Of a stretch of 64,000 nt of DNA, positions 1 through 64,000 are shown piece by piece. A model generated the notes under the pieces. It was not told where the DNA came from. It did no database searches and saw only the letters and a program-made list of their open reading frames with translations. The number at the start of each line of letters is the position of its first letter. Position 1 is the stretch's first letter. A program made the translations under genes and the position numbers. The DNA is from Candidatus Limnocylindrus sp. (GTDB lineage Bacteria; Chloroflexota; Limnocylindria; Limnocylindrales; Limnocylindraceae), in NCBI GenBank assembly GCA_040397175.1, contig JBBAWM010000001.1, forward strand, positions 185,976 through 249,975, given 5' to 3'.

Positions 1-1
1 C

Positions 2-319
2 GGCGCCGAGAAGAACAAGGGAATTCGCCTCAACGGTCTACGACCAGAGGTTGTGACGATCGGTGAGAACGGCGTGAGTGTTGCCGACCTCTGGGTGCAC
101 GACGAGACCGACCCTGATGCCACGCGCACGCAGATCCTGAGCCGCATGTGGTGGCCCGACTTCCCCGTACCGGTTGGCGTCTTCCGTCGCGTGCCACGCC
201 CAACGCACGACCAGCTGCTGATTGAGCAGATCGATGGAGCGAAGGCGGCGCGTGCCGCGAAGGGTCCTGTCGACCTGCAGAAGCTCCTCGCCTCCGGGGA
301 GACCTGGACGGTCGAGTGA
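2..319 (+). CDS. 2-oxoacid:ferredoxin oxidoreductase beta subunit, C-terminal part (truncated by window edge)
   Basis: Frame 2 is open from the window start (GAEKNKGIRLNG...VHDETDPD...FPVPVGVFRRV...GETWTVE), resembling KorB-type C-termini. Confidence 0.75.
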   Translation, partial: GAEKNKGIRLNGLRPEVVTIGENGVSVADLWVHDETDPDATRTQILSRMWWPDFPVPVGVFRRVPRPTHDQLLIEQIDGAKAARAAKGPVDLQKLLASGETWTVE

Positions 320-729
320 CCACGCCGCGCCTGCTGGTGCTGGCCGACGATCTGATCTGGTCCACTCGACTCGAAGGACAGGGGCGCACCCTTGGCGCTG
401 ACGTGCATCGATTCACCACGCCAGCACCACTCCTCGCCGTTCTTGCTACCCACCCAGCAACCCCCACCGACCTGGTGGCGATTGACGCCACCGCCCGCGC
501 CTACGACGCCGAGGCGGTGGTCCGAGAGGCGTCAGCCACCGGTGCCCGCGTCCTCGCCCTGGTGCAGCACGACGATCCTGAGGGGCGGGGGAGCCTGATC
601 GCCGCAGGCGCGGTGCGCGCCATGCCGTACCGCGCGCTCTTTGAGCGCGGGCATGCGATCCTCGCAGGGTTACTTGATCTGCCGGTTCCGCCGGCGACGA
701 GCCCAGCAACAACAGGGGAGGGTGCATGA
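316..729 (+). CDS. Hypothetical protein, receiver-domain-like
   Basis: LLVLADDL...LVAID pattern; GTGA and ATGA overlaps with both neighbours. Confidence 0.55.
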   Translation: MTTPRLLVLADDLIWSTRLEGQGRTLGADVHRFTTPAPLLAVLATHPATPTDLVAIDATARAYDAEAVVREASATGARVLALVQHDDPEGRGSLIAAGAVRAMPYRALFERGHAILAGLLDLPVPPATSPATTGEGA

Positions 730-1973
730 GCAACCGAAGCGCCGAGATCACCGCCGCCTATGACGCCGCGACTCCAGGCCTAGGTGCCGGTCATGCCCTT
801 GAGGCGAAGCTCATCGGACCCGCCGCCTATGCTGCGCGACTCTCCGCCGCGCGCGACGCGGTGAACGACGCTGGCCTTGATGCGGTACTGCTCGGTTTCG
901 GCGCTGACATGCGCTACCTCACCGGTTACGCCGCACCAGCACTTGAGCGACTCACCATGTTGGTGATTCCAGCGAACGGCGCACCATCACTCGTCGTGCC
1001 GCGACTCGAGGCGGGCATGGCCGGCGATGCGCCAGCGATGCGCGGTGGCCATGTGGCGTGCGTACCGTTCGGCGAGACCGACGATCCGTTCGCCCTTGTC
1101 GCAAGCGCAGTCAAGGCGGGCGGCCGACCAGGCCCTGCTGCGCGCGGCGTGGCTGTTTCGGATCGACTCTGGTCAACCTTCTTGATTCGCATTGAGGCGG
1201 CACTGCGCACGAATGGCGCAATCAACCAGACTCAACTTGCTTCTGCCGTGATCGGCAAGCTGCGCATGGTGAAGTCGGCCGAAGAGGCGGCACTGTTGCG
1301 CGGCGCAGGTCGTGCCGTCGACACCGTCATCATGGCGATCACCAGCGGCAAGCTGCTCGGTCGCACTGAGAACGATGTCGCGCGCGAAGTGCGCGAGCGA
1401 CTCACGGGTGCAGGGCACGAGGTCTCATCATTCGCCATCGTCGGCTCCGGCCCAAACTCGGCCTCGCCACACCACGAGGCCTCGTCACGCGTGATCAACG
1501 CAGGCGACGCCATCGTGCTCGACATCGGTGGCGTTTTCGGTGGCTATGGTTCCGACACCACCCGAACCATTTGGGTGACCGGGCCGAACGGTGCGGTGCC
1601 GCCAACGGATGACTTCCTGCGCCGCTACGAGATCCTGAAGCGCTCCCACCAGGCGGCGATGGATCATGTTCGCCCAGGGGTGAGCTGTGAAGCGGTCGAC
1701 GCCGCCGCCCGCGCCGTGATCGACGCGGCAGGGGAGGGGGCCCGCTTCTTCCACCGCACCGGGCACGGAATCGGCCTCGAGGAGCACGAGGATCCGTACA
1801 TCGTCGCGGGGAACACCACGAAGCTCGTTCCGGGCCACGCCTTCTCGATTGAGCCAGGCATCTACGTCGAGGGCGTCAACGGTGCTCGCATTGAAGACAT
1901 CGTCCTCTGCGGCGACAGCGCAGTAGATGCGTTGAACCACACCAAGCGCGACCTTTACGTGGTGGGCGGATGA
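726..1973 (+). CDS. Xaa-Pro peptidase, M24B family
   Basis: DIGG, SDTTRT, HRTGHGIGLEEHE, SIEPGIY, RIED metal-binding motifs. Confidence 0.92.
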   Translation: MSNRSAEITAAYDAATPGLGAGHALEAKLIGPAAYAARLSAARDAVNDAGLDAVLLGFGADMRYLTGYAAPALERLTMLVIPANGAPSLVVPRLEAGMAGDAPAMRGGHVACVPFGETDDPFALVASAVKAGGRPGPAARGVAVSDRLWSTFLIRIEAALRTNGAINQTQLASAVIGKLRMVKSAEEAALLRGAGRAVDTVIMAITSGKLLGRTENDVAREVRERLTGAGHEVSSFAIVGSGPNSASPHHEASSRVINAGDAIVLDIGGVFGGYGSDTTRTIWVTGPNGAVPPTDDFLRRYEILKRSHQAAMDHVRPGVSCEAVDAAARAVIDAAGEGARFFHRTGHGIGLEEHEDPYIVAGNTTKLVPGHAFSIEPGIYVEGVNGARIEDIVLCGDSAVDALNHTKRDLYVVGG

Positions 1974-2281
1974 ACGACGGTCCAGTCGCGAGCGCACAGC
2001 AGCAGGTCCGCCAGGCGACTCCGGCGCAGGTGCGTCGCATCGCCAAAGCGCGACCCTATGTGCCGCTGCACGACTTGCGACGAACCTATGGTTTGCCTGG
2101 CGACGAAGAGATCACCACGCGCATCGAGACGCCCGAAGGTCCAGCATGGATCGGTTTGCCAGAGCGCGAGGCACGAATCATCGAGAGCCTGGTGCGCGAA
2201 GGAGAGATCGCGCTGATCTTTGCAGACTCACCGCGAGCCCGCGTGGTGCTCGGCTTCCACAGCCTAACGCTGCACGCCTAA
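1970..2281 (+). CDS. Hypothetical protein
   Basis: ATGA overlap with the peptidase; host-like codon usage. Confidence 0.65.
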   Translation: MNDGPVASAQQQVRQATPAQVRRIAKARPYVPLHDLRRTYGLPGDEEITTRIETPEGPAWIGLPEREARIIESLVREGEIALIFADSPRARVVLGFHSLTLHA

Positions 2282-2808
2282 GCGTCGACTCCTTCGCCGC
2301 GCAGCAGTGCGCGCTTGAAGGCAATCGGATCCGTTGCCCCAGGACGCCAGCTACTCCCAGCGCCGCCACCGAATCCACCAATGCCGTTTGACGCCAACAC
2401 GCGATGGCAGGGGATCAGCACGGGCACGCGGTTCTTGCCGAGTGCGCCACCGACGGCCCGCGCGGCACGTGGTGACCCACTCGCTGCTGCTATTTCGCTG
2501 TAGGTCGCCGTTTTGCCGAATCGCACGCCGGCGAGTGCACGCAAGACGCGCTGCTCAAACTCTGTTGCCCATGAAATGTCGACTGCGGCGAGTCGCTCGC
2601 GCGCAGTGAGCTGCCCACGTAGGGCGGCGTTCAGGATGCGGTTCACATCGCGCGCACTGGCGATCGGTCCAGCTGCGCGGCGGCCCACCGCAGCGTTGGC
2701 CACCGGCGCAAACGGCGCATGTGGGTCGAGGGCGATGGCGCAGATGCGGCCGTTCTCCACGGCCACGGGGAGAGCCCCCCACGGGCTCGACCACGAGTAG
2801 ATCTGCAT
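2278..2808 (-). CDS. ogt: Methylated-DNA-protein-cysteine methyltransferase
   Basis: TYSEIA, AARAVG and IPCHRV active-site motif. Confidence 0.92.
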   Translation of the reverse strand: MQIYSWSSPWGALPVAVENGRICAIALDPHAPFAPVANAAVGRRAAGPIASARDVNRILNAALRGQLTARERLAAVDISWATEFEQRVLRALAGVRFGKTATYSEIAAASGSPRAARAVGGALGKNRVPVLIPCHRVLASNGIGGFGGGAGSSWRPGATDPIAFKRALLRGEGVDA

Positions 2809-2866
2809 GCGCGCAGCCTAGCCGCAGGGGCGTATCGCCCGGGTGAGGCGTATACTCCCCCTGAGT

Positions 2867-5215
2867 ATGTCAACCGAACCGGCTCCTGCGGCACCTGCGG
2901 CCCCCGTGGCGGAGATTGCCCTCCCCGTCACCGGGATGACCTGCGCCTCGTGCGTGAACCGCGTGGAGCGATTCCTGAAGAAGGCCGACGGCGTGAGCGG
3001 GGCGAGCGTGAACCTTGCGACCTCGATGGCCACCATTCAGTACGCGCCTGAGGCAACGGGCGTTGCTGATCTCGCTGCGGTGATCAGCGCAGCTGGATAC
3101 GAGGTTCCCGCCGCAGCTCTCGCCCTCGCCGGACGCGAAGGAGACGCCGACGCACAAGAGGCGCGCCAAGCACTCGATGCTGAGCTCGTCGCCGCGCGCA
3201 CCAAAGAGACGCGCGGACTTCTCCGTGACGGAATCATCGCCACGATCTTCGGCTTCGGCGCGATGGCACTCATGTTGCAGCCGTGGTTCTTCATTAGCAT
3301 GGAGCGCATCAACTGGATCCTGATCGTGCCCTCCACCATCATTCAGTTCGCGGTCGGCTGGCGCTTCCACTCGCGCGCACTGCGCGCACTTCGTCACGGC
3401 TCGCTCACCATGGAGACACTCGTCAGTCTCGGCACGACGGCCGCATGGGGCTGGTCGGTGGCGATTACCCTCTTCCATTCGCAGCTGATGCGCGTTGGCG
3501 TTCCGGCGCACGCAACGTGGGATGCGGCAGCACTCATTCTCGGCTTTGTCGCACTCGGTCGCTGGATGGAGGCGCGCGCCAAGGAGCAGACCACCAGCGC
3601 GGTGCGCGGAATCCTCGCGCTGCAGCCACGAGAGGCAGAACTACTTGCAACCGCCGACGCACCAACCGCAACGACCATCGCCGTAAACAAGGTCATTGCT
3701 GGCGATCTGCTGCGCATTCGCCCTGGTGGTCGCATCCCAGTGGACGGCATCATCGTGAGCGGACGCGCCGCCGTCGATGAGTCGGCCATCACTGGCGAGT
3801 CACTTCCTGTCGAGCGCGGCCCAGGGAGCCGACTCGCTGCGGGCACGCTCCTCACCGATGCGTCGATCATCATGCGCGCGACGCAGGTAGGAGCAAACAC
3901 CACGTTGGCGCGCATCGTGGCCATGGTCGAGCGGGCACAGGGATCGAAGCCTGCGATTGCCCGTCTCGCCGATCGCATCTCAGAGGTGTTCGTTCCCGCC
4001 ATCCTGTTGATCGCCGTTGCCACCTTTGTTGGCTGGTATCTGCTCGGGGCCGAGCCGCGCCTCGTGCGCGCCGTGGCCACCGCCATCGCCGTGCTCGTGG
4101 TTGCCTGCCCCTGCGCAATGGGCCTCGCCACCCCCACCGCCGTGATCGCCGGCACCGGCCGCGGCGCTGAGGCGGGAATCCTCGTGCGCGACGCCGCCAT
4201 CCTCGAGGCGGCAGGGAAGCTGCGCGCCGTCGTCTGGGATAAGACCGGCACCCTCACCCTCGGCCAGCACGCCCTCGTCGGCCGCCTTGCTCTTACCACC
4301 GGTCCACTCGCTGGCGACACGGATCGCCTCCTGCAGATCGCCGCCGCCACCGAATCTTCATCGGAGCATCCACTCGCTCGCGCCATCGTCCGCGCAGCCG
4401 GAACGGTCGCAGTAAAGGCCACCGACTTCGCCATGCACGCAGGGCATGGCGTAAGCGCAACCGTCGATGGTGCAGCGGTGCGCATCGGCACCGAGGCCTT
4501 CACCGCCACGATCAACCCCGAGCTCACCAGGTGGGCATCAGGAGAGGCGGCTGCGGGACGCACGCCGCTCTTTATCTCAATGAACGGCGAATCTGCCGGC
4601 GCGCTCAGCCTTGCCGATACGGTTCGCCCAGAGAGCGCCGCCGCGATCCGTGCACTGAGCGCACGCGGCATTGAGTCGTGGATCATCAGCGGCGATCGCC
4701 AAGAGGTGGTGAACGCCATCGCCCACGACCTCAGCATTCCATCAGAGCGCGCCCGCGGCGGCATTCTTCCTGGCGGTAAGGGCGAGGCGATCGCCGAGAT
4801 TCGACGCAGCAGCAGTGGGCCCGTAGCGATGGTGGGAGATGGCGTGAACGACGCGCCAGCACTCGCCGCTGCTGACGTAGGTATCTCCATGGGTGGCGGA
4901 ACCGAGATCGCGATCGATGCATCGGCTGCAACCTTGAGCGGCGCAGACCCGCGCGGTGTGCCACTCCTCGTCGATCTTGCGCGCGCTACCACGCGCATCA
5001 TCAAGCAGAACCTTGGTTGGGCCTTTGGTTACAACATCATCCTGGTGCCACTCGCCGCCGGCCTCTTGCTCCCAACTTTCGGCATCGGACTTGACCCAGC
5101 ACTCGCCGCCGCCGCCATGGGTGGATCGAGCGTGACGGTGGTGCTGAATGCTCTGAGGCTGCGAAGGCTGCCGTTAGAACGCAACAACCTGAATCCTGTT
5201 AGGAATCCGCGTTAA
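2867..5215 (+). CDS. copA: Cu(+)-translocating P1B-type ATPase
   Basis: GMTCASC metal-binding domain, TGES, CPC, DKTGT, SEHPL, GDGVNDAP, YN and MxxSS motifs; ATG at 2867 follows a TATACT box. Confidence 0.93.
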   Translation: MSTEPAPAAPAAPVAEIALPVTGMTCASCVNRVERFLKKADGVSGASVNLATSMATIQYAPEATGVADLAAVISAAGYEVPAAALALAGREGDADAQEARQALDAELVAARTKETRGLLRDGIIATIFGFGAMALMLQPWFFISMERINWILIVPSTIIQFAVGWRFHSRALRALRHGSLTMETLVSLGTTAAWGWSVAITLFHSQLMRVGVPAHATWDAAALILGFVALGRWMEARAKEQTTSAVRGILALQPREAELLATADAPTATTIAVNKVIAGDLLRIRPGGRIPVDGIIVSGRAAVDESAITGESLPVERGPGSRLAAGTLLTDASIIMRATQVGANTTLARIVAMVERAQGSKPAIARLADRISEVFVPAILLIAVATFVGWYLLGAEPRLVRAVATAIAVLVVACPCAMGLATPTAVIAGTGRGAEAGILVRDAAILEAAGKLRAVVWDKTGTLTLGQHALVGRLALTTGPLAGDTDRLLQIAAATESSSEHPLARAIVRAAGTVAVKATDFAMHAGHGVSATVDGAAVRIGTEAFTATINPELTRWASGEAAAGRTPLFISMNGESAGALSLADTVRPESAAAIRALSARGIESWIISGDRQEVVNAIAHDLSIPSERARGGILPGGKGEAIAEIRRSSSGPVAMVGDGVNDAPALAAADVGISMGGGTEIAIDASAATLSGADPRGVPLLVDLARATTRIIKQNLGWAFGYNIILVPLAAGLLLPTFGIGLDPALAAAAMGGSSVTVVLNALRLRRLPLERNNLNPVRNPR
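5069..5182 (+). repeat. Direct repeat copy 1 (3' end of copA, 114 bp)
   Basis: Aligns without gaps to 8291-8404, 15 mismatches in 114 nt by hand count. Confidence 0.95.
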
Positions 5216-5270
5216 AACCTGCTAACTTCTCCGTATCTGAACCAGATTCTGAGTAAGGGGAGGTAAGAAA

Positions 5271-5651
5271 ATGCGTCGCAACAAGTACTTGGGGCTAATC
5301 TCGGGTGGGGTCGCCAGCCTAGTTCTAGCGTCGGCCGCCATTGCTAGTTCGATCGGCCCAAACACGCCTACCAGTCAGGGTCCAGGCTGGAATTCAATTA
5401 CATACCAAGCGACTAATACTACGTTCAGTATTCGAAATTGCTCAGCATCAGCTTCAACTTTGACGTTCGAGGTCATGAGGCACTGGCTGTTTTCCCCTAG
5501 TACTGGCACTGGTAAGAAAACCTACACGTGCAGTTCATCGTCAACGTATGTCTCAAAAACTTGGAGCAACACCGTGGGTGACTATAGCGTCGAATACAGC
5601 CCTTGGATCAATAGCGCGACGGTAAGCCTGACCTATTTCATCTCGTATTAA
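5271..5651 (+). CDS. Small secreted Ser/Thr-rich protein with two Cys (putative bacteriocin-like or signalling substrate)
   Basis: Strong SD AGGGGAGGT; Sec signal peptide MRRNK-hydrophobic-AIA; two Cys in the mature part. Confidence 0.75.
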   Translation: MRRNKYLGLISGGVASLVLASAAIASSIGPNTPTSQGPGWNSITYQATNTTFSIRNCSASASTLTFEVMRHWLFSPSTGTGKKTYTCSSSSTYVSKTWSNTVGDYSVEYSPWINSATVSLTYFISY

Positions 5652-6397
5652 TGCGCGGGCTCCTGTTTCGAGAGATTAGTTTTGGCTATAAACGGAAGAA
5701 TCAAGGAGAGCTAGCCGTCCTACAACGCTTAACTTGGCACGTGCCTACAGGCGTTACCGCCCTGCTTGGCATCAATGGTGCAGGCAAGAGCACGCTCTTG
5801 TCCCTTGGCGCGACGGCGTTGATGCCGAGGAGTGGCAAGGTGTCACTCAACGAGCTGGATTCCCGCGATCAGCGAACCCAATTTCGAGCGCGCGTGGCAT
5901 GGATGCCGCAGCAATATCGAGCAGTACCGGGGCTCACAGTTCGAGAACAGGTGGCGTATTCCGGTTGGCTGAAGGGTATGAGTCGTGACGATGCATGGCG
6001 CGGGGCCTCCGAAGCGTTGGCACGCGTGAGGCTGCAGGATCTAGCTGACCAGCCTGCAAGTGAACTTTCAGGAGGCCAGCAACGGCGCGTTGGCCTTGCC
6101 AGTGCCCTGGTCCACCACGCAGAAGTGTTGCTGCTCGATGAGCCCACCTCTGGGCTCGATCCAGAGCAGCGAGCCCTGTTCCGTGAACTACTGGTAAACA
6201 TTGGCGCCGACCGGACGGTTGTGGTTTCAACACACGACACAGGTGAAATCACGACGGCCTATGAGCATGTCGCGGTACTTCACGCAGGAAACATCGCCTT
6301 TGACGGCGCCTTGCAGGCCTTCTCGGCGCGTGCCCCAGCGGGGAGTGAGCGCCCGATTGAATCCGCATTTCTGGCTCTGATCGCTGGCGGTAAGTAG
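5651..6397 (+). CDS. ABC transporter ATP-binding protein
   Basis: GINGAGKST, LSGGQQRR, LLLDEPT, STH motifs. Confidence 0.93.
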   Translation: MRGLLFREISFGYKRKNQGELAVLQRLTWHVPTGVTALLGINGAGKSTLLSLGATALMPRSGKVSLNELDSRDQRTQFRARVAWMPQQYRAVPGLTVREQVAYSGWLKGMSRDDAWRGASEALARVRLQDLADQPASELSGGQQRRVGLASALVHHAEVLLLDEPTSGLDPEQRALFRELLVNIGADRTVVVSTHDTGEITTAYEHVAVLHAGNIAFDGALQAFSARAPAGSERPIESAFLALIAGGK

Positions 6398-7672
6398 GTG
6401 CGTCTTCGCACAATGCTCAGAATTTCGCCCGCAGTTTGGCTGACCTTACCTACGCTGATTCTGTCCATTCTCTATGTGACCAAGGCGATCTACCCGAACA
6501 ACTACGGTGTCGCAGCGACGGCGGGTGCAACCTCGTCTATGGCGTTCTTGGTTGGATTTGTTGCGATGACTGCGGCATGGGAGGCTGCACGGCTTCGTCG
6601 CGGCGGCATTTGGGATGCGCCGCATACACGTTCTAGGTTCGACATCACCATCATTGCGGTAACCCCCTCAATTCTATTGGGAGCCGTATTCCTACTCGGG
6701 ACTGTCGTTGCTGCCTCTGTCTACGGTCAGGCCGGGCTGCCTGAGATTCGCATGGTTGTCGTTGGATTCGTTGCAATCTGTGCGTGGAGCCTGGTGGGCT
6801 TCCTTGCAGGACTACGACTCCCCATGTCGGTGTCGCTACCGGGCATGCTTTTGGCGCCATTCCTCTGGTTCGCCTTTGTGCCAGCACTCCCTGTGGAATG
6901 GTTGCGTCATCTCAGCGGCATGTACCGAGATTGCTGCCGGATCGGTGCCGATATTGCCCCGGCGGCGCTGCTCGCAGGCCTGATCATGAATGTGACAATC
7001 ATCGTCATCGCGCTCTATGCGATCGGCGCTCTCGGTATGCGATGGTCACGCATCGTCGCAACCGCAATGCTCGTTACAGGGGTGATGGTCAGTAGCGCGT
7101 TCGCCTGGAATGTTGGTCCGATCCCAGAGGTTGCGCGCGATCAGTCCGCCTTAAAGTGCAGCACAGTGAGCGCAGCAGAGTTGTGCCTGTGGCCCGAGCA
7201 CGACAGCCCCACACAACTGTTTCGGCCGACGCTGACTGCAGTGATAGTGGAACTGGCTCGTCAGGAATTGCCGATCCCAGGCCGCTGGAGTGAAGAGCTC
7301 GCGAGCGCCACATCAGTGGATACGTTGACGCTCGACTTGTGGAAGTCAGATCCAGATTCAATTCGCTGGTCAATCGCACAGGGACTGGCGCCCTGGCCAG
7401 CGTGTTCGGAGGCTTCAGACTCAGGGTTTAGCGGTTCCTCAATTGATGTGTTGCGGGGCTGGTGGTTCACTGCGATGGGTGGGTCCGAAGCGATGCTGCA
7501 AGAGAATCTCGGCTGGTTGATCGCAGATCCGTCAGCATCTGGCGGCATTCCAATCAAGGACCTATACAGCGCCGTTGGCTCCGCTCCAGTCACATCGCGC
7601 GTTGCTTGGTTGGAGCGGCTTACATCCTTGGTTGCTGAATGCCAGTCGCCCGATGACTACAGCGTTCAATAG
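6398..7672 (+). CDS. ABC-type membrane protein with Cys-rich extracytoplasmic domain (DUF7224-like)
   Basis: Several N-terminal TM helices, then DCC, CLWPEH and further Cys; family name recalled, not searched. Confidence 0.7.
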   Translation: MRLRTMLRISPAVWLTLPTLILSILYVTKAIYPNNYGVAATAGATSSMAFLVGFVAMTAAWEAARLRRGGIWDAPHTRSRFDITIIAVTPSILLGAVFLLGTVVAASVYGQAGLPEIRMVVVGFVAICAWSLVGFLAGLRLPMSVSLPGMLLAPFLWFAFVPALPVEWLRHLSGMYRDCCRIGADIAPAALLAGLIMNVTIIVIALYAIGALGMRWSRIVATAMLVTGVMVSSAFAWNVGPIPEVARDQSALKCSTVSAAELCLWPEHDSPTQLFRPTLTAVIVELARQELPIPGRWSEELASATSVDTLTLDLWKSDPDSIRWSIAQGLAPWPACSEASDSGFSGSSIDVLRGWWFTAMGGSEAMLQENLGWLIADPSASGGIPIKDLYSAVGSAPVTSRVAWLERLTSLVAECQSPDDYSVQ

Positions 7673-7673
7673 C

Positions 7674-8288
7674 GTGTCCCTGTATCGAAAAATTCGTCGA
7701 GTTAATCTGATCACTCTTTCGGTCGTCGGATCGGCACTTCTTTTGCAAGTCCCGGCCAGCGCAATCTCTATTCGGGTGAGTCCTATTGGCGCACCGCTGA
7801 TGATCGCCCTCTTCATCGCTTTGGGGTTGCCAAGCGCCTTAGGATTTGGGCTGTCTAGCGGACTTCCCGCGCAAGAGTCCGTAGCAGCGCGCCGTATACG
7901 TCGCTACGACGCTGTACTCGTGGCCTCAAGCGTTTGTGCATTCTTGGCTCTTGGAGCCATCGGTGCACAGGTGTCTGCGGGAATCAATGTTTCAGGTGTA
8001 GGCGATACGTATCTAATTGCCACACGAGCGCTTATGACCTACCTAGGCTGGCTACTCGTCGCCCGGTTTTTTGTTGGATGGCGCACCGCTTCAATTGCGC
8101 CGGCGCTCTACCTCCTGGCGGTTGGAGTCTTTGGTTTCGCTGACGAATCCGCTGCGGCTGAATGGGCTTGGATCGGTCTCCCGGCGAATGACGGTTGGGC
8201 CTGGGCGTGTACGTGGATATTGCTTGGGTTGGGTACAGCGCTCTGGGCTTTTCGCCCTAACTGGTCAATCGAGGTGCGTGCGGCCTAG
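7674..8288 (+). CDS. Membrane protein, probable second permease or immunity subunit
   Basis: About 6 hydrophobic helices; GTG just after the upstream stop (ATG 7653 is an alternative start). Confidence 0.7.
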   Translation: MSLYRKIRRVNLITLSVVGSALLLQVPASAISIRVSPIGAPLMIALFIALGLPSALGFGLSSGLPAQESVAARRIRRYDAVLVASSVCAFLALGAIGAQVSAGINVSGVGDTYLIATRALMTYLGWLLVARFFVGWRTASIAPALYLLAVGVFGFADESAAAEWAWIGLPANDGWAWACTWILLGLGTALWAFRPNWSIEVRAA

Positions 8289-8290
8289 TT

Positions 8291-8419
8291 CTCCCAGCCT
8301 TTAGGATCGGCCTCGATCCAGCACTCGCCGCAGCCGCCATGGGCGGATCGAGCGTGACGGTGGTGCTGAATGCCCTGAGGCTGCGAAGGCTGCCACTAGA
8401 GCGATATCGGTTGAACTAG
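8291..8419 (+). pseudogene. Orphan copA 3'-end fragment (direct repeat copy 2) with its own stop codon
   Basis: Translates LPAFRIGLDPALAAAAMGGSSVTVVLNALRLRRLPLERYRLN*, versus copA LPTFGIGLDPALAAAAMGGSSVTVVLNALRLRRLPLERNNLN... Confidence 0.92.
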
Positions 8420-8534
8420 CACCCCCTGCTAGGATTTCTCGGGCTACTGATTGGCGCAAGTTTGGTCGGCAAACTGTCATCCCAGCCGCAGTTGCATGAG
8501 AGCAGCTGAGTCAAGGCAAGGAGGTTCTCCAAAA

Positions 8535-9251
8535 GTGGGATACACCCTCATCACCGGAGGATCTCGAGGTCTTGGTTTCGAGTGCGCCAAGGCGCTGCGG
8601 GCGAGCGGCCAAACGGTGCTGCTGATCGCAAAGGATGAACCGCGCTTGGCCGCAGCTGCCCAAAGCCTGGGCTGTGAGTACCAGAGTGTGGACCTTGCGG
8701 ATCTTGAGGCGACCGAGAAGGCGTTCACTGCGATCCTCGCCACGCGTGGTGCCCCTGATGTGCTGATCCTTGCGCACGGGGTGATGAGTGAAAAGTCTTC
8801 CAAAACCTTCGCTACGAATATCGACGAGTGGCGCCGGGTGATGTCGATCAATTTGGATTCTGTCTTTTGTGCACTCAATATTCTTGCGAAGCCAATGGCT
8901 GAGGCGCGACAAGGGCGGGTGGTTGTCTTCTCGGCGTGTCTTGGTCGTATGTCAGGACCAGGCAACGCAGGGGGGTTAATTCCTTACCGTGTGAGCAAGG
9001 CGGGGGTCAATGCACTCGTACGCAACCTTGCGCATGAAACGCTCCACGGCAAGCGCGGCTTCCTGATCGACGCTGTCTGCCCCAATCACTCCCGGACCGA
9101 CATGGGCGGGCCAGGCGCACCACTCTCTGCCGAAGAGGGCGCCGATACGGCGATCTGGTTGGCAACCCGACCGTTCAACGTCGAGGGCGCTTCCGATCAA
9201 GAGAAGCTGACTGGAGTGCTATGGGAGGAGCGAAACGTAATCCCATGGTGA
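8535..9251 (+). CDS. SDR-family oxidoreductase (carbonyl reductase-like)
   Basis: TGGSRGLG and YRVSK motifs, RTDMGG; GTG start after AGGAGG SD. Confidence 0.88.
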   Translation: MGYTLITGGSRGLGFECAKALRASGQTVLLIAKDEPRLAAAAQSLGCEYQSVDLADLEATEKAFTAILATRGAPDVLILAHGVMSEKSSKTFATNIDEWRRVMSINLDSVFCALNILAKPMAEARQGRVVVFSACLGRMSGPGNAGGLIPYRVSKAGVNALVRNLAHETLHGKRGFLIDAVCPNHSRTDMGGPGAPLSAEEGADTAIWLATRPFNVEGASDQEKLTGVLWEERNVIPW

Positions 9252-10438
9252 CCCCGCTCGGCCTAACAAAGATCGATGCGACCGAGGACCCACTCAAACT
9301 ACTGGCCGAACACTTCGAGGGCCTCTATTCAGGGACGCTTGGCCTGAGCTCAATCAGCGGCGGGCAACAGGCGGCCGACAGGGCGCTCCAGCAGCTTGAT
9401 ATCAGGGGGTACGCCGACCGCCGCTCGCAGGTGCTTCCACGGGCGAATCGAGGCGCGAGCGTGCTCTCTCCATACATTCGTCACAACATGATCACGCTGC
9501 GCCAGGTCTATGACGCCGTACAGGGTGCACCAGCCAAAGATCGTGAGAAGTTCCGCGATGAGCTCTGGTGGCAGGAGTATGCGCGGCACCTCTACGCCCG
9601 CATTGGCGTGCGCCTATTCGAGAACCTGCGTTTTGCCGCGAACTGGCGCGGCGAGGGGAACGGCTGGAATCGGGAGATGCTCTGCATCGACGAAGTTGTC
9701 TCTGAGCTCGAGGGGGATGGCTGGCTCGTCAATCAAACTCGCATGTGGCTGGCCTCTCACTGGACGGTTCGCAATGGTGTTGGCTGGATCTCGGGCCAGG
9801 AGCGCATGCACCAAGAGCTCATCGATGGCTCCAGGGCCGCCAACCTGCTTGGATGGCAGTGGACGGTCGGTGCGGGCACCGGCAAGCCCTACGGTTTTGC
9901 GAAGTGGCAGGTGGACAAGCGAGCGCCAGGCATCTGTTCACGATGTCCCCTCAAGGCCAACTGCCCGATCGAGGAGTTCCCGCGCGAGGTACACCTAGAG
10001 CAGCTTGAGCGAGATCCGCTTCTGGACAACGATCCCAACGTGCAGCGCACCACTGGGCCGATCACGCCCAGAATCAAACGCCCTGCGACGCATGTGCTGC
10101 TGACGATCGACTCACTCGGAATGCACGATCCGGCGCTTCGGGCCAATCCGACCTTGCCCGCGATCTTTGTCTTCAATGAGGGTGCGCTGAGGAAACTACA
10201 GCTGAGCGCGCGGCGAATTGGGTTCTATCTGCAGACGCTTGGCGAGCTCAGTGCTCAGCGAGGTGTGGAGGTGTATATCGGTGATCCCTACCAGTTTGCA
10301 CAAGAGCATCCGGTAGCCGTGACCTATGCGCCCGTTCCATCATTTCGAAAATTCACATCGGTTGCTGAGCTGCATCCATATCCGTGGCTGAAACTGCCGT
10401 CTGCAGGATCAGTTCGCAGCTTCTCCTCGTGGCGATAA
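9245..10438 (+). CDS. Photolyase/cryptochrome-family protein, FAD domain N-terminal, probable Fe-S cluster
   Basis: SVLSPYIRH, ELWWQEY, GWLVNQTRMWLAS, LIDGSRAANLLGWQW; Cys set C...CSRCPLKANC. Confidence 0.85.
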   Translation: MVTPLGLTKIDATEDPLKLLAEHFEGLYSGTLGLSSISGGQQAADRALQQLDIRGYADRRSQVLPRANRGASVLSPYIRHNMITLRQVYDAVQGAPAKDREKFRDELWWQEYARHLYARIGVRLFENLRFAANWRGEGNGWNREMLCIDEVVSELEGDGWLVNQTRMWLASHWTVRNGVGWISGQERMHQELIDGSRAANLLGWQWTVGAGTGKPYGFAKWQVDKRAPGICSRCPLKANCPIEEFPREVHLEQLERDPLLDNDPNVQRTTGPITPRIKRPATHVLLTIDSLGMHDPALRANPTLPAIFVFNEGALRKLQLSARRIGFYLQTLGELSAQRGVEVYIGDPYQFAQEHPVAVTYAPVPSFRKFTSVAELHPYPWLKLPSAGSVRSFSSWR

Positions 10439-10465
10439 CAACAGTCCGTGTAGGGCGCCGCTGAG

Positions 10466-11743
10466 CTAGCGAAGCTTTCCGAAGAGCGCCGAGGCGTTCT
10501 GGCCACCGAAGCCGAAGCCATTGATCAGCACGCGGTCGACTGACTGGTTGGTGCGCGCGGTGTGCGGCACGTAGTCGAGGTCGCACTCGGGGTCTGGCGT
10601 GTCGAGGTTGATCGTGGGTGGTACGGTGCCCGTCTCGATCGCCTTGATGGCGGCGAGTCCGGCAATGGCGCCAGCGCCACCCAAGAGGTGGCCGACCATG
10701 CTCTTTGGCGAGCTGATCGGAATCTTGTAGGCGTGATCACCAAGGGCGCGCTTGATCGCCTTTGTTTCGGTGAGGTCGTTGAGTGGGGTGCTCGTGCCGT
10801 GCGCCACGATGTAGCTGATGTCTTCGATGACGGCGCCGCCATCGAGGATCGCCTTGGTCATGGAGCCTGCAGCGCCGCGGCCGGTTGGCTCAGGGGCGCT
10901 GATGTGGAAGGCGTCGGCGGTTGCACCGGCACCGAGCAGCTCGGCGCGAATCGTGGCCCCGCGCGCCTTCGCGTGGGCGAGCGACTCGACCACGAAGACG
11001 GCACCGCCTTCGCCGAAGACGAAGCCGTCGCGGTTCTTGTCAAACGGTCGGCTGGCGTGCGTTGGGTCGTCGTTGCGCTTGCTGAGGGCGCCCATGTTGC
11101 TGAGGGCGGCGAAGGCCATCGGCAGGAGTGGTGCCTCGACGCCACCGGCGACGACCACGTCGGCCTCGCCGCTGCGGATCAGGCGGAGTGCATCTTGAAA
11201 GGCGAGCACGCCCGTGGCGCAGGCGGCGGCCTGGGTGATCGCGGCGCCGGTGAGGCCGTACTTCATGCTGACCATGCAGGCGCCCATGCTCGGGCTAAGG
11301 GCAGGAATGGCGAAGGCGCTCACGAAGCGGCCGCCCTTTTCGCGATAGGCGTCGCTCCCGATGGTGACCTGCTCGATGCCACCACCGCCGGTGTTGATCA
11401 CCGTGGCAACGCGGTCGCGGCGCTCTGGCTCCCAGCTGGCAATGTCGGCGAGGCCGGCGTGTTCGATGGCTTCGGTGGCGGCGGCGATCGCGAACTGCAC
11501 GAAGCGGCTCATGCGACGCGCCATCTTCATATCCATGGTGAGGAGCGGATCGAAGCCCTTCACCTCGGCGGCGATGCGCACGTCGTTTGGTGAGGCGTCG
11601 AAGTGGGTGATGAGGCCCGCACCTGAGCGTCCTGCGATCAGGCTCTCCCAGTATTCGCCAGCGCTATTGCCGATCGGCGTAATCGCGCCGTAGCCGGTGA
11701 TGACCGCGCGCTGCGTGTCGGTTCGTACGGGGGTGGTGCTCAT
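10466..11743 (-). CDS. fabF: Beta-ketoacyl-ACP synthase II
   Basis: ACATG, HGTSTPLND, KSMVGH, NGFGFGGQN. Confidence 0.92.
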   Translation of the reverse strand: MSTTPVRTDTQRAVITGYGAITPIGNSAGEYWESLIAGRSGAGLITHFDASPNDVRIAAEVKGFDPLLTMDMKMARRMSRFVQFAIAAATEAIEHAGLADIASWEPERRDRVATVINTGGGGIEQVTIGSDAYREKGGRFVSAFAIPALSPSMGACMVSMKYGLTGAAITQAAACATGVLAFQDALRLIRSGEADVVVAGGVEAPLLPMAFAALSNMGALSKRNDDPTHASRPFDKNRDGFVFGEGGAVFVVESLAHAKARGATIRAELLGAGATADAFHISAPEPTGRGAAGSMTKAILDGGAVIEDISYIVAHGTSTPLNDLTETKAIKRALGDHAYKIPISSPKSMVGHLLGGAGAIAGLAAIKAIETGTVPPTINLDTPDPECDLDYVPHTARTNQSVDRVLINGFGFGGQNASALFGKLR

Positions 11744-11751
11744 GGCTCCTC

Positions 11752-13017
11752 CTACTTTCCGGTCCAGCGCCGCAACACGATGGCGCCATTATGGCCACCG
11801 AGCCCAACGTTGTTGCTCACCGCGGCACGAATCTCGGCCGGGCGTGTTTCACAGTTGACGTTCAGGTTGCAGGCGGGGTCGACGTTCTTCGTATGCAGAG
11901 TTCCTGGAATCACCTGGTGGTGCAGCGAGAGGGTCGTGAAGACTGCCTCCACGGCGCCCGCGGCACCCATCAGGTGTCCCGTCAGTGACTTCGTTGCTGA
12001 GATTGGAATCTCTGCCGCACGTGGCCCGAAGGAGGCGTGGAAGGCGAGCGCCTCGCGCTCGTCGCCCACTGGCGTGCTGGTGCCGTGCGGATTGATCAAA
12101 TCAATCTCCGACGGATCGATCTTGCCGCGCTGCAGCGCCCACTTAATGGAGCGCGCCGAACCGGCACCCCCCTCGATCGGCTGGATCATGTCGTGCGCGT
12201 CGGCCGAGCTGCCGTAGCCAACAACTTCGGCGTATATGGTGGCGCCGCGCGCCGTGGCCGAGGCGAGATCCTCAACGATGAAGGCGCCCGCCCCTTCGCC
12301 CAGAACGAAGCCGGCGCGATCCACGTCGTACGGTCGGCAGGCCGATGCTGGCCCTTCGCCGTCGCGCGGGCTGGCGAGTCCGCGCATGTTCATGAAGCCG
12401 ATGTGCGCCACCTCGATAAGGGGGTTCTCGGTGGAGCCGGCGATGACGGCGGTCACGTCGCCGCGCTTGATCGCCTCAGCAGCCTCGCCCAAGGCATGCG
12501 TGCCGGTGGCGCATGCGGAGACGACGGCGAGGTTGTGCCCCACGGCGCCCGACTCGATCGCAATCATCCCCGAGGTGCTGTCGACGAGGCCGTGGGCGAT
12601 GAAGGTCGGCGCAACGGTGCGCGGCCCCTTCTCCTTCCAGCTCATCTGGTTCTCGATGAAGAGCCCTTGCCCGCCAGCGCCCGAGCCGAAGACCACGCCA
12701 ACCTCTTCGCGGTTCGCGTCGGTGATCTCGAGCCCCGAGTCGCGCAGGGCGGCCTTCGCCGCGGCAACACCCCAATGGATCTCGGGGCCGGTGCGGCGGA
12801 TCTGCTTGGCGTCGAGGAACTGGGTGACGTCAAAGTCCTTCACTTCGCCAGCAACCACGTATGGCGCGTAGGGGGTTGGGTCCCAGTGGGTGATCTGCGC
12901 GATGCCGCTGCGCCCTTCCGTCAGTGATGTCCAGACGTCGCCGACGGTGTTGCCGATCGGCGAGACGATGCCGAGTCCGGTGATAACGACCCGTCGGGTG
13001 TGATCTGGCTCGCGCAT
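11752..13017 (-). CDS. fabF: Beta-ketoacyl-ACP synthase II, second paralog
   Basis: ACATG, HGTSTPVGD, KSLTGH, NNVGLGGHN. Confidence 0.88.
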   Translation of the reverse strand: MREPDHTRRVVITGLGIVSPIGNTVGDVWTSLTEGRSGIAQITHWDPTPYAPYVVAGEVKDFDVTQFLDAKQIRRTGPEIHWGVAAAKAALRDSGLEITDANREEVGVVFGSGAGGQGLFIENQMSWKEKGPRTVAPTFIAHGLVDSTSGMIAIESGAVGHNLAVVSACATGTHALGEAAEAIKRGDVTAVIAGSTENPLIEVAHIGFMNMRGLASPRDGEGPASACRPYDVDRAGFVLGEGAGAFIVEDLASATARGATIYAEVVGYGSSADAHDMIQPIEGGAGSARSIKWALQRGKIDPSEIDLINPHGTSTPVGDEREALAFHASFGPRAAEIPISATKSLTGHLMGAAGAVEAVFTTLSLHHQVIPGTLHTKNVDPACNLNVNCETRPAEIRAAVSNNVGLGGHNGAIVLRRWTGK

Positions 13018-13036
13018 GCCGCTACTCCTTCACTAC

Positions 13037-13978
13037 TCAGGCTGCTGGACTGATGTCATCAATAGAGAAAACCTCGGAACCGTCAGCCGATGGGATGCGC
13101 TTCACGAGTCCGGCAAGCACACGGCCCGAGCCAACCTCGATGTAGCGCTGCGTGCCCGCTGCTGCCATGGCGTTCACCGCGGCGATCCAGTCGACGCCAC
13201 TGGTGAGGTGATTCGAAAGTTCGTCGCGCAGCTGTGCGGCGGTGGTGATGCGCGCGGCTGTAGCGTTGGCGAGCATCGGTGTCTTCGGATCGGCGATGGC
13301 GACGGCGGCGAGTGCCTCGCGCATGCCGGCTGCGGCCTCCTCCATGAGTGGTGAGTGGCTGGCGATGCTGACCTGCAGTCGCACAGCGCGCTTGGCGCCT
13401 GCGGCGCTTGCGGCGGCAACGGCCGCTTCGATGGCAGCGACTTCACCCGAGAGCACGATCTGCCCCGGCGAGTTGCGATTGGCAAAGACCAAGATGCCGA
13501 GCTTCGCGCCGGCGGCGATCACGTCAGCCTCGGCGCTCTCAGGGAGGCCGAGAATGGCCGCCATGGCCCCAGGTCGTCCGCCACCAGATGCCTGCATCAG
13601 TTCGCCACGTCGGCGGGCGAGTCGCACGCCGTCGGCAACGGAGAGTGCGCCAGCGGCAACGGCGGCGGCGTACTGGCCGGCCGAGTGTCCGGCGATAAGG
13701 ATCGGTTCGCCGAGGGGTATGCCTGCGGCGGCGGCGCGTTCGCGCGCGGCGGCGAGCAGGGCAATGGAGATCGTGAGGATGGCTGGCTGTGCGACCTCGG
13801 TGCGCTCGAGGGCTTCCACGGGGCCGGTGGCCATCAGCTGGCCGAGTGGCTGACCGAGGGCAGCCTCAGCCTCGGCGAGGACGGCGCGTGCGGCAGGGGA
13901 GGCGGCGAGGGCGGCGGCGCCCATGCCGACGCTCTGCGAGCCCTGCCCAGGAAAGATCCACGAGGTGTTCGGTGGCAT
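13037..13978 (-). CDS. fabD: Malonyl-CoA:ACP transacylase
   Basis: FPGQGSQ, AQPAI, GHSAG, ASHS motifs. Confidence 0.92.
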   Translation of the reverse strand: MPPNTSWIFPGQGSQSVGMGAAALAASPAARAVLAEAEAALGQPLGQLMATGPVEALERTEVAQPAILTISIALLAAARERAAAAGIPLGEPILIAGHSAGQYAAAVAAGALSVADGVRLARRRGELMQASGGGRPGAMAAILGLPESAEADVIAAGAKLGILVFANRNSPGQIVLSGEVAAIEAAVAAASAAGAKRAVRLQVSIASHSPLMEEAAAGMREALAAVAIADPKTPMLANATAARITTAAQLRDELSNHLTSGVDWIAAVNAMAAAGTQRYIEVGSGRVLAGLVKRIPSADGSEVFSIDDISPAA

Positions 13979-14015
13979 GCGGGGAATCGTAGCCGCCCCC
14001 ATCGGCCCGCCGCGC

Positions 14016-14036
14016 TAATATATGCGCATATGCATA
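14016..14036. promoter_or_regulatory. Putative MarR operator overlapping the -10 box and start codon
   Basis: Perfect 12-bp palindrome ATATGCGCATAT (14020-14031) plus TATGCATA, in an AT-rich patch between divergent fabD and marR. Confidence 0.55.
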
Positions 14037-14611
14037 CACCTCGGCGTAGCCGCATCTCCGAGATCACGAAGGCCGCCGAGGGGCTGCGCAGTCGCCTACC
14101 CGCCGCCGTGCGCGTGGCTCGCGGTGAGATGGGGGAGAGCCCGCTCGATGAGGTCTCGCGACGCCGGCAGAGCCTTGGTGAGATCGGCGGCCGCATCGTT
14201 TCGATTCGCCGCCTTTGGCGCGAGCTGGTGCTTTCGACGGCGCAGCAGTTAGCGCCGAGCGAACTCTCGTTGGCGCAGGTTGCCGCGCTCTATCTGCTGG
14301 CCGACGGCAAGCCGCGATCCGTGGGCGAGATTGCGCGGGACCTCGGCCGCTCACATTCGGCAACGAGTCGCCTCGTGAGCTTCCTGCATGAGCGTCGCTA
14401 TCTGCGTACCGCGCCAGCGAGTGATGCCCGCGTGCGCCGATCACAGCTCGCGGCGGGCGGCGAAGCGTTGCTGACGTCGATTGATCGCGGTCGCGCGGAA
14501 CAGTTTGTGGATGTGGTGCGTCGGCTGCCGAAGGCGGAGCGCGGTCTGGTTGCTGCAGCGGTTGCCGCGTTGGCAACGCGCGCGCCGGTTACTCCCCCGC
14601 GTACCCCATAG
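14030..14611 (+). CDS. MarR-family transcriptional regulator
   Basis: LSLAQVAAL...SVGEIARDLGRSHSATSRLV...DARVR winged helix; start may be 14030 or 14129. Confidence 0.8.
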   Translation: MHTPRRSRISEITKAAEGLRSRLPAAVRVARGEMGESPLDEVSRRRQSLGEIGGRIVSIRRLWRELVLSTAQQLAPSELSLAQVAALYLLADGKPRSVGEIARDLGRSHSATSRLVSFLHERRYLRTAPASDARVRRSQLAAGGEALLTSIDRGRAEQFVDVVRRLPKAERGLVAAAVAALATRAPVTPPRTP

Positions 14612-16097
14612 CCACGTCGTAGAGCACCTCAACGCCCCAGGCGAGGGCCTCTTGCGAGACGCGCTCGTCAATCCCGTGGAAGCGCTCCATGAAGCGCTCC
14701 TTCGGATCGAGCAGATACGGTGAGAATCCGTAGGTTGGAATGCCGGCTGGCACGGTGATCTTCGCGTCGGTCGCATACGGCGCCACGGCGGGCATCAAGA
14801 TCGCCTCGCTGTCGCGCGTGCGAATTGCGGCACTCGCAATTCCCAGGATCTCGTGATCCATTGGGTTGCTCACAGCGGCACCGTACTCAATGAGGTCAAG
14901 CTTTACGAACGGCGCAAGGTCTGCACCGATGCGGTCGAACATGTTGCGCTCAGCCGCCTCGCGCGTCGTCCCAGGCAGGATGCGGCTATCAACGGTGAGC
15001 GTTGCGGAACCTGGCAGCACGTTAGAGCGAATGCCCGAGGTGAGAATCGTTGGGGCGAAGGTGTCGCGCAGTACCGCGCGAAGCGCTCGCAGGAGCTCAG
15101 GGGCACAGCCTGCGGCGGCCGCCTCGCTGTTGAGCTCCTTGGCGTCGTCAAAGGTCTGCTCGCTCAGCAGGCGCTCCAGGCGACCGAGGGCGCCGGCTGG
15201 GAGGGCGGCACGAAGTGCGGCAAGAAGCGCCTCGTTCTCGGGCACGATTTGCACTGGGCCGGGCACGGAGACGCGCTCCACCACCAGAGCGGCTCGGAGC
15301 AGGGCGTTGTCGCTGTCGGGCATCGATGCGTGACCCCAACGACCGCTGACGGTGATGGTGAATCGGGCGAAGCCCTTCTCGGCCACCTGCAGCGGGTAGA
15401 TACGTCGACCGGCGGCGGTGATCGTCATGCCACCCGCCTCGGTGAGGCCGACTGCGGCGTCGAGCCAGTGCTTGCGATCCTTCAGAACGAGGGCGATGCC
15501 GTCGAGACCGCCCGTCTCTTCGTCGGCGGTGGCGGTAAGGATGATGTCGCGGCGTAGGCCAGGGATCACATCCTTCGCTGGATTCAGACCGGCGGCGCGC
15601 GCGCGCTCGCAGAGGAGTCGAATCACGCCGACCTGCACGGCGAGGGCACCCTTCATGTCGACGGCGCCACGACCCCAGATGTAGCCCTCCTTGACGACGC
15701 CTTCAAACGGATCAACCGTCCAGCCATCTTGATTTGCGGGAACTACATCGAGGTGCGCGAAGAGGAGGAGCGCACCATCTTTCGGATCGCGCGGGTCAAG
15801 CTTCGGATTTGCAGCGGAGGCGCTGCCGCGCAGGCGCACACTGACATTGCCGCGGCCAGGGATAGGTTCGAAGAACTCAGGCTCCAGGCCCTCGCGTCGG
15901 AGCAGCTCGATCAGCACCTTGGCGGCGCGCGTCTCGTTCCCTGGTGGATTCACGCTCTCGGCGCGAATCAGCTGCACCAGGTCATCGCCCGCCTCAGCGC
16001 CGATGCGCTTCATCAGCGCGGCGTCAACGGTGGCGGAGGGGAGGCCCTTCGGAAAGTGATCCGCAGCAGTTGCGGTGAAACGCGAGGCGCCGCTCAC
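14589..16097 (-). CDS. M20/M25/M40 metallo-hydrolase (ArgE/DapE-like)
   Basis: HLDVV, GRGAVDMKG, DEE, GHAS, HGIDE motifs. Confidence 0.9.
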   Translation of the reverse strand: MSGASRFTATAADHFPKGLPSATVDAALMKRIGAEAGDDLVQLIRAESVNPPGNETRAAKVLIELLRREGLEPEFFEPIPGRGNVSVRLRGSASAANPKLDPRDPKDGALLLFAHLDVVPANQDGWTVDPFEGVVKEGYIWGRGAVDMKGALAVQVGVIRLLCERARAAGLNPAKDVIPGLRRDIILTATADEETGGLDGIALVLKDRKHWLDAAVGLTEAGGMTITAAGRRIYPLQVAEKGFARFTITVSGRWGHASMPDSDNALLRAALVVERVSVPGPVQIVPENEALLAALRAALPAGALGRLERLLSEQTFDDAKELNSEAAAAGCAPELLRALRAVLRDTFAPTILTSGIRSNVLPGSATLTVDSRILPGTTREAAERNMFDRIGADLAPFVKLDLIEYGAAVSNPMDHEILGIASAAIRTRDSEAILMPAVAPYATDAKITVPAGIPTYGFSPYLLDPKERFMERFHGIDERVSQEALAWGVEVLYDVAMGYAGE

Positions 16098-16333
16098 TTG
16101 CCCACGCCAGCAATCGTGAGGATCAGCTGCAAGATGAGTGCGCCAACGGTTACGCCAACGAGTCCGCCCACGATGATCTTGACGCCGCGCACGCCAGCGC
16201 GCTCATCGGCGTCCGCCTTGGTCTGCTGGGCTCGGGTGAGCTGATCCCCGCCAGGAATTGCGGGGGCATCCAGGCCGCGGAGGCCACCACGGGGGTCCTT
16301 CGGGTCAATTGCCTTTACCTTCGCTGCGCTCAT
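16094..16333 (-). CDS. Small hypothetical membrane protein
   Basis: ATGA overlap with the ilvD stop; single C-terminal TM helix. Confidence 0.6.
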
Positions 16334-18069
16334 CGGTCGGTTGACCCTTTCAGCGCCTTGGCGAGGCGCACCCCTGTGGTGATGGCGCCATCTGACGCGC
16401 TGCTCACCAAAGCAGCGTACTTCGCCCAGACGCCGCCGGCGTAGTGTGGTGCGGGGGCGCGCCATGCCGCGCGACGTGTGGTGAGCTCGCTCTCGGGGAC
16501 CTCAATGCGCAGCTCGTGCGAGTCAACGTCGATGGTGATGGCGTCGCCTTCATGAACGAGGGCGATCGGTCCGCCGAGCGCCGCCTCAGGTGCGATGTGC
16601 GCGACCATGAAGCCGTGGGTGGCACCAGAGAAGCGGCCGTCCGTAATGAGTGCGACCTCGTCGCCGAGCCCCTGGCCCACGAGTGCTGCCGTTACGGCGA
16701 GCATCTCGCGCATCCCTGGTCCGCCGACTGGTCCTTCATAGCGAATTACGACGACGTCGCCGGAAACGATCCTGTTGGCGCGGATCGCGGCGAAGGCCGC
16801 CTCTTCGGAATCAAAGACGCGCGCCGGCCCGCTGTGATGTCGTCGCTCGTGGCCGGCGAGCTTCACGATCGCACCCTCAGGTGCCAAGCTGCCGCGCAGC
16901 ACGGTGAGGCCGCCCGTCTTCTTGATCGGGTTGTTGATGGGGCGAATCACATCCTGACCTTCGCGTTCGTTCGCCTGCGATGCGATCTCGCCCATCGTGC
17001 GCCCATCAACACTCTGCTCATTCAGGTGCAGCAGGCCGCCAGCGGCAAGTTCGCGCAACACCAGCGCAATACCACCCGCCTTATAGAGGTCAAGTGCGGC
17101 ATAGGAACCGCCAGGAATGAGGTTGCCGATCACCGGCGTTGATTCACCGAGTCGCTCAAAGGCTTCAATCTCAAGCGGTAGGTTGAACTCGCGGGCGATG
17201 GCGAGCAGGTGGAGCACCGCGTTTGTGGAGCCAGCGGTGGCACCCACGGCGCGGATCGCGTTCTCGAGCGCCTTGCCGGTGACGATGTCGCGCGGCTTCA
17301 AGTTCTTGCGAACCAGCTCCACCGCGATCTCGCCCGAGCGTTCGGCGGCGGCGATCTTGTCGGGGTCGGTGGCAGGGATGCCGTTCAGACCCGCGGGGGA
17401 GAGGCCGATCACCTCGAGCGCCATGCTCATCGTGTTCGCGGTGAACTGGCCGCCGCAGGCGCCCGCCCCTGGGCAGGCGGCGTTCTCAAGATCCCAAAGC
17501 TCTTCGGCGGTGATCTTCCCGGCGTTGTACGAGCCGACCGCTTCGAAGACGCTCTGCACCGTCACATCCTTCCCCTTATACGTGCCGGGAAGGATCGTGC
17601 CGTTGTAAAGGACGAGCCCAGGAATATTCAGGCGGCCGAGCGCCATTGCGGCGCCAGGGCTGGTCTTGTCGCAGCCGGTCAGGCAGACGATGCCGTCGAA
17701 GCTGTGGCCCATCGAGACGAGCTCGATGGAGTCGGCGATGATCTCGCGCGAAATGAGCGAGGCCTTCATCCCTTCGGTGCCCATTGCGACGCCGTCGGAG
17801 ACGGAGATCGTGCCGAACTCCATCGGCGTGCCGCCCGCGCGTCGAATGCCGCGCTTCACCGCCTCTGCGAGTTCGCGCTGATTCAAGTTGCACGGCATCG
17901 TCTCGATCCAGGTGGTGGCAACGCCAATGATTGGCTTGGCGAGATCCTCGTCGGTGAAGCCGACCGCCTTCAGCATTGCGCGCGCTGGTGCGCGATCTGG
18001 TCCGTCGGTCATGGCGGCAGAGTGCCGCTTCGCCGGATCGCTCGCGCGGTCGTACGGGTTCTTGCTCAT
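16330..18069 (-). CDS. ilvD: Dihydroxy-acid dehydratase
   Basis: [27 protein letters not shown]. Confidence 0.96.
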
Positions 18070-18698
18070 CGCGGGGCGTTCGGCTGCAGGGTGTTGATCG
18101 TGCCCGGGTGCGCCGTCTCGTGCGCCAGAATCTTTTCTCCCTGCGTGCGGATGTAGTCCAACTCATCAAGGCCATCGAGCAACATCTTCTGGCTGAAGAG
18201 GTCAATCGGGAATGCGTGCGTTGCGCCGTCAGGGGTCGTCATCGTTGCGGTGGCAAGGTCGATCGTGACCGTTGCGGCGAGGTCGTCCTTCGCAATCTGC
18301 ATCATCGTGCCGTGCAGGTCGGCGGGCAAAACGATCGGCAGAATCCCGTTCTTCAGCGCGTTCGATTTAAAGATGTCGGCGAAGCTGGTTGAGAAGATCG
18401 CCTTGATACCGAACGCACTCAGCGCCCACGGCGCATGCTCGCGGCTGGAGCCGGTGCCGAAGTTGTCGCCTGCAACCAGGATGCCGTGACCGGCATAGCG
18501 CGGCTCATCGATCACGAACGGTGGGTTCTTCTTTGAACCGTCGGCCTCAAAGCGCCAGTCGTGGAAGAGGGCATCGGCGAGTCCTGCCTTGTCGATGACC
18601 TTCAGGTAGCGGGCGGGGACGATCTGGTCGGTGTCGACGTTCTCGGCGGGGAGTGGCACGAGCCCCGTGGTGAAGGTGCCGACCTTTGGGGCGGCCAT
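18066..18698 (-). CDS. leuD: 3-isopropylmalate dehydratase small subunit
   Basis: [18 protein letters not shown]. Confidence 0.95.
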
Positions 18699-20110
18699 CA
18701 GCCGCTCATCCCTGGAAGCGTGCGTGGATCGGCGATCACGCCGGTGAGGGCGGTGGCGGCGGCGGTCAGCGGCGAGGCCAAGAAGGTGCGGCCCCCCTTC
18801 CCCTGGCGCCCTTCAAAGTTGCGGTTCGAGGTGCTGATCGCGTACTCACCGGGGGCGAGCTGGTCGCCATTCATGGCGATGCACATCGAGCAGCCCGCTT
18901 CGCGCCAATCGGCACCCGCGTCGCGGAAGATCTTGTCGAGCCCTTCGCGTTCCGCCTGTCGCTTCACATCGGCTGAACCTGGCACCACCATCACGCGCAC
19001 ACCCTTGGCGACGGTCTGACCCTTGAGAACATTTGCGGCGAGGCGCAGGTCGCTGATGCGACCGTTGGTGCAGCTCCCAATAAAGACGGTGTTGACCGGC
19101 CGGCCAATGATGCTGTCGCCAGCGTGCAAATCCATGTATTCGAGTGCGCGCGTCAGTGCGCGCGCGGCAGCAGGGTCGGACTCGTCGGCGGGATTCGGAA
19201 TCGTGCCGCTGATCGGCAGGCCCATCCCAGGGTTCGTGCCGTAGGTGACCATCGGCTCCAGGGTGTTGGCATCGATGACGATCTCCTTGTCGTAGGTTGC
19301 ACCCTCGTCGCTGGCGAGTGTGCGCCAGCGCGCGACCGCGGCATCCCAATCGGCGCCCTGCGGCGCATGTGGTCGACCCTTCAAGTAGGCAAACGTGGTT
19401 TCGTCGGGGGCAACGAGGCCGGCGCGCGCGCCACCCTCGATGCTCATGTTGCAGATCGTCATGCGCTCTTCCATTGAAAGTGCGCGAATTGCCGAGCCTG
19501 CGTATTCAAAGACGTGTCCGGTGCCGCCACCAACACCTATGCGCGCGATCAGCGCAAGGATGATGTCCTTCGCGGAGACGCCTGGGCGAAGCGTTCCATC
19601 CACGCGCACAAGATAGGTCTTGGGCTTGCGCTGCAAGAGGCACTGGGTGGCGAGGACCATCTCCACTTCGCTGGTGCCGATGCCGAAGGCGAGTCCGCCG
19701 AACGCGCCATGCGTCGCGGTGTGCGAGTCGCCACACACAATGGTGGCGCCAGGCTGGGTGAGGCCGAGCTCTGGCCCAATGACGTGCACGATCCCCTGGT
19801 TCGGCGACTCCCAGCCGTGGAGTGGGACGCCGAACTCGGCGCAGTTCGCCTCGAGCTGCTTCACCTGTGCGGCGGCCATCTCGTCGGCGATCGGCAGGTT
19901 GCGTGGTGTGGTGGGAATGGAGTGGTCGGCGGTCGCCACCGTTCGGTCGGGGCGGCGCACCTTCAACCCGCGGCCGCGGAGGCCGGTGAACGCCTGGGGG
20001 CTGGTGACCTCGTGCACGAGGTGCAGGTCGATCGCGAGGATGGCGGGCGCCCCCTCCTGCTGATCGACAACGTGCTCGCTCCAGATCTTTTCAATGATGG
20101 TCTGCGGCAT
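18698..20110 (-). CDS. leuC: 3-isopropylmalate dehydratase large subunit
   Basis: [33 protein letters not shown]. Confidence 0.97.
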
Positions 20111-20174
20111 AGAGCGAGCCTACCAGAGGGCGAAACCTCACCTCGAGGCGCGTGTCGCGTGGGATACTGGAAAG

Positions 20175-20819
20175 ATGGAAGCGAAGGTTTTCGGTCCGCT
20201 CTTCTCTCGCGTTGGGATCCTCCCGGCGGTCGCCGCCCAGGACGCTGCGGTCTTGTCGGCATGGGCCGACGCGGCGCTCGATGCCGGTGTGCCAGCGCTC
20301 GAGCTCTTTCTGCGTGGCGAGGGGGCCGAGGCTGCGGTGACTGCCGCGATCGCCTCCCTGCGCTCCAGCCATCCAACGCTCGCAATCGGCGCAGGGAGCG
20401 TCTACGACGCGGCAACGGCCCAGCGCATGATTGATGCGGGCGCGCAGTTCCTCGTCTCGCCGATCACCGATGCTGCAACGGGGGCGGTCGCCACCGCCGC
20501 CGGCGTCGATTGGCTCCCCGGCGCGCTCACGCCAACCGAGATCCATCTTGCTGAACGATCTGGCGCCACCTACGTGAAGCTGTTTCCCGCATCGGCGATC
20601 AACGCCCCGGCATTTATTCGCGCCACGCTGGCGCCGAACCCAACGAGCAAGATCGTGCCAACGAACGTCGGACTCGACGAGATCGCTGCGCTGGCGGCCG
20701 CGGGTGCCGCAGGGTTTGGCGTTGGGCCGCGACTCCTTGACGGCGCAGATCCGCGGAGCGCACCGGCGATCGCCGCTCGGTTGCGCGCCGCTCGCGAGGC
20801 GGCTGGACACCCCGCGTGA
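20175..20819 (+). CDS. KDPG/KHG aldolase-family protein
   Basis: GAGSV, GAQFLVSP, PGALTPTE, VKLFPA. Confidence 0.82.
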   Translation: MEAKVFGPLFSRVGILPAVAAQDAAVLSAWADAALDAGVPALELFLRGEGAEAAVTAAIASLRSSHPTLAIGAGSVYDAATAQRMIDAGAQFLVSPITDAATGAVATAAGVDWLPGALTPTEIHLAERSGATYVKLFPASAINAPAFIRATLAPNPTSKIVPTNVGLDEIAALAAAGAAGFGVGPRLLDGADPRSAPAIAARLRAAREAAGHPA

Positions 20820-22078
20820 CCGTCGACAACAGCGCACTTGCAACGTACGACCGAATCGACGGAGCACTGCCCGCACGCGTTGACCTTGTCGTGATTGGTG
20901 CGGGAGTCGCTGGCGCCGCCACCGCCTACTTCGCGGCGCGCGCTGGACTCCAAGTTCTCGTCATTGAGCGCCGCAGCAGCATCGCCTCACTCACCACCGC
21001 CGCAGCCACGGGCGCATTTCGCCTACAGCACGACAACGCCGATGAGCTCGCGCTCGTGCAGGAGGGCCTACCACTCTATTTGAACTTTGCCGAAGAGTCG
21101 GGGCTCACGGGCTGGAACCTTGACATTCGTCAGCAGGGATATCTCTTCTGCAGTCGCACCGCGGCGAGTGCCGCGAAGGGTCGCGAGCTGGTCGCGCTGC
21201 AACGAACGTTCGGTCTCACCGATGTGGAGCTGTTGAGCGGCGATGAGGCGCGAGTTCGCTGGCCGTACCTTTCCCCCGACATTCGACAGGTGCGCTTCCG
21301 TGCCGGAGATGGCTTCATTGACCAGGTCGCGCTGGCGAACGGCTATGCCGCGGCCTCGTCACACGCCGCACACATCAGCGGCGCCAGCGGCTCTGGCCGC
21401 GCCACCTATGCGTTGGAGACAACGGTCACTGGTTTCGTGCGCGATGCGAGCGGTGGCGTGACGGGAGTTACGACAAGTCGCGGCACCGTTCATGCCCCGC
21501 AAACAGTCATAGCCGCGGGGCCGTGGAGTGGCGTCGTCGCCAAACTTGCGGCACTCGATCTCCCAATCGCACCAACGATTCGCCAGAAGTTGGTGATTCC
21601 GAAACTGCCAGTGATTGACCAAATAGCGCCAATGACCATCGATGACGAAACGGGATCGCATTGGCGGCCGGCACTAGCTGGTGCGTATGCGTTGCGCACC
21701 GACCCAGCGACGCCCATCGGTGAGCCGCTCCTTGAAGTACCGACCGACGAGGCGATGGCCCACGCGCTCCTCGATCCCGCATCCCCAACTTCGCTCGCCC
21801 TGCTGGCGCCGTTCTGGCGCGACGTTTGGCGGGACGGCCCGCCGGCGTGGCATCTCCAAGCGGGACAATATGAATACACCCCAGATCACCGACCCTTCAT
21901 TGGGCCAACCGATCAGCCGGGACTCTTCGTCAACACTGGCTACTCAGGTCATGGGGTGATGTGTAGCGCTGGAGGAGCCCGGCGTACGGTTGAACTGCTG
22001 CTGGGGCGCGCCGCAGCGGCCGAGGAGCCGTTCCGCGTCGGTCGACCGATGGTTTCGCGCGCCCACGACGTTCTTTGA
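20816..22078 (+). CDS. FAD-dependent oxidoreductase (sarcosine oxidase beta/DAO-like)
   Basis: IGAGVAG, TPDHRPFIG, GYSGHG. Confidence 0.88.
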   Translation: MTVDNSALATYDRIDGALPARVDLVVIGAGVAGAATAYFAARAGLQVLVIERRSSIASLTTAAATGAFRLQHDNADELALVQEGLPLYLNFAEESGLTGWNLDIRQQGYLFCSRTAASAAKGRELVALQRTFGLTDVELLSGDEARVRWPYLSPDIRQVRFRAGDGFIDQVALANGYAAASSHAAHISGASGSGRATYALETTVTGFVRDASGGVTGVTTSRGTVHAPQTVIAAGPWSGVVAKLAALDLPIAPTIRQKLVIPKLPVIDQIAPMTIDDETGSHWRPALAGAYALRTDPATPIGEPLLEVPTDEAMAHALLDPASPTSLALLAPFWRDVWRDGPPAWHLQAGQYEYTPDHRPFIGPTDQPGLFVNTGYSGHGVMCSAGGARRTVELLLGRAAAAEEPFRVGRPMVSRAHDVL

Positions 22079-22109
22079 TCCCCCGCGCGGGCTCTGGTAG
22101 GCTGCATCC

Positions 22110-22229
22110 ATGACAAATAGCGCACGGCTCCTGACCCCAGCGTTCGGTGGTCTCCTTGTGCTCTTTGCTGACCTTATTGGGGGCATTAGCAACCTACTCG
22201 GGTTGCTTATTCAGCCCCGGCGGGGCTGA
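22110..22229 (+). CDS. ilv-leu operon leader peptide, 39 aa (absent from the ORF track)
   Basis: MTNSARLLTPAFGGLLVLFADLIGGISNLLGLLIQPRRG*; 10 Leu, 3 Ile, 1 Val; TAGGCT box 6 nt before the ATG. Confidence 0.85.
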   Translation: MTNSARLLTPAFGGLLVLFADLIGGISNLLGLLIQPRRG

Positions 22230-22271
22230 GGAGACCAGAGGCGCGGAACCACCGCCCGAAGGAAACTTCAG

Positions 22272-22302
22272 AACCCCGCCGAAGAGGCGGGGTTTTTTAT
22301 TT
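22272..22302 (+). terminator. Attenuator terminator of the ilvB leader
   Basis: AACCCCGCC-gaaga-GGCGGGGTT followed by a T tract; GGCGGGG at 22219-22225 can pair with CCCCGCC as antiterminator. Confidence 0.9.
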
Positions 22303-22353
22303 GCGAAGGCAACACAGTAAGGAACAGAGCAAGGAAGAAGCGAAGGGGGATCG

Positions 22354-24252
22354 ATGACACAGGCAGGGCACGTTCCAGGCGCAGGGAGCTCCGCGGCCAG
22401 TGCTTCGGAGCGCGCGCGACGCGACATGTTGCGTGATGCACGCATCACCGCTCGGGGCGGCGCACGCCCACGCATCGGCGCTGACGCACTCTGCGAGGCG
22501 ATCCTGCTGCAGGGGAGCGACACTATCTGGGGCTACCCGGGTGGCGTGATCCTTCCGCTCTACGACGTACTCGTCGACCACCCCGCACTGCGCCACATCC
22601 TGGTCCGACATGAACAGGCCGCCTCGCACGCCGCAGACGGCTACGCCCGCGCTTCAGGAAAGGTGGGCGTTTGCCTCGGAACCTCAGGCCCTGGTGCGAC
22701 CAACCTCGTCACCGGCATCGGCACCGCCATGCTCGATTCGGTGCCCGTGGTGGTGATTACGGGAAACGTTCCAAATGCGCTCATTGGCAAGGATGCCTTC
22801 CAAGAGATCGATATCACTGGCATCACGTTGCCAATGACCAAGCACAACTACCTCGTGCGTACCGCAGATGAGATCCCGTATGCAATCGCCGAAGCGTTCC
22901 ACTTGGCACGTAGTGGGCGACCGGGGCCGGTGCACGTGGATATCACCAAAGATGCGTTGATGGGCGCAACCGATGCGCCTCACCCAACCGCCGCCGACAT
23001 TGAGGCCGGGCTGCCCGGCTATAAACCGAAGCTCGACGGCCACCCACGACAGATCAAGTTGCTCGCCGAGGCGATCGCCGGGGCGAAGCGACCAGTCATC
23101 CTTGCGGGGCACGGTGTCTTGATTGCTGGCGCCGAGCGCGAGCTGCTCGAGTTGGCGCGTGCAGCGCAGATTCCAATCACCTGGACACTCCTCGGCATCG
23201 GGGTTGTCGATGAGACCGATCCGCTCGCGTACGGCTACATGGGAATGCACGGCTGGAAGCACGTGAATCGCGCGATCCAGTCCGCCGATCTCTTGATCGG
23301 TATCGGCATGCGCTTTGATGACCGTGTCACAGGGAACGTGCGTACCTACGCACCGAAGGCGAAGATTGCGCACATTGACATTGATCCCGCAGAGATCGGC
23401 AAGAACGTGGTCGCCGATCTACCGATCGTGGGCGATGCGAAGCACGTGCTTGATGCGCTCCTTCCACTCGTTACCAAGGTTGATCCAGCCATCCGCGCCG
23501 ACTACTTTGCCGAACTGGCCACGTGGCGCACGGAGAGCGAAGGCTCGTCGTGGCACGGCTCAGGTGGATTCCGTGACGGTGTCCTCTCCGCCGACTTTGT
23601 GGTGGACCGCATCGCGGCCGGCTCCGGCTTCGATGCGAACCTGACCGCCGACGTTGGGCAGAACCAGATGTGGGTCGCCCGCTACGGCGGCTTCCGCCGC
23701 GCCAATTCACACATCTCGTCAGGTGGCCTCGGCACGATGGGCTTTGCCCTGCCCGCGGCGATGGGCGCCGCGGTTGCCGTGCCAGGAAAGGTTTCGTGGG
23801 CCATCGCTGGTGATGGTGGTTTCCAGATGACCCTGCAGGAGCTGGCCACGATCGTGCAAGAGCGCATCCCTGTGAAGATCGCGCTCATGGACAACAAGAA
23901 GCTCGGCATGATTCGCCAGTGGCAAGAGATTGTGTACGCCGGGAACTACCACTCAGAGCAGTTGGCGGGACCGGACTACCTAAAGCTTTGTGAGGCGTAC
24001 GGCCTTCCAGCTTGGAAGGTCGCCAAGCCTGAGGATGTCGATGCGGCGGTCGCCGCGGCACTCGCCGCCGATGGGCCAGCGCTGATCTGGTTCGAGATTG
24101 CCGAGCGACAGAACGTTTATCCGATGATGCCGGCGGGTAAGGGACTCTCCGACCTGATCGACAAGTGGGGCGATGATGGCGAGGACGTGACCGAGGGTGA
24201 CACCGGGCCGCGCGTTGACCCAATGAACCCTACCGACGGGGGCGTGAAGTGA
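22354..24252 (+). CDS. ilvB: Acetolactate synthase large subunit
   Basis: GYPGG, RHEQ, TSGPGATN, GMHG, GDGGFQM. Confidence 0.96.
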   Translation: MTQAGHVPGAGSSAASASERARRDMLRDARITARGGARPRIGADALCEAILLQGSDTIWGYPGGVILPLYDVLVDHPALRHILVRHEQAASHAADGYARASGKVGVCLGTSGPGATNLVTGIGTAMLDSVPVVVITGNVPNALIGKDAFQEIDITGITLPMTKHNYLVRTADEIPYAIAEAFHLARSGRPGPVHVDITKDALMGATDAPHPTAADIEAGLPGYKPKLDGHPRQIKLLAEAIAGAKRPVILAGHGVLIAGAERELLELARAAQIPITWTLLGIGVVDETDPLAYGYMGMHGWKHVNRAIQSADLLIGIGMRFDDRVTGNVRTYAPKAKIAHIDIDPAEIGKNVVADLPIVGDAKHVLDALLPLVTKVDPAIRADYFAELATWRTESEGSSWHGSGGFRDGVLSADFVVDRIAAGSGFDANLTADVGQNQMWVARYGGFRRANSHISSGGLGTMGFALPAAMGAAVAVPGKVSWAIAGDGGFQMTLQELATIVQERIPVKIALMDNKKLGMIRQWQEIVYAGNYHSEQLAGPDYLKLCEAYGLPAWKVAKPEDVDAAVAAALAADGPALIWFEIAERQNVYPMMPAGKGLSDLIDKWGDDGEDVTEGDTGPRVDPMNPTDGGVK

Positions 24253-24800
24253 GCGGCGGCGCCTTGGCACGCTCGCTCCCAGGTTCAGGCGAGGAGCGCC
24301 GTCACTTGATCGTGGCGATCGTCAACAACAAGCCGGGTGTGCTGAATCGTGTGGCGAGCCTGATGCGCGCGCGTAACTTCAACATTGAGTCGCTCGCCGT
24401 TTCAGTGACGGAGCGGAGCGATACGTCGCGCATGACGCTCACGATCGTGGGCGATGAGGTGCATGTGGAGCAGGCAGCGAAGCAGCTCTACAAGCTGATC
24501 GATGTGCTGAAGGTCCAAGATGTGACCGACGACTCGATCGTTGAGCACGAATTTGCCCTGATCAAGGTGCGGGCAACCAAGCGAACGCGCCCCGAGATCG
24601 TGAGCGTGGCAGAGATGCATCGGTCCAAGGTCGTCGACCTTGGTGATGAGGCGGTAATCGTCGAGGCGGTTGGGGAGCCCACCGAGATCGACACGTTGGT
24701 CGAACTCCTTCGAGGGTTCGGAATCAAGGAGCTGGTGCGAACTGGCTCAGTAGTGATGTCCCGCGGCAACGGGTCAATTGAGGAGCAGGTGAAGCGATGA
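24249..24800 (+). CDS. ilvH: Acetolactate synthase small subunit
   Basis: NKPGVLNRV, NIESL, KQLYKLIDV, ELVRTG. Confidence 0.94.
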   Translation: MSGGALARSLPGSGEERRHLIVAIVNNKPGVLNRVASLMRARNFNIESLAVSVTERSDTSRMTLTIVGDEVHVEQAAKQLYKLIDVLKVQDVTDDSIVEHEFALIKVRATKRTRPEIVSVAEMHRSKVVDLGDEAVIVEAVGEPTEIDTLVELLRGFGIKELVRTGSVVMSRGNGSIEEQVKR

Positions 24801-25846
24801 GCGTAAAGATGTACTACAGCGCCGAGGCGCCAATCGAGGCCCTGAAGGGGCAGGTGATCGCCGTGATCGGCTACGGCAGCCAGGGGCACGCCCACGCTCG
24901 CAACCTGAAGGAGTCGGGGCTCACCGTAATCATCGGCCTGAAGGAGGGCTCTAAGAGCCGCGCCGTTGCCGCCGCTGACGGCTTCGAGGTCTTCACCGCC
25001 GCCGAGGCAACGAAGCGCGCCGACGTGGTGATGATCGCCGCGCCAGACACGGCGCAGAAGGCGCTCTACGACACCGAGATCGCTGGCAACTTGAAGAAGG
25101 GTGCGCTCCTCCTCTTCGCCCACGGCTTCAACATTCACTTCGGTCGCATCAAGCCGGCCGAAGGGACCGACGTTGGCATGATTGCGCCGAAGGGCCCAGG
25201 CCACCTTGTGCGTTCGGTCTACGTATCGGGTGGCGGCGTGCCAGCGCTCTTCGCCGTTGGGCAAGAGGCAACCGGCACGGCACGCGCCCGCGTCATGGCA
25301 TACGCCAATGGGCTCGGTTGCACCCGCGCCGGCATCATGGAGACGACCTTCAAGGATGAGACCGAGAGCGATCTCTTCGGCGAACAGGCCGTGCTCTGCG
25401 GCGGCACCGCGCAGCTCGTCAAGAGCGCGTGGGAGACGCTCGTCGAGGGTGGCTACGATCCAGAGCTTGCCTACTTCGAGACGATGCACGAGCTGAAGCT
25501 CATTGTTGACTTGATGTATCGCGGTGGACTCGACTTCATGCGCTTCTCCGTCTCCGATACGGCAGAGTGGGGTGACTACACCTCTGGCCCGCGCATCATT
25601 GATGCGTCGGTGAAGGCACGCATGAAGGAGGTGCTCACCGAGATTCAGGACGGCACCTTCGCCAAGCGCTGGATCGCCGAAGACGAAGCTGGCCGCCCAG
25701 AGTACAAGCGCCTGCGCGCTGCGAACTCGGGCCACCCAATTGAGAAGGTGGGCAAGGCGCTGCGCCACCAGATGACCTTCTTGAATCCAGTCGAGGTCGA
25801 CATGGATGGCGCACAGGGCGCCGCGGAGAAGGGCGTTGGCAAGTGA
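24797..25846 (+). CDS. ilvC: Ketol-acid reductoisomerase
   Basis: GYGSQGHAHA, APKGPG, DLFGEQAVLCGG. Confidence 0.97.
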   Translation: MSVKMYYSAEAPIEALKGQVIAVIGYGSQGHAHARNLKESGLTVIIGLKEGSKSRAVAAADGFEVFTAAEATKRADVVMIAAPDTAQKALYDTEIAGNLKKGALLLFAHGFNIHFGRIKPAEGTDVGMIAPKGPGHLVRSVYVSGGGVPALFAVGQEATGTARARVMAYANGLGCTRAGIMETTFKDETESDLFGEQAVLCGGTAQLVKSAWETLVEGGYDPELAYFETMHELKLIVDLMYRGGLDFMRFSVSDTAEWGDYTSGPRIIDASVKARMKEVLTEIQDGTFAKRWIAEDEAGRPEYKRLRAANSGHPIEKVGKALRHQMTFLNPVEVDMDGAQGAAEKGVGK

Positions 25847-27483
25847 ACGGGGCACCAGGCCCTGGCGTCGCAACCGGCGCGGTTCGCATCTTTGACACCA
25901 CCCTGCGCGATGGTGAGCAGGCGCCAGGTGCTGGCCTCACCGTTGCCGAGAAGCTGGAGGTTGCTCGGCAGCTCGCCAAGCTGAAGGTTGACGTCATTGA
26001 GGCGGGCTTCCCCGCCGCATCCGAAGGCGACTTTGAGGCGGTGCGACAGATCGCCCTCGCCACGAAGGGGATCGGCATCGCCGCTCTTGCCCGCTGCAAG
26101 GATGGCGATCCGCAGCGTGCCATCGACGCGATCAAGGTGTCGGATCGACCACACCTGCATCTCTTTATCGCCACCTCCGACATTCACCTCACCCACAAGC
26201 TGCGCACCACCCGCGAGGCGGCCCTCGCCGAGGCGGTGAAGTGGGTGAAGTACGCGCGCGAGAAGCTCGGTCGCGATGCTGAGGTGGAGTTCTCCGCCGA
26301 AGATGCAAGCCGCACCGATCACGACTACCTGCTGCAGGTTTACGAGGCGGTTGTAGAGGCTGGCGCCTCTACCGTCAACATCCCCGACACGGTCGGCTAT
26401 GCCATTCCGTCGGAGTACGCCGCACTGACGAAGCTGGTGGTTGATCGCGTTGGGCGCGACGCCACGATCAGCGTTCACTGCCATAACGACCTCGGCCTCG
26501 CGACGGCCAACACGTTGGCGGCGGTGCAGGCTGGCGCACGACAGGTTGAGGTGACCATCAACGGACTCGGCGAGCGCGCTGGAAACGCCTCGCTTGAAGA
26601 GGTGGTGATGGCGCTGCGCACCCGACCGGGGCAGTTTGAGTCACATGACATTCATGTGCAGACCGAACAGCTCACGTCGGCGAGCAGACTCGTCTCGTAT
26701 CTGACCGGTTTCGCGGTGCAGCCGAACAAGGCGATCGTCGGCGCGAATGCATTTGCGCATGAGTCGGGGATCCATCAGGACGGCGTGTTGAAGAATCCGC
26801 TCACCTACGAAATCATGACGCCGCAGTCGGTTGGGCTGCTCGGATCCAGCCTCACCATCGGCAAGCTCTCAGGGCGTCGTGGCTTGCAGGCAAAGTTCGC
26901 CGAGCTCGGTCACGACCTCAGCGGCGAGGCGCTCGATGCCCTCTACCGCGAGGCGATCGCCCTGGCCGACGTAAAGAAGGAGTTGACCGACGCTGATCTG
27001 CTTGCGCTCGTCGACAAGCGCGCCGCTACCGGGAGCGCTGCAACGATTGAGCTCTTGGACTGGAGCGTTGCCAGCTCACGCGGCGGCGGCTCATCGGGTC
27101 GCGTCGAGGTTCGCGTGAACGGGGTCGAGGCTACGGCCGAGTCCACCGGCAACGGACCGGTAGATGCGCTCTATGAGGCGCTTGATAAGGCGGTGACCCC
27201 AACCCTCGGCTGGCGACCAATCCTCGCCGAGTACGAGATTCGTGCGGTCAGCGAGGGCGAAGACGCCCAGGGTCAGGTGACGGCGAAGTGTCGCCGCTCT
27301 ACCGATCTTGATGCAGAGGGGAAGCCACTTCCGAACGTGCCGATCGTCACGGGGCAGGGCCTCTCCACGAACATCATCGATGCGTCACTCGTCGCCTACG
27401 TCTCTGCAGCGAACAAGCTCGCTGCGCTCGAGTCGGGGTCGGCAAGCGCGCCAACGAAGGGATCGCGCGAGGCGATGCAGTGA
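25843..27483 (+). CDS. leuA: 2-isopropylmalate synthase
   Basis: [32 protein letters not shown]. Confidence 0.95.
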
Positions 27484-28655
27484 GCGAGACTCTAACGGCA
27501 CCACTCTTCTCGGCGCTGCGCGACGGTGCTGCAGATCACCTGATCGTCACCATCCCCGGTGATGGTGTTGGGCCCGATGTGGTGGCGGCTGCGCGTCGAG
27601 TGCTCGACGCAGCGGGCTCGAAGTTTGGCTTCAAGCTCGCCTGGCGCGAGATCTTGGCTGGCGGCTGCGCCATTGACGCCTATGGCGTTGCCGTTCGCGA
27701 AGAGGACCTGCTGGTGGCCGATACCGCTGACGCGCTGCTCCTTGGAGCGGTTGGCGGACCAAAGTGGGACAACCCGAACGGCACTGTTCGACCGGAACAG
27801 GCACTCTTCGCATTCCGCACGCGCTACGAACTCTTTGCCAATTTGCGCCCCGTCACGATTTACCCAGAGCTCGCCGACGCCTCACCGCTGAAGGCCGAGC
27901 GCCTGAAGGGCGTGGATATGTTGATGGTGCGCGAACTTACGGGCGGCCTCTACTTCGGCAAGCCGTCGGGTGAAGAGGTGACACCAACAGGGCGCCGCGC
28001 GGTTGACACGCTCCCGTATCACGAGGATGAAATTCATCGTGTTGCTGTGATTGCGTTTGAACTTGCGCGCACACGACGAAAGTCGGTGACCTCCGTCGAC
28101 AAGGCGAACGTCCTCTCCACGAGTCGCCTCTGGCGCAAGGTTGTCACCGAGGTTGGCGCGGACTACCCCGATGTGAAGTTGGAACATCGCCTGGTCGATT
28201 CCACCGCAATGCTCCTTGCAACCTGGCCAGCCACCTTCGATGTCGTCGTCACCGAGAACCTCTTCGGCGACATCCTTTCTGATGAGGCGGCCGTACTCGC
28301 CGGGTCACTCGGCATGCTCCCGTCGGCCTCGCTCGGTGCACGCCGCACGGCGCACGGCACCTTCGGTCTCTACGAGCCGATCCACGGCTCCGCCCCCGAC
28401 ATTGCGGGGAAGAACCTGGCAAACCCGATCGGCACGATCCTCTCGGGGGCGATGCTGCTGCGCGAGTCGATCGGTCGCACCGATGCGGCAGTCGCCATTG
28501 AGCAGGCCGTTGCCAACGCCATTCGTATGGGCGTGCGCACCGCCGACCTTGCCCCAGGGCTCGATGCCGCAGGCGCACGCGCCGCTGGCTTCACCCTTGC
28601 CGGCACCCGCGAGGCGACCGACGCCATCGTGGAGCAGTTGCTGAGCCTGAAGTGA
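27480..28655 (+). CDS. leuB: 3-isopropylmalate dehydrogenase
   Basis: GDGVGP, RELTGGLYFG, VDKANVL, NLFGDILSD, EPIHGSAPDIAG. Confidence 0.96.
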   Translation: MSETLTAPLFSALRDGAADHLIVTIPGDGVGPDVVAAARRVLDAAGSKFGFKLAWREILAGGCAIDAYGVAVREEDLLVADTADALLLGAVGGPKWDNPNGTVRPEQALFAFRTRYELFANLRPVTIYPELADASPLKAERLKGVDMLMVRELTGGLYFGKPSGEEVTPTGRRAVDTLPYHEDEIHRVAVIAFELARTRRKSVTSVDKANVLSTSRLWRKVVTEVGADYPDVKLEHRLVDSTAMLLATWPATFDVVVTENLFGDILSDEAAVLAGSLGMLPSASLGARRTAHGTFGLYEPIHGSAPDIAGKNLANPIGTILSGAMLLRESIGRTDAAVAIEQAVANAIRMGVRTADLAPGLDAAGARAAGFTLAGTREATDAIVEQLLSLK

Positions 28656-30313
28656 CCATGGGTGGCAGTGCGGCTGACCGCGAGCTGGTCCTGCTATATG
28701 ACACGACGCTGCGCGATGGGGCACAGAGCGAGGGGCTGATCCTTTCGCTGCAAGACAAGCTGCGGATCGCCCGCGCGCTCGACGAGTTCGGCATGTTGGC
28801 GATTGAGGGCGGATGGCCAGGCTCCAATCCAAAGGACATTGAGTTCTTCGCGGCGGCGAAGAAGATCCGCTGGGAGCGTGCGCGACTTGCCGCGTTCGGC
28901 AGCACGCGCCACAAGTCGAACAAGCCTGGTGACGACGCCAACCTGAACGCGCTCCTTGACGCCGAGACGCCGATCGTCACGATCTTCGGCAAGAGCTGGA
29001 CCCTGCACGTGGAGGCGGTCCTGGAAGCGTCGCGCGCCGAGAACCTCGCCATGATTTCGGAGAGCGTCGCCTACATCGCCGATCGCGGACGCGAGATGGT
29101 CTACGACGCCGAGCACTTCTTCGACGGCTTCGAGGCCGATCGCGACTATGCGCTCGACACGCTGCGTGCTGCGCGTGACGCTGGCGCCTCTACGCTTGTT
29201 CTCTGCGACACCAATGGCGGCACCCTTACCAGCCGCATGTCTGAGATCGTGACGGATGCGCGCGCGACGCTGGCCGCTGACGCGGCGGCGAAAGAGATCG
29301 TCTGGGGGATCCACACACACAACGACGCCGAGCTCGCGGTGGCGAATGCCCTTGCAGCGGTAGATGCTGGCGTGCGCCATGTGCAGGCCACCATCAACGG
29401 CTACGGCGAGCGCGCGGGAAACGCGAACATGGTGTCGCTGCTCGCAAACCTCGCCCTCAAGACACAGCACAGCGTTGCCGGCGCCGATCGCCTGGCCGAC
29501 CTCTCGCACCTCTCCCACGAGGTGGCTGAGATTGCGAACCTCGCCCCCGACGACCACCAGCCCTATGTGGGCCGCTCGGCGTTCGCCCACAAGGGCGGCG
29601 TGCACGGCGCGGCCCAGGTCAAGACGCCACGCGCCTACCAACACATCGATCCAGCCCTGGTTGGCAACCGCGGGCGACTCGTTGTCTCGGAGCTGGGCGG
29701 CAAAGCCAACACGGGGAGCCGAGCTGCCGAACTCGGCGTTGAGTTGGCCAACTCAGGGCTCGATTCGAAGACCCTCTCGACGCTCGTCAAGGAGATGGAG
29801 GCGGGCGGCGCGAGCTACGAGGGTGCTGAGGCCTCGTTCCAACTGCTCGTGGAGCGCCATCGCCCCACCTACGTCGCCCCATTCACCATCGTCGACTTCA
29901 CCGTGATCGTGGAGCAGCGTGAGGGTGCACCGGGGCGCGCCGAAGCGACGGTGCGCGTCGAGGTTGCCGGAGAGCGCCTCCATACCGCTGCCGACGGCAA
30001 CGGCCCAGTGAACGCGCTCGACCGCGCGCTGCGCAAGGCGCTCGGTGCCTTCTACCCACAGCTCGACTCCGTGCACCTGGTTGACTACAAGGTGCGCATC
30101 CTCGATGGCACATCAGCCACCGGAGCCAAGACGCGCGTGGTAATTGATTCTGTTGCTGACGGCGAAACCTGGTCAACGATGGGCGTTGGCGAGAACATCA
30201 TCTCCGCCTCGGCCGCGGCCCTTGCCGACTCACTCGAGTACGCACTACGCGTGCAGGGCGGTGAAGTGTCACGTCGCTCAGAGCGCGACACGGTGAACGG
30301 ACCACCTTCATGA
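28652..30313 (+). CDS. cimA: Citramalate synthase
   Basis: DTTLRDGAQSEG, EGGWPGSNPKD, DAEHFFDG, AFAHKGGVH, YKVRIL. Confidence 0.9.
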   Translation: MTMGGSAADRELVLLYDTTLRDGAQSEGLILSLQDKLRIARALDEFGMLAIEGGWPGSNPKDIEFFAAAKKIRWERARLAAFGSTRHKSNKPGDDANLNALLDAETPIVTIFGKSWTLHVEAVLEASRAENLAMISESVAYIADRGREMVYDAEHFFDGFEADRDYALDTLRAARDAGASTLVLCDTNGGTLTSRMSEIVTDARATLAADAAAKEIVWGIHTHNDAELAVANALAAVDAGVRHVQATINGYGERAGNANMVSLLANLALKTQHSVAGADRLADLSHLSHEVAEIANLAPDDHQPYVGRSAFAHKGGVHGAAQVKTPRAYQHIDPALVGNRGRLVVSELGGKANTGSRAAELGVELANSGLDSKTLSTLVKEMEAGGASYEGAEASFQLLVERHRPTYVAPFTIVDFTVIVEQREGAPGRAEATVRVEVAGERLHTAADGNGPVNALDRALRKALGAFYPQLDSVHLVDYKVRILDGTSATGAKTRVVIDSVADGETWSTMGVGENIISASAAALADSLEYALRVQGGEVSRRSERDTVNGPPS

Positions 30314-31146
30314 GCGAGGCGATCGCCTACGCTGGCGAACCAGGAGCGTTCGCCGAGGATGCACTCCTCGCTTATTTCGGTGCCGAAGCTCCATCACTGA
30401 GCGTCACCTCATTCGGAGACGTTCGGGCAGCGGTACTCGATGGGCGAGCAGCGTACGGGACCCTGCCGATTGAGAATCTGATCAATGGCACCGTGCGCGA
30501 GACTCTCGACCTGCTGCGCGACGGCGCACTCGAGATCGTGGGCGAAGTGGTGGTGCCAGTCTCGCTCGTCCTTGCCGCCCTTCCTGGTGTGACGCTTGAG
30601 CAGGTGGAGCGGGTCTACAGCCACGCGCAGGCACTCGCACAGGCCGAGGAGTATCTCCGTAGCCGACCCTGGGCACTTCTCACGACGTACAACACGGCGG
30701 GGGCCGGAGCAATGATCCGCGAGCGCGGTGAGCGCGATGCTGCCGCTGTCCTCTCGCCACGTGCCGCAGTGATTCATGGCCTCACACCACTCACCGGCCC
30801 AATCGAAGGGGTGCAGGGGAACCGCACGCGCTTCTGGATCGTGCAGCGAGCGGGTGGGGCAGCACGGCACGCCGAGGCCGGCCCAGCGCGCACCACACTC
30901 CTCGTCGGCCTGCGCAACGAGCCAGGCACCCTCCTTGCCGCACTGGCGGTGATTGCCAAGGCGGGCGTGAACATCAGCAAGTTGGAGTCACGCCCGAATC
31001 GGGTCGGGGAGTGGGAGTACATCTTCTGGCTTGATCTCGACGGCGCGGCCGACTCACCCGAGATTCTTGGCGTGATGCAGGGGCTCGCCGACGTGACGCT
31101 GGAGCGCCGCATCCTCGGCAGCTACCCACGAGGCGAGGCACTCTAA
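30310..31146 (+). CDS. pheA: Prephenate dehydratase (monofunctional, with ACT domain)
   Basis: PIEN, SHAQALAQ, NRTRF, KLESRP. Confidence 0.9.
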   Translation: MSEAIAYAGEPGAFAEDALLAYFGAEAPSLSVTSFGDVRAAVLDGRAAYGTLPIENLINGTVRETLDLLRDGALEIVGEVVVPVSLVLAALPGVTLEQVERVYSHAQALAQAEEYLRSRPWALLTTYNTAGAGAMIRERGERDAAAVLSPRAAVIHGLTPLTGPIEGVQGNRTRFWIVQRAGGAARHAEAGPARTTLLVGLRNEPGTLLAALAVIAKAGVNISKLESRPNRVGEWEYIFWLDLDGAADSPEILGVMQGLADVTLERRILGSYPRGEAL

Positions 31147-31181
31147 TCACGTCGCGCCGCGCGCCGCTAGACTCGCCCCAC

Positions 31182-32618
31182 ATGGAGCCACAGAAGATCC
31201 TCGTCGCAGGCGTATGGGAGAGCTCGTCGAACCTCGTCGAGATTCGGTCGCCCTTCGACGGTCATCTCGTTGGCACGACCTACCTCGCCACACCAGAACA
31301 GGTCGAGCGCGCCGCCGCCGGGAGCGTCACCGGATTTACCGCGATGCGCAAACTTGGCGCATGGGAGCGGGGCGCCATCTTGCGCACCACTGCAGCGAAG
31401 ATCACCGAGCGCCGCGAAGAGCTGGCGGCACTCCTCTCTGCTGAAGCAGGGAAGCCGATCCGCGATGCACGCGCAGAGATTGATCGCGGTGCGCTGACCT
31501 TCCGGCTCGCCGCCGAAGAGGCGGAGCGGATGATCGGCGAGACGATCCCACTCGATCTGGCCCCTGCAAGCAAGGGCCGCCTCGGCATCACGCAACGCTT
31601 CCCTGTTGGCCCAGTGCTCGGGATCAGCCCATTCAACTTCCCACTGAACCTCGCCGCCCATAAGGTGGCGCCCGCCATTGCGGTTGGCTGCAGCATGGTG
31701 CTGAAGCCACCCAGCGCCGATCCGTTGATCATGCTGAAGGTCGCCGAGATCCTCGTCGATGCTGGCCTCCCAGCAGGCGGGCTCAGTGTGATCCCTACGT
31801 CGCGTCCAGATGCTGATCGTCTCATCGACGACGAGCGCTTCAAGGTGCTCTCCTTCACTGGTTCACCCACCGTTGGTTGGTCGCTCAAGGGGCGTGCTGG
31901 CAAGAAGCGCGTCATCCTTGAGCTTGGTGGCAATGCCGCCTGCATCGTGGACGCCACCGCAGACCTCTCGTGGGCGGTGAAGCGCTCGCTTGTTGGCTCG
32001 TTCGCCTACGCCGGTCAGGTCTGCATCAGCGTGCAGCGCATCTTCGTGCACGAGTCGGTGGCCGACGCCTTCGAGCAGCAGTTCGCCGCCGGCGCCGCGA
32101 AGCTGGTGCTCGGTGACCCGGCGAACGAGAAGACGGATCTTGGACCGCTCATCGATAATGGCGCCGCGGCGCGCACAGCAGAGTGGGTCAACGAGGCGGT
32201 CGCCGCTGGCGCGACGGTGATTGCCGGCGGTAGCGCTGCAGATCCCAAGGCACCACGACTCTTCGCCCCAACGATCTTGACGAACGTGCCGCGCGACGCG
32301 CGCATCTGCAGCGAGGAGGCCTTCGCCCCCGTGGTGATCATCGAACGATTTAGCGACTTCTCGGCGGCCGTTGCCGCCGTCAATGAGAGCCGCTTCGGCT
32401 TGCAGTGCGGGCTCTTCTCCAACGATCTGGCGCATGTGCGCGCCGCATTTGACCGGCTGGAGGTTGGCGGCGTGATCGTGAATGATGTGCCGACCTATCG
32501 CATTGACAACATGCCGTACGGCGGTGTGAAGGATTCCGGTCTCGGTCGCGAAGGCGTGCGATGGTCGATGGATGAGATGACCGAGATCAAGCTGCTCGTC
32601 CTAGCCGACCCGCAGTAG
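31182..32618 (+). CDS. Aldehyde dehydrogenase family protein
   Basis: SPFNFPLN, FTGS, LELGGN, GQVC, EEAFAP, PYGGVKDSG. Confidence 0.93.
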   Translation: MEPQKILVAGVWESSSNLVEIRSPFDGHLVGTTYLATPEQVERAAAGSVTGFTAMRKLGAWERGAILRTTAAKITERREELAALLSAEAGKPIRDARAEIDRGALTFRLAAEEAERMIGETIPLDLAPASKGRLGITQRFPVGPVLGISPFNFPLNLAAHKVAPAIAVGCSMVLKPPSADPLIMLKVAEILVDAGLPAGGLSVIPTSRPDADRLIDDERFKVLSFTGSPTVGWSLKGRAGKKRVILELGGNAACIVDATADLSWAVKRSLVGSFAYAGQVCISVQRIFVHESVADAFEQQFAAGAAKLVLGDPANEKTDLGPLIDNGAAARTAEWVNEAVAAGATVIAGGSAADPKAPRLFAPTILTNVPRDARICSEEAFAPVVIIERFSDFSAAVAAVNESRFGLQCGLFSNDLAHVRAAFDRLEVGGVIVNDVPTYRIDNMPYGGVKDSGLGREGVRWSMDEMTEIKLLVLADPQ

Positions 32619-32623
32619 CGGGG

Positions 32624-32992
32624 TTACCCGCCGAGTTCGTCGCCCTCTGGCGTAGAGATGCGGGCGAGCGCCTCACGAACCGCCCGTCGCGCGCGCTTGG
32701 CGCGCCGCTTGACCCGAACAATCTCATGGTCTGCCAGGCGGATCAGGTCGCTGTGTTCGCCCTCCACGAGAATCTCGTGGTCTCGCAAGCGCTCAATGGG
32801 CGTCAGGAGTTCGGGCTCTGACTGCGGCGCTGGTGGTGGAGGTGCTGCGCGCCGCTCGGGCCGGAGTGGGGCAGCCGCTCGACCGAGGAGTGCGGCAATC
32901 GCGCGCACCGCCTCTGGTGGCGCAGGGGTCTCTGTCGTGAGGAGTCGCGGGTCGGCTGCCGACCGTATTGTTGGCTTGTTCCGTTCGACCAT
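32624..32992 (-). CDS. Hypothetical protein
   Basis: ATG at 32992 preceded by GGAGG SD; 122-aa Pro/Arg-rich product. Confidence 0.5.
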   Translation of the reverse strand: MVERNKPTIRSAADPRLLTTETPAPPEAVRAIAALLGRAAAPLRPERRAAPPPPAPQSEPELLTPIERLRDHEILVEGEHSDLIRLADHEIVRVKRRAKRARRAVREALARISTPEGDELGG

Positions 32993-33113
32993 TGGCGACC
33001 TCCCCAGTGCTGCGGTGGCTTCCCTTGCTCGTATTCTCGCCGAAAGTGCTGCAGCGTGGCGACACGGTCCATCGATGGAGGGTGCGCGCGTGAGGGGGTG
33101 GTAGGCTCCAACG

Positions 33114-33929
33114 ATGCCTGTTGAGACTGTCGCGCGCTCCCTCTCCTTCATCAATTGGGTGGTGGTGAGCAGCCTAGCCATAGGCAGCCTTGCAGCCATC
33201 CTCCTACTGACCCATCGCTCAGAGTCAACGCGTGGGTACCGGGGCTTCACGGTCTTTGCCGCCGGAGGCTGGGCCTTCCTCGCCTGGCTTGCGGACGGCG
33301 CGCTGCCAATCCCCTCCGCTGACGCACCAATCCACGCCGCAAGTGTCGAGGTAGACGCCCTTCGGCGACTGCTCCTGGTCCTTGTTGCCTGCCTTGCCAC
33401 CCTCTGGATGTTGAGGATTGCCCGTGGTGGTGACGGCCGACGCGTTGGTTGGGTCACAGTTCTTACAGCGATCGCGGCGCAACTTGTTGCGGCGATTGGA
33501 TGGGCGCCCACGCCGCTCATGGCCGCGGCACTCTCACTGCAACTGCTCGTTCTCTCGGCAGTAACTGGCGGCGCATTTGCTGCGATGATCCTTGCGCACT
33601 GGTATCTCGTAACGCCAAAGCTACCGGAGGCACCACTCTTGCTCCTCAGCCGCGCCCTTGGGGTTGGAATCGTCGTGCAGATCGCCCTCTTTCTTGCCTG
33701 GCAGGTTGTAGGGCTGGGTGGCCTCGGTGCGGGTTGGGACTTCTTCGCCATCTTGCGGCTCGTCATTGGGCTGATCTTCCCTGCGCTCCTCACGTATGCC
33801 GGCTGGCGTACCGCCAAGGCGCGCTCGATGGAGTCCGCAACTGGACTCCTCTACATCGACCTTGGTGCAGTCACAACCGGAACGATCCTCGCAGCCGGTC
33901 TCTTCTTCGGCGCTGGCATCCTCGTGTAA
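33114..33929 (+). CDS. Multi-pass membrane protein (DmsC/NrfD-like)
   Basis: About 8 TM helices; MILAHWYL and SATGLLY motifs. Confidence 0.65.
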   Translation: MPVETVARSLSFINWVVVSSLAIGSLAAILLLTHRSESTRGYRGFTVFAAGGWAFLAWLADGALPIPSADAPIHAASVEVDALRRLLLVLVACLATLWMLRIARGGDGRRVGWVTVLTAIAAQLVAAIGWAPTPLMAAALSLQLLVLSAVTGGAFAAMILAHWYLVTPKLPEAPLLLLSRALGVGIVVQIALFLAWQVVGLGGLGAGWDFFAILRLVIGLIFPALLTYAGWRTAKARSMESATGLLYIDLGAVTTGTILAAGLFFGAGILV

Positions 33930-33962
33930 CTCGGCACCCGCGCGCGGGGTGCGCTCCGCGGA

Positions 33963-34433
33963 CTAGGAGATCTTCTTGATGGTGTAGTTGATCTCGTTGC
34001 CGTTCGGCAGGGTGACGACGACCTTGTCGTTGACCTTGCGTCCGATCAGCGCCTTGCCGAGCGGGCTCTCGTTGGAGATCTTTGGCGGCTCGCCGCTCGG
34101 GTCGGCCTCGGTGGAGCCGACAATCAAGTAATCGTGACTCTTGCGCTCCGCGGTCACGGTGACGGTGGAGCCGAGGGCGACCTCATCGGTGCCGGCATGC
34201 TCATCGATGATCTCGGCATTGCGGAGCTTCTCTTCAATCTCCAAGACCTTCCCCTCGATGAACGACTGCTCGTTCCGGGCGATCTCGTAGTCGGCGTTCT
34301 CGCGTAGGTCGCCGAGCTCCTTCGCCGCCTTGATGCGCGCGATGACCGCTGGGCGCTGTGAATGGATCAGGTCATGCAGCTCGGCCTCGAGTGCAGCCTT
34401 CCCTGATTCCGTGAGGTAGACAGGTCCCGCCAT
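33963..34433 (-). CDS. greA: Transcription elongation factor GreA
   Basis: GDLRENADY, ISNESPLGKAL. Confidence 0.96.
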   Translation of the reverse strand: MAGPVYLTESGKAALEAELHDLIHSQRPAVIARIKAAKELGDLRENADYEIARNEQSFIEGKVLEIEEKLRNAEIIDEHAGTDEVALGSTVTVTAERKSHDYLIVGSTEADPSGEPPKISNESPLGKALIGRKVNDKVVVTLPNGNEINYTIKKIS

Positions 34434-34443
34434 GCGGGGGAGT

Positions 34444-34836
34444 CTAGCCGTTCGCCGCCCCCGTGGCGCCCTCGAGGCGAATTGCCAGGGCCAGGAGCGT
34501 CGCGAGCACGAGCATGGCGACCTGCGGGGCCAGGGGCCCCCCAGCCAGGATCAGGAGCACGGAGAGCCCCAGGCTCACGAGTGCATGGGCACGGGGGCCC
34601 TGCCTCCCCCCGATGGTGCGCGCGGTAATGACTCCAAGGAGCAGGAGGTCAAGGGCCCCGAGGGCGATCGTCGCGAATGCAGCGTAGGCGACGAGCCGGT
34701 CGTAGCCTCCCTCGGCTGGCAGTGCGCCGCCCAGCAGGCCATAGGTCAGTGCCCCGGAGGCAATCAAACCGACGCCGCGCACGAATTCAGCGGTCGCGAG
34801 GGCCGCGTAGGTCACCAGAACTGATCCCTTCACCAT
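34444..34836 (-). CDS. Hypothetical membrane protein
   Basis: 4 TM helices; TACCCT box 7 nt before the ATG. Confidence 0.6.
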   Translation of the reverse strand: MVKGSVLVTYAALATAEFVRGVGLIASGALTYGLLGGALPAEGGYDRLVAYAAFATIALGALDLLLLGVITARTIGGRQGPRAHALVSLGLSVLLILAGGPLAPQVAMLVLATLLALAIRLEGATGAANG

Positions 34837-34893
34837 GCAACGGAGGGTAGCGTGAACGCGGCAGGCGCGACGCCGAGGGCGCATACTCGCCCC

Positions 34894-35964
34894 ATGAGGC
34901 CATCGTTGGAACGCGCGTCAAATGGTTCCCGCATTACGCTAGATGTCGCGGTTGCCTCACTTCTGCTCAATGCTGGGACCCTCCTCGCACTCGTCACGTG
35001 GCTGACCGCTGATCGAATGGACGCATTCGCTTCGATCGACAACGAGCAGCTACGCGCAGTGCTATCGAGCTTGGCGGTGGGCGCCCCAGTTGCGATCGCT
35101 GCGACCGCTGCTGGTCGACTACGGACGCGCCTCCCCGTTGACCTTGGCACTGGCACACTCCTCGCGTTGATCGCGGCGCTCAGCACGGTGTTCACGGCGG
35201 CAGCGGTGCTCCATGCAGCACTACCGTGGGATGCAAGCGTCCTCATGCACCTGCTCTATGCGTTGGTCAACGGTGCAACCATATTCCTGATGGCTCGCGT
35301 CTTGGCCCGTCGTGCGCGAGAACTTCCTGACTGGATCAGCATTACCGGAGCGGTCTTTGCGGTTGGACTCCTCCCCCTTGGCGCGCTCTCCCTCGTTGTC
35401 GAAACGCTCACGGTGTGGTCGGCCCCTGTTGTCCAATCGATGACGCAGGGAGTGAATCTTCCGATGGTGACTCTCGCGGCGCTTTACGTGGCGGCGCTTC
35501 TCCCCGTCCTCTTCTTTGGACGAGCGCTCCTTCACGAGGAATCGGCACACTATCGCCGAGCTGGGCGTCGCTTCGTTGCGGTGTTTGCAGCCTTCGGTGT
35601 TGGGTTCCTTGCCGCTGTCGTGGTACCGATCGCAACGGCGCGCCTCTACGACACGCTCCAGGCCTGCACAGCGGAGGGCGTCTGCACCCGTCCGGTAGGC
35701 GAGTGGCTCCTCATCGGTCTCCTGACTGGCGGAACTGCCTGGCGACTGATTCGTGATGCCGAGCGGGCCAAGCAGCCGCTGCTCTGGATCGGTGCGCTGC
35801 CACCCATCATTACGACAGCGATCGCGATCAATTGGTATCTCCCTGCTGGGCTCGGTGGGCTCCCACTCGCAGGAACGTTGATCGCCTTGGGCGGACTCCT
35901 CCTATTGCGACGCGCTACGATGAGCCCAACGCCGCGCTTGCGGCGAGCAAAGAAACGGAGGTAG
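34894..35964 (+). CDS. Hypothetical multi-pass membrane protein
   Basis: About 10 TM helices; CATACT box 6 nt before the ATG. Confidence 0.65.
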   Translation: MRPSLERASNGSRITLDVAVASLLLNAGTLLALVTWLTADRMDAFASIDNEQLRAVLSSLAVGAPVAIAATAAGRLRTRLPVDLGTGTLLALIAALSTVFTAAAVLHAALPWDASVLMHLLYALVNGATIFLMARVLARRARELPDWISITGAVFAVGLLPLGALSLVVETLTVWSAPVVQSMTQGVNLPMVTLAALYVAALLPVLFFGRALLHEESAHYRRAGRRFVAVFAAFGVGFLAAVVVPIATARLYDTLQACTAEGVCTRPVGEWLLIGLLTGGTAWRLIRDAERAKQPLLWIGALPPIITTAIAINWYLPAGLGGLPLAGTLIALGGLLLLRRATMSPTPRLRRAKKRR

Positions 35965-35969
35965 CACCC

Positions 35970-36224
35970 ATGAGCGACGCCAAGAAGATCACCCTGTATG
36001 GCGCTGATTGGTGCAGCGACTGCACAAGGTCAAAGGGCTACCTCGACGCACACCGGGTTCCCTATACCTACGTTGATGTGGATGCTGATGCCTCTGCCAA
36101 GGAGATGATCGAGACGTTGACTGGCGCGAAGTCGATCCCCGTGATCATCTTCGAAGACGGCTCGTACCTGATTGAGCCTTCAAACCAGGCGCTCGGCGCG
36201 AAGGCGGGAGTCCCGCAGGACTAA
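35970..36224 (+). CDS. Glutaredoxin/NrdH/mycoredoxin-like protein
   Basis: GGAGG SD; WCSDC and SIPVI motifs. Confidence 0.88.
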   Translation: MSDAKKITLYGADWCSDCTRSKGYLDAHRVPYTYVDVDADASAKEMIETLTGAKSIPVIIFEDGSYLIEPSNQALGAKAGVPQD

Positions 36225-36898
36225 CGCGCGGCGAGCGGCAACTCGTCGAGGCTCGTGAGCACCACGTCGGCAATCTCTGTTGCGCCCGTCGATGACGGCG
36301 CACCAGGAAGCGGCACCACCACGACACTCATCCCCGCCGCCTTACCGGCGCGCGCACCAGCCAGCGAATCTTCGATGGCGAGGGAACGCTCTGGCGCAAT
36401 GTTGATGCGGCGACACGCCTCAAGGTAGACGTCGGGGAGTGGCTTGCCACCAGCAACCTCATCGCAGCTCACGTAGGTCTGCACCACGCCGGCGAGACCG
36501 AGGATTTCAATCAACGTGGCAATGATGCTGCGCGGGCTCCCTGACGCAATAGCAACGGGACCTCGGGCGGCGGCGCGTCGCACCGCGGCAACACCGGCGG
36601 GGATCACCTGCACCCGCCCAGCGCGATAGAGCGACTCGAGGTGGTTGATGGTGCGCGTTGCAATCTCGTTGGCATCTGGGTGCCCGAGGATCTCGGCCAT
36701 GGCGCCGCCCCACTGTTGGGTGTTGGCGCCGTAGAAGCGGTGGAAGTCCGCTTCGACTAACCGACCCCCGACTTCGGCGGCGATGGCGAAGCGTGCCTCG
36801 GCCCAGAGCGGCTCGGTATCGCAGAGCACCCCGTCCAAATCGAAGACGACCCCATCGGGGTTCGACACGTACGGCGGGAGGGGCTGGTCTGCAGGCAT
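36221..36898 (-). CDS. HAD-family phosphatase
   Basis: FDLDGVLCDT, GKPLPD, EDS. Confidence 0.9.
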   Translation of the reverse strand: MPADQPLPPYVSNPDGVVFDLDGVLCDTEPLWAEARFAIAAEVGGRLVEADFHRFYGANTQQWGGAMAEILGHPDANEIATRTINHLESLYRAGRVQVIPAGVAAVRRAAARGPVAIASGSPRSIIATLIEILGLAGVVQTYVSCDEVAGGKPLPDVYLEACRRINIAPERSLAIEDSLAGARAGKAAGMSVVVVPLPGAPSSTGATEIADVVLTSLDELPLAAR

Positions 36899-36933
36899 AG
36901 GCGCAAGGGTAGCGGGGCGCGTACCCTACGCGC

Positions 36934-38004
36934 ATGGGTCCTGTTGTCCGAGAAGAGCCGAACGCCTGGGGGGCACGCCTTCGCGCCGCCGCCGCCGCTG
37001 GCGAACTTTCCGACCTCCCCTTTGTGCAACAGCCCGCGTGGGCCGCATCAAAAGCGCTCACGGGCTGGGAGTCAGTCCGCCTCGTTGCCCAAGATGGCGC
37101 TGCATGGGCGGGCGCGCAGTTCCTGATCCAGCGCCTCCCCGCCGGGCTCGGTCGCATCGCCTACGCGCCGCGCGGCCCGATTGTCGTGGCGGCGCATGAG
37201 GGGCAAGCGGCGGAACTGCGCGTCGAACTGCTGCGCGGACTCGCCGAGCTTCGCCGCGATGGCGTGACGCTGGTGCGCCTGGAGCCTGGCGAGAGCGCGC
37301 CGCTCTCGGACGATGCCGATCAGGTTCACCCTGCCGAAGCGCTGAGCGCGACGTTGCGTGCGCCGTGGCTGAGCGCCGCAGCTTCATCACGGATCTCCCT
37401 GCATCGCGCACGACCGGTGCAGCCATCGACCAGCCGGCGCATCGACCTATCGGCTGGAATGGAAACCGTACGCGCCGCCTGGCGCAGCAAGTGGCGACAG
37501 TACGCACGCCATGCAACGGAGTCTGGTGTCACGGTGCGTGCGGTTGGCGCCGACGGGGCCGAGGCGCTCCACACTGCAATGTCGTCGATCGCTGGCCGAA
37601 CAGGGGTGAAGACGCGCAGCAGTGCCGCATTCGCGCACATTGTGAAGGCCTTCAACGGCGAAGCAGAAATTCTCATCGCCGAATCGCCCGCCGGTGAAAT
37701 CCTCGGTGCGCTCTTGGTGATCACCACGCCAATAACAACGACCGAGCTGTTCGGCGGTGCAACGGGCACCGGCAACGAGTTGCGCGCGCCGTATGCGCTG
37801 AAGGTCACCGCGATGGAGCGCGCCGTTGCGCGGGGGAGCGCCACCTACGACATGTGGGGAATCTCCACCCCAGGGATCGCGCACTTCAAGGCGGGTTGGG
37901 GCGGGGCGCCAGTTGTCTACCCTGGAGCACTCGACGTCGATCTAGATCCGATCCGTGGGCCGCTCGTGCGCCTGGCGCTGCGCCTGCGCGGATTCGGCGC
38001 TTAA
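36934..38004 (+). CDS. FemAB/FemX-family aminoacyltransferase-like protein
   Basis: QQPAWAASK, YAPRGP, YDMWG, FKAGWGG. Confidence 0.78.
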   Translation: MGPVVREEPNAWGARLRAAAAAGELSDLPFVQQPAWAASKALTGWESVRLVAQDGAAWAGAQFLIQRLPAGLGRIAYAPRGPIVVAAHEGQAAELRVELLRGLAELRRDGVTLVRLEPGESAPLSDDADQVHPAEALSATLRAPWLSAAASSRISLHRARPVQPSTSRRIDLSAGMETVRAAWRSKWRQYARHATESGVTVRAVGADGAEALHTAMSSIAGRTGVKTRSSAAFAHIVKAFNGEAEILIAESPAGEILGALLVITTPITTTELFGGATGTGNELRAPYALKVTAMERAVARGSATYDMWGISTPGIAHFKAGWGGAPVVYPGALDVDLDPIRGPLVRLALRLRGFGA

Positions 38005-38552
38005 GCCGCGGCGCGAATCGTTCGGCTCGCCACGAGGGTGAGTAGGCCATTGGCCAGCACCAGTCCCCAGATCAGCTGCGGCGCTCCCGTAACGAGGAGG
38101 CCGAACACACCAATAGTGCTCAACAACATCCCGAAGAGAAGCACCGCGCGGCTGGAGCGTCGTACCCAGAGTGCTCGCGCAACCCAGATCGGCGCCGCCC
38201 CTGCAAGCCCGAGGGCAACAGCAGCCACCATCAGCAGGGCAAGGATTTGTCGAACCCACGCGCCAAACTCTGGCAGATTGTTCTGATCAGCCAAGCTAGT
38301 GAGGATTGCGGCGATGTCGATTTGGAAGCTCGCAAAGATCGAGGCAACGTCGCTCCCAAGTTGAGCGGTGATCTGCTCGCCGAGTGAGGCCCACGTCTCA
38401 CCCGAGATATCAACGGCAACAACTGCGATCGCAACAAGGCCAAGTAGGCCGGCGAGGATCAGCGCAACTCCCAACAGCCCATTGCTTACGGCGGCGGCGA
38501 TCTGCGCGATTCCGCGCGGAACCTGCTTCGGCTCGTCGATCATGTAGCTCAC
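38001..38552 (-). CDS. Hypothetical membrane protein
   Basis: 4 TM helices; GTGA overlap with the upstream stop. Confidence 0.62.
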   Translation of the reverse strand: MSYMIDEPKQVPRGIAQIAAAVSNGLLGVALILAGLLGLVAIAVVAVDISGETWASLGEQITAQLGSDVASIFASFQIDIAAILTSLADQNNLPEFGAWVRQILALLMVAAVALGLAGAAPIWVARALWVRRSSRAVLLFGMLLSTIGVFGLLVTGAPQLIWGLVLANGLLTLVASRTIRAAA

Positions 38553-39058
38553 TCGCCCCCCTTATACGGATAGGTGATCCAGCCGTCGGCGAGTGCCGCG
38601 AAAAAGTCGGGCGCGCCAGGCACTTCGCTCTTGCCAGGCTTGTGATGTACGACGGCGGTGCGCACCGTTGCACCTGCGGCGCGTGCTCGATCCGCCACTA
38701 GGGCAAGGGTACGGCCGCTCTCCCAAACCTCATCAACGATCAAGATCGAGCGCCCCCTCAGTGATTCATCCGAGGGCATGCGCGTAATGGTTGGCTCTGG
38801 TCGCCGGCCAGCGGCATCGTAGTGTTCGGCGACCGCGATCAGGAGGTCACGAATGCCGAGTCGATAGGCGAGCATCGCACCAGGAACCAAGCCGCCGCGG
38901 CTAATGGCAAGAATGCCATCGGGGTGTTGATCGATGGGTTGGGCTTGAATCTGTACTGCCAACGCCTCTACATGTCCGTTCAGTTGCTCCCACGTGAGGA
39001 TGAGCGTCTCGGCGCTTACCTCAGCGGACGTGATCGAGCGCCTGGCTGAACTCGGCAA
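38549..39058 (-). CDS. Purine phosphoribosyltransferase (Gpt-like); start uncertain
   Basis: LTWEQ, ISRGGLVPG, IVDEVWESGRT, WITYP. Confidence 0.85.
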   Translation of the reverse strand: MPSSARRSITSAEVSAETLILTWEQLNGHVEALAVQIQAQPIDQHPDGILAISRGGLVPGAMLAYRLGIRDLLIAVAEHYDAAGRRPEPTITRMPSDESLRGRSILIVDEVWESGRTLALVADRARAAGATVRTAVVHHKPGKSEVPGAPDFFAALADGWITYPYKGGE

Positions 39059-40202
39059 TGATGTCGTCTGCCGCTTCAATGCCGATGCTGATGCGGAAGA
39101 TTCCGCCACGCTTCGGCATTGGATAGACCAACGTGTCGACCTCGCCGAGGCTCACGGCGATGGCGCACATCTTGAGGTTGTCGGCAAAGGCGCGCATCGC
39201 GCCGAGGGCGTCACCGTCCGAGCTGCGTGGCTTGAAGGCGAGCATGCCGCCCCAGTTGCCCTTCAGGAGTTTTTCTGCAATGGCGCGGTCTGGGTGTGAG
39301 GCGAGGCTCGGGTGACGAACCCACTCCACCTTCTTGTGATTCTCGAGGAACGCAGCAACCTTGCTTGCATTCTCTGTTGCGCGCTCTACGCGCAGTGGGA
39401 GGGTGCGCGTGCCACGAGCAATCAGCCACGAGTTGAAGGGGCTTGCCGTTCCGCCGTACCAGTCGGTCAGACGGCGAACCGGGTTGATAAGGGCCGCCGA
39501 GCCGGAGACGACACCACCCAGTGCATCGCCGTGACCCGAGATCCATTTCGTGCTGGCGTGCAAGACGAGATCGGCACCCATTGCGAGCGGGCGCACCGCT
39601 GCCGGGCTAAGGAAGGTGTTGTCAATGATGAGGATCGCCTTCGCGTCATGCGCCATCTTCGCGAGTGCCGGGATATCGGTGACGCGGTTCCACGGATTCG
39701 ACAAGAGCTCAGCGTAGATCACGCGAGTGTTCGGCTTGATTGCAGCCTGCACGCCGGCAAGATCCGTGATGGGGAGCGAGGTGACCTCGATGCCACGCTT
39801 CGGAAAGTCGCCCTCAAACATCATCTGGGTTCCGATGAAGAGGTCATCCGCAACAATCAGGTGATCCCCAGCCTTCAGGTGAGCGAACAGGGAGGCTGAA
39901 ACCGAAGACATGCCGGCGGATGATGCGACCGCGGCCTCCGCGCCCTCAAGCGCGGCGATCTTCGCCTCGAGGGCGTCAGTAGTTGGATTGCCAACGCGCG
40001 TATAGAAGTACGCCTGCGGCGTGAAGTCCGCCGCAGCATCAACGGCCGCCTCTTTTTCGTCGGCGGTTTCGAAGCTGAAGGTTGCCGTTTGGAAGATTGG
40101 GAGGTTGTGCGCCCGTGTCGTGGGATCGGGGGCCTCGCCCGCATGCACCGCAAGGGTAGCGGGAGCGTCGGTTGCCAGATGTTTGCGTCCGTCTTTCACC
40201 AT
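39021..40202 (-). CDS. PLP-dependent Cys/Met metabolism enzyme (cystathionine gamma-synthase/methionine gamma-lyase family)
   Basis: YTRVGNPT, SAGM, IDNTF, HASTKWISGHGD, AVSLG. Confidence 0.9.
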   Translation of the reverse strand: MVKDGRKHLATDAPATLAVHAGEAPDPTTRAHNLPIFQTATFSFETADEKEAAVDAAADFTPQAYFYTRVGNPTTDALEAKIAALEGAEAAVASSAGMSSVSASLFAHLKAGDHLIVADDLFIGTQMMFEGDFPKRGIEVTSLPITDLAGVQAAIKPNTRVIYAELLSNPWNRVTDIPALAKMAHDAKAILIIDNTFLSPAAVRPLAMGADLVLHASTKWISGHGDALGGVVSGSAALINPVRRLTDWYGGTASPFNSWLIARGTRTLPLRVERATENASKVAAFLENHKKVEWVRHPSLASHPDRAIAEKLLKGNWGGMLAFKPRSSDGDALGAMRAFADNLKMCAIAVSLGEVDTLVYPMPKRGGIFRISIGIEAADDIIAEFSQALDHVR

Positions 40203-40227
40203 GGCGGGATCATAGTCACTTTGAGGT

Positions 40228-40299
40228 GCCTGTGGCGGGGCTGACGCATTGGCGCGCCTGCGGCGGGGCTGACGCATTGGCGCGTCTGCGGCGGGGCTG
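40228..40299. repeat. 28-bp tandem repeat (about 2.6 copies) abutting the tRNA-Gly(CCC) 3' end
   Basis: GGCGGGGCTGACGCATTGGCGCGYCTGC at 40234 and 40262, partial copies on both sides. Confidence 0.9.
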
Positions 40300-40373
40300 G
40301 AGCGGGAGACGAGGCTCGAACTCGCGACCTTCTGCTTGGGAAGCAGACGCTCTACCAACTGAGCTACTCCCGC
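40298..40373 (-). tRNA. tRNA-Gly (CCC)
   Basis: 76-nt cloverleaf; anticodon arm TCTGC-TTCCCAA-GCAGA, TTCGA T-loop, encoded CCA. Confidence 0.97.
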
Positions 40374-40423
40374 GTGGGGGGTGAGGATAGCGCATGGGGA
40401 GCGTGGGAGGCTACGCTCTGGGC

Positions 40424-41161
40424 ATGGACTTTGAGCACCGCTGGCTCGGGAGAATCGGCTACGACGAGGCGCACGCCCTGCAGCGAGCGCTGCTGGCTGA
40501 GCGTGCCGAGGGTCGCGGCCGCGACACCCTGCTCACGTTGGAGCACGATCCCGTGATGACCCTGGGGCGCAACGCCAACCCGACCCATCTGCTGCTCTCT
40601 GAAGCTGACTACGTTGCGCGCGGCATCGCCGTGCGACACGTCGAGCGCGGTGGCGAGGTCACCTATCACGGCCCTGGGCACCTGGTGATGTATCCGATCG
40701 TGGCGCTGCGCGAAAACGGCATCTCGCTGCGTGCACACATTCGTGCACTCGAGGCGGCCCTGATTGCCGCGTGTGCGGCGTTCGGTATTGCTGCGGAACG
40801 GCGTGATGGAGCACCTGGCTGCTGGGTGGGCGAGCGCAAGATTGGTGCGGTCGGCGTGCGCGTAGAGCGTGGCGTCGCCTGGCACGGACTTGCCCTGAAT
40901 GTCGGGCGGGATCTTGCGCCATTCGAACTGATCAATCCATGCGGCCACGCCGGCGTCGTCTCTACCTCGATCGCCCTGGAGCAAGATTGGGCGGCCACCG
41001 CACGCGGCGAGCGCGATGTGATTGGTGCAGCTGCCCCTGATCTTCGGAGCGTGGCGGATCTCGTGGCTGCGGCGTACGGGAGCGAACTTGCCGCGTACGG
41101 CGCGAGCGCTAGCATCCCCGAGATCAGCGCAGTTCCTGCGTCTGCAGGGGGTCCACGATGA
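40424..41161 (+). CDS. lipB: Lipoyl(octanoyl) transferase
   Basis: LEHDPV, RGGEVTYHGPG, RKIGAVG, HGLALN, PCG. Confidence 0.93.
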   Translation: MDFEHRWLGRIGYDEAHALQRALLAERAEGRGRDTLLTLEHDPVMTLGRNANPTHLLLSEADYVARGIAVRHVERGGEVTYHGPGHLVMYPIVALRENGISLRAHIRALEAALIAACAAFGIAAERRDGAPGCWVGERKIGAVGVRVERGVAWHGLALNVGRDLAPFELINPCGHAGVVSTSIALEQDWAATARGERDVIGAAAPDLRSVADLVAAAYGSELAAYGASASIPEISAVPASAGGPR

Positions 41162-42123
41162 GCGGTGGTATCTGGGAGCTGCGTCGCGATGAGATCACGG
41201 GGTGGTGGTCGGCCACGGTGGTCGACCGAGGGTTTCAGCCGCAGCGATTTCATGAGGAGCGCACTTCGGGAGCCCGCGAAGTGGAGTGTACGAATTGCAC
41301 GCAGTCTGATGCCACAGCGGTAACGCGACGTGTGCTGCGGCAGGGCGCGTTCCACTCCGTCGGCACGCGCATGGACGCGGCGGCGGGAGAATCTGGGTTC
41401 CTTACGTTGAGCGATGTGGACCGCGCCGGCTCGTGGTCGACGCTCATCGCGCCAGGTCACGAACACGGCGAGCTCGATGAGGTGCCCGTGACTGTGGTGT
41501 CGGCGCTCTTGATGGCAATCCGCGATCACCTGCGGAGCGCGCGCGACCTTGGCGCAACCGCCTACATTCAATACGTCCGCAATGCCGGGGGGCAGGCGGG
41601 CGCAATGACCGATCACCTCTGCTTCGACGCCTACGACCTGCCACAGGTGCCGCACCGACTCGCCGAAGAGATTGGCGGTGCGGCACGGCTCTCCATTCGC
41701 GCCGGCGGTTGCGCCTACTGCCATCTCGTCGCCGATGAGTCACACGGTGGGCGACGCATGCTCCATCGAGATCCGTTCGGCCTGGTGGTTGCGCCATTCG
41801 CCAGCCGTTCGGCGTTCGAGACGTGGATCGTGCCGAACGCCCACGGCGCCGACTTCGCCGATGCTGACGCCGCGACCATCGCCGGATTCGCCGGCACGAT
41901 CCAGATTGCGGTCCGCGCGCTTCGGGCGATCGGCATGCCGCCATACAACCTCATGTTGCACACCGCACCCCTTCGCGAGCGCGTCGACGGCACCTATCAC
42001 TGGCACTGGGAGCTTCATCCACGCCTCCGTCCGATCGGTGGCCTCGAACTCGCCTCGGGGATTCCCGTGGTGCCGATCTCCCCCGAGGAGGCGGTTGCGG
42101 AACTGCGCCGCGCCCTCACCTAG
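41158..42123 (+). CDS. GalT-like (galactose-1-phosphate uridylyltransferase family) protein with degenerate active site
   Basis: ELRRDEITGWW, CAYC, PFASR, YHWHWE, GLELASG; HPHSQ replaced by HLCFD. Confidence 0.75.
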   Translation: MSGGIWELRRDEITGWWSATVVDRGFQPQRFHEERTSGAREVECTNCTQSDATAVTRRVLRQGAFHSVGTRMDAAAGESGFLTLSDVDRAGSWSTLIAPGHEHGELDEVPVTVVSALLMAIRDHLRSARDLGATAYIQYVRNAGGQAGAMTDHLCFDAYDLPQVPHRLAEEIGGAARLSIRAGGCAYCHLVADESHGGRRMLHRDPFGLVVAPFASRSAFETWIVPNAHGADFADADAATIAGFAGTIQIAVRALRAIGMPPYNLMLHTAPLRERVDGTYHWHWELHPRLRPIGGLELASGIPVVPISPEEAVAELRRALT

Positions 42124-42157
42124 CCACCCTGCTATCGTTCCGCAGCACCCGCAACGT

Positions 42158-42175
42158 GGTCGGCAGAGATCGGCC
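42158..42175 (+). promoter_or_regulatory. Possible PyrR-binding hairpin in the pyrR leader
   Basis: GGTCGG-CAGAGA-TCGGCC stem-loop; loop fits the CNGNGA hexaloop of PyrR sites; lies between TGCTATCGT -10 and AAGGAG SD. Confidence 0.45.
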
Positions 42176-42196
42176 GGCGGGGCAAAGGAGTGAACG

Positions 42197-42769
42197 ATGG
42201 CACGACAGGTGATGAACGCCGAAGAGATCCGCCGGGCACTGACCCGCATCTCGCATGAAATCATTGAAAAAGAAGGGACCGAAGGTCTCGTCGTCGTTGG
42301 TATTCAGCGGCGCGGTGTGCCGTTGGCAAAGGTGATCGTCGAAGCGATCAAGGAGCATGAAGGCGTCACCGTTGAATCGGGCACCCTCGACATCAGCTTC
42401 TATCGTGATGACCTCTCAACGATCTCTGTTGCTCCGGTGCATCGTGGAACATCGATCCCTGGCGACATCACCGGCAAGACGGTGATCCTCGTTGACGACG
42501 TGCTCTATACGGGTCGCACGATTCGCGCCGGCCTTGACGCCCTCATCGACTTCGGTCGACCTAAGGCGATTCGCCTCGTCGCGCTGATTGACCGCGGTCA
42601 CCGTGAGCTTCCGATTCGAGCGGACCACGTGGGTAAGAACATCCCAACGACCAGTGAAGAGGTCGTACGCGTCTGCGTGCAGGAGATCGACGGCGAAGAC
42701 CTCGTTAAGGTGGAGCTGCTCGCCGAGCACCTCGCCGCGAACGACGCGGCCGCCAAGGCGAAGGCTTGA
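42197..42769 (+). CDS. pyrR: Pyrimidine operon regulator / uracil PRTase
   Basis: RISHEI, LDISFYRDDL, DDVLYTGRT, DRGHRELPIRADHVGKN. Confidence 0.96.
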   Translation: MARQVMNAEEIRRALTRISHEIIEKEGTEGLVVVGIQRRGVPLAKVIVEAIKEHEGVTVESGTLDISFYRDDLSTISVAPVHRGTSIPGDITGKTVILVDDVLYTGRTIRAGLDALIDFGRPKAIRLVALIDRGHRELPIRADHVGKNIPTTSEEVVRVCVQEIDGEDLVKVELLAEHLAANDAAAKAKA

Positions 42770-43140
42770 GCGATCCGGTGACCGGTCAACCACAGGGTTC
42801 CGACGCGATGCCCGAGTACAAAGGCGGCCCCCTCGATGCTGACCGTGGTCCCGGCCTCGGCTGCTTCTGGATCCAGGCGGTGGCGCTCGTTGTGGCAATG
42901 GTCCTCGCGCCACTGTCGGCGGTGCTGAACTGGCCGGCCCCGATCGCGATCGGGCTCCTCGTTCTGGTGGTCATCCTGCTCCTACTCGTGGGCCAAACCT
43001 CGATCTTCCTGTTGCGCCTGGTGGCCGCCGATCGGAAGGGGCGCCGTGCCCCAATGCGGAGCGCGTCGAAGACGGTTGGCCAGCTGGAGGATGAGTCGAA
43101 GGGCGACAAGGGGAGCGACGGCGTGGGAGAATCACGCTAA
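42766..43140 (+). CDS. Hypothetical two-TM membrane protein
   Basis: Coupled to pyrR; start TTG 42766 or ATG 42808. Confidence 0.62.
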   Translation: MSDPVTGQPQGSDAMPEYKGGPLDADRGPGLGCFWIQAVALVVAMVLAPLSAVLNWPAPIAIGLLVLVVILLLLVGQTSIFLLRLVAADRKGRRAPMRSASKTVGQLEDESKGDKGSDGVGESR

Positions 43141-43466
43141 TGCCAGTACTTGCAACCTACTTCTCGATTCGACGGGGGCGCGACCCCTTCTTTAAGTTCT
43201 TCATGCGCACCCTCTTCCCCCGAACGGTGAAGGAGTACGAGAAGAGGTTCGGCATCAAGTTCCTCGGCTGGTACAACGTGGCGCACGGCTGGGACTTTGA
43301 CAACGTGATCATGTTCGATCTTCCCGACTACGGCACCCTTGACAAGCTTGAGGCTGACGAATCATCGCGAGCCCTCGGCCATCGCGCGGGGGAGTGGATG
43401 TTTGAGCGCCACCACTCCATGTTCTTGCGAGAGCGTCTCTCTTCTGATCTGGAGTACACGGGCTGA
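43140..43466 (+). CDS. Hypothetical protein (NIPSNAP/dimeric alpha-beta barrel-like)
   Basis: TAATG coupling; strongly biased codon usage; GIKFLGWY pattern. Confidence 0.7.
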   Translation: MPVLATYFSIRRGRDPFFKFFMRTLFPRTVKEYEKRFGIKFLGWYNVAHGWDFDNVIMFDLPDYGTLDKLEADESSRALGHRAGEWMFERHHSMFLRERLSSDLEYTG

Positions 43467-43924
43467 TGATCTTCGGACGAAAGCCAAAGGTAGAGGCGGC
43501 TCCGATTGACGGCGTGCCAGCGCTCTCACATGAGGTTGTGCGCCGCTACGCAGAAGCTGCCGAAGCGGCTGGCTCGGAGCGACTACTGGCGATTGAGCAT
43601 GCAACGGAGCGACTGGGCCGCTACCTTCGCGAACATCGCACCGTACTGCTCACCGCAGCGCCGCTCACCCTCGCTGGAACCGTTGAGGCGCCAGAGCTGG
43701 TCTTGCAACAGGATGGCGGGTTCACCATGAGCTCAACCGATGCCGAAGGCTCCGTATCATTTGATCACGTCAGCATCTCCGAGGTGGTCGAACTTTGGGG
43801 CGCCGCCGACCTCTACGACCGAATCGAGGCGGCACTTCGTTCTGCCGCTGGCCTTGCACCACGACCAACCGGTGCGATCGTGGCGGGCCTCGGCGTGGCC
43901 GGGGACGACCGCGCGTCGGTCTGA
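43466..43924 (+). CDS. Hypothetical protein
   Basis: TGATG coupling to the upstream gene. Confidence 0.6.
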   Translation: MIFGRKPKVEAAPIDGVPALSHEVVRRYAEAAEAAGSERLLAIEHATERLGRYLREHRTVLLTAAPLTLAGTVEAPELVLQQDGGFTMSSTDAEGSVSFDHVSISEVVELWGAADLYDRIEAALRSAAGLAPRPTGAIVAGLGVAGDDRASV

Positions 43925-43930
43925 ACTGCG

Positions 43931-44782
43931 GTGGGCAGCACGCCCGTCGCCGGTGAACTCCTCGCGATTAGCGAACTTGCCCCTGGTCGCATCACACTGG
44001 AGTTCCGCGCCCCAACGCTGATCGCTGCCCTCCGCCCGGGTCATGCGCTCCACGTCGTACGCCCAGAGTCGGGTGGCTATCGTGTGCGCCGTGTTGCCCC
44101 AGTGTCACGCGTTGACTTGCTTCGCAGCAGCGTCGAGGTCGCACTGCAGCCGCGCGCCGACGGGGGCCAAGATGCGCTCGCTGGCCTGCGCATTGGCGAA
44201 GTGATCGAACTGATCGGGCCCATTGGGCAACCGATCCTCATCAACAAGTCGACGATGCGGCTGCTGCTCATCGCCGATGTCGAGGGGTTCGCCTGGGTAC
44301 GCGCGCTCGCGATCGCTGCAACGGGCGCAGGCATAAGCGTGACCGTGCTCCAGCAGGCCGAGACGGCTGGGGACCTTCCGCCAGCAAGCCTCCTCCCCGA
44401 TGTGGTGGAAATTGTCGTCGCCACGAGCGATGGCAGCATCGGCCATCGTGGCACCATCGTCGACCTCTTCGCCGAATATCTCGCGTGGGCGGATCAGGCG
44501 GTTGTCGCAGCGAGTGCCGAGATTCGCGCCGCCGCAACGTCCGCCGTACTTCGACAAGGCGTTGCAGATCGCACCACCGCGAGCGGCAAGCCCTCGCGTG
44601 CGCGCTCCGCACTGGCAGGGGAACGAGCCCCGCGCCTGCAGGCGTTGCTGGCGCATGAGATCGGTTGCGGCATTGGCGCATGTGGCGGCTGTACCGTCGC
44701 AACGCGTGCGGGCCAGGTGCGCCTCTGTCGCGAAGGTCCAGCGGTTGACGCAACCGGCTCCTCCTCGAGCGGTGGTGCATAA
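43931..44782 (+). CDS. PyrK-like electron-transfer subunit (2Fe-2S), divergent
   Basis: GPIG, TSDGSIG, CGIGACGGC...LCREGP. Confidence 0.78.
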   Translation: MGSTPVAGELLAISELAPGRITLEFRAPTLIAALRPGHALHVVRPESGGYRVRRVAPVSRVDLLRSSVEVALQPRADGGQDALAGLRIGEVIELIGPIGQPILINKSTMRLLLIADVEGFAWVRALAIAATGAGISVTVLQQAETAGDLPPASLLPDVVEIVVATSDGSIGHRGTIVDLFAEYLAWADQAVVAASAEIRAAATSAVLRQGVADRTTASGKPSRARSALAGERAPRLQALLAHEIGCGIGACGGCTVATRAGQVRLCREGPAVDATGSSSSGGA

Positions 44783-45814
44783 GTGCCCCCGAGGAAGCGC
44801 GCAAAGGTGGCGGCGCCACGCGCGAGCCGAACGGTGCGAGCCAAAGAGCCCGTGAACGAGCGAGTCAATCCCCAGACCGTAGACCTTGCCGTCACCCTTG
44901 GTGCGGAGCACCCGCTACGCATTGAACGCCCGATCGTTGTCGCCAGCGGACCGCTTGGATTTGGTAACGAGGCTGGTAGCGCAGTCGATCTCCGAGACGT
45001 TGGCCTTTTCGTTGTGCGCGGTATCTCACTACGTCCACGATACGGTGGCCTCATGCCACGATTGGTCGAGGTGCCGGGAGGCCTCATGCACGCCGTGAAC
45101 CGTGAGAATCCAGGGGCCGATGAGGTGATGGATCGACACGGTGCAAGTTGGCGATCGGCACCCTGCGCGGTCGCACTCTCCCTGGTGGCAGGCTCGGTGA
45201 AGGAGCTGGCGCAACTCATCGCACGAGTAGAACGACGTGCAGACGAACTCGGCATCGTCGCCCTTGAAGTGGACCTCACCGCCCCATGCGATGGCCTTGA
45301 AGGGAGCCGTTGGGAATCGTCAGCGGACGAGTCGCTGCGCCTGATTGATACGGCACGTGGCGCAACCGATCGACCGCTCATCGCAAAGGTGTCGGCGGCG
45401 GCGAGCGAACTCCGCCGTCTATCAAGTGAGTCGCTCGACGCGGGGATCGATGTGCTTTCGGTGAGTGGATCCCCGTACGGATTTCTTCCCGATCGCGCGC
45501 GGCGCGGACCCGCCTTGGCGGCAGGCATTGGTGAGCTCTCCGGACCACTCGTGCGGCCCGCCGCGCTCGCGGCAATCGCCGAGGCGGCCAGCGGCGTTGG
45601 TGCACCAATCATTGGCGGGGGAGGAATTGGCTCGCCAGCCGATGCCCTCGACGCCTTCGCCGCCGGAGCGAGTGCAGTCAGTCTCGGAACGGCGCTTTGG
45701 GCAGACCCACGGCTCCCCCGAGCGGTCGGAGATTCGCTGCGGCGGGCCGTGGCCGCCCGTGGCGAGACCAATGTGATTGCACTTCGTGGCAGTGCGCTCG
45801 GCGTTCACTCATGA
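44783..45814 (+). CDS. PyrD (family 1B)-like FMN oxidoreductase, divergent
   Basis: VASGPLGFG, PRLVE, NPG, LSG, IIGGGGI, GASAVSLGTA. Confidence 0.78.
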   Translation: MPPRKRAKVAAPRASRTVRAKEPVNERVNPQTVDLAVTLGAEHPLRIERPIVVASGPLGFGNEAGSAVDLRDVGLFVVRGISLRPRYGGLMPRLVEVPGGLMHAVNRENPGADEVMDRHGASWRSAPCAVALSLVAGSVKELAQLIARVERRADELGIVALEVDLTAPCDGLEGSRWESSADESLRLIDTARGATDRPLIAKVSAAASELRRLSSESLDAGIDVLSVSGSPYGFLPDRARRGPALAAGIGELSGPLVRPAALAAIAEAASGVGAPIIGGGGIGSPADALDAFAAGASAVSLGTALWADPRLPRAVGDSLRRAVAARGETNVIALRGSALGVHS

Positions 45815-46458
45815 GTGAACCGCCCCGTGGCCCATTGGATCACACCGTGGCCGCGCAACGCATTGAGGAGCTCTTGCTCTCGACCAGTGCGTTGCGACGT
45901 GGGCATTTTTTGTTTCAACATGGACGCCATGGAGATCGCTCCTTGGAGTTGCCCGCGCTCTTCCAGGATCGGGAAGCCACATCGGAGATCGCGCAGGAAA
46001 TCGCCACCCAGAGCCGACAGGTCGTTCAGGCGATTGGTGGAGAGATCGATCTTGTCGTCGGCTCCGCAGCGTGTGCGACGCTTCTGGCGATTGAGATCGG
46101 CCGACACCTTGGCGTGCCCGGCCTCACTGCCGAAGCGGTACGTGGCGCTGATGGCGTTGTGCGGTCTCTGCTTCCAGGGGAACCTCACGCTCCGCCGCGG
46201 GCGCGAGTCCTTCTCGTCGACGACGCGCTGACTACCGCCGGATCACTCCAGTCACTCCTTCCGCCACTGTACGCCGCAGGTGCCCATCCGATTGCCGCCG
46301 CCGTCGTTGTGCGTCATACGGCGGAGCTGACGTCGATTGAGGCGGAGGGGCGTGATCCGATTCCACTCATCGCCGGGATCACGATGAACCTGCCAACCTA
46401 TGCGGAAGGGGAGTGTCCGCTCTGTGCCGCGGGAGAGCCGCTGGTGCGTGGGGAGTAG
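45811..46458 (+). CDS. PyrE-like phosphoribosyltransferase, divergent
   Basis: GHFL...GRH, LLVDDALTTAGS, C-terminal CPLC. Confidence 0.75.
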   Translation: MSEPPRGPLDHTVAAQRIEELLLSTSALRRGHFLFQHGRHGDRSLELPALFQDREATSEIAQEIATQSRQVVQAIGGEIDLVVGSAACATLLAIEIGRHLGVPGLTAEAVRGADGVVRSLLPGEPHAPPRARVLLVDDALTTAGSLQSLLPPLYAAGAHPIAAAVVVRHTAELTSIEAEGRDPIPLIAGITMNLPTYAEGECPLCAAGEPLVRGE

Positions 46459-46468
46459 TGGCCGCCCG

Positions 46469-47437
46469 CTAGTTTGTGGCGAGCTCTGCGAGCGCTGCGT
46501 CAATCTCCGCTGGGAGCACCACTCCTTCGAGCGAGCGAAGGATGCGCCCGTCGCCTCCGACCGTAAAGACCCAGGGCTCAACCGGCAGCTGCCACGCATC
46601 CACGATGCTCGTCGGCTGAAGGCCGCCGCTCGCGGCGAGGATGGGGATCAATCGCGTGCCATTCCAGCTCATTTGATATGGCTCAACGTGAATGATCACC
46701 ACCCCTGGGTGACGATCGGCCGCCACCTTCATGATCGCGAGCGTTGGTCCGCATGCCTGTGAAACACAGAAGGCTGGCGAGGCGAACACGATGACAAATG
46801 GGGTTCCGGTCGCGAGCAGTTCAGCAGCAGAGTGCGTATAGAAGTCGGACCGCGGAGTGGGGTCAGTGGAAACGCCAGCAACGCCGTGCGGGTCGGTGGC
46901 GGCGATTGGTGTGGCGACGTTCGGCGCCTTGTTCCCGGGCCGCGGCGCAACGCCAGCCAGCTGGACCAAGGCGGTGACGCGAATGAGTACGGTTGCACCC
47001 GCGGCATCCGTGCCACTAATGACGAGTCCAATCTCTCGCGCGCCAACTGGAATATTGGTGGTGCCAATGAAAAAGCCGCGAACATTGGTGATCGCCCACC
47101 CAAACGGGAGAGGCGATGCCGCTGCCAGTGGCGTGCAGCCGTCGGTGGTGATGTCAAAGACCTCGCCCTTCAGCGTCCAGTCTGGTGAGCCGAGTGGGAA
47201 GCTGGCAGCGTCCACGAGCCCGAGGATGATGCGCGTAGGGCCAGGTGCAAGGTCGCTATTGGCCAGCAGGGGGAGGGGTCCAGTCGAACTGGCCTGACCT
47301 GCGGCCGGCCACGCGTCGGTACACCCGTGGCGAGCGCTCCCGCCGGCGCTGGCGCTCGGTGAGGGGGTGGCGCCACTGCAGGCGACGAGGGCCGCACTGA
47401 GGGTGGTCAACATGGCGATCTGCACGAGCTTCTTCAC
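46469..47437 (-). CDS. Lipoprotein with C-terminal thioredoxin-like domain
   Basis: Lipobox LVAC; FASPAFCVSQACGP, IHVEPY, EPWVF. Confidence 0.75.
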   Translation of the reverse strand: MKKLVQIAMLTTLSAALVACSGATPSPSASAGGSARHGCTDAWPAAGQASSTGPLPLLANSDLAPGPTRIILGLVDAASFPLGSPDWTLKGEVFDITTDGCTPLAAASPLPFGWAITNVRGFFIGTTNIPVGAREIGLVISGTDAAGATVLIRVTALVQLAGVAPRPGNKAPNVATPIAATDPHGVAGVSTDPTPRSDFYTHSAAELLATGTPFVIVFASPAFCVSQACGPTLAIMKVAADRHPGVVIIHVEPYQMSWNGTRLIPILAASGGLQPTSIVDAWQLPVEPWVFTVGGDGRILRSLEGVVLPAEIDAALAELATN

Positions 47438-47484
47438 CAGATCACTGTATCCCACGTTTCTGAGGGTCGGCGTACCATCAGCGT

Positions 47485-49308
47485 ATGAAGAGTTTCCGCA
47501 CGGCACTACGACTCCTCCTCGCCGCCACCATCGGCCTCGTCGTGGTCGGCGTTATCGTCCGCGCCACGGAGTCCGGCATGGGCTGCCCCGACTGGCCACT
47601 CTGCTACGGCCAGCTGATTCCACCCACGGTCGATTCAGGAGAGGTGATCGCCTACAAGGCCTGGTTGGAGTGGATTCATCGCACCATCGCGGCGGGGATT
47701 GGCCTCATCGCCCTAGCGGTCGTGATCACTGCACTGCGCAACCTGAAGGGGCGTCGCTCGCTCCAGGGGGCGTCGATCGCCCTGCTGATCCTGGTCCTCT
47801 TCCAGGCCTGGCTGGGACGTCAAACGGTCTTGGAGTCCAACTCGGGGATCTCGGTGACGGCGCACCTCGCGACGGCGATGGCCTTCGTGGGCCTCCAAGT
47901 CTGGGTGCTGGCTCGAAGTGGGTACGCAGAGTCCCTTGCTGGCATTCGCCGCGCGAGCGGGAGCGTGGTTGCCCCAATCGTTGCTTCGGGGGCGATCTAC
48001 ACCTTACTGCTCTTCGGATCAAATGTGTCCGGCACGGAGACGGGGCTGCTCTATCCAGATTGGCCGCTCATGGGCGGCACGCTCTTCCCGCCTGTCACCG
48101 CACTCTCGATTCCGCAAATTGCACATCGATATGCCACGGCGATCGTGGCGCTCATCCTGATTTCGGCACTCTGGATCGTTCGCCGAGAGAAGGGGAGCCC
48201 CCCACGCGTACGCCAACTACTCACCTACGCCACCGCGGCATTTGCGGTGCAGTGCCTGATCGGCGCCGCGCAAATCTTCACCAAGCTCGCACCATGGACG
48301 CAGACGCTCCATGTGGCCCTTGCCACCATGATCTGGATCCTGACCGTTGGCGCCGCATCCGTTGCGCTGCTTGAGGGGCGCTCCGAAGGCACCACGCCGT
48401 CGGGTGGCGCTACCCGCAAAGGTCAGTCTCGCCGTGAGACGCTCTCGGCGTATATCGCGCTCACGAAGCCACGCATCGTCGAACTCCTCCTCATCACGAC
48501 CATCCCGGCGATGTTCCTCGCGGCACACGGCGTTCCGCCGCTCACACTCATCGCCGCAACGCTGATTGGTGGGACCCTCAGTGCGGCGAGCGCCAACGTC
48601 TTCAACTGCATCGTCGATGCCGACATCGACGCGCAGATGGCACGCACCGCCGCACGGCCGCTCGTCACCGGTCGAATTAGTGTCGGGTCGGCGCTGCTCT
48701 TTGCGAGCATCCTTGGCGTGACGAGCTTCCTCTTCCTTGCCATCACCACCACGATCATGGCGGCATTCGTCTCACTGCTTGCCATTGCCTTCTACGTGCT
48801 GATCTATACGCTGATCCTTAAGCGATCAACTCCACAGAACATCGTGATTGGCGGCGCAGCCGGCGCACTCCCACCTGTGATCGGCTGGGCTGCGGTAACG
48901 GGCGACATCTCGCTGGTGCCGATCCTGCTCTTCGCCCTCGTCTTCTATTGGACGCCGCCACACTTCTGGGCGCTCGCCCTTCGCATTGGTCCCGACTATG
49001 CCGCCGCTGGGGTGCCGATGCTCCCCGTCACCGCTGGCCCTGCGGAGACCGCGCGGCAGATCTGGCTCTACACGATTCTGCTGGTGTCGATGAGCCTGAT
49101 GCTCTGGGCGGTGGCGGGGATGGGACTCGTCTACTTCGGTGTCGCGGTGGTTGGTGGCGGCATCTTCCTGCTGCGGGCCTGGCGCCTGCGCAGCGATGTG
49201 CTTGGCGATCGACTACTGCGTGGCGCCACGCGGCTCTACCGCTTCTCGATTAGCTACCTCACACTGATCTTCGCCGCGATCGCGATCGACTCCATCCTGC
49301 CGCGCTAA
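47485..49308 (+). CDS. Fused heme A synthase (CtaA) and heme O synthase (CtaB)
   Basis: N-half GMGCPDWPLC, EWIHR and His ligands; C-half LTKPR, DIDAQMARTAARP, NIVIGGAAG, WTPPHFWAL. Confidence 0.92.
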   Translation: MKSFRTALRLLLAATIGLVVVGVIVRATESGMGCPDWPLCYGQLIPPTVDSGEVIAYKAWLEWIHRTIAAGIGLIALAVVITALRNLKGRRSLQGASIALLILVLFQAWLGRQTVLESNSGISVTAHLATAMAFVGLQVWVLARSGYAESLAGIRRASGSVVAPIVASGAIYTLLLFGSNVSGTETGLLYPDWPLMGGTLFPPVTALSIPQIAHRYATAIVALILISALWIVRREKGSPPRVRQLLTYATAAFAVQCLIGAAQIFTKLAPWTQTLHVALATMIWILTVGAASVALLEGRSEGTTPSGGATRKGQSRRETLSAYIALTKPRIVELLLITTIPAMFLAAHGVPPLTLIAATLIGGTLSAASANVFNCIVDADIDAQMARTAARPLVTGRISVGSALLFASILGVTSFLFLAITTTIMAAFVSLLAIAFYVLIYTLILKRSTPQNIVIGGAAGALPPVIGWAAVTGDISLVPILLFALVFYWTPPHFWALALRIGPDYAAAGVPMLPVTAGPAETARQIWLYTILLVSMSLMLWAVAGMGLVYFGVAVVGGGIFLLRAWRLRSDVLGDRLLRGATRLYRFSISYLTLIFAAIAIDSILPR

Positions 49309-49332
49309 CGGCGAGGGGCTGCCGGCGAAGGA

Positions 49333-50019
49333 CTAGCGGCGATCGGCCGCCGCAGCCTGCCGCGCTGCTCGGCCACCGGGATCGAGCCTGCCGAGCCAGA
49401 ACTGCACCTGCGGTCCAATGGTGAGAGCGAACCAGATCGTGCCGAAGCCGAAGGTGCCGCCGAGCGCGATCCCCAAGATGCCCACAACCACCTCGATGGC
49501 GGTCCGCATCTTCCAGATCGGTTGACCGGTGCGGTGGTGGAGCCCAGTCATCAGTCCATCGCGTGGCCCGGGGCCATTACCGCTACCGATGTAGATGCCG
49601 GAGCCGATCCCAACGATTGCGGTGCCGGCGATCGCCAGCGCGCCGGCGAGCAGCGGCTGCGCGGCGACCTCTGCGGCCTGGGGTACTCCAACAAGGGTAA
49701 GAAGCGAAAGTTCGACATTCATTACCCAGCCGATGATCACGATGTTGCTGAGGGTGCCGAGCCCTGGGCGTTGACGAATGGGAATCCAGAGCAGCAGCAC
49801 GAAGATGCCACTGAGCTGCGCGGCCGTACCGATCTGGATGCCGAGCTGCTTGCTGAGCCCCTGATGCAGGATCTCCCACGATGGAAGGCCGACCCCTGCG
49901 GCGAGCATGAAGACCAGTCCGGTCGCGAAGACCGCCTGACCGGCGATGGATTGCGGGAAGCGCTTGAGCGCATCAGCGGTAATCGCCTGTGAGAGCCAGT
50001 TGCTGCGCGGTGTCGTCAT
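49333..50019 (-). CDS. YczE/YitT-family membrane protein
   Basis: GLGT, GPGPRDGLMTGL, GGTFGFGT. Confidence 0.85.
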   Translation of the reverse strand: MTTPRSNWLSQAITADALKRFPQSIAGQAVFATGLVFMLAAGVGLPSWEILHQGLSKQLGIQIGTAAQLSGIFVLLLWIPIRQRPGLGTLSNIVIIGWVMNVELSLLTLVGVPQAAEVAAQPLLAGALAIAGTAIVGIGSGIYIGSGNGPGPRDGLMTGLHHRTGQPIWKMRTAIEVVVGILGIALGGTFGFGTIWFALTIGPQVQFWLGRLDPGGRAARQAAAADRR

Positions 50020-50029
50020 GCGGTTCCCC

Positions 50030-51091
50030 TTACTGCGGCGTAGCTGCCGCGCGACGAAGGCGGTCCGCAATTGCCGAACCGAGGCCGCCCTCAGGATAGG
50101 GGGCGGCGACGATTCTCGCGGTGGGTACCGCGCGGCGGATCAGGTCAGCCTCCAGTTCATGCAGGCGCTCGAAGAGATGGGCTGCGGCGATGACGGGATC
50201 AAGCGTCTCCGAGAGGGCGACACGCATGTGGACCGTCGCGTTCGCGGCGGAGGCGAGTACCTCCAGGTGTGCGAGCGCTGCACGATCCGGCGCGAGGAGG
50301 GCGCACTCAGTTACCCCAGTCGGAAACCCAGCCGCCGCCAAGAGGAGCGGGACCGTTGGCGCATAGTGCGATTCGGTCATTCCGGGCGCCTGCAGAGGCG
50401 CGCCGGGTTGTGTCGTTGGCGTTGTCGTGACGATGCCACCGTGATCGGCGAGGAGGCGCGCGAGTTCCTCGAGCGGAACGCCGCCATGCCGCAAGAGGCG
50501 CGCCGGGCCACCGACATCGAGAGCAACAACGCTCGACTCGACGCCAATTTCGGTTGCCTTACCGAGCAGGATTGCGTCGATGCGCCCATCGAGCTGTTCG
50601 AGGACATGGTCGGCGGTCGTGGGTGAGAGGCGGCCGAAGCGATTGGCGCTCGGCGCAGCGATCGGCGTCCCCGCCGCGCGGATGAGGGCAAGCGCCGTCT
50701 CGTGTCGTGGCAGACGCACGCCCACCGTTTCGAGCCCGGCACGTACGAGCCCAGGAACTTCGGGTCGCGCCGCGGCAACGATCGTGAGTGGCCCTGGCCA
50801 GAGGGCATCCGTGAGGATGCGGATGCGCGGATCGGCAAGGGCACGCTCGGTGAAAAGGTGGGCGAGGTCGGTGCGATCCGCGATGTGCACGATGAGAGGG
50901 TCAAAGGTGGGGCGACCCTTCGCCTCAAAGATGCGCGCGACGGCGGGCGCATCGAAGGCGTTAGCACCGAGTCCGTAGACCGTCTCGGTAGGGAATGCGA
51001 CGAGGCCGCCGGCGCGGATGATCGCAGCGGCGCGCGGCATCGACTCGGCGGCGGAGTGTGGCGTTCGCGCGCGCAGGCGTTCGGTGATCAC
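50030..51091 (-). CDS. sua5: L-threonylcarbamoyladenylate synthase (Sua5/TsaC)
   Basis: AFPTETVYGLGA, KGRP, AAPSANRFG, PGMTESHYAP. Confidence 0.94.
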   Translation of the reverse strand: MITERLRARTPHSAAESMPRAAAIIRAGGLVAFPTETVYGLGANAFDAPAVARIFEAKGRPTFDPLIVHIADRTDLAHLFTERALADPRIRILTDALWPGPLTIVAAARPEVPGLVRAGLETVGVRLPRHETALALIRAAGTPIAAPSANRFGRLSPTTADHVLEQLDGRIDAILLGKATEIGVESSVVALDVGGPARLLRHGGVPLEELARLLADHGGIVTTTPTTQPGAPLQAPGMTESHYAPTVPLLLAAAGFPTGVTECALLAPDRAALAHLEVLASAANATVHMRVALSETLDPVIAAAHLFERLHELEADLIRRAVPTARIVAAPYPEGGLGSAIADRLRRAAATPQ

Positions 51092-51912
51092 GCCGGTCGT
51101 GCCACGTCAATCATCAGTGCGGCGTGATCCGATGGAGATTCGCCCTTGCGTCCGTCGCGGTCCACGCTGCTCGCCACGATTTGACCGGCGCGTGCCTCAA
51201 CGAGCAGGTGATCGATGCGCATCCCCCAGCCGCGATGAAAGGCGCCGCCTCGGTAATCCCACCAGGTGAACGGTGCGCGCTCGCCGGTGGGAGCTACCGC
51301 TTGTGCCGCATCTACCAGCCCAAGGTTCACCAAGGCGTTCCAGGCGTGGCGCTCTCGCGGCGTGACATGGGTTGCCCCAACCAGTGCGGCTGGATTCCAC
51401 ACATCGGCGTCGGTCGGCGCCACGTTGAAGTCACCTCCGAGGAGGAGCGGGGCAGGCTCGGTGATGCGCTCCGCCGACCAGGCACGTAGCGCGCCAAACC
51501 AGTGAAGCTTGGCGTGGAAGTGTGGTGCGTCCACCTCGCGGCCATTCGGCGCGTAGACCGATGCGACGCGCAGCCCCCCGCACACGGCGCTGATCAGGCG
51601 CGGCTCACTGAGTAGATCGGGGAGTGTGGGGTCGCTTCCCTCCGGCGCGTAGTTGGCGATGCTCTCTTGGACTTCACTTAGTCCGTGTCGCGATGCAATC
51701 AGGACGCCGTTGCGTCCACCGGCGCCAAGGGCGGCGACCTCATACGATCGCGTCGAGAAGAGCCCTTCGGGTATCTGCGACGGATCGCACTTCGTCTCCT
51801 GCAGCAGCACGATGTCTGGTTGCGCCGCATCCAGCCAAGCGGCGACCCGCTCGGCACGGGCGCGGAGGCCGTTGACGTTCCAGGTGGCAATCCGAAGGCT
51901 TGGCGCGGTCAT
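51088..51912 (-). CDS. xth: Exodeoxyribonuclease III
   Basis: ATWNVNG, LQETK, GDFN, TWWDYR, RIDH, SDH. Confidence 0.93.
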   Translation of the reverse strand: MTAPSLRIATWNVNGLRARAERVAAWLDAAQPDIVLLQETKCDPSQIPEGLFSTRSYEVAALGAGGRNGVLIASRHGLSEVQESIANYAPEGSDPTLPDLLSEPRLISAVCGGLRVASVYAPNGREVDAPHFHAKLHWFGALRAWSAERITEPAPLLLGGDFNVAPTDADVWNPAALVGATHVTPRERHAWNALVNLGLVDAAQAVAPTGERAPFTWWDYRGGAFHRGWGMRIDHLLVEARAGQIVASSVDRDGRKGESPSDHAALMIDVARPA

Positions 51913-51926
51913 GGCTGACCCAGGCG

Positions 51927-52214
51927 CTAAGAGCGAGGCCCGCGCAAGATGGCGCCGATGATCCCCGCGTCGAGTGGCGCACCAGCCTCGCCGGTTGGAT
52001 CCGATGCTTCGGTGATGGGGTGAAGTCCGAGCGCAGTGAGTGCCGCGATCGCGGCCTGCAACTGCGCATCGGGAACAGCAAGGTGAAGTGAGCCATCTGA
52101 TTCGGGTGCGCCCATGATGCCGTCGACGGTGATACCGGCCGTGGCGAGCACAGCGGCAACGGCGGCAAGGCTGCCGACCTTCGGGGAGACCGCAACGGTA
52201 AACCAGGCGCTCAT
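51927..52214 (-). CDS. Small ACT-domain-like protein
   Basis: KVGSLAAVAAVLATAGITV pattern; TATGAT box before the ATG. Confidence 0.65.
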   Translation of the reverse strand: MSAWFTVAVSPKVGSLAAVAAVLATAGITVDGIMGAPESDGSLHLAVPDAQLQAAIAALTALGLHPITEASDPTGEAGAPLDAGIIGAILRGPRS

Positions 52215-52253
52215 GCGCCAATCATAGGGGTGGAGCTGCGCCGATGGGTGCGA

Positions 52254-52285
52254 TCCGGGCGCACCCCGCCTGGGGTACGCCCGGA
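52254..52285. terminator. GC-rich hairpin downstream of the MFS gene
   Basis: TCCGGGCGCACCCC-gcct-GGGGTACGCCCGGA. Confidence 0.55.
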
Positions 52286-52290
52286 GCCAC

Positions 52291-53952
52291 TTACATTTCG
52301 GCTGGTGCGCCCTTCGCTCCGCCACGGAGCGGGATCTCTTCGATCAGGGTGGCGGCAACGAATGCCACCAGGCTCGCCACGACGGAGAGCCAGAAGATTG
52401 AACCGATCGCATCGGCAATACCCGCCTTAATCGCGTTGAAGAAGGCATCCAGGTACTGCACCGGGATCAGGCTGATGAGCGCCTGATCAAACTTGCCACC
52501 AACGTTGGTGAGCTGCGCAAAGTCACCACCAATGGCGGTGAAGAATGGGTTGAAGGTTCCCACTGGGGCGGCCTTCGCCAACTCCGCTGGAATCGTGGTG
52601 GCCAACTGCCCACCGAAGTAGGAGCCAACGAGCGCCAAGCCCACCGAACCACCAACCTGGCGGAAGAAGGTGAGGTTCGACGTTGCCGCGCCGAGGAACT
52701 TGAACGGCACCGCATTCTGCACCACGATCGTAAAGACCGAGAGAGTTGGTCCAACGCCGAGGCCGGCGAGGAACATCCAAAGGCGCAGGACCCATGGATC
52801 AGTGTCAGCCTTGATGTTCGTCAGCAGCACGGATGCTGCAGCAACGAGCAAGATGGCCCCAAGAATCAGTGTCTTGTAGCGACCGCGTCGCGCCACGATC
52901 TGGCCAGCGGCGACCGAGCTAATGATCACCCCCAGCAAGAGCGGGAGTGTGGCGTAGCCCGAATTGGTCGCCGTCTCGCCAAGTACCGTCTGGAAGTAGC
53001 GTGGCAAGAAGATGATTGAGGCGAAGAATCCGAACGAGGCGAAGAACGAGGCCGCAGCGGCGGCCGCGAACGTGCGGTTACGGAAGAGCTCGAGTGGGAT
53101 GATCGGCTCTTCGACCTTTGCCTCAATGAAGAGGAAGAGGCCAAGGAGTGCGAGTCCGAGCGAGATCAAACCAGCAACCTCTGGCGTTGCAAACGCGTTC
53201 GTCTTCACGTTGGTGAGGCCAATGAGCACCGGAATGATGCCAGCGGCAAAGACGAGCGCGCCCAAGAAGTCGATCTTCTGGTTGGCACGCCCCTTGATCG
53301 TTGGAAGCTCAAGCAGAATGATGGCAATGCTGATCAAGCCGATCGGCAGGTTGACGTAGAAGATCAGGTGCCAGCTAAAGGTGTCGGTAAGCCAGCCGCC
53401 GAGCGCTGGGCCAACGAGGCTTGCCAGTCCGAAGACTGCGCCGAAGAGCCCCTGATAGCGACCGCGCTCCTTGGCGGAGTAGAGGTCACCAATGGTTGCA
53501 AGGGCAATGGGGAAGAGCGCACCAGCGCCAAGCCCCTGAATGCCACGGAAGATGATCAGCTGCTCAATGTTCTGCGAGAGACCCGCAAGAACGGATCCGA
53601 GCAAGAAGAGTCCAACTCCGGTCAAGAGAAGCGGCTTACGGCCGTACATGTCGGAAAGCTTGCCGTAGATCGGCACCGTTACCGTGCTCGCAAGCAGATA
53701 GATGGTTACGACCCAGGTGTAGAGATTTGCACCACTCAAATCGGTGATGATCTTCGGGAGCGCAGTGCCGACGATCGTCTGGTCCAGCGCGCCCAAGAAG
53801 AGGGCAAGCATGATCGCGACGATGATTCCCTGCTTGGCACGCTTCGAAAGGTCGGCCCCTGCAGGTCCAGGTGCCGCTTTCGCCGCTGCCGGCTTCTTCG
53901 CCGTTGCGGTTTTCTTCGCCGCAACGGGGCGGCGAGACTTGGTTGTGGCCAT
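52291..53952 (-). CDS. MFS transporter, DHA2 (EmrB/QacA) family
   Basis: LDQTIVGTALP, GKLSDMYGRK, about 14 TM helices; GGAGG SD. Confidence 0.92.
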   Translation of the reverse strand: MATTKSRRPVAAKKTATAKKPAAAKAAPGPAGADLSKRAKQGIIVAIMLALFLGALDQTIVGTALPKIITDLSGANLYTWVVTIYLLASTVTVPIYGKLSDMYGRKPLLLTGVGLFLLGSVLAGLSQNIEQLIIFRGIQGLGAGALFPIALATIGDLYSAKERGRYQGLFGAVFGLASLVGPALGGWLTDTFSWHLIFYVNLPIGLISIAIILLELPTIKGRANQKIDFLGALVFAAGIIPVLIGLTNVKTNAFATPEVAGLISLGLALLGLFLFIEAKVEEPIIPLELFRNRTFAAAAAASFFASFGFFASIIFLPRYFQTVLGETATNSGYATLPLLLGVIISSVAAGQIVARRGRYKTLILGAILLVAAASVLLTNIKADTDPWVLRLWMFLAGLGVGPTLSVFTIVVQNAVPFKFLGAATSNLTFFRQVGGSVGLALVGSYFGGQLATTIPAELAKAAPVGTFNPFFTAIGGDFAQLTNVGGKFDQALISLIPVQYLDAFFNAIKAGIADAIGSIFWLSVVASLVAFVAATLIEEIPLRGGAKGAPAEM

Positions 53953-54054
53953 TCGGTGAACCTCCATATCGCGCCGTCGGGTCTCCGACGATACTTCGCG
54001 TTGCAACTACCTTACCCTGCACCGCAGATGCCTGCTGAGCGGTAGGGTTCCCCT

Positions 54055-54996
54055 ATGCAGATTGCCGTGGTCATTGAGGGGCAGATGAACCTGTCGTACG
54101 AGCAGCAGCTCGCTGCCGCTCGGCGAGCTGAGGCTGTTGGCATCAGTGGCTTCTTCCGCACCGACCATTACGAATCGTTCCCAGGCTCCGACGACCAGGC
54201 GACCACCGACGCCTGGAGCGTGTTAGCGGGGATCGCTCGTGAAACGAAATCCATCACCCTCGGCACGCTGGTTAGCCCGGTTACCTTCCGAGCCCCGGGG
54301 GAGTTCGCCAAGGTGGTTGCAACGGTGCAAGAGATGGCGGGGCGGCGGATTCACGCCGGCCTCGGCACCGGCTGGCACGAGTCGGAGCATCGCCGCTACG
54401 GCTTCCCATTCCCCGAAATGGCGACGCGTGCAGAGATGCTCGAAGAGCAGCTTGAGATCGTTCGCGGACTCTGGGCAGGCTCCGACGGCTGGTCGTTCAG
54501 CGGCAAGCACTACAGCGTGAGCGACGCCCTCTTCCGACCAAAGCCAACACCCGTTCCGTGGATCATCACCGGCGGTGAAGGCTCGCCGCGCGGCATGCGC
54601 ATCGCAGCGAAGCACTCGGATGAATTCAACCTCACCTCATCGACCCCTGCGACCGCCCGCGAGAAGTTCGCGCAGCTCGACGCAACGTGTGCCGCGGCTG
54701 GGCGGGCGCCCGAGAGTCTTGCGCGCTCCGCGATGACGGGCATGATGATCGGTCGAACGGAGGCGGAGTATCTTGAGAAGCTGCGCGGCTTCATGTCGCG
54801 CGTTGGGGCGGCTGGGGATCCGGAGGAGTACCTCGCACCACGTCGCGCACGATGGCTGGTCGGCACTCCCGACCAAGCGTTGGTGCAGATGCGCGCATTT
54901 CGCGATGCTGGGGCGAGTCGACTGATGGTGCAACACATGGATCCTACGGAGACCGCATCGCTCGATCTGCTTGCGGAGCTCCACGCGCAGCTCTAG
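54055..54996 (+). CDS. LLM-class flavin/F420-dependent oxidoreductase
   Basis: FRTDHY, TDAW, LGTLVSPVTFR, GLGTGW. Confidence 0.88.
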   Translation: MQIAVVIEGQMNLSYEQQLAAARRAEAVGISGFFRTDHYESFPGSDDQATTDAWSVLAGIARETKSITLGTLVSPVTFRAPGEFAKVVATVQEMAGRRIHAGLGTGWHESEHRRYGFPFPEMATRAEMLEEQLEIVRGLWAGSDGWSFSGKHYSVSDALFRPKPTPVPWIITGGEGSPRGMRIAAKHSDEFNLTSSTPATAREKFAQLDATCAAAGRAPESLARSAMTGMMIGRTEAEYLEKLRGFMSRVGAAGDPEEYLAPRRARWLVGTPDQALVQMRAFRDAGASRLMVQHMDPTETASLDLLAELHAQL

Positions 54997-55005
54997 CGCA
55001 CCCAC

Positions 55006-55365
55006 TCAACGCAACGCGGCGATCCTTCCACGGCGGTCGCGCGGCCCGATGCGAAAGATCACCCTGCCACGGAGTGCGCTGGATGGCAGTGCGCCGTCCT
55101 GACGCGAGTCACGCGAGAGGGCGGCGTTATCCCCGAGGAGCCAGAGTCCCGATACACCTGGAGGTGGGGGAGCCACACGCTTAACGTCGAGGCGACCGTC
55201 GCGCGCAACGATGACCACGCTGCCGATCGGTGGTGCGCCACGGAGGCCTGGGAGGCCATCGGGGCCCGCAGGAAGCACAAGGAGCCGGTCCCCCGGAAGG
55301 AGGGCCGGCTCCATTGAGCGTTCAGCAACATCGGCGACCCAGATCCGTCTGGGCCGTTTCGTCAC
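55006..55365 (-). CDS. sodX: Ni-SOD maturation protease (S26 family)
   Basis: SMEPAL, VKR, GDN...DSR; directly downstream of sodN. Confidence 0.82.
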   Translation of the reverse strand: MTKRPRRIWVADVAERSMEPALLPGDRLLVLPAGPDGLPGLRGAPPIGSVVIVARDGRLDVKRVAPPPPGVSGLWLLGDNAALSRDSRQDGALPSSALRGRVIFRIGPRDRRGRIAALR

Positions 55366-55374
55366 AGCGGTGCG

Positions 55375-55785
55375 TTACGCCTTCGACGCGACGAACGTGG
55401 CAGCGAACGCCTCGGTCGCGGCAACAAGTTCTGCCGCTGCAGCTGGGTCAACGTTCTGCTTGTTCTTCGATGCCAACTTCAACAGCTTCCAGACCTGGTC
55501 GTGCAGCCCTGGGAACTTCGCCAGGTGCTCTGCCTTGAAGTAGTCGGACCAGATCACCTGAACCTCATGCTTCACCTTTTCGGCGTGCTCCTCTTTCGTC
55601 GTGATGCAACGCACGAGCTTATTGCGCGTGGCGGCATCGGTTACCTCAATCTGCCCGATCAGTTCGACCATGCGCGCGACCGTCTTGGCGGCTACGACCG
55701 CCCCCGATGGGTCATAGATGCCACACGGCACATCGCAGTGCGCATGGACGGTGACTGGTGTGAACTCGGTGAATAGGTTTCGCAT
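55375..55785 (-). CDS. sodN: Nickel superoxide dismutase precursor
   Basis: Ni-hook HCDVPCGIYDP after a short propeptide; KEEHA, WSDYFK. Confidence 0.96.
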   Translation of the reverse strand: MRNLFTEFTPVTVHAHCDVPCGIYDPSGAVVAAKTVARMVELIGQIEVTDAATRNKLVRCITTKEEHAEKVKHEVQVIWSDYFKAEHLAKFPGLHDQVWKLLKLASKNKQNVDPAAAAELVAATEAFAATFVASKA

Positions 55786-55798
55786 GTTGCTCTCCTCT

Positions 55799-56155
55799 CT
55801 ACTTGCTGATTGAGTTGACAAATACGGCAACCGCCACGTTGAGCAGCGCAAGTATGCCGATTGCGTGATACGTGTTCGCAGCAATGGAGACGTCCTTTCG
55901 ACGTGGCCACGCCAGCAGCAAGATCACAGCCGTGACGGCAATCTTGATGCCGTACTTCGTACGGTTGACCGGGTCGGTCCCCATCTCGGCGATCCCAAGA
56001 AGTAGGATGCCCGTTACGAACTGGAGCAGTGTCCCGTGCGTGATTCCAGCCGAAAGTCGCTTTGGGGAGTTCGATAGTCCGGCGAAGTAGCCGCCCACGA
56101 TTGCAGCCATACCGAGTAAATGAATGAAGACGAGTACGAGCGTTGCGGACTCCAT
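55799..56155 (-). CDS. Four-TM integral membrane protein
   Basis: 4 hydrophobic helices with His residues; GAGGGG SD. Confidence 0.7.
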   Translation of the reverse strand: MESATLVLVFIHLLGMAAIVGGYFAGLSNSPKRLSAGITHGTLLQFVTGILLLGIAEMGTDPVNRTKYGIKIAVTAVILLLAWPRRKDVSIAANTYHAIGILALLNVAVAVFVNSISK

Positions 56156-56269
56156 AGGTGCCCCTCTCTGCTGCGCGGCCAGGCTGGCCGCCCCTCCCTA
56201 CGGTAGCGGACTGTGCGGCGTGCGGCAGCCTCTCGTGGTGGGGGGTGTGAGCGTGTAGGGTTTCACGAT

Positions 56270-57031
56270 ATGAGTGAGCGAAAGGTTCGGGCGTACAGCT
56301 CGTACAGCCGAGATGCCTTGATCCCGCCCGCAGAGGGCGAGGGTGTCGCGTGGCTCGGGCGCCAGCCGTGGGCTGAGGCGAGCCTCTCCTACCGAGCCCT
56401 ACGGCTCACGCTGCGCCTGGTGCTTGGTGCCTTGGGCATGCGCGTGCGTGGGATCGGCCTAGACCGATTGGCGACATCGGGGCCGCGCATCCTCGTTGGC
56501 GCCCCGCATCGTCGCTACTACGAAGCGTTCGCGCTAGGCATCGTCGCCCCCGCAGCGCCGCGGATCTGGTGGCTCGGCCTCGGACCCTTCATCGTTGGTC
56601 GTGGTCGCATCCGTGCGGGGCTGCTGCGACGGCTCGGTGGCCTCCTTCCCGTTTGGCGCGGCACGAGCGGCATTGAGACGCATCTGAATGCGGCGAGCGC
56701 GGTCTTCGCCGCCGGTGCCCACTACGGCGTAATGCCCGAAGGGGGAACCGGCGGGCCTGTTGATCGCTTCGCCGAGTTCCGCCCAGGCGCCGCGATTATC
56801 GCCATGCGCACGGGGGTGCCCGTCGTGCCGGTGATCTTCCGATTCCACAACCGCAGGTTTGGCCTACCCAGCGTTGAGGTCATCGCGCTCGAGGACACCT
56901 CTCCGTGTACGGATCGTCCGACACCAGCATCTGGGAGCCGGGAGGAGTTGAGCTTCGCTGCGGAATGGAGCGAATCCCTTGCTGATCGTATGGAGACGAT
57001 GTGGCGCGAGGGGCTAGGATCCGCGTCATGA
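56270..57031 (+). CDS. Lysophospholipid acyltransferase (PlsC-like), divergent
   Basis: PHRRYYE (HX4D/E), MPEG, GAA...VPVVPV. Confidence 0.7.
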   Translation: MSERKVRAYSSYSRDALIPPAEGEGVAWLGRQPWAEASLSYRALRLTLRLVLGALGMRVRGIGLDRLATSGPRILVGAPHRRYYEAFALGIVAPAAPRIWWLGLGPFIVGRGRIRAGLLRRLGGLLPVWRGTSGIETHLNAASAVFAAGAHYGVMPEGGTGGPVDRFAEFRPGAAIIAMRTGVPVVPVIFRFHNRRFGLPSVEVIALEDTSPCTDRPTPASGSREELSFAAEWSESLADRMETMWREGLGSAS

Positions 57032-57876
57032 GCGCCAACGTTTGTCCCTTTATTGCGACGGGGGCCGACTCCTCGAAGCGATCGTCGCAGCCGAGTGCGG
57101 CGCACTCCTGTTTCGCGACGCGTCCCGCTGAGCCGATCAATCTGCAGCGACAGGGTGAGACGTGCCTCACGCCAACATTTACCTCCTGCCCAATCTTTCT
57201 CGCGTGGGCGTCACGAGAAGCGGCGCAAACCATCGATGCGCCGGCACCCCAGCCGCTCCCATTCGGCACCCCCGCAGCGAGCGCCCCAGTAGATCTGGCG
57301 GCCGCAACCCTTGGCATCGATGAGATTGATGTCGCGTATGACGATCTGCCCGAGGGAAGTATCTGGTCCGCTGCACCAACACCTGGAGAGCAGAAGTACG
57401 AGCTCAGTCCAGCCGAAGAGGAACGCGCGCGCCTGGTGCCGCTCCACAAGCGTCGCTCCATGGATGATGAGGCGCCTCGCGCCGCACTCCGACTCCCCAA
57501 GATTCCAGGGGGAACTCGAGGCGCCGCGGCGTCACTCGTGCTCGCCGCAGTCGTGCTCTTCTCGCTCCCGACGATCTTGAAGGGGGTGAATGGCTTCATC
57601 GCCGGAGTGACGGCAACACCATCGCCGAGCGCCTCACCAACGTCGAAGGCCAGCCCAACGCCAACGCCGACGCCGACGCCAACTCCAGAATCGGTGACCT
57701 ACCGCGTAAAGTCGGGCGACTCCCTGAGCAAGATTGCCGGGATCTACCAGGTCAGCATCGATGTGATCTTGAGTGCAAATCCCGCGATAGATCGCAAGAA
57801 GCTCACGATTTTCGTTGGTCAGGAGTTGATCATCCCGCAGGTGATCCCCGATGTGGTGACCTCGCCAAGCCCGTAG
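57028..57876 (+). CDS. Membrane-anchored LysM-domain protein
   Basis: N-terminal Cys cluster, one TM helix, PT/PS linker, YRVKSGDSLSKIA...GQELIIP. Confidence 0.85.
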   Translation: MSANVCPFIATGADSSKRSSQPSAAHSCFATRPAEPINLQRQGETCLTPTFTSCPIFLAWASREAAQTIDAPAPQPLPFGTPAASAPVDLAAATLGIDEIDVAYDDLPEGSIWSAAPTPGEQKYELSPAEEERARLVPLHKRRSMDDEAPRAALRLPKIPGGTRGAAASLVLAAVVLFSLPTILKGVNGFIAGVTATPSPSASPTSKASPTPTPTPTPTPESVTYRVKSGDSLSKIAGIYQVSIDVILSANPAIDRKKLTIFVGQELIIPQVIPDVVTSPSP

Positions 57877-57887
57877 CGGGCGCGGTG

Positions 57888-58223
57888 CTAGCGGTCGCGC
57901 GGCGAGAAGTTGATTGCGGTGATCTTGCCCGCTTCGACCTTGAAGGTTGCGTCGATCTTGCTGCTCTTTGATCCGGGTCGCACGACGAGGATGTCGCACT
58001 CCACCTGATGGCCAGTGTCCTTGACTTCGCCTGGAATCATGCGCAGCCCCTTGTCGGCGCGCAGGAACCAGCCGCCAACTCGCTCATGGCCCTTGAGTAG
58101 CTGGACGCTCTCAGCAACATGGACGCGCATCTCGATGCGCTCATCCATGAGCTTGAGGGCGCCGGCGCGGTCGTCGGCATTCAGCAGCTCAAAGAAGGCG
58201 TCGGTTGTGTCTTGTGCACCCAT
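57888..58223 (-). CDS. SnoaL/NTF2-like small protein
   Basis: AFFELLNADD...GKITAI pattern. Confidence 0.6.
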   Translation of the reverse strand: MGAQDTTDAFFELLNADDRAGALKLMDERIEMRVHVAESVQLLKGHERVGGWFLRADKGLRMIPGEVKDTGHQVECDILVVRPGSKSSKIDATFKVEAGKITAINFSPRDR

Positions 58224-58246
58224 GCGCTGATGGTACCCTGCCGACC

Positions 58247-60040
58247 ATGATCGATGCCCTTGACGCCGCCGGCCTCCTTACCCGCTTCGCGGCGCTCCAC
58301 CCCGTTGCCGCAACGGGGATGGGGATCCATGATCACGACGGATCATGGGGCGAGCGCGGCCCCGCCGGTCGCGCGGCGCGGTTGGGCTGGTGCGACCGAG
58401 AAGAGGGACGCCTCGTTGCCATCCCAACGGCGAGCCTTAGCCCCGACGATCTCTGCGATCGCGACCTGGCCCTCGGCACGATTCGCGCAATTCGGTTCGA
58501 GCTCCAAGAGGTGCAACCTGAAGCCTGGGATGCCCTGCATACCGTCTCCGTGATTGGGGGTGGGCTCTTTCCACTCATCGCCCGTGGCTTCGGCACGCGG
58601 GAGCGTCGCGCCAGCGATCTGGCGAGTCGGTTGGCGCAGGTGCCCGCCCTGCTCGACGGTGCGATCACGGACCTCACCGGCCTCGCTGAACTCCGCGTGC
58701 CCGCCGACGATGGCGCACCGCGCCGCGGGGGAGAACTCCCGCCGACCGGCACCGTAACGCTGCCAGCGCGGCCCGTCAGTCGACTGCACACCGAAACGGC
58801 GATCGCACAGGCGCCCGGCATTGCTGAACTCGCCGAGCTAGCGGTGGCAACCTACGGCGACACACTCCGTGCCCCAGCCGATGCGGCCATCGCCGCCACA
58901 ACTCGGTTCATTGAGCGCCTCCAGCGCGAGGTGCTGCCAACGAGTTCTGGCGAGGGGCGCTTTGGCGCAGTGCTCTACGACCGTGCCTTGCGCCACACCC
59001 TCTTCGGATCACACGACCGCGCTGCGATTGCCGCCAAGGGCGAACAGGAGTTTGCCGCGGTACGAGCGCGCATGATCTCGATTGCCCAACGCATTGCGCC
59101 GGAGTGGCTCGGCGAACGCGCGACCGCAGCGCTCAGCGGCGATCGTTCCGCTCTCGTTGCCGAGGTTCTGCATGCGATTGGCGGCGATCACTGTGCGCCA
59201 GAAGAGATGCTCGATCGGTCCCGCGCGGAGACGGCACGATGCGAGGCATTCATCCGAAAAACGGGTCTCGTGGACCTGCCGAAGGAGCCACTCGAGATCA
59301 TGTGGACGCCGCTCTTCTTGCGCGCATATGCGGGTGCATTCCTTGACGCACCAGGCCCGCTCGATCGCGGTGAGAAGAGCTTCTTCTACGTCACGCCTGC
59401 CCCTGACGGCGCGACCCCAGAACAGGTTGAGTCGAAGATGCGCGAAGACAACAACCGCATGTTGGCGCTCCTCGCCATTCATGAGGCGATCCCAGGCCAC
59501 TATCTACAATTGGCGGCGGCGAACCAGACGCCACGTCCACTTCGTGCCGCGTTCGGCTCGGGCGTCTTCGCCGAAGGGTGGGCGGTCTACGTGACGCAGG
59601 TGATGCTCGACGAGGGTTTCGGTGATGGCGATCTGGCGCTGGAGCTCGTGCACTGGAAGTTCTACCTGCGCTGTATTGCCAACGCGCTCCTCGATGCAGG
59701 GATTCATGCTGATGACCGAGATGAGGCCTGGGCGCTCCACCTGATGGTTGGTCAGAGCTGGCAAGAGGAGGCGGAGGCGAAGGCGAAGTATCTCCGCGCG
59801 CGCCTCACCTCGACGCAGCTACCGACCTACTTCGTGGGCTCCATGGGGTGCTGGGAGATTGAGGATCGCGCGCGTCGCGCCGCTCGGGGGCCCGTTGCCC
59901 ATGTCGACGGCGCTGACCTGCCTGGAAACCGGGTAGCGACCCCAGGATTCTCGCGACCGACGCACCTGCGCGCGGTGCTTTCGCACGGCACGCCACCCAT
60001 TCCGCTCCTTGAACGACTGCTCGGCCTCGGAGGGAGCTAG
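58247..60040 (+). CDS. DUF885-family protein (putative metallopeptidase)
   Basis: HEAIPGHYLQ, FAEGWAVY, QLPTYFVG. Confidence 0.88.
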   Translation: MIDALDAAGLLTRFAALHPVAATGMGIHDHDGSWGERGPAGRAARLGWCDREEGRLVAIPTASLSPDDLCDRDLALGTIRAIRFELQEVQPEAWDALHTVSVIGGGLFPLIARGFGTRERRASDLASRLAQVPALLDGAITDLTGLAELRVPADDGAPRRGGELPPTGTVTLPARPVSRLHTETAIAQAPGIAELAELAVATYGDTLRAPADAAIAATTRFIERLQREVLPTSSGEGRFGAVLYDRALRHTLFGSHDRAAIAAKGEQEFAAVRARMISIAQRIAPEWLGERATAALSGDRSALVAEVLHAIGGDHCAPEEMLDRSRAETARCEAFIRKTGLVDLPKEPLEIMWTPLFLRAYAGAFLDAPGPLDRGEKSFFYVTPAPDGATPEQVESKMREDNNRMLALLAIHEAIPGHYLQLAAANQTPRPLRAAFGSGVFAEGWAVYVTQVMLDEGFGDGDLALELVHWKFYLRCIANALLDAGIHADDRDEAWALHLMVGQSWQEEAEAKAKYLRARLTSTQLPTYFVGSMGCWEIEDRARRAARGPVAHVDGADLPGNRVATPGFSRPTHLRAVLSHGTPPIPLLERLLGLGGS

Positions 60041-61413
60041 CGCCCGCTGCGCCCCTGTCGCTCGGCATCGGTCTCGGGGTACGACACAGGTGCGGAGAGC
60101 GCTGCGGTTGCCGCCGCGGAGTAGGCCGTGTCGGCTGGGCTTGACGAACCCTTGACCGTGACTGATTTTGCGCCGACCGGTGGCTGCTCGGTCGCTGGCA
60201 AGATCGAACGACCAGGCAAGCGGTGCTCGAGCTTTACCGTTACGTCGTAGTCCTCGCAGATGTCGAGGAATGGATCTGGATCCATCATGTCGGGCGATTT
60301 CACCCCAGCGCCACCCCAGACGCCTTCGGCGATGAGCTCCATCGCCATGACGGGCATCACGCCCGTCTGCCAGGCAACGGGCTGTAGGTTGTAGCGACCC
60401 ATCGTCTCCGCCGCATCGCACACCTGGTAGTGGAACGTTTCGCGCGGGCGACCATCCTTGGTGCCGCTGACCAGCGTGCCAACGATCGCGCGACCGACCA
60501 TGCTCTTGCCAAGCGTTGATGGGTCAGGGGAGAGAGCGCCGATCACGTCGCGCGGTGCGACCTGGACGCCCTTCACGTTGATTGGATTCTTTCCGTCGAG
60601 TCCGAGTCGGTGCAGCAGCTGCAGCGTCTCAATGAAGTCGGCGCCGAGCGCGTACTTAAAGGTGATCACGTCGGCTTTCATGCTGCGAGGCAGCTGCACG
60701 ATCTCTTCATGCTCGACGTTCACGCACATCACTGGGCCGACCCCTTCAGGGAAGACGAAGTCCTCCGGCTCGCTGAACGGCTCGCGCACCTCGATCTTGC
60801 CGTTGCGCCAGACGATCGGTGGGTTCAAGCACTCCTCGATCACCGTCCAGAGGCTGAAGACGGTCGCAAATGGATAGCCTTCGATGCGCAGGTCGCCACC
60901 GTCGCGCACGTGCACGGCAGAGATGTCGTCGAAGGTCCACTTCTTGGCGTAGGCGGCGAAGATGTTGGAGAGGCCTGGGTCCATCCCCATGCCGATGAGG
61001 GCCAACTTGCCGCGGTCTTCCCAGAGCTTCTTGCGCTCCTCTTGGTAGGAGCCGAGCATGAGCCCCGGAACGGTGTACGGGTTCTGAATGTCAGGGACTG
61101 AGAGGCTCGTGGCCATATCGATGTAGTGCACGCCAGCTTCGAGGGCGGCGTCGAACACTGCTGGAACGAAGCGCGGATCGACCGCATTGAGTACGAGATC
61201 CGCCTTGGAGCTCGCGATGAGCTCTTTCAGCTGCGCGGCGTTCCCCGCGTCAACTTGGGCAACCTTGTAGCCAGCGCCAACCGCGTCGGCGACCGTGCGC
61301 GCGCGGTCGAGAGAGTAGTCCGCCAGGGTGAGGGTGCCGAGCCACTTCTTCCCCTTGATGAGATGGGCGATCGCCTCGCCGACCGTGCCCGTACCGACCA
61401 ACAGAACGTTCAT
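60037..61413 (-). CDS. Saccharopine dehydrogenase-like oxidoreductase (carboxyspermidine dehydrogenase-like)
   Basis: GTGTVG, NAVDPRF, YIDMA, GMDPGLSN, HEE, WQTG. Confidence 0.85.
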   Translation of the reverse strand: MNVLLVGTGTVGEAIAHLIKGKKWLGTLTLADYSLDRARTVADAVGAGYKVAQVDAGNAAQLKELIASSKADLVLNAVDPRFVPAVFDAALEAGVHYIDMATSLSVPDIQNPYTVPGLMLGSYQEERKKLWEDRGKLALIGMGMDPGLSNIFAAYAKKWTFDDISAVHVRDGGDLRIEGYPFATVFSLWTVIEECLNPPIVWRNGKIEVREPFSEPEDFVFPEGVGPVMCVNVEHEEIVQLPRSMKADVITFKYALGADFIETLQLLHRLGLDGKNPINVKGVQVAPRDVIGALSPDPSTLGKSMVGRAIVGTLVSGTKDGRPRETFHYQVCDAAETMGRYNLQPVAWQTGVMPVMAMELIAEGVWGGAGVKSPDMMDPDPFLDICEDYDVTVKLEHRLPGRSILPATEQPPVGAKSVTVKGSSSPADTAYSAAATAALSAPVSYPETDAERQGRSGR

Positions 61414-61560
61414 CGTTCAATGCCTTTCACGTGGGGGCCCAGGAAGCCGGGCTGCACCCACACCAGGGGAGCCCTCAGAGGGCTCAACCCAGTTGCTCTT
61501 GGCAGCCTACGCCTACCCCCCGGGGGGTCGTCAAACAGCCCGGAGTTCGTGCGGGGAGTG
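61414..61560 (-). promoter_or_regulatory. Long structured 5' leader, candidate cis-regulatory RNA
   Basis: Closing stem 61447-61455/61535-61543, inner hairpin 61469-61485, C6/G6 tract 61515-61528. Confidence 0.5.
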
Positions 61561-61617
61561 GTCGTATACTGATCTCAGGCGACACATGCCGCCACACGCG
61601 AAGTGAAGGAGTGAGCA

Positions 61618-62181
61618 ATGGACCCACTGATCGTTCTCGTCGTAGCCCTTGTGGTTGTCGGCCTGGTGGTCGCCTCCTCCTACAACGGACTTGTCTCTGG
61701 TCGAAACCGCGTGAAAGAGGCGCTCAGTCAAATCCAAGTACAGCTCAAGCGCCGCTATGACCTGATTCCAAATCTTGTTGATGCAGTCAAGGGGCAGATG
61801 GGCTTCGAGAAGGGCGTGCTCGAGAATGTCACGAAGGCGCGCGCCGCCGCGGTAAGCGCAGGTGCAAGTGGCGACACAGCAGGGCAGGCGAAGGCCGACA
61901 ATATGTTGACCGGCTCGCTGCGCACCCTCTTCGCCAACGTTGAGGCCTACCCAACGCTTAAGTCGAATGAGAACGTGATTCAGCTGCAGGAGCAGCTCAC
62001 GTCGACCGAGAATCAGATCGGCTTCAGCCGTCAGCACTACAACGCCACGGTTCTCGCCTACAACAACTCCATCCAGACCTTCCCTGGAGTGCTCTTTGCT
62101 CGTGCGTTCGGCTTCGCCGCCAGCGAGTTCTTCGACGCCCCCGATGCCGAGGAGGCCGTTCCGAAGGTCAACCTCTCCTAG
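61618..62181 (+). CDS. lemA: LemA-family protein
   Basis: QLKRRYDLIPNLV, EAYPTLKSN, RQHYN. Confidence 0.94.
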   Translation: MDPLIVLVVALVVVGLVVASSYNGLVSGRNRVKEALSQIQVQLKRRYDLIPNLVDAVKGQMGFEKGVLENVTKARAAAVSAGASGDTAGQAKADNMLTGSLRTLFANVEAYPTLKSNENVIQLQEQLTSTENQIGFSRQHYNATVLAYNNSIQTFPGVLFARAFGFAASEFFDAPDAEEAVPKVNLS

Positions 62182-62199
62182 TCGGAACAGGTCGACGCA

Positions 62200-63162
62200 G
62201 TGGCAACCTTCTACGATCTCGCGGCGGAGAACCGCAGAAAGTCGCTGGTTCTTGTCCTGATTGTGGTGGGGATCCTCGCCGCCTTTGGGGCGAGCGCAGG
62301 GATCGCCTTGAGTGGCACCGTTGACGGCGGAATCCCGTTTGCCCTTGGGGCATTTGTGATCGGATTCCTGCTTACCGTCGGGGCCTACTTTGGCGGTGAC
62401 CGCGCGGTTCTTGCCGCTGCTGGCGCGAAAGAGCTTGATCCAACGGCAGGAGATGAAGAGCGGCAATTCGAGAACATCATCAATGAGCTCTGCCTGGCCG
62501 CAAACCTACCCAAGCCCAAGCTCTACGTCATTGATGATTCGGCGCTTAATGCGTTCGCCACGGGGCGTGACCCGGAGCATGCCAGTGTGGCGGTAACGGT
62601 TGGGCTCATGCAGAAACTTGATCGGGAAGAGATGAGCGGCGTCCTTGGCCATGAACTCTCCCATGTGCGCAACTTTGATATTCGGTATGGACTCCTAGTT
62701 GCCGCACTCGTCGGTTCACTCGCACTCCTCAGCGACCTGGTGATCCGCTGGGCCTTCTGGGGCGGAGGCCGTCGGCGTGACGACGATCGTCAAGGAGGGA
62801 ACGGCCTCCAAGCGATTTTCATGATCCTGACGATCGTTCTGGCGATCCTCGCACCGATCGCGGCGCGGCTAGTGCAGCTTGCGGTCTCGCGGCAGCGTGA
62901 ATACCTCGCCGATGCGTCAAGTGTTGAGTTAACGCGCAACCCCGCTGGGCTCGAGCGCGCGCTCGCAAAGTTGGCTGGCGATAAGGAGGTCCTCGAGGTT
63001 GCAACCAAGGCCACGGCGCACATGTACATCATCAACCCGGTGAAACACTTCGAGCAGCGTTCGGCGGGATTCCTCGCAACCCATCCACCCCTGGTTGATC
63101 GCATAAATCGCCTGCGTGCCCTGCGTCGGGCCAAGCCACTCGCGTCGGTCACCGAGGCGTAA
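62200..63162 (+). CDS. htpX: Zn metalloprotease HtpX (M48)
   Basis: NAFATG, HELSH, SRQREYLAD, THPP. Confidence 0.94.
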   Translation: MATFYDLAAENRRKSLVLVLIVVGILAAFGASAGIALSGTVDGGIPFALGAFVIGFLLTVGAYFGGDRAVLAAAGAKELDPTAGDEERQFENIINELCLAANLPKPKLYVIDDSALNAFATGRDPEHASVAVTVGLMQKLDREEMSGVLGHELSHVRNFDIRYGLLVAALVGSLALLSDLVIRWAFWGGGRRRDDDRQGGNGLQAIFMILTIVLAILAPIAARLVQLAVSRQREYLADASSVELTRNPAGLERALAKLAGDKEVLEVATKATAHMYIINPVKHFEQRSAGFLATHPPLVDRINRLRALRRAKPLASVTEA

Positions 63163-63209
63163 TCTCACCACCCCGTAACCTGTGCCGCCGCCCTCCGCAG
63201 GGTTGAGGG

Positions 63210-63253
63210 GCGGCTGATCGGGGCGGCTGATCGGCGCGGCTGATCGGCGCGGC
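63210..63253. repeat. 13-bp tandem repeat (about 3.4 copies) after the htpX hairpin
   Basis: GCGGCTGATCGGS at 63210, 63223 and 63236, plus partial GCGGC. Confidence 0.9.
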
Positions 63254-63331
63254 ACCACGCCCGAGTACGCCCAGAGTGCCCTACTGTTGGTGTAGTCAGC
63301 CGAGCCGCCTCCTTGCTATGGTGTGCTTCGC

Positions 63332-63407
63332 GCGGGAGTAGCTCAGTTGGTAGAGCACTTGCCTTCCAAGCAAGATGTCGCGAGTTCGAGCCTCGTCTCC
63401 CGCTCCA
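63332..63407 (+). tRNA. tRNA-Gly (TCC)
   Basis: 76-nt cloverleaf; CTTGC-CTTCCAA-GCAAG anticodon arm, encoded CCA; TGCTATGGT -10 upstream. Confidence 0.97.
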
Positions 63408-63423
63408 GCGCCTTTTTGGGCGG

Positions 63424-64000
63424 TTACGCGCGTGTGTCGGCGAGGATCGCGCGTGAGACGCGCTTGGCAACAGCCAGGATGGTGACCATCGGATTCACGC
63501 CGAGCGCGGTAGGGAAGAGCGACCCGTCAGCCACATAGAGACTCTTGATCAGGCCGCCGTTCGGATCGCTCGAGCGAGGTCGCGGAGTAGAACGCACGCG
63601 GCCCCACGGATCGCAGGCATGGTCATTGGCGTCGGAGCCCATCCGAGCTGTGCCCATCTGGTGGGCAGAGAAAACGGTGCCGCGGTTTGGCGCGAAGTCG
63701 AAGCGATGCAAGCGGCGTAGATACACCTCCAGCGCCTCACTCCCATCGCTACGGCGCCAACTCATTGGCGGAGAGCCTGCTGCGATGATCTCACTTGCCC
63801 CTGCCGCCTCAGCAATGCGTGACATCGATCGCAGCGCATGGCGGAGGCCGCGCTCATCACGCGGCGTGGTGCGGTAGTTAATCTGCGCGAATCCTGCGCG
63901 GCTCGCCGTGACGGTGCCACCAGCGTCATCTTTGACAATCGCCAAGAAGGGGGCGATATTGCGCGCGAGTTTCATTAGGCGTTCATGTTCTGCGCGCGAG
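63424..64000 (-). CDS. GMC-family oxidoreductase, C-terminal part (long-chain alcohol oxidase-like; truncated by window edge)
   Basis: SAHQMGTARMG, LYVADGSLFPTALGVNPMVTI. Confidence 0.88.
   Translation of the reverse strand, partial: SRAEHERLMKLARNIAPFLAIVKDDAGGTVTASRAGFAQINYRTTPRDERGLRHALRSMSRIAEAAGASEIIAAGSPPMSWRRSDGSEALEVYLRRLHRFDFAPNRGTVFSAHQMGTARMGSDANDHACDPWGRVRSTPRPRSSDPNGGLIKSLYVADGSLFPTALGVNPMVTILAVAKRVSRAILADTRA

Follow-up and report, generated by a model that had tools for sequence, protein, structure and literature searches.

The duplicated copA end and its surroundings

The window, meaning the whole 64,000-nt stretch of DNA analyzed here, belongs to a Candidatus Limnocylindrus genome (G000) and contains a copA-like copper ATPase gene that converges with fabF1 on a region of cargo genes, termed allele A and allele B (Table 1). 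The 3' end of copA is present twice in this region as an ungapped direct repeat of 123 nt with 86% identity (5059-5181 and 8281-8403, spacing 3222 nt), which is the sole strong second match genome-wide (E 3e-36). The initial annotation had reported a gap-free recurrence of 38 codons, and this was reproduced, but the repeat begins 10 nt further upstream than it gave. Over 5069-5182, 13 of the 38 codons differ between the copies; 11 of these are synonymous and the remaining two exchange T for A and G for R. The C-terminal ends are also as first described, with NNLNPVRNPR* in copy 1 and YRLN* in copy 2.

Table 1. Positions of genes and signals at the copA-fabF region, counted from the first letter of the window
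Feature	Position	Strand	Basis or remark
copA-like copper P1B-type ATPase, 790 aa; left core gene	2843..5215	+	TIGR01511 530.8 bits (cut-off 397); Pfam E1-E2_ATPase, HMA
Tract common to G000 and another species (G004), 99.0% identical	4442..12003	.	76 differences in 7562 nt
Copy 1: functional copA 3' region, then allele A C-terminus NNLNPVRNPR	5059..5181	+	Repeat alignment
orf126, 126 aa, first gene of allele A	5271..5651	+	4 homologues; absent from A2 form
ABC ATP-binding protein, allele A	5651..6397	+	Pfam ABC_tran E 5e-31
DUF7224-type membrane protein, probable ABC permease, allele A	6398..7672	+	Weak DUF7224 match, below cut-off; Atlas score 0.97-0.98
TM237 (working name), membrane protein, last gene of allele A	7653..8288	+	ORF open from 7575, ATG at 7653
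6-nt microhomology CGGCCT	8281..8286	+	In register; end of TM237 = copA 5059-5064
Copy 2: orphan copA 3' tail, native copA end of allele B	8281..8419	+	Match to B-only loci
Extended -10-like motif TGCTAGGAT, directly past orphan stop	8427..8435	+	Candidate allele B promoter
Short-chain dehydrogenase (SDR), allele B cargo	8538..9251	+	Pfam adh_short
Photolyase FAD-binding-domain protein, allele B cargo	9221..10438	+	Pfam FAD_binding_7
fabF1, beta-ketoacyl-ACP synthase II; right core gene, convergent with copA	10466..11743	-	TIGR03150 above cut-off
fabF2, second ketoacyl synthase; contains right edge of swapped tract	11752..13017	-	Identity comparison with G004

The DNA separating the copies has a G+C content of 56.8% vs 65.8% in copA. 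Its description as AT-richer DNA devoid of integrase, transposase, and tRNA was confirmed, with no integrase or transposase family among the ORFs between the copies (Pfam) and no tRNA in the tRNA scan. The low-G+C cargo is not confined to this interval, however, because the SDR and photolyase-like genes behind copy 2 are low in G+C as well (59.9%), and the variable region therefore extends over 5216-10465 rather than 5216-8290. Among the allele A genes, orf126 has no family match in Pfam or NCBIfam, and no function was found for it; the closest clusters of the DUF7224-type protein are mostly from Actinomycetota, with about 30% identity to actinobacterial metagenome-assembled genomes. The stop codon of TM237 sits at the junction with copy 2. 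The motif past the orphan stop is a possible promoter of allele B. Of 53 tail ends, related by descent, 26 have such a motif within 4-8 nt of their stop codon, and a scan for two-hexamer sigma-70 promoters returned 0 sites.

Copy 2 encodes an R and a V that are missing from the corresponding positions of all 48 intact copA alleles compared. The earlier proposal that both copies evolved as coding sequence holds for most of their divergence, which arose while both were coding, but continuing coding selection on copy 2 is not supported. The orphan tail is most likely carried along as a passenger and now and then renewed when it crosses over with intact alleles of copA. These alleles are heavily mosaic, and copy 1 of G000 differs from the B and A2 alleles at five sites each.

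A variable slot between copA and fabF

The gap between copA and fabF is a variable cargo slot in the genus and not a cassette system specific to copA. We counted 20 cargo arrangements in 34 spanning sequences, all of which adjoin fabF1 since these closed slots were chosen for having it. Their size ranges from 31 nt, in the near-empty allele of L073 with its 31-nt spacer, to 5.3 kb, and the cargo includes ABC, SDR, MFS, RCC1-repeat, rhodopsin, methionine sulfoxide reductase, and YCII genes. The locus is accordingly the integrase-less hotspot with variable cargo that the initial annotation had suspected, and its own caveat, that relatives might all hold the same fixed cargo, does not apply.

The window stacks two alleles that are known singly elsewhere, A with orf126 and the ABC cassette and B with the SDR and photolyase-like genes. 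Allele A stands by itself in G034, G020, L068, and L069, and an NNLNPVRNPR-type copA C-terminus lies upstream of orf126 in G034, L068, and L069 too. Allele B stands by itself in G010, G033, and G063 and makes up the left part of G023; the tail of copy 2 and the spacer behind it match these four genomes, in which an intact copA directly precedes the SDR gene. Copy 2 is therefore, as had been supposed, the copA end of another allele.

The genomes compared are incomplete draft assemblies. An orphan copA tail was found in 4 of the 25 with a closed slot, originating from two junctions or events, and was absent in the other 21, so the expectation of a tail ahead of each cargo was not borne out. The second of these stacks, in G023, is independent; it starts with allele B and continues with a divergent copA tail of 290 nt, one RCC1-repeat gene, a fabF1 tail of 71 nt, and another RCC1-repeat gene. 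The two copA tails begin at different points, 139 and about 290 nt before the stop. Tails of cargo genes also occur at junctions (52 nt of TM237 in L064 and 62 nt of a luciferase-like gene in G006); fabF1 and cargo genes thus leave scars as copA does, and a special anchoring role of copA is not supported. The sequence of locus L077 starts right at the junction and has the V codon of the orphan type; it was left out of the orphan count because it could represent either another orphan or an intact allele not otherwise sampled. Fragments of the 3' end of tRNA-Ser were seen behind copA in six distant loci only, and no whole tRNA was found in 33 loci, near the slot, or between the copies.

A restored gene with a displaced fragment downstream is, in the part of PMC4383910 cited here, the textbook footprint of an island, and the repeats could be the attL and attR sites of an integrase-borne island at the copA 3' end that later lost its integrase (a CIME-like remnant). 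An integrase-type element does exist in the genome, at tRNA-Ser(GGA), where a 63-nt repeat has an adjacent integrase match. This origin is nevertheless very improbable at copA, given the differing start points of the copA tails and their absence from most closed slots. Site-specific recombinases, expected in such an element or its relatives, were likewise lacking: among 204 non-redundant ORFs from the slots, the 114 longest contained no recombinase family, none of the six tyrosine recombinase matches of G000 lies on contig C1, and resolvases were found in 0 of 5 genomes. A copA-tail match was absent from viral contigs and phages, and plasmids gave matches to ABC motifs only.

The slot is also exchanged as a whole. 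The tract that G000 has in common with G004 is flanked by DNA of 89.2% and 89.9% identity, and its edges lie inside copA and fabF2, which indicates that crossovers in these two genes exchanged the entire slot from species to species. G007 and G025 have a 639-nt slot that is 100% identical.

Origin of the second copA end

Copy 2 is fused to the last stop codon of allele A at the 6-nt microhomology. The same junction is found in G004 and G064, single contigs span it in runs X1 and X3 (either of which may be a genome's source), and a 221-nt contig bridges it in another sample, X5; runs with a small word share were excluded as habitat evidence. A chimeric assembly from two strains had been named as a possible refutation, as had the decay of an entire copA paralog; in their favor, the genomes are metagenome assemblies and X5 holds A-only and stacked alleles together. 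Both are highly improbable with an identical junction in three genomes whose flanks are about 89-90% identical, with contigs across it in three runs, and with TM237 ending naturally and intact upstream of copy 2, where a decayed copA would otherwise be expected. The same TM237 3' end is followed by fabF1 22 nt on in G020, and a minor contig of X5 (depth 6.9) joins 8288 to 10476, which places fabF1 directly after TM237.

Under a null model, random joins reach a match of at least 6 nt with P ~0.002, the score being post hoc. The two bases past the microhomology have the sequence of the left parent, and no sampled sequence is the exact parent on the right side. The fabF-tail junction of G023 has a 7-nt microhomology; scoring covered these two junctions, for which both parents were sampled well enough, the first junction of G023, L064, and G006 being unscorable or untidy. 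Microhomologies of 3-10 nt play a role at junctions formed by homology-facilitated illegitimate recombination (HFIR), and the 6 and 7 nt found here are of this short type, at two junctions scored post hoc.

The second copA end is likely a scar from the stacking of two cargo alleles by one homologous crossover and one 6-nt microhomology join, without an integrase. The event itself is unobserved, and HFIR is deduced from the anatomy of the junction. The incoming DNA would have been a linear fragment, probably acquired by transformation, of which one end was anchored in a flanking core gene by RecA-dependent homologous pairing and the other was fused illegitimately at the microhomology in an HFIR-like manner; the stacked allele would then spread by double crossover, that is, by replacement. 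ComEC, DprA, and RecA are encoded in all five genomes tested, from which uptake activity is only predicted, and ComEC with DprA is common (10 or 11 of 14 control genomes), so their presence does not show competence. Both flanks could serve as the homologous anchor, and later recombination has erased the incoming tract. It is quite possible that allele B DNA was anchored in fabF and that its leading end, which reached 139 nt into copA, became fused to the last stop codon of A; a more doubtful variant has A DNA anchored in copA, pushing the resident tail downstream.

The junction anatomy is equally compatible with routes through a circle or a tandem duplication, which require the same microhomology join. 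The tail and cassette A would have closed on themselves at the microhomology in an A-type cell, as a circle or tandem duplication, and the unit would have entered a B-type chromosome through one RecA-mediated crossover within the 123-nt tail, or the second copy would have been replaced by B. This is the model of the initial annotation with an explanation of the join added, and we rank it second, as unlikely. It would lead to an identical end structure and junction, and the 5' part of copy 1 in G000 is compatible with B alleles. Precedent for duplication of such units comes from trpS in G000, where a tail-plus-cargo unit stands twice in tandem with 99% identity as a tail-punctuated array. Beyond copA, only trpS and tRNA-Ser(GGA) looked like gene-tail scars among the 7 candidates inspected from the matches listed in a self-comparison of the genome; no trpS orphan tail was found in other genomes, with trpS itself matched in just ~13 of 41. 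The unit model, however, predicts an A-type start of copy 2 and a resident start of copy 1, and G064 shows the opposite: its copy 1 equals the A-only G034 over 5059-5100, copy 2 differs at 9 of 38 sites, and copy 1, not copy 2, has A-type sequence across the junction-equivalent position. This polarity test is weak because copA alleles are heavily mosaic, and allele affinities were informative in G064 only and scrambled elsewhere. The model further needs a crossover within 123 nt at about 86-90% identity and does not readily yield the fabF1-tail scar or the cargo-gene tails. Circular, excision, or tail-to-tail joints were absent from the contigs of four runs over the slot and of four runs at the junction alone, a null that proves nothing since contigs only were searched.

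Stacking by crossover and microhomology join might have a further consequence. Orphan core-gene tails could act as new internal crossover sites that split the slot into separately exchangeable modules, forming in streamlined bacteria an integron-like array that relies solely on RecA and on microhomology joins at core-gene ends (copA/fabF, trpS), a speculative idea that we hold to be improbable. Identity to G064 drops from 98.4% to 89.6% about 30 nt into the orphan (Fisher p 4e-5), but comparable identity steps occur within the cassette, and tails are rare.

Relation to known systems

The slot shows how a freshwater bacterium with a 1.4-Mb genome acquires and exchanges accessory genes although the site has no mobile element. 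Its record includes the two parent alleles, one empty allele, microhomologies at junctions, and a clean swap across species, which makes it suited to testing HFIR in nature at the scale of populations. A duplicated gene 3' end, as the locus also illustrates, is by itself no proof of an attachment site. The surprise is moderate because the component mechanisms have already been described. Within the literature covered, no description of the copA-fabF slot or of a copA insertion site was found, and the terms "copA" and "genomic island" do not occur in the text of PMC13212565, on the lineage.

Additive flexible genomic islands with tRNA 3' repeats, in the passages cited of PMC4898812, PMC7771536, and PMC10872708, also pile up cassettes at one site and have cassettes in common between species, and a gene 3' fragment marks the addition as in the slot. 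In those islands, site-directed addition takes place at a hotspot whose repeat is the end of a tRNA, whereas the slot has a protein-gene end of variable length that is missing from most additions; no tRNA or tmRNA lies at the site, and a same-end repeat occurs in just 4 of 25 genomes, at two junctions of different length.

The slot works like replacement islands and the displacement arrays of the Vibrio type VI secretion system (T6SS), which one housekeeping locus here connects. Replacement flexible genomic islands, as portrayed in the cited part of Lopez-Perez et al. 2014 (PMC4033161), hold differing contents at the same fixed site between conserved genes, and near-identical versions in divergent genomes are exchanged by homologous recombination in the flanks; both features recur here. 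The versions of such islands code for an equivalent surface structure, whereas the cargo of the slot is functionally mixed and at most 5.3 kb, and stacking of alleles, which leaves scars with microhomology, occurs in addition. Displacement arrays at the Vibrio cholerae T6SS and Rhs/CDI loci (Kirchberger et al. 2017, PMC5361080, in the sections cited) are likewise integrase-less and combine a conserved anchor with an illegitimate join; there, as here, a module is added, orphan 3' ends are left, and replacement is commoner than addition. Section 13 of that paper gives a precedent, and the paper describes HFIR as rare. The anchor of those arrays is a toxin-delivery gene and the retained immunity genes are useful, whereas the copA-fabF slot has housekeeping anchors on both sides with scars from both, and its orphan tail is probably a mere passenger. 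HFIR itself, with one homologous anchor and the other end joined without long homology, is experimental in Acinetobacter, Streptococcus, and Pseudomonas (PMC2884548, PMC6382021, and PMC5361080, in the portions cited), the figure of 3-10 bp in PMC6382021 referring to integrated segments; at the slot, it is deduced, with RecA and uptake genes present.

Two copA tails and their parent alleles

The 3' region of copA, the core gene on the left of the locus, is repeated without gaps at 86% identity in the window (see the table), and comparison with the whole genome gave no other strong match to the repeat. The codon counts of the initial annotation are correct: 13 of the 38 codons differ, 11 of them synonymously, a bias that reflects divergence between working copA alleles. 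The interval between the copies, which contains orf126 and the genes for an ABC ATPase, a DUF7224-type membrane protein and another membrane protein (working name TM237), has a G+C content of 56.8% vs 65.8% for copA. The SDR and photolyase-like genes beyond copy 2 have a G+C content of 59.9%.

In four genomes of the genus (G010, G023, G033 and G063), an intact copA ends in a short C-terminus of the ERDRL/ERERL type and is followed by the spacer and SDR gene that also follow copy 2 (allele B). One further genome and two fetched loci (G034, L068 and L069) have an intact copA with an NNLNP-type end, then orf126 and the ABC cassette, and no second tail (allele A). As both parent arrangements are found singly, the slot in the window consists of allele A, then the copA end of allele B, then allele B. 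The junction of this stack is also present in the genomes G004 and G064. The orphan tail, copy 2, carries an R that occurs in none of 48 intact copA ends (47 have G), a V also present in none of the 48, and, in the genome of the window (G000), an additional private Y.

Features of the copA–fabF1 slot and of the trpS site, with their coordinates
Feature	Sequence	Coordinates	Observation
copA 3' region, copy 1	window	5059-5181	
Second copA tail, copy 2	window	8281-8403	
Allele-A copA C-terminus	window	5183-5250	resembles read-through into a short second copy of the spacer motif found after copA in other alleles
Photolyase-like gene	window	9221-10438	405 aa; photolyase match limited to the N-terminal, FAD-binding part, C-terminal region then unmatched
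Tract shared by G000 and G004	window	4442-12003	edges within copA and fabF2
Second stack	L035 (G023)	8100-11500	
Big slot allele	L081 (G011)	685-6523	microbial rhodopsin, lycopene-cyclase/UbiA protein, fused methionine sulfoxide reductase, multicopper oxidase
Big slot allele	L088 (G005)		as in L081
Direct repeat	L087 (G062)	4800-5260	perfect, 110 nt; overlaps luciferase-like gene remnant, adjoins 513-aa unknown ORF
trpS array	L079 (G000, contig C4)	5766-8849	

The slot across relatives

The copA C-terminus was matched in 33 of 42 genomes of the genus, and the surroundings of these matches were fetched together with 15 metagenomic stretches; by record title, the related loci belong to Ca. Limnocylindrus or Ca. 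Aquidulcis (Chloroflexota). Thirty-four sequences span the copA end to fabF1, 25 from genomes and nine from contigs, some of which perhaps share their source with a genome. In these 34 sequences copA and fabF1 are convergent, and by our count the gap takes 20 arrangements, from a 31-nt spacer (L073) up to 5.3 kb. The copA–fabF1 locus is a slot with variable cargo, which, across all slot sequences including open ones, comprises MFS, luciferase-like, PAS-UbiA, RCC1-repeat, fibronectin/RTX, YCII, rhodopsin and methionine sulfoxide reductase genes. Of the 25 closed genome slots, 4 contain an orphan copA tail, and the expectation of the initial annotation that each cargo would be preceded by a copA tail does not hold.

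A decayed integrase island is very improbable, as no recombinase family was present among the 114 longest of 204 non-redundant slot ORFs. The contig of the window gave no tyrosine recombinase match and five genomes searched for resolvases gave none; ComEC, DprA and RecA are present in 5 of 5 genomes tested.

Six loci of distant relatives (L048 of genome G036, L049, L017, L055, L046 and L053) carry the 3' part of tRNA-Ser(GGA) directly after the copA stop, and G036 has a further copy of it. The tRNA-Ser(GGA) gene of G000, on contig C4, has a 63-nt repeat and an adjoining integrase match. Frameshifts in copA of G064 (L058), the ABC ATPase of L076 and the SDR gene of L075 are possibly assembly errors.

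Junctions, scars and the formation of the stack

The motif CGGCCT is common to the TM237 end and copA 5059-5064, in register with the fusion; microhomology of at least 6 nt has a probability of about 0.002 in random joins, a post hoc score. The terminal bases of TM237 are the same in the A-only genome G020, where the fabF1 stop lies 22 nt further on, and a minor contig in metagenome run X5 has the same direct TM237–fabF1 join. Contigs in runs X1 (perhaps the window's own source), X3 and X5 span or bridge the stack junction, which makes an artefact exceedingly improbable. The repeat and slot finding is real and well resolved, and the data directly establish both parent alleles, the sequence at the junction and the tract that was swapped.

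The stack probably arose by a one-anchor join: RecA would have anchored a linear fragment by homology within one of the core genes, and the far end of the fragment would have been fused at the microhomology. Allele B may have entered via fabF, the resident being kept intact to its last stop codon, or allele A via copA, as in the displacement model of PMC5361080. A circle or tandem duplication, using the same microhomology join followed by a crossover within 123 nt, is a possible but distinctly less probable route. By this route, copy 2 would be expected to begin with A-type sequence. The pattern in G064 differs: its copy 1 equals that of A-only G034 over 5059-5100, while 9 of 38 sites in its copy 2 depart from G034, a comparison not to be over-read, as copy 1 of G000 is equally near the B and A2 alleles (A2 being allele A without orf126).

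Genome G023 carries a second stack, independent of that in the window, in which allele B is followed by a copA tail of 290 nt, an RCC1-repeat gene, the last 71 nt of fabF1 and another RCC1-repeat gene. This copA tail has at most 82.5% identity to any sampled allele and one codon deletion, and the fabF1-tail junction has a 7-nt microhomology. Locus L064 retains 52 nt of the TM237 end and genome G006 retains 62 nt of a luciferase-like gene end. Since copA, fabF1, TM237 and luciferase-like tails are all seen, the source of a scar is whichever gene sat at the broken end.

Exchange between genomes and likeness to known systems

G000 and G004 are 99.0% identical over their shared tract vs 89.2% and 89.9% outside it, the type of contrast used in PMC4033161 as a signature of recent homologous replacement. 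Relative to G000, G064 is a mosaic, its identity of 98.4% immediately upstream of the orphan falling to 89.6% about 30 nt into it. This drop makes a crossover in the orphan likely, but a further 89% patch lies within the cassette, and the orphan need not be a favoured site.

At the end of contig C4 of G000, downstream of trpS come a WsaF-like glycosyltransferase gene, a trpS tail and an identical copy of the gene, and the contig closes with a third trpS tail of 92.7% identity. The unit of tail and gene occurs twice with a 1449-nt period and two mismatches. Gene content after trpS varies in most of the 13 relatives fetched. The array may reflect the same process as the slot, or may partly be an assembly effect at the contig end.

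Literature searches found no account of the copA–fabF slot; homology-facilitated illegitimate recombination is described in PMC2884548, PMC6382021 and PMC5361080. The slot differs from replacement islands in lacking their glycotype character, and from additive islands, as portrayed in PMC4898812, PMC7771536 and PMC10872708, in lacking both a tRNA target and a tail for each cassette. It is a variant on known recombination-driven islands rather than a new cassette machine, and works in the manner of a small replacement island and of the T6SS/Rhs displacement arrays.
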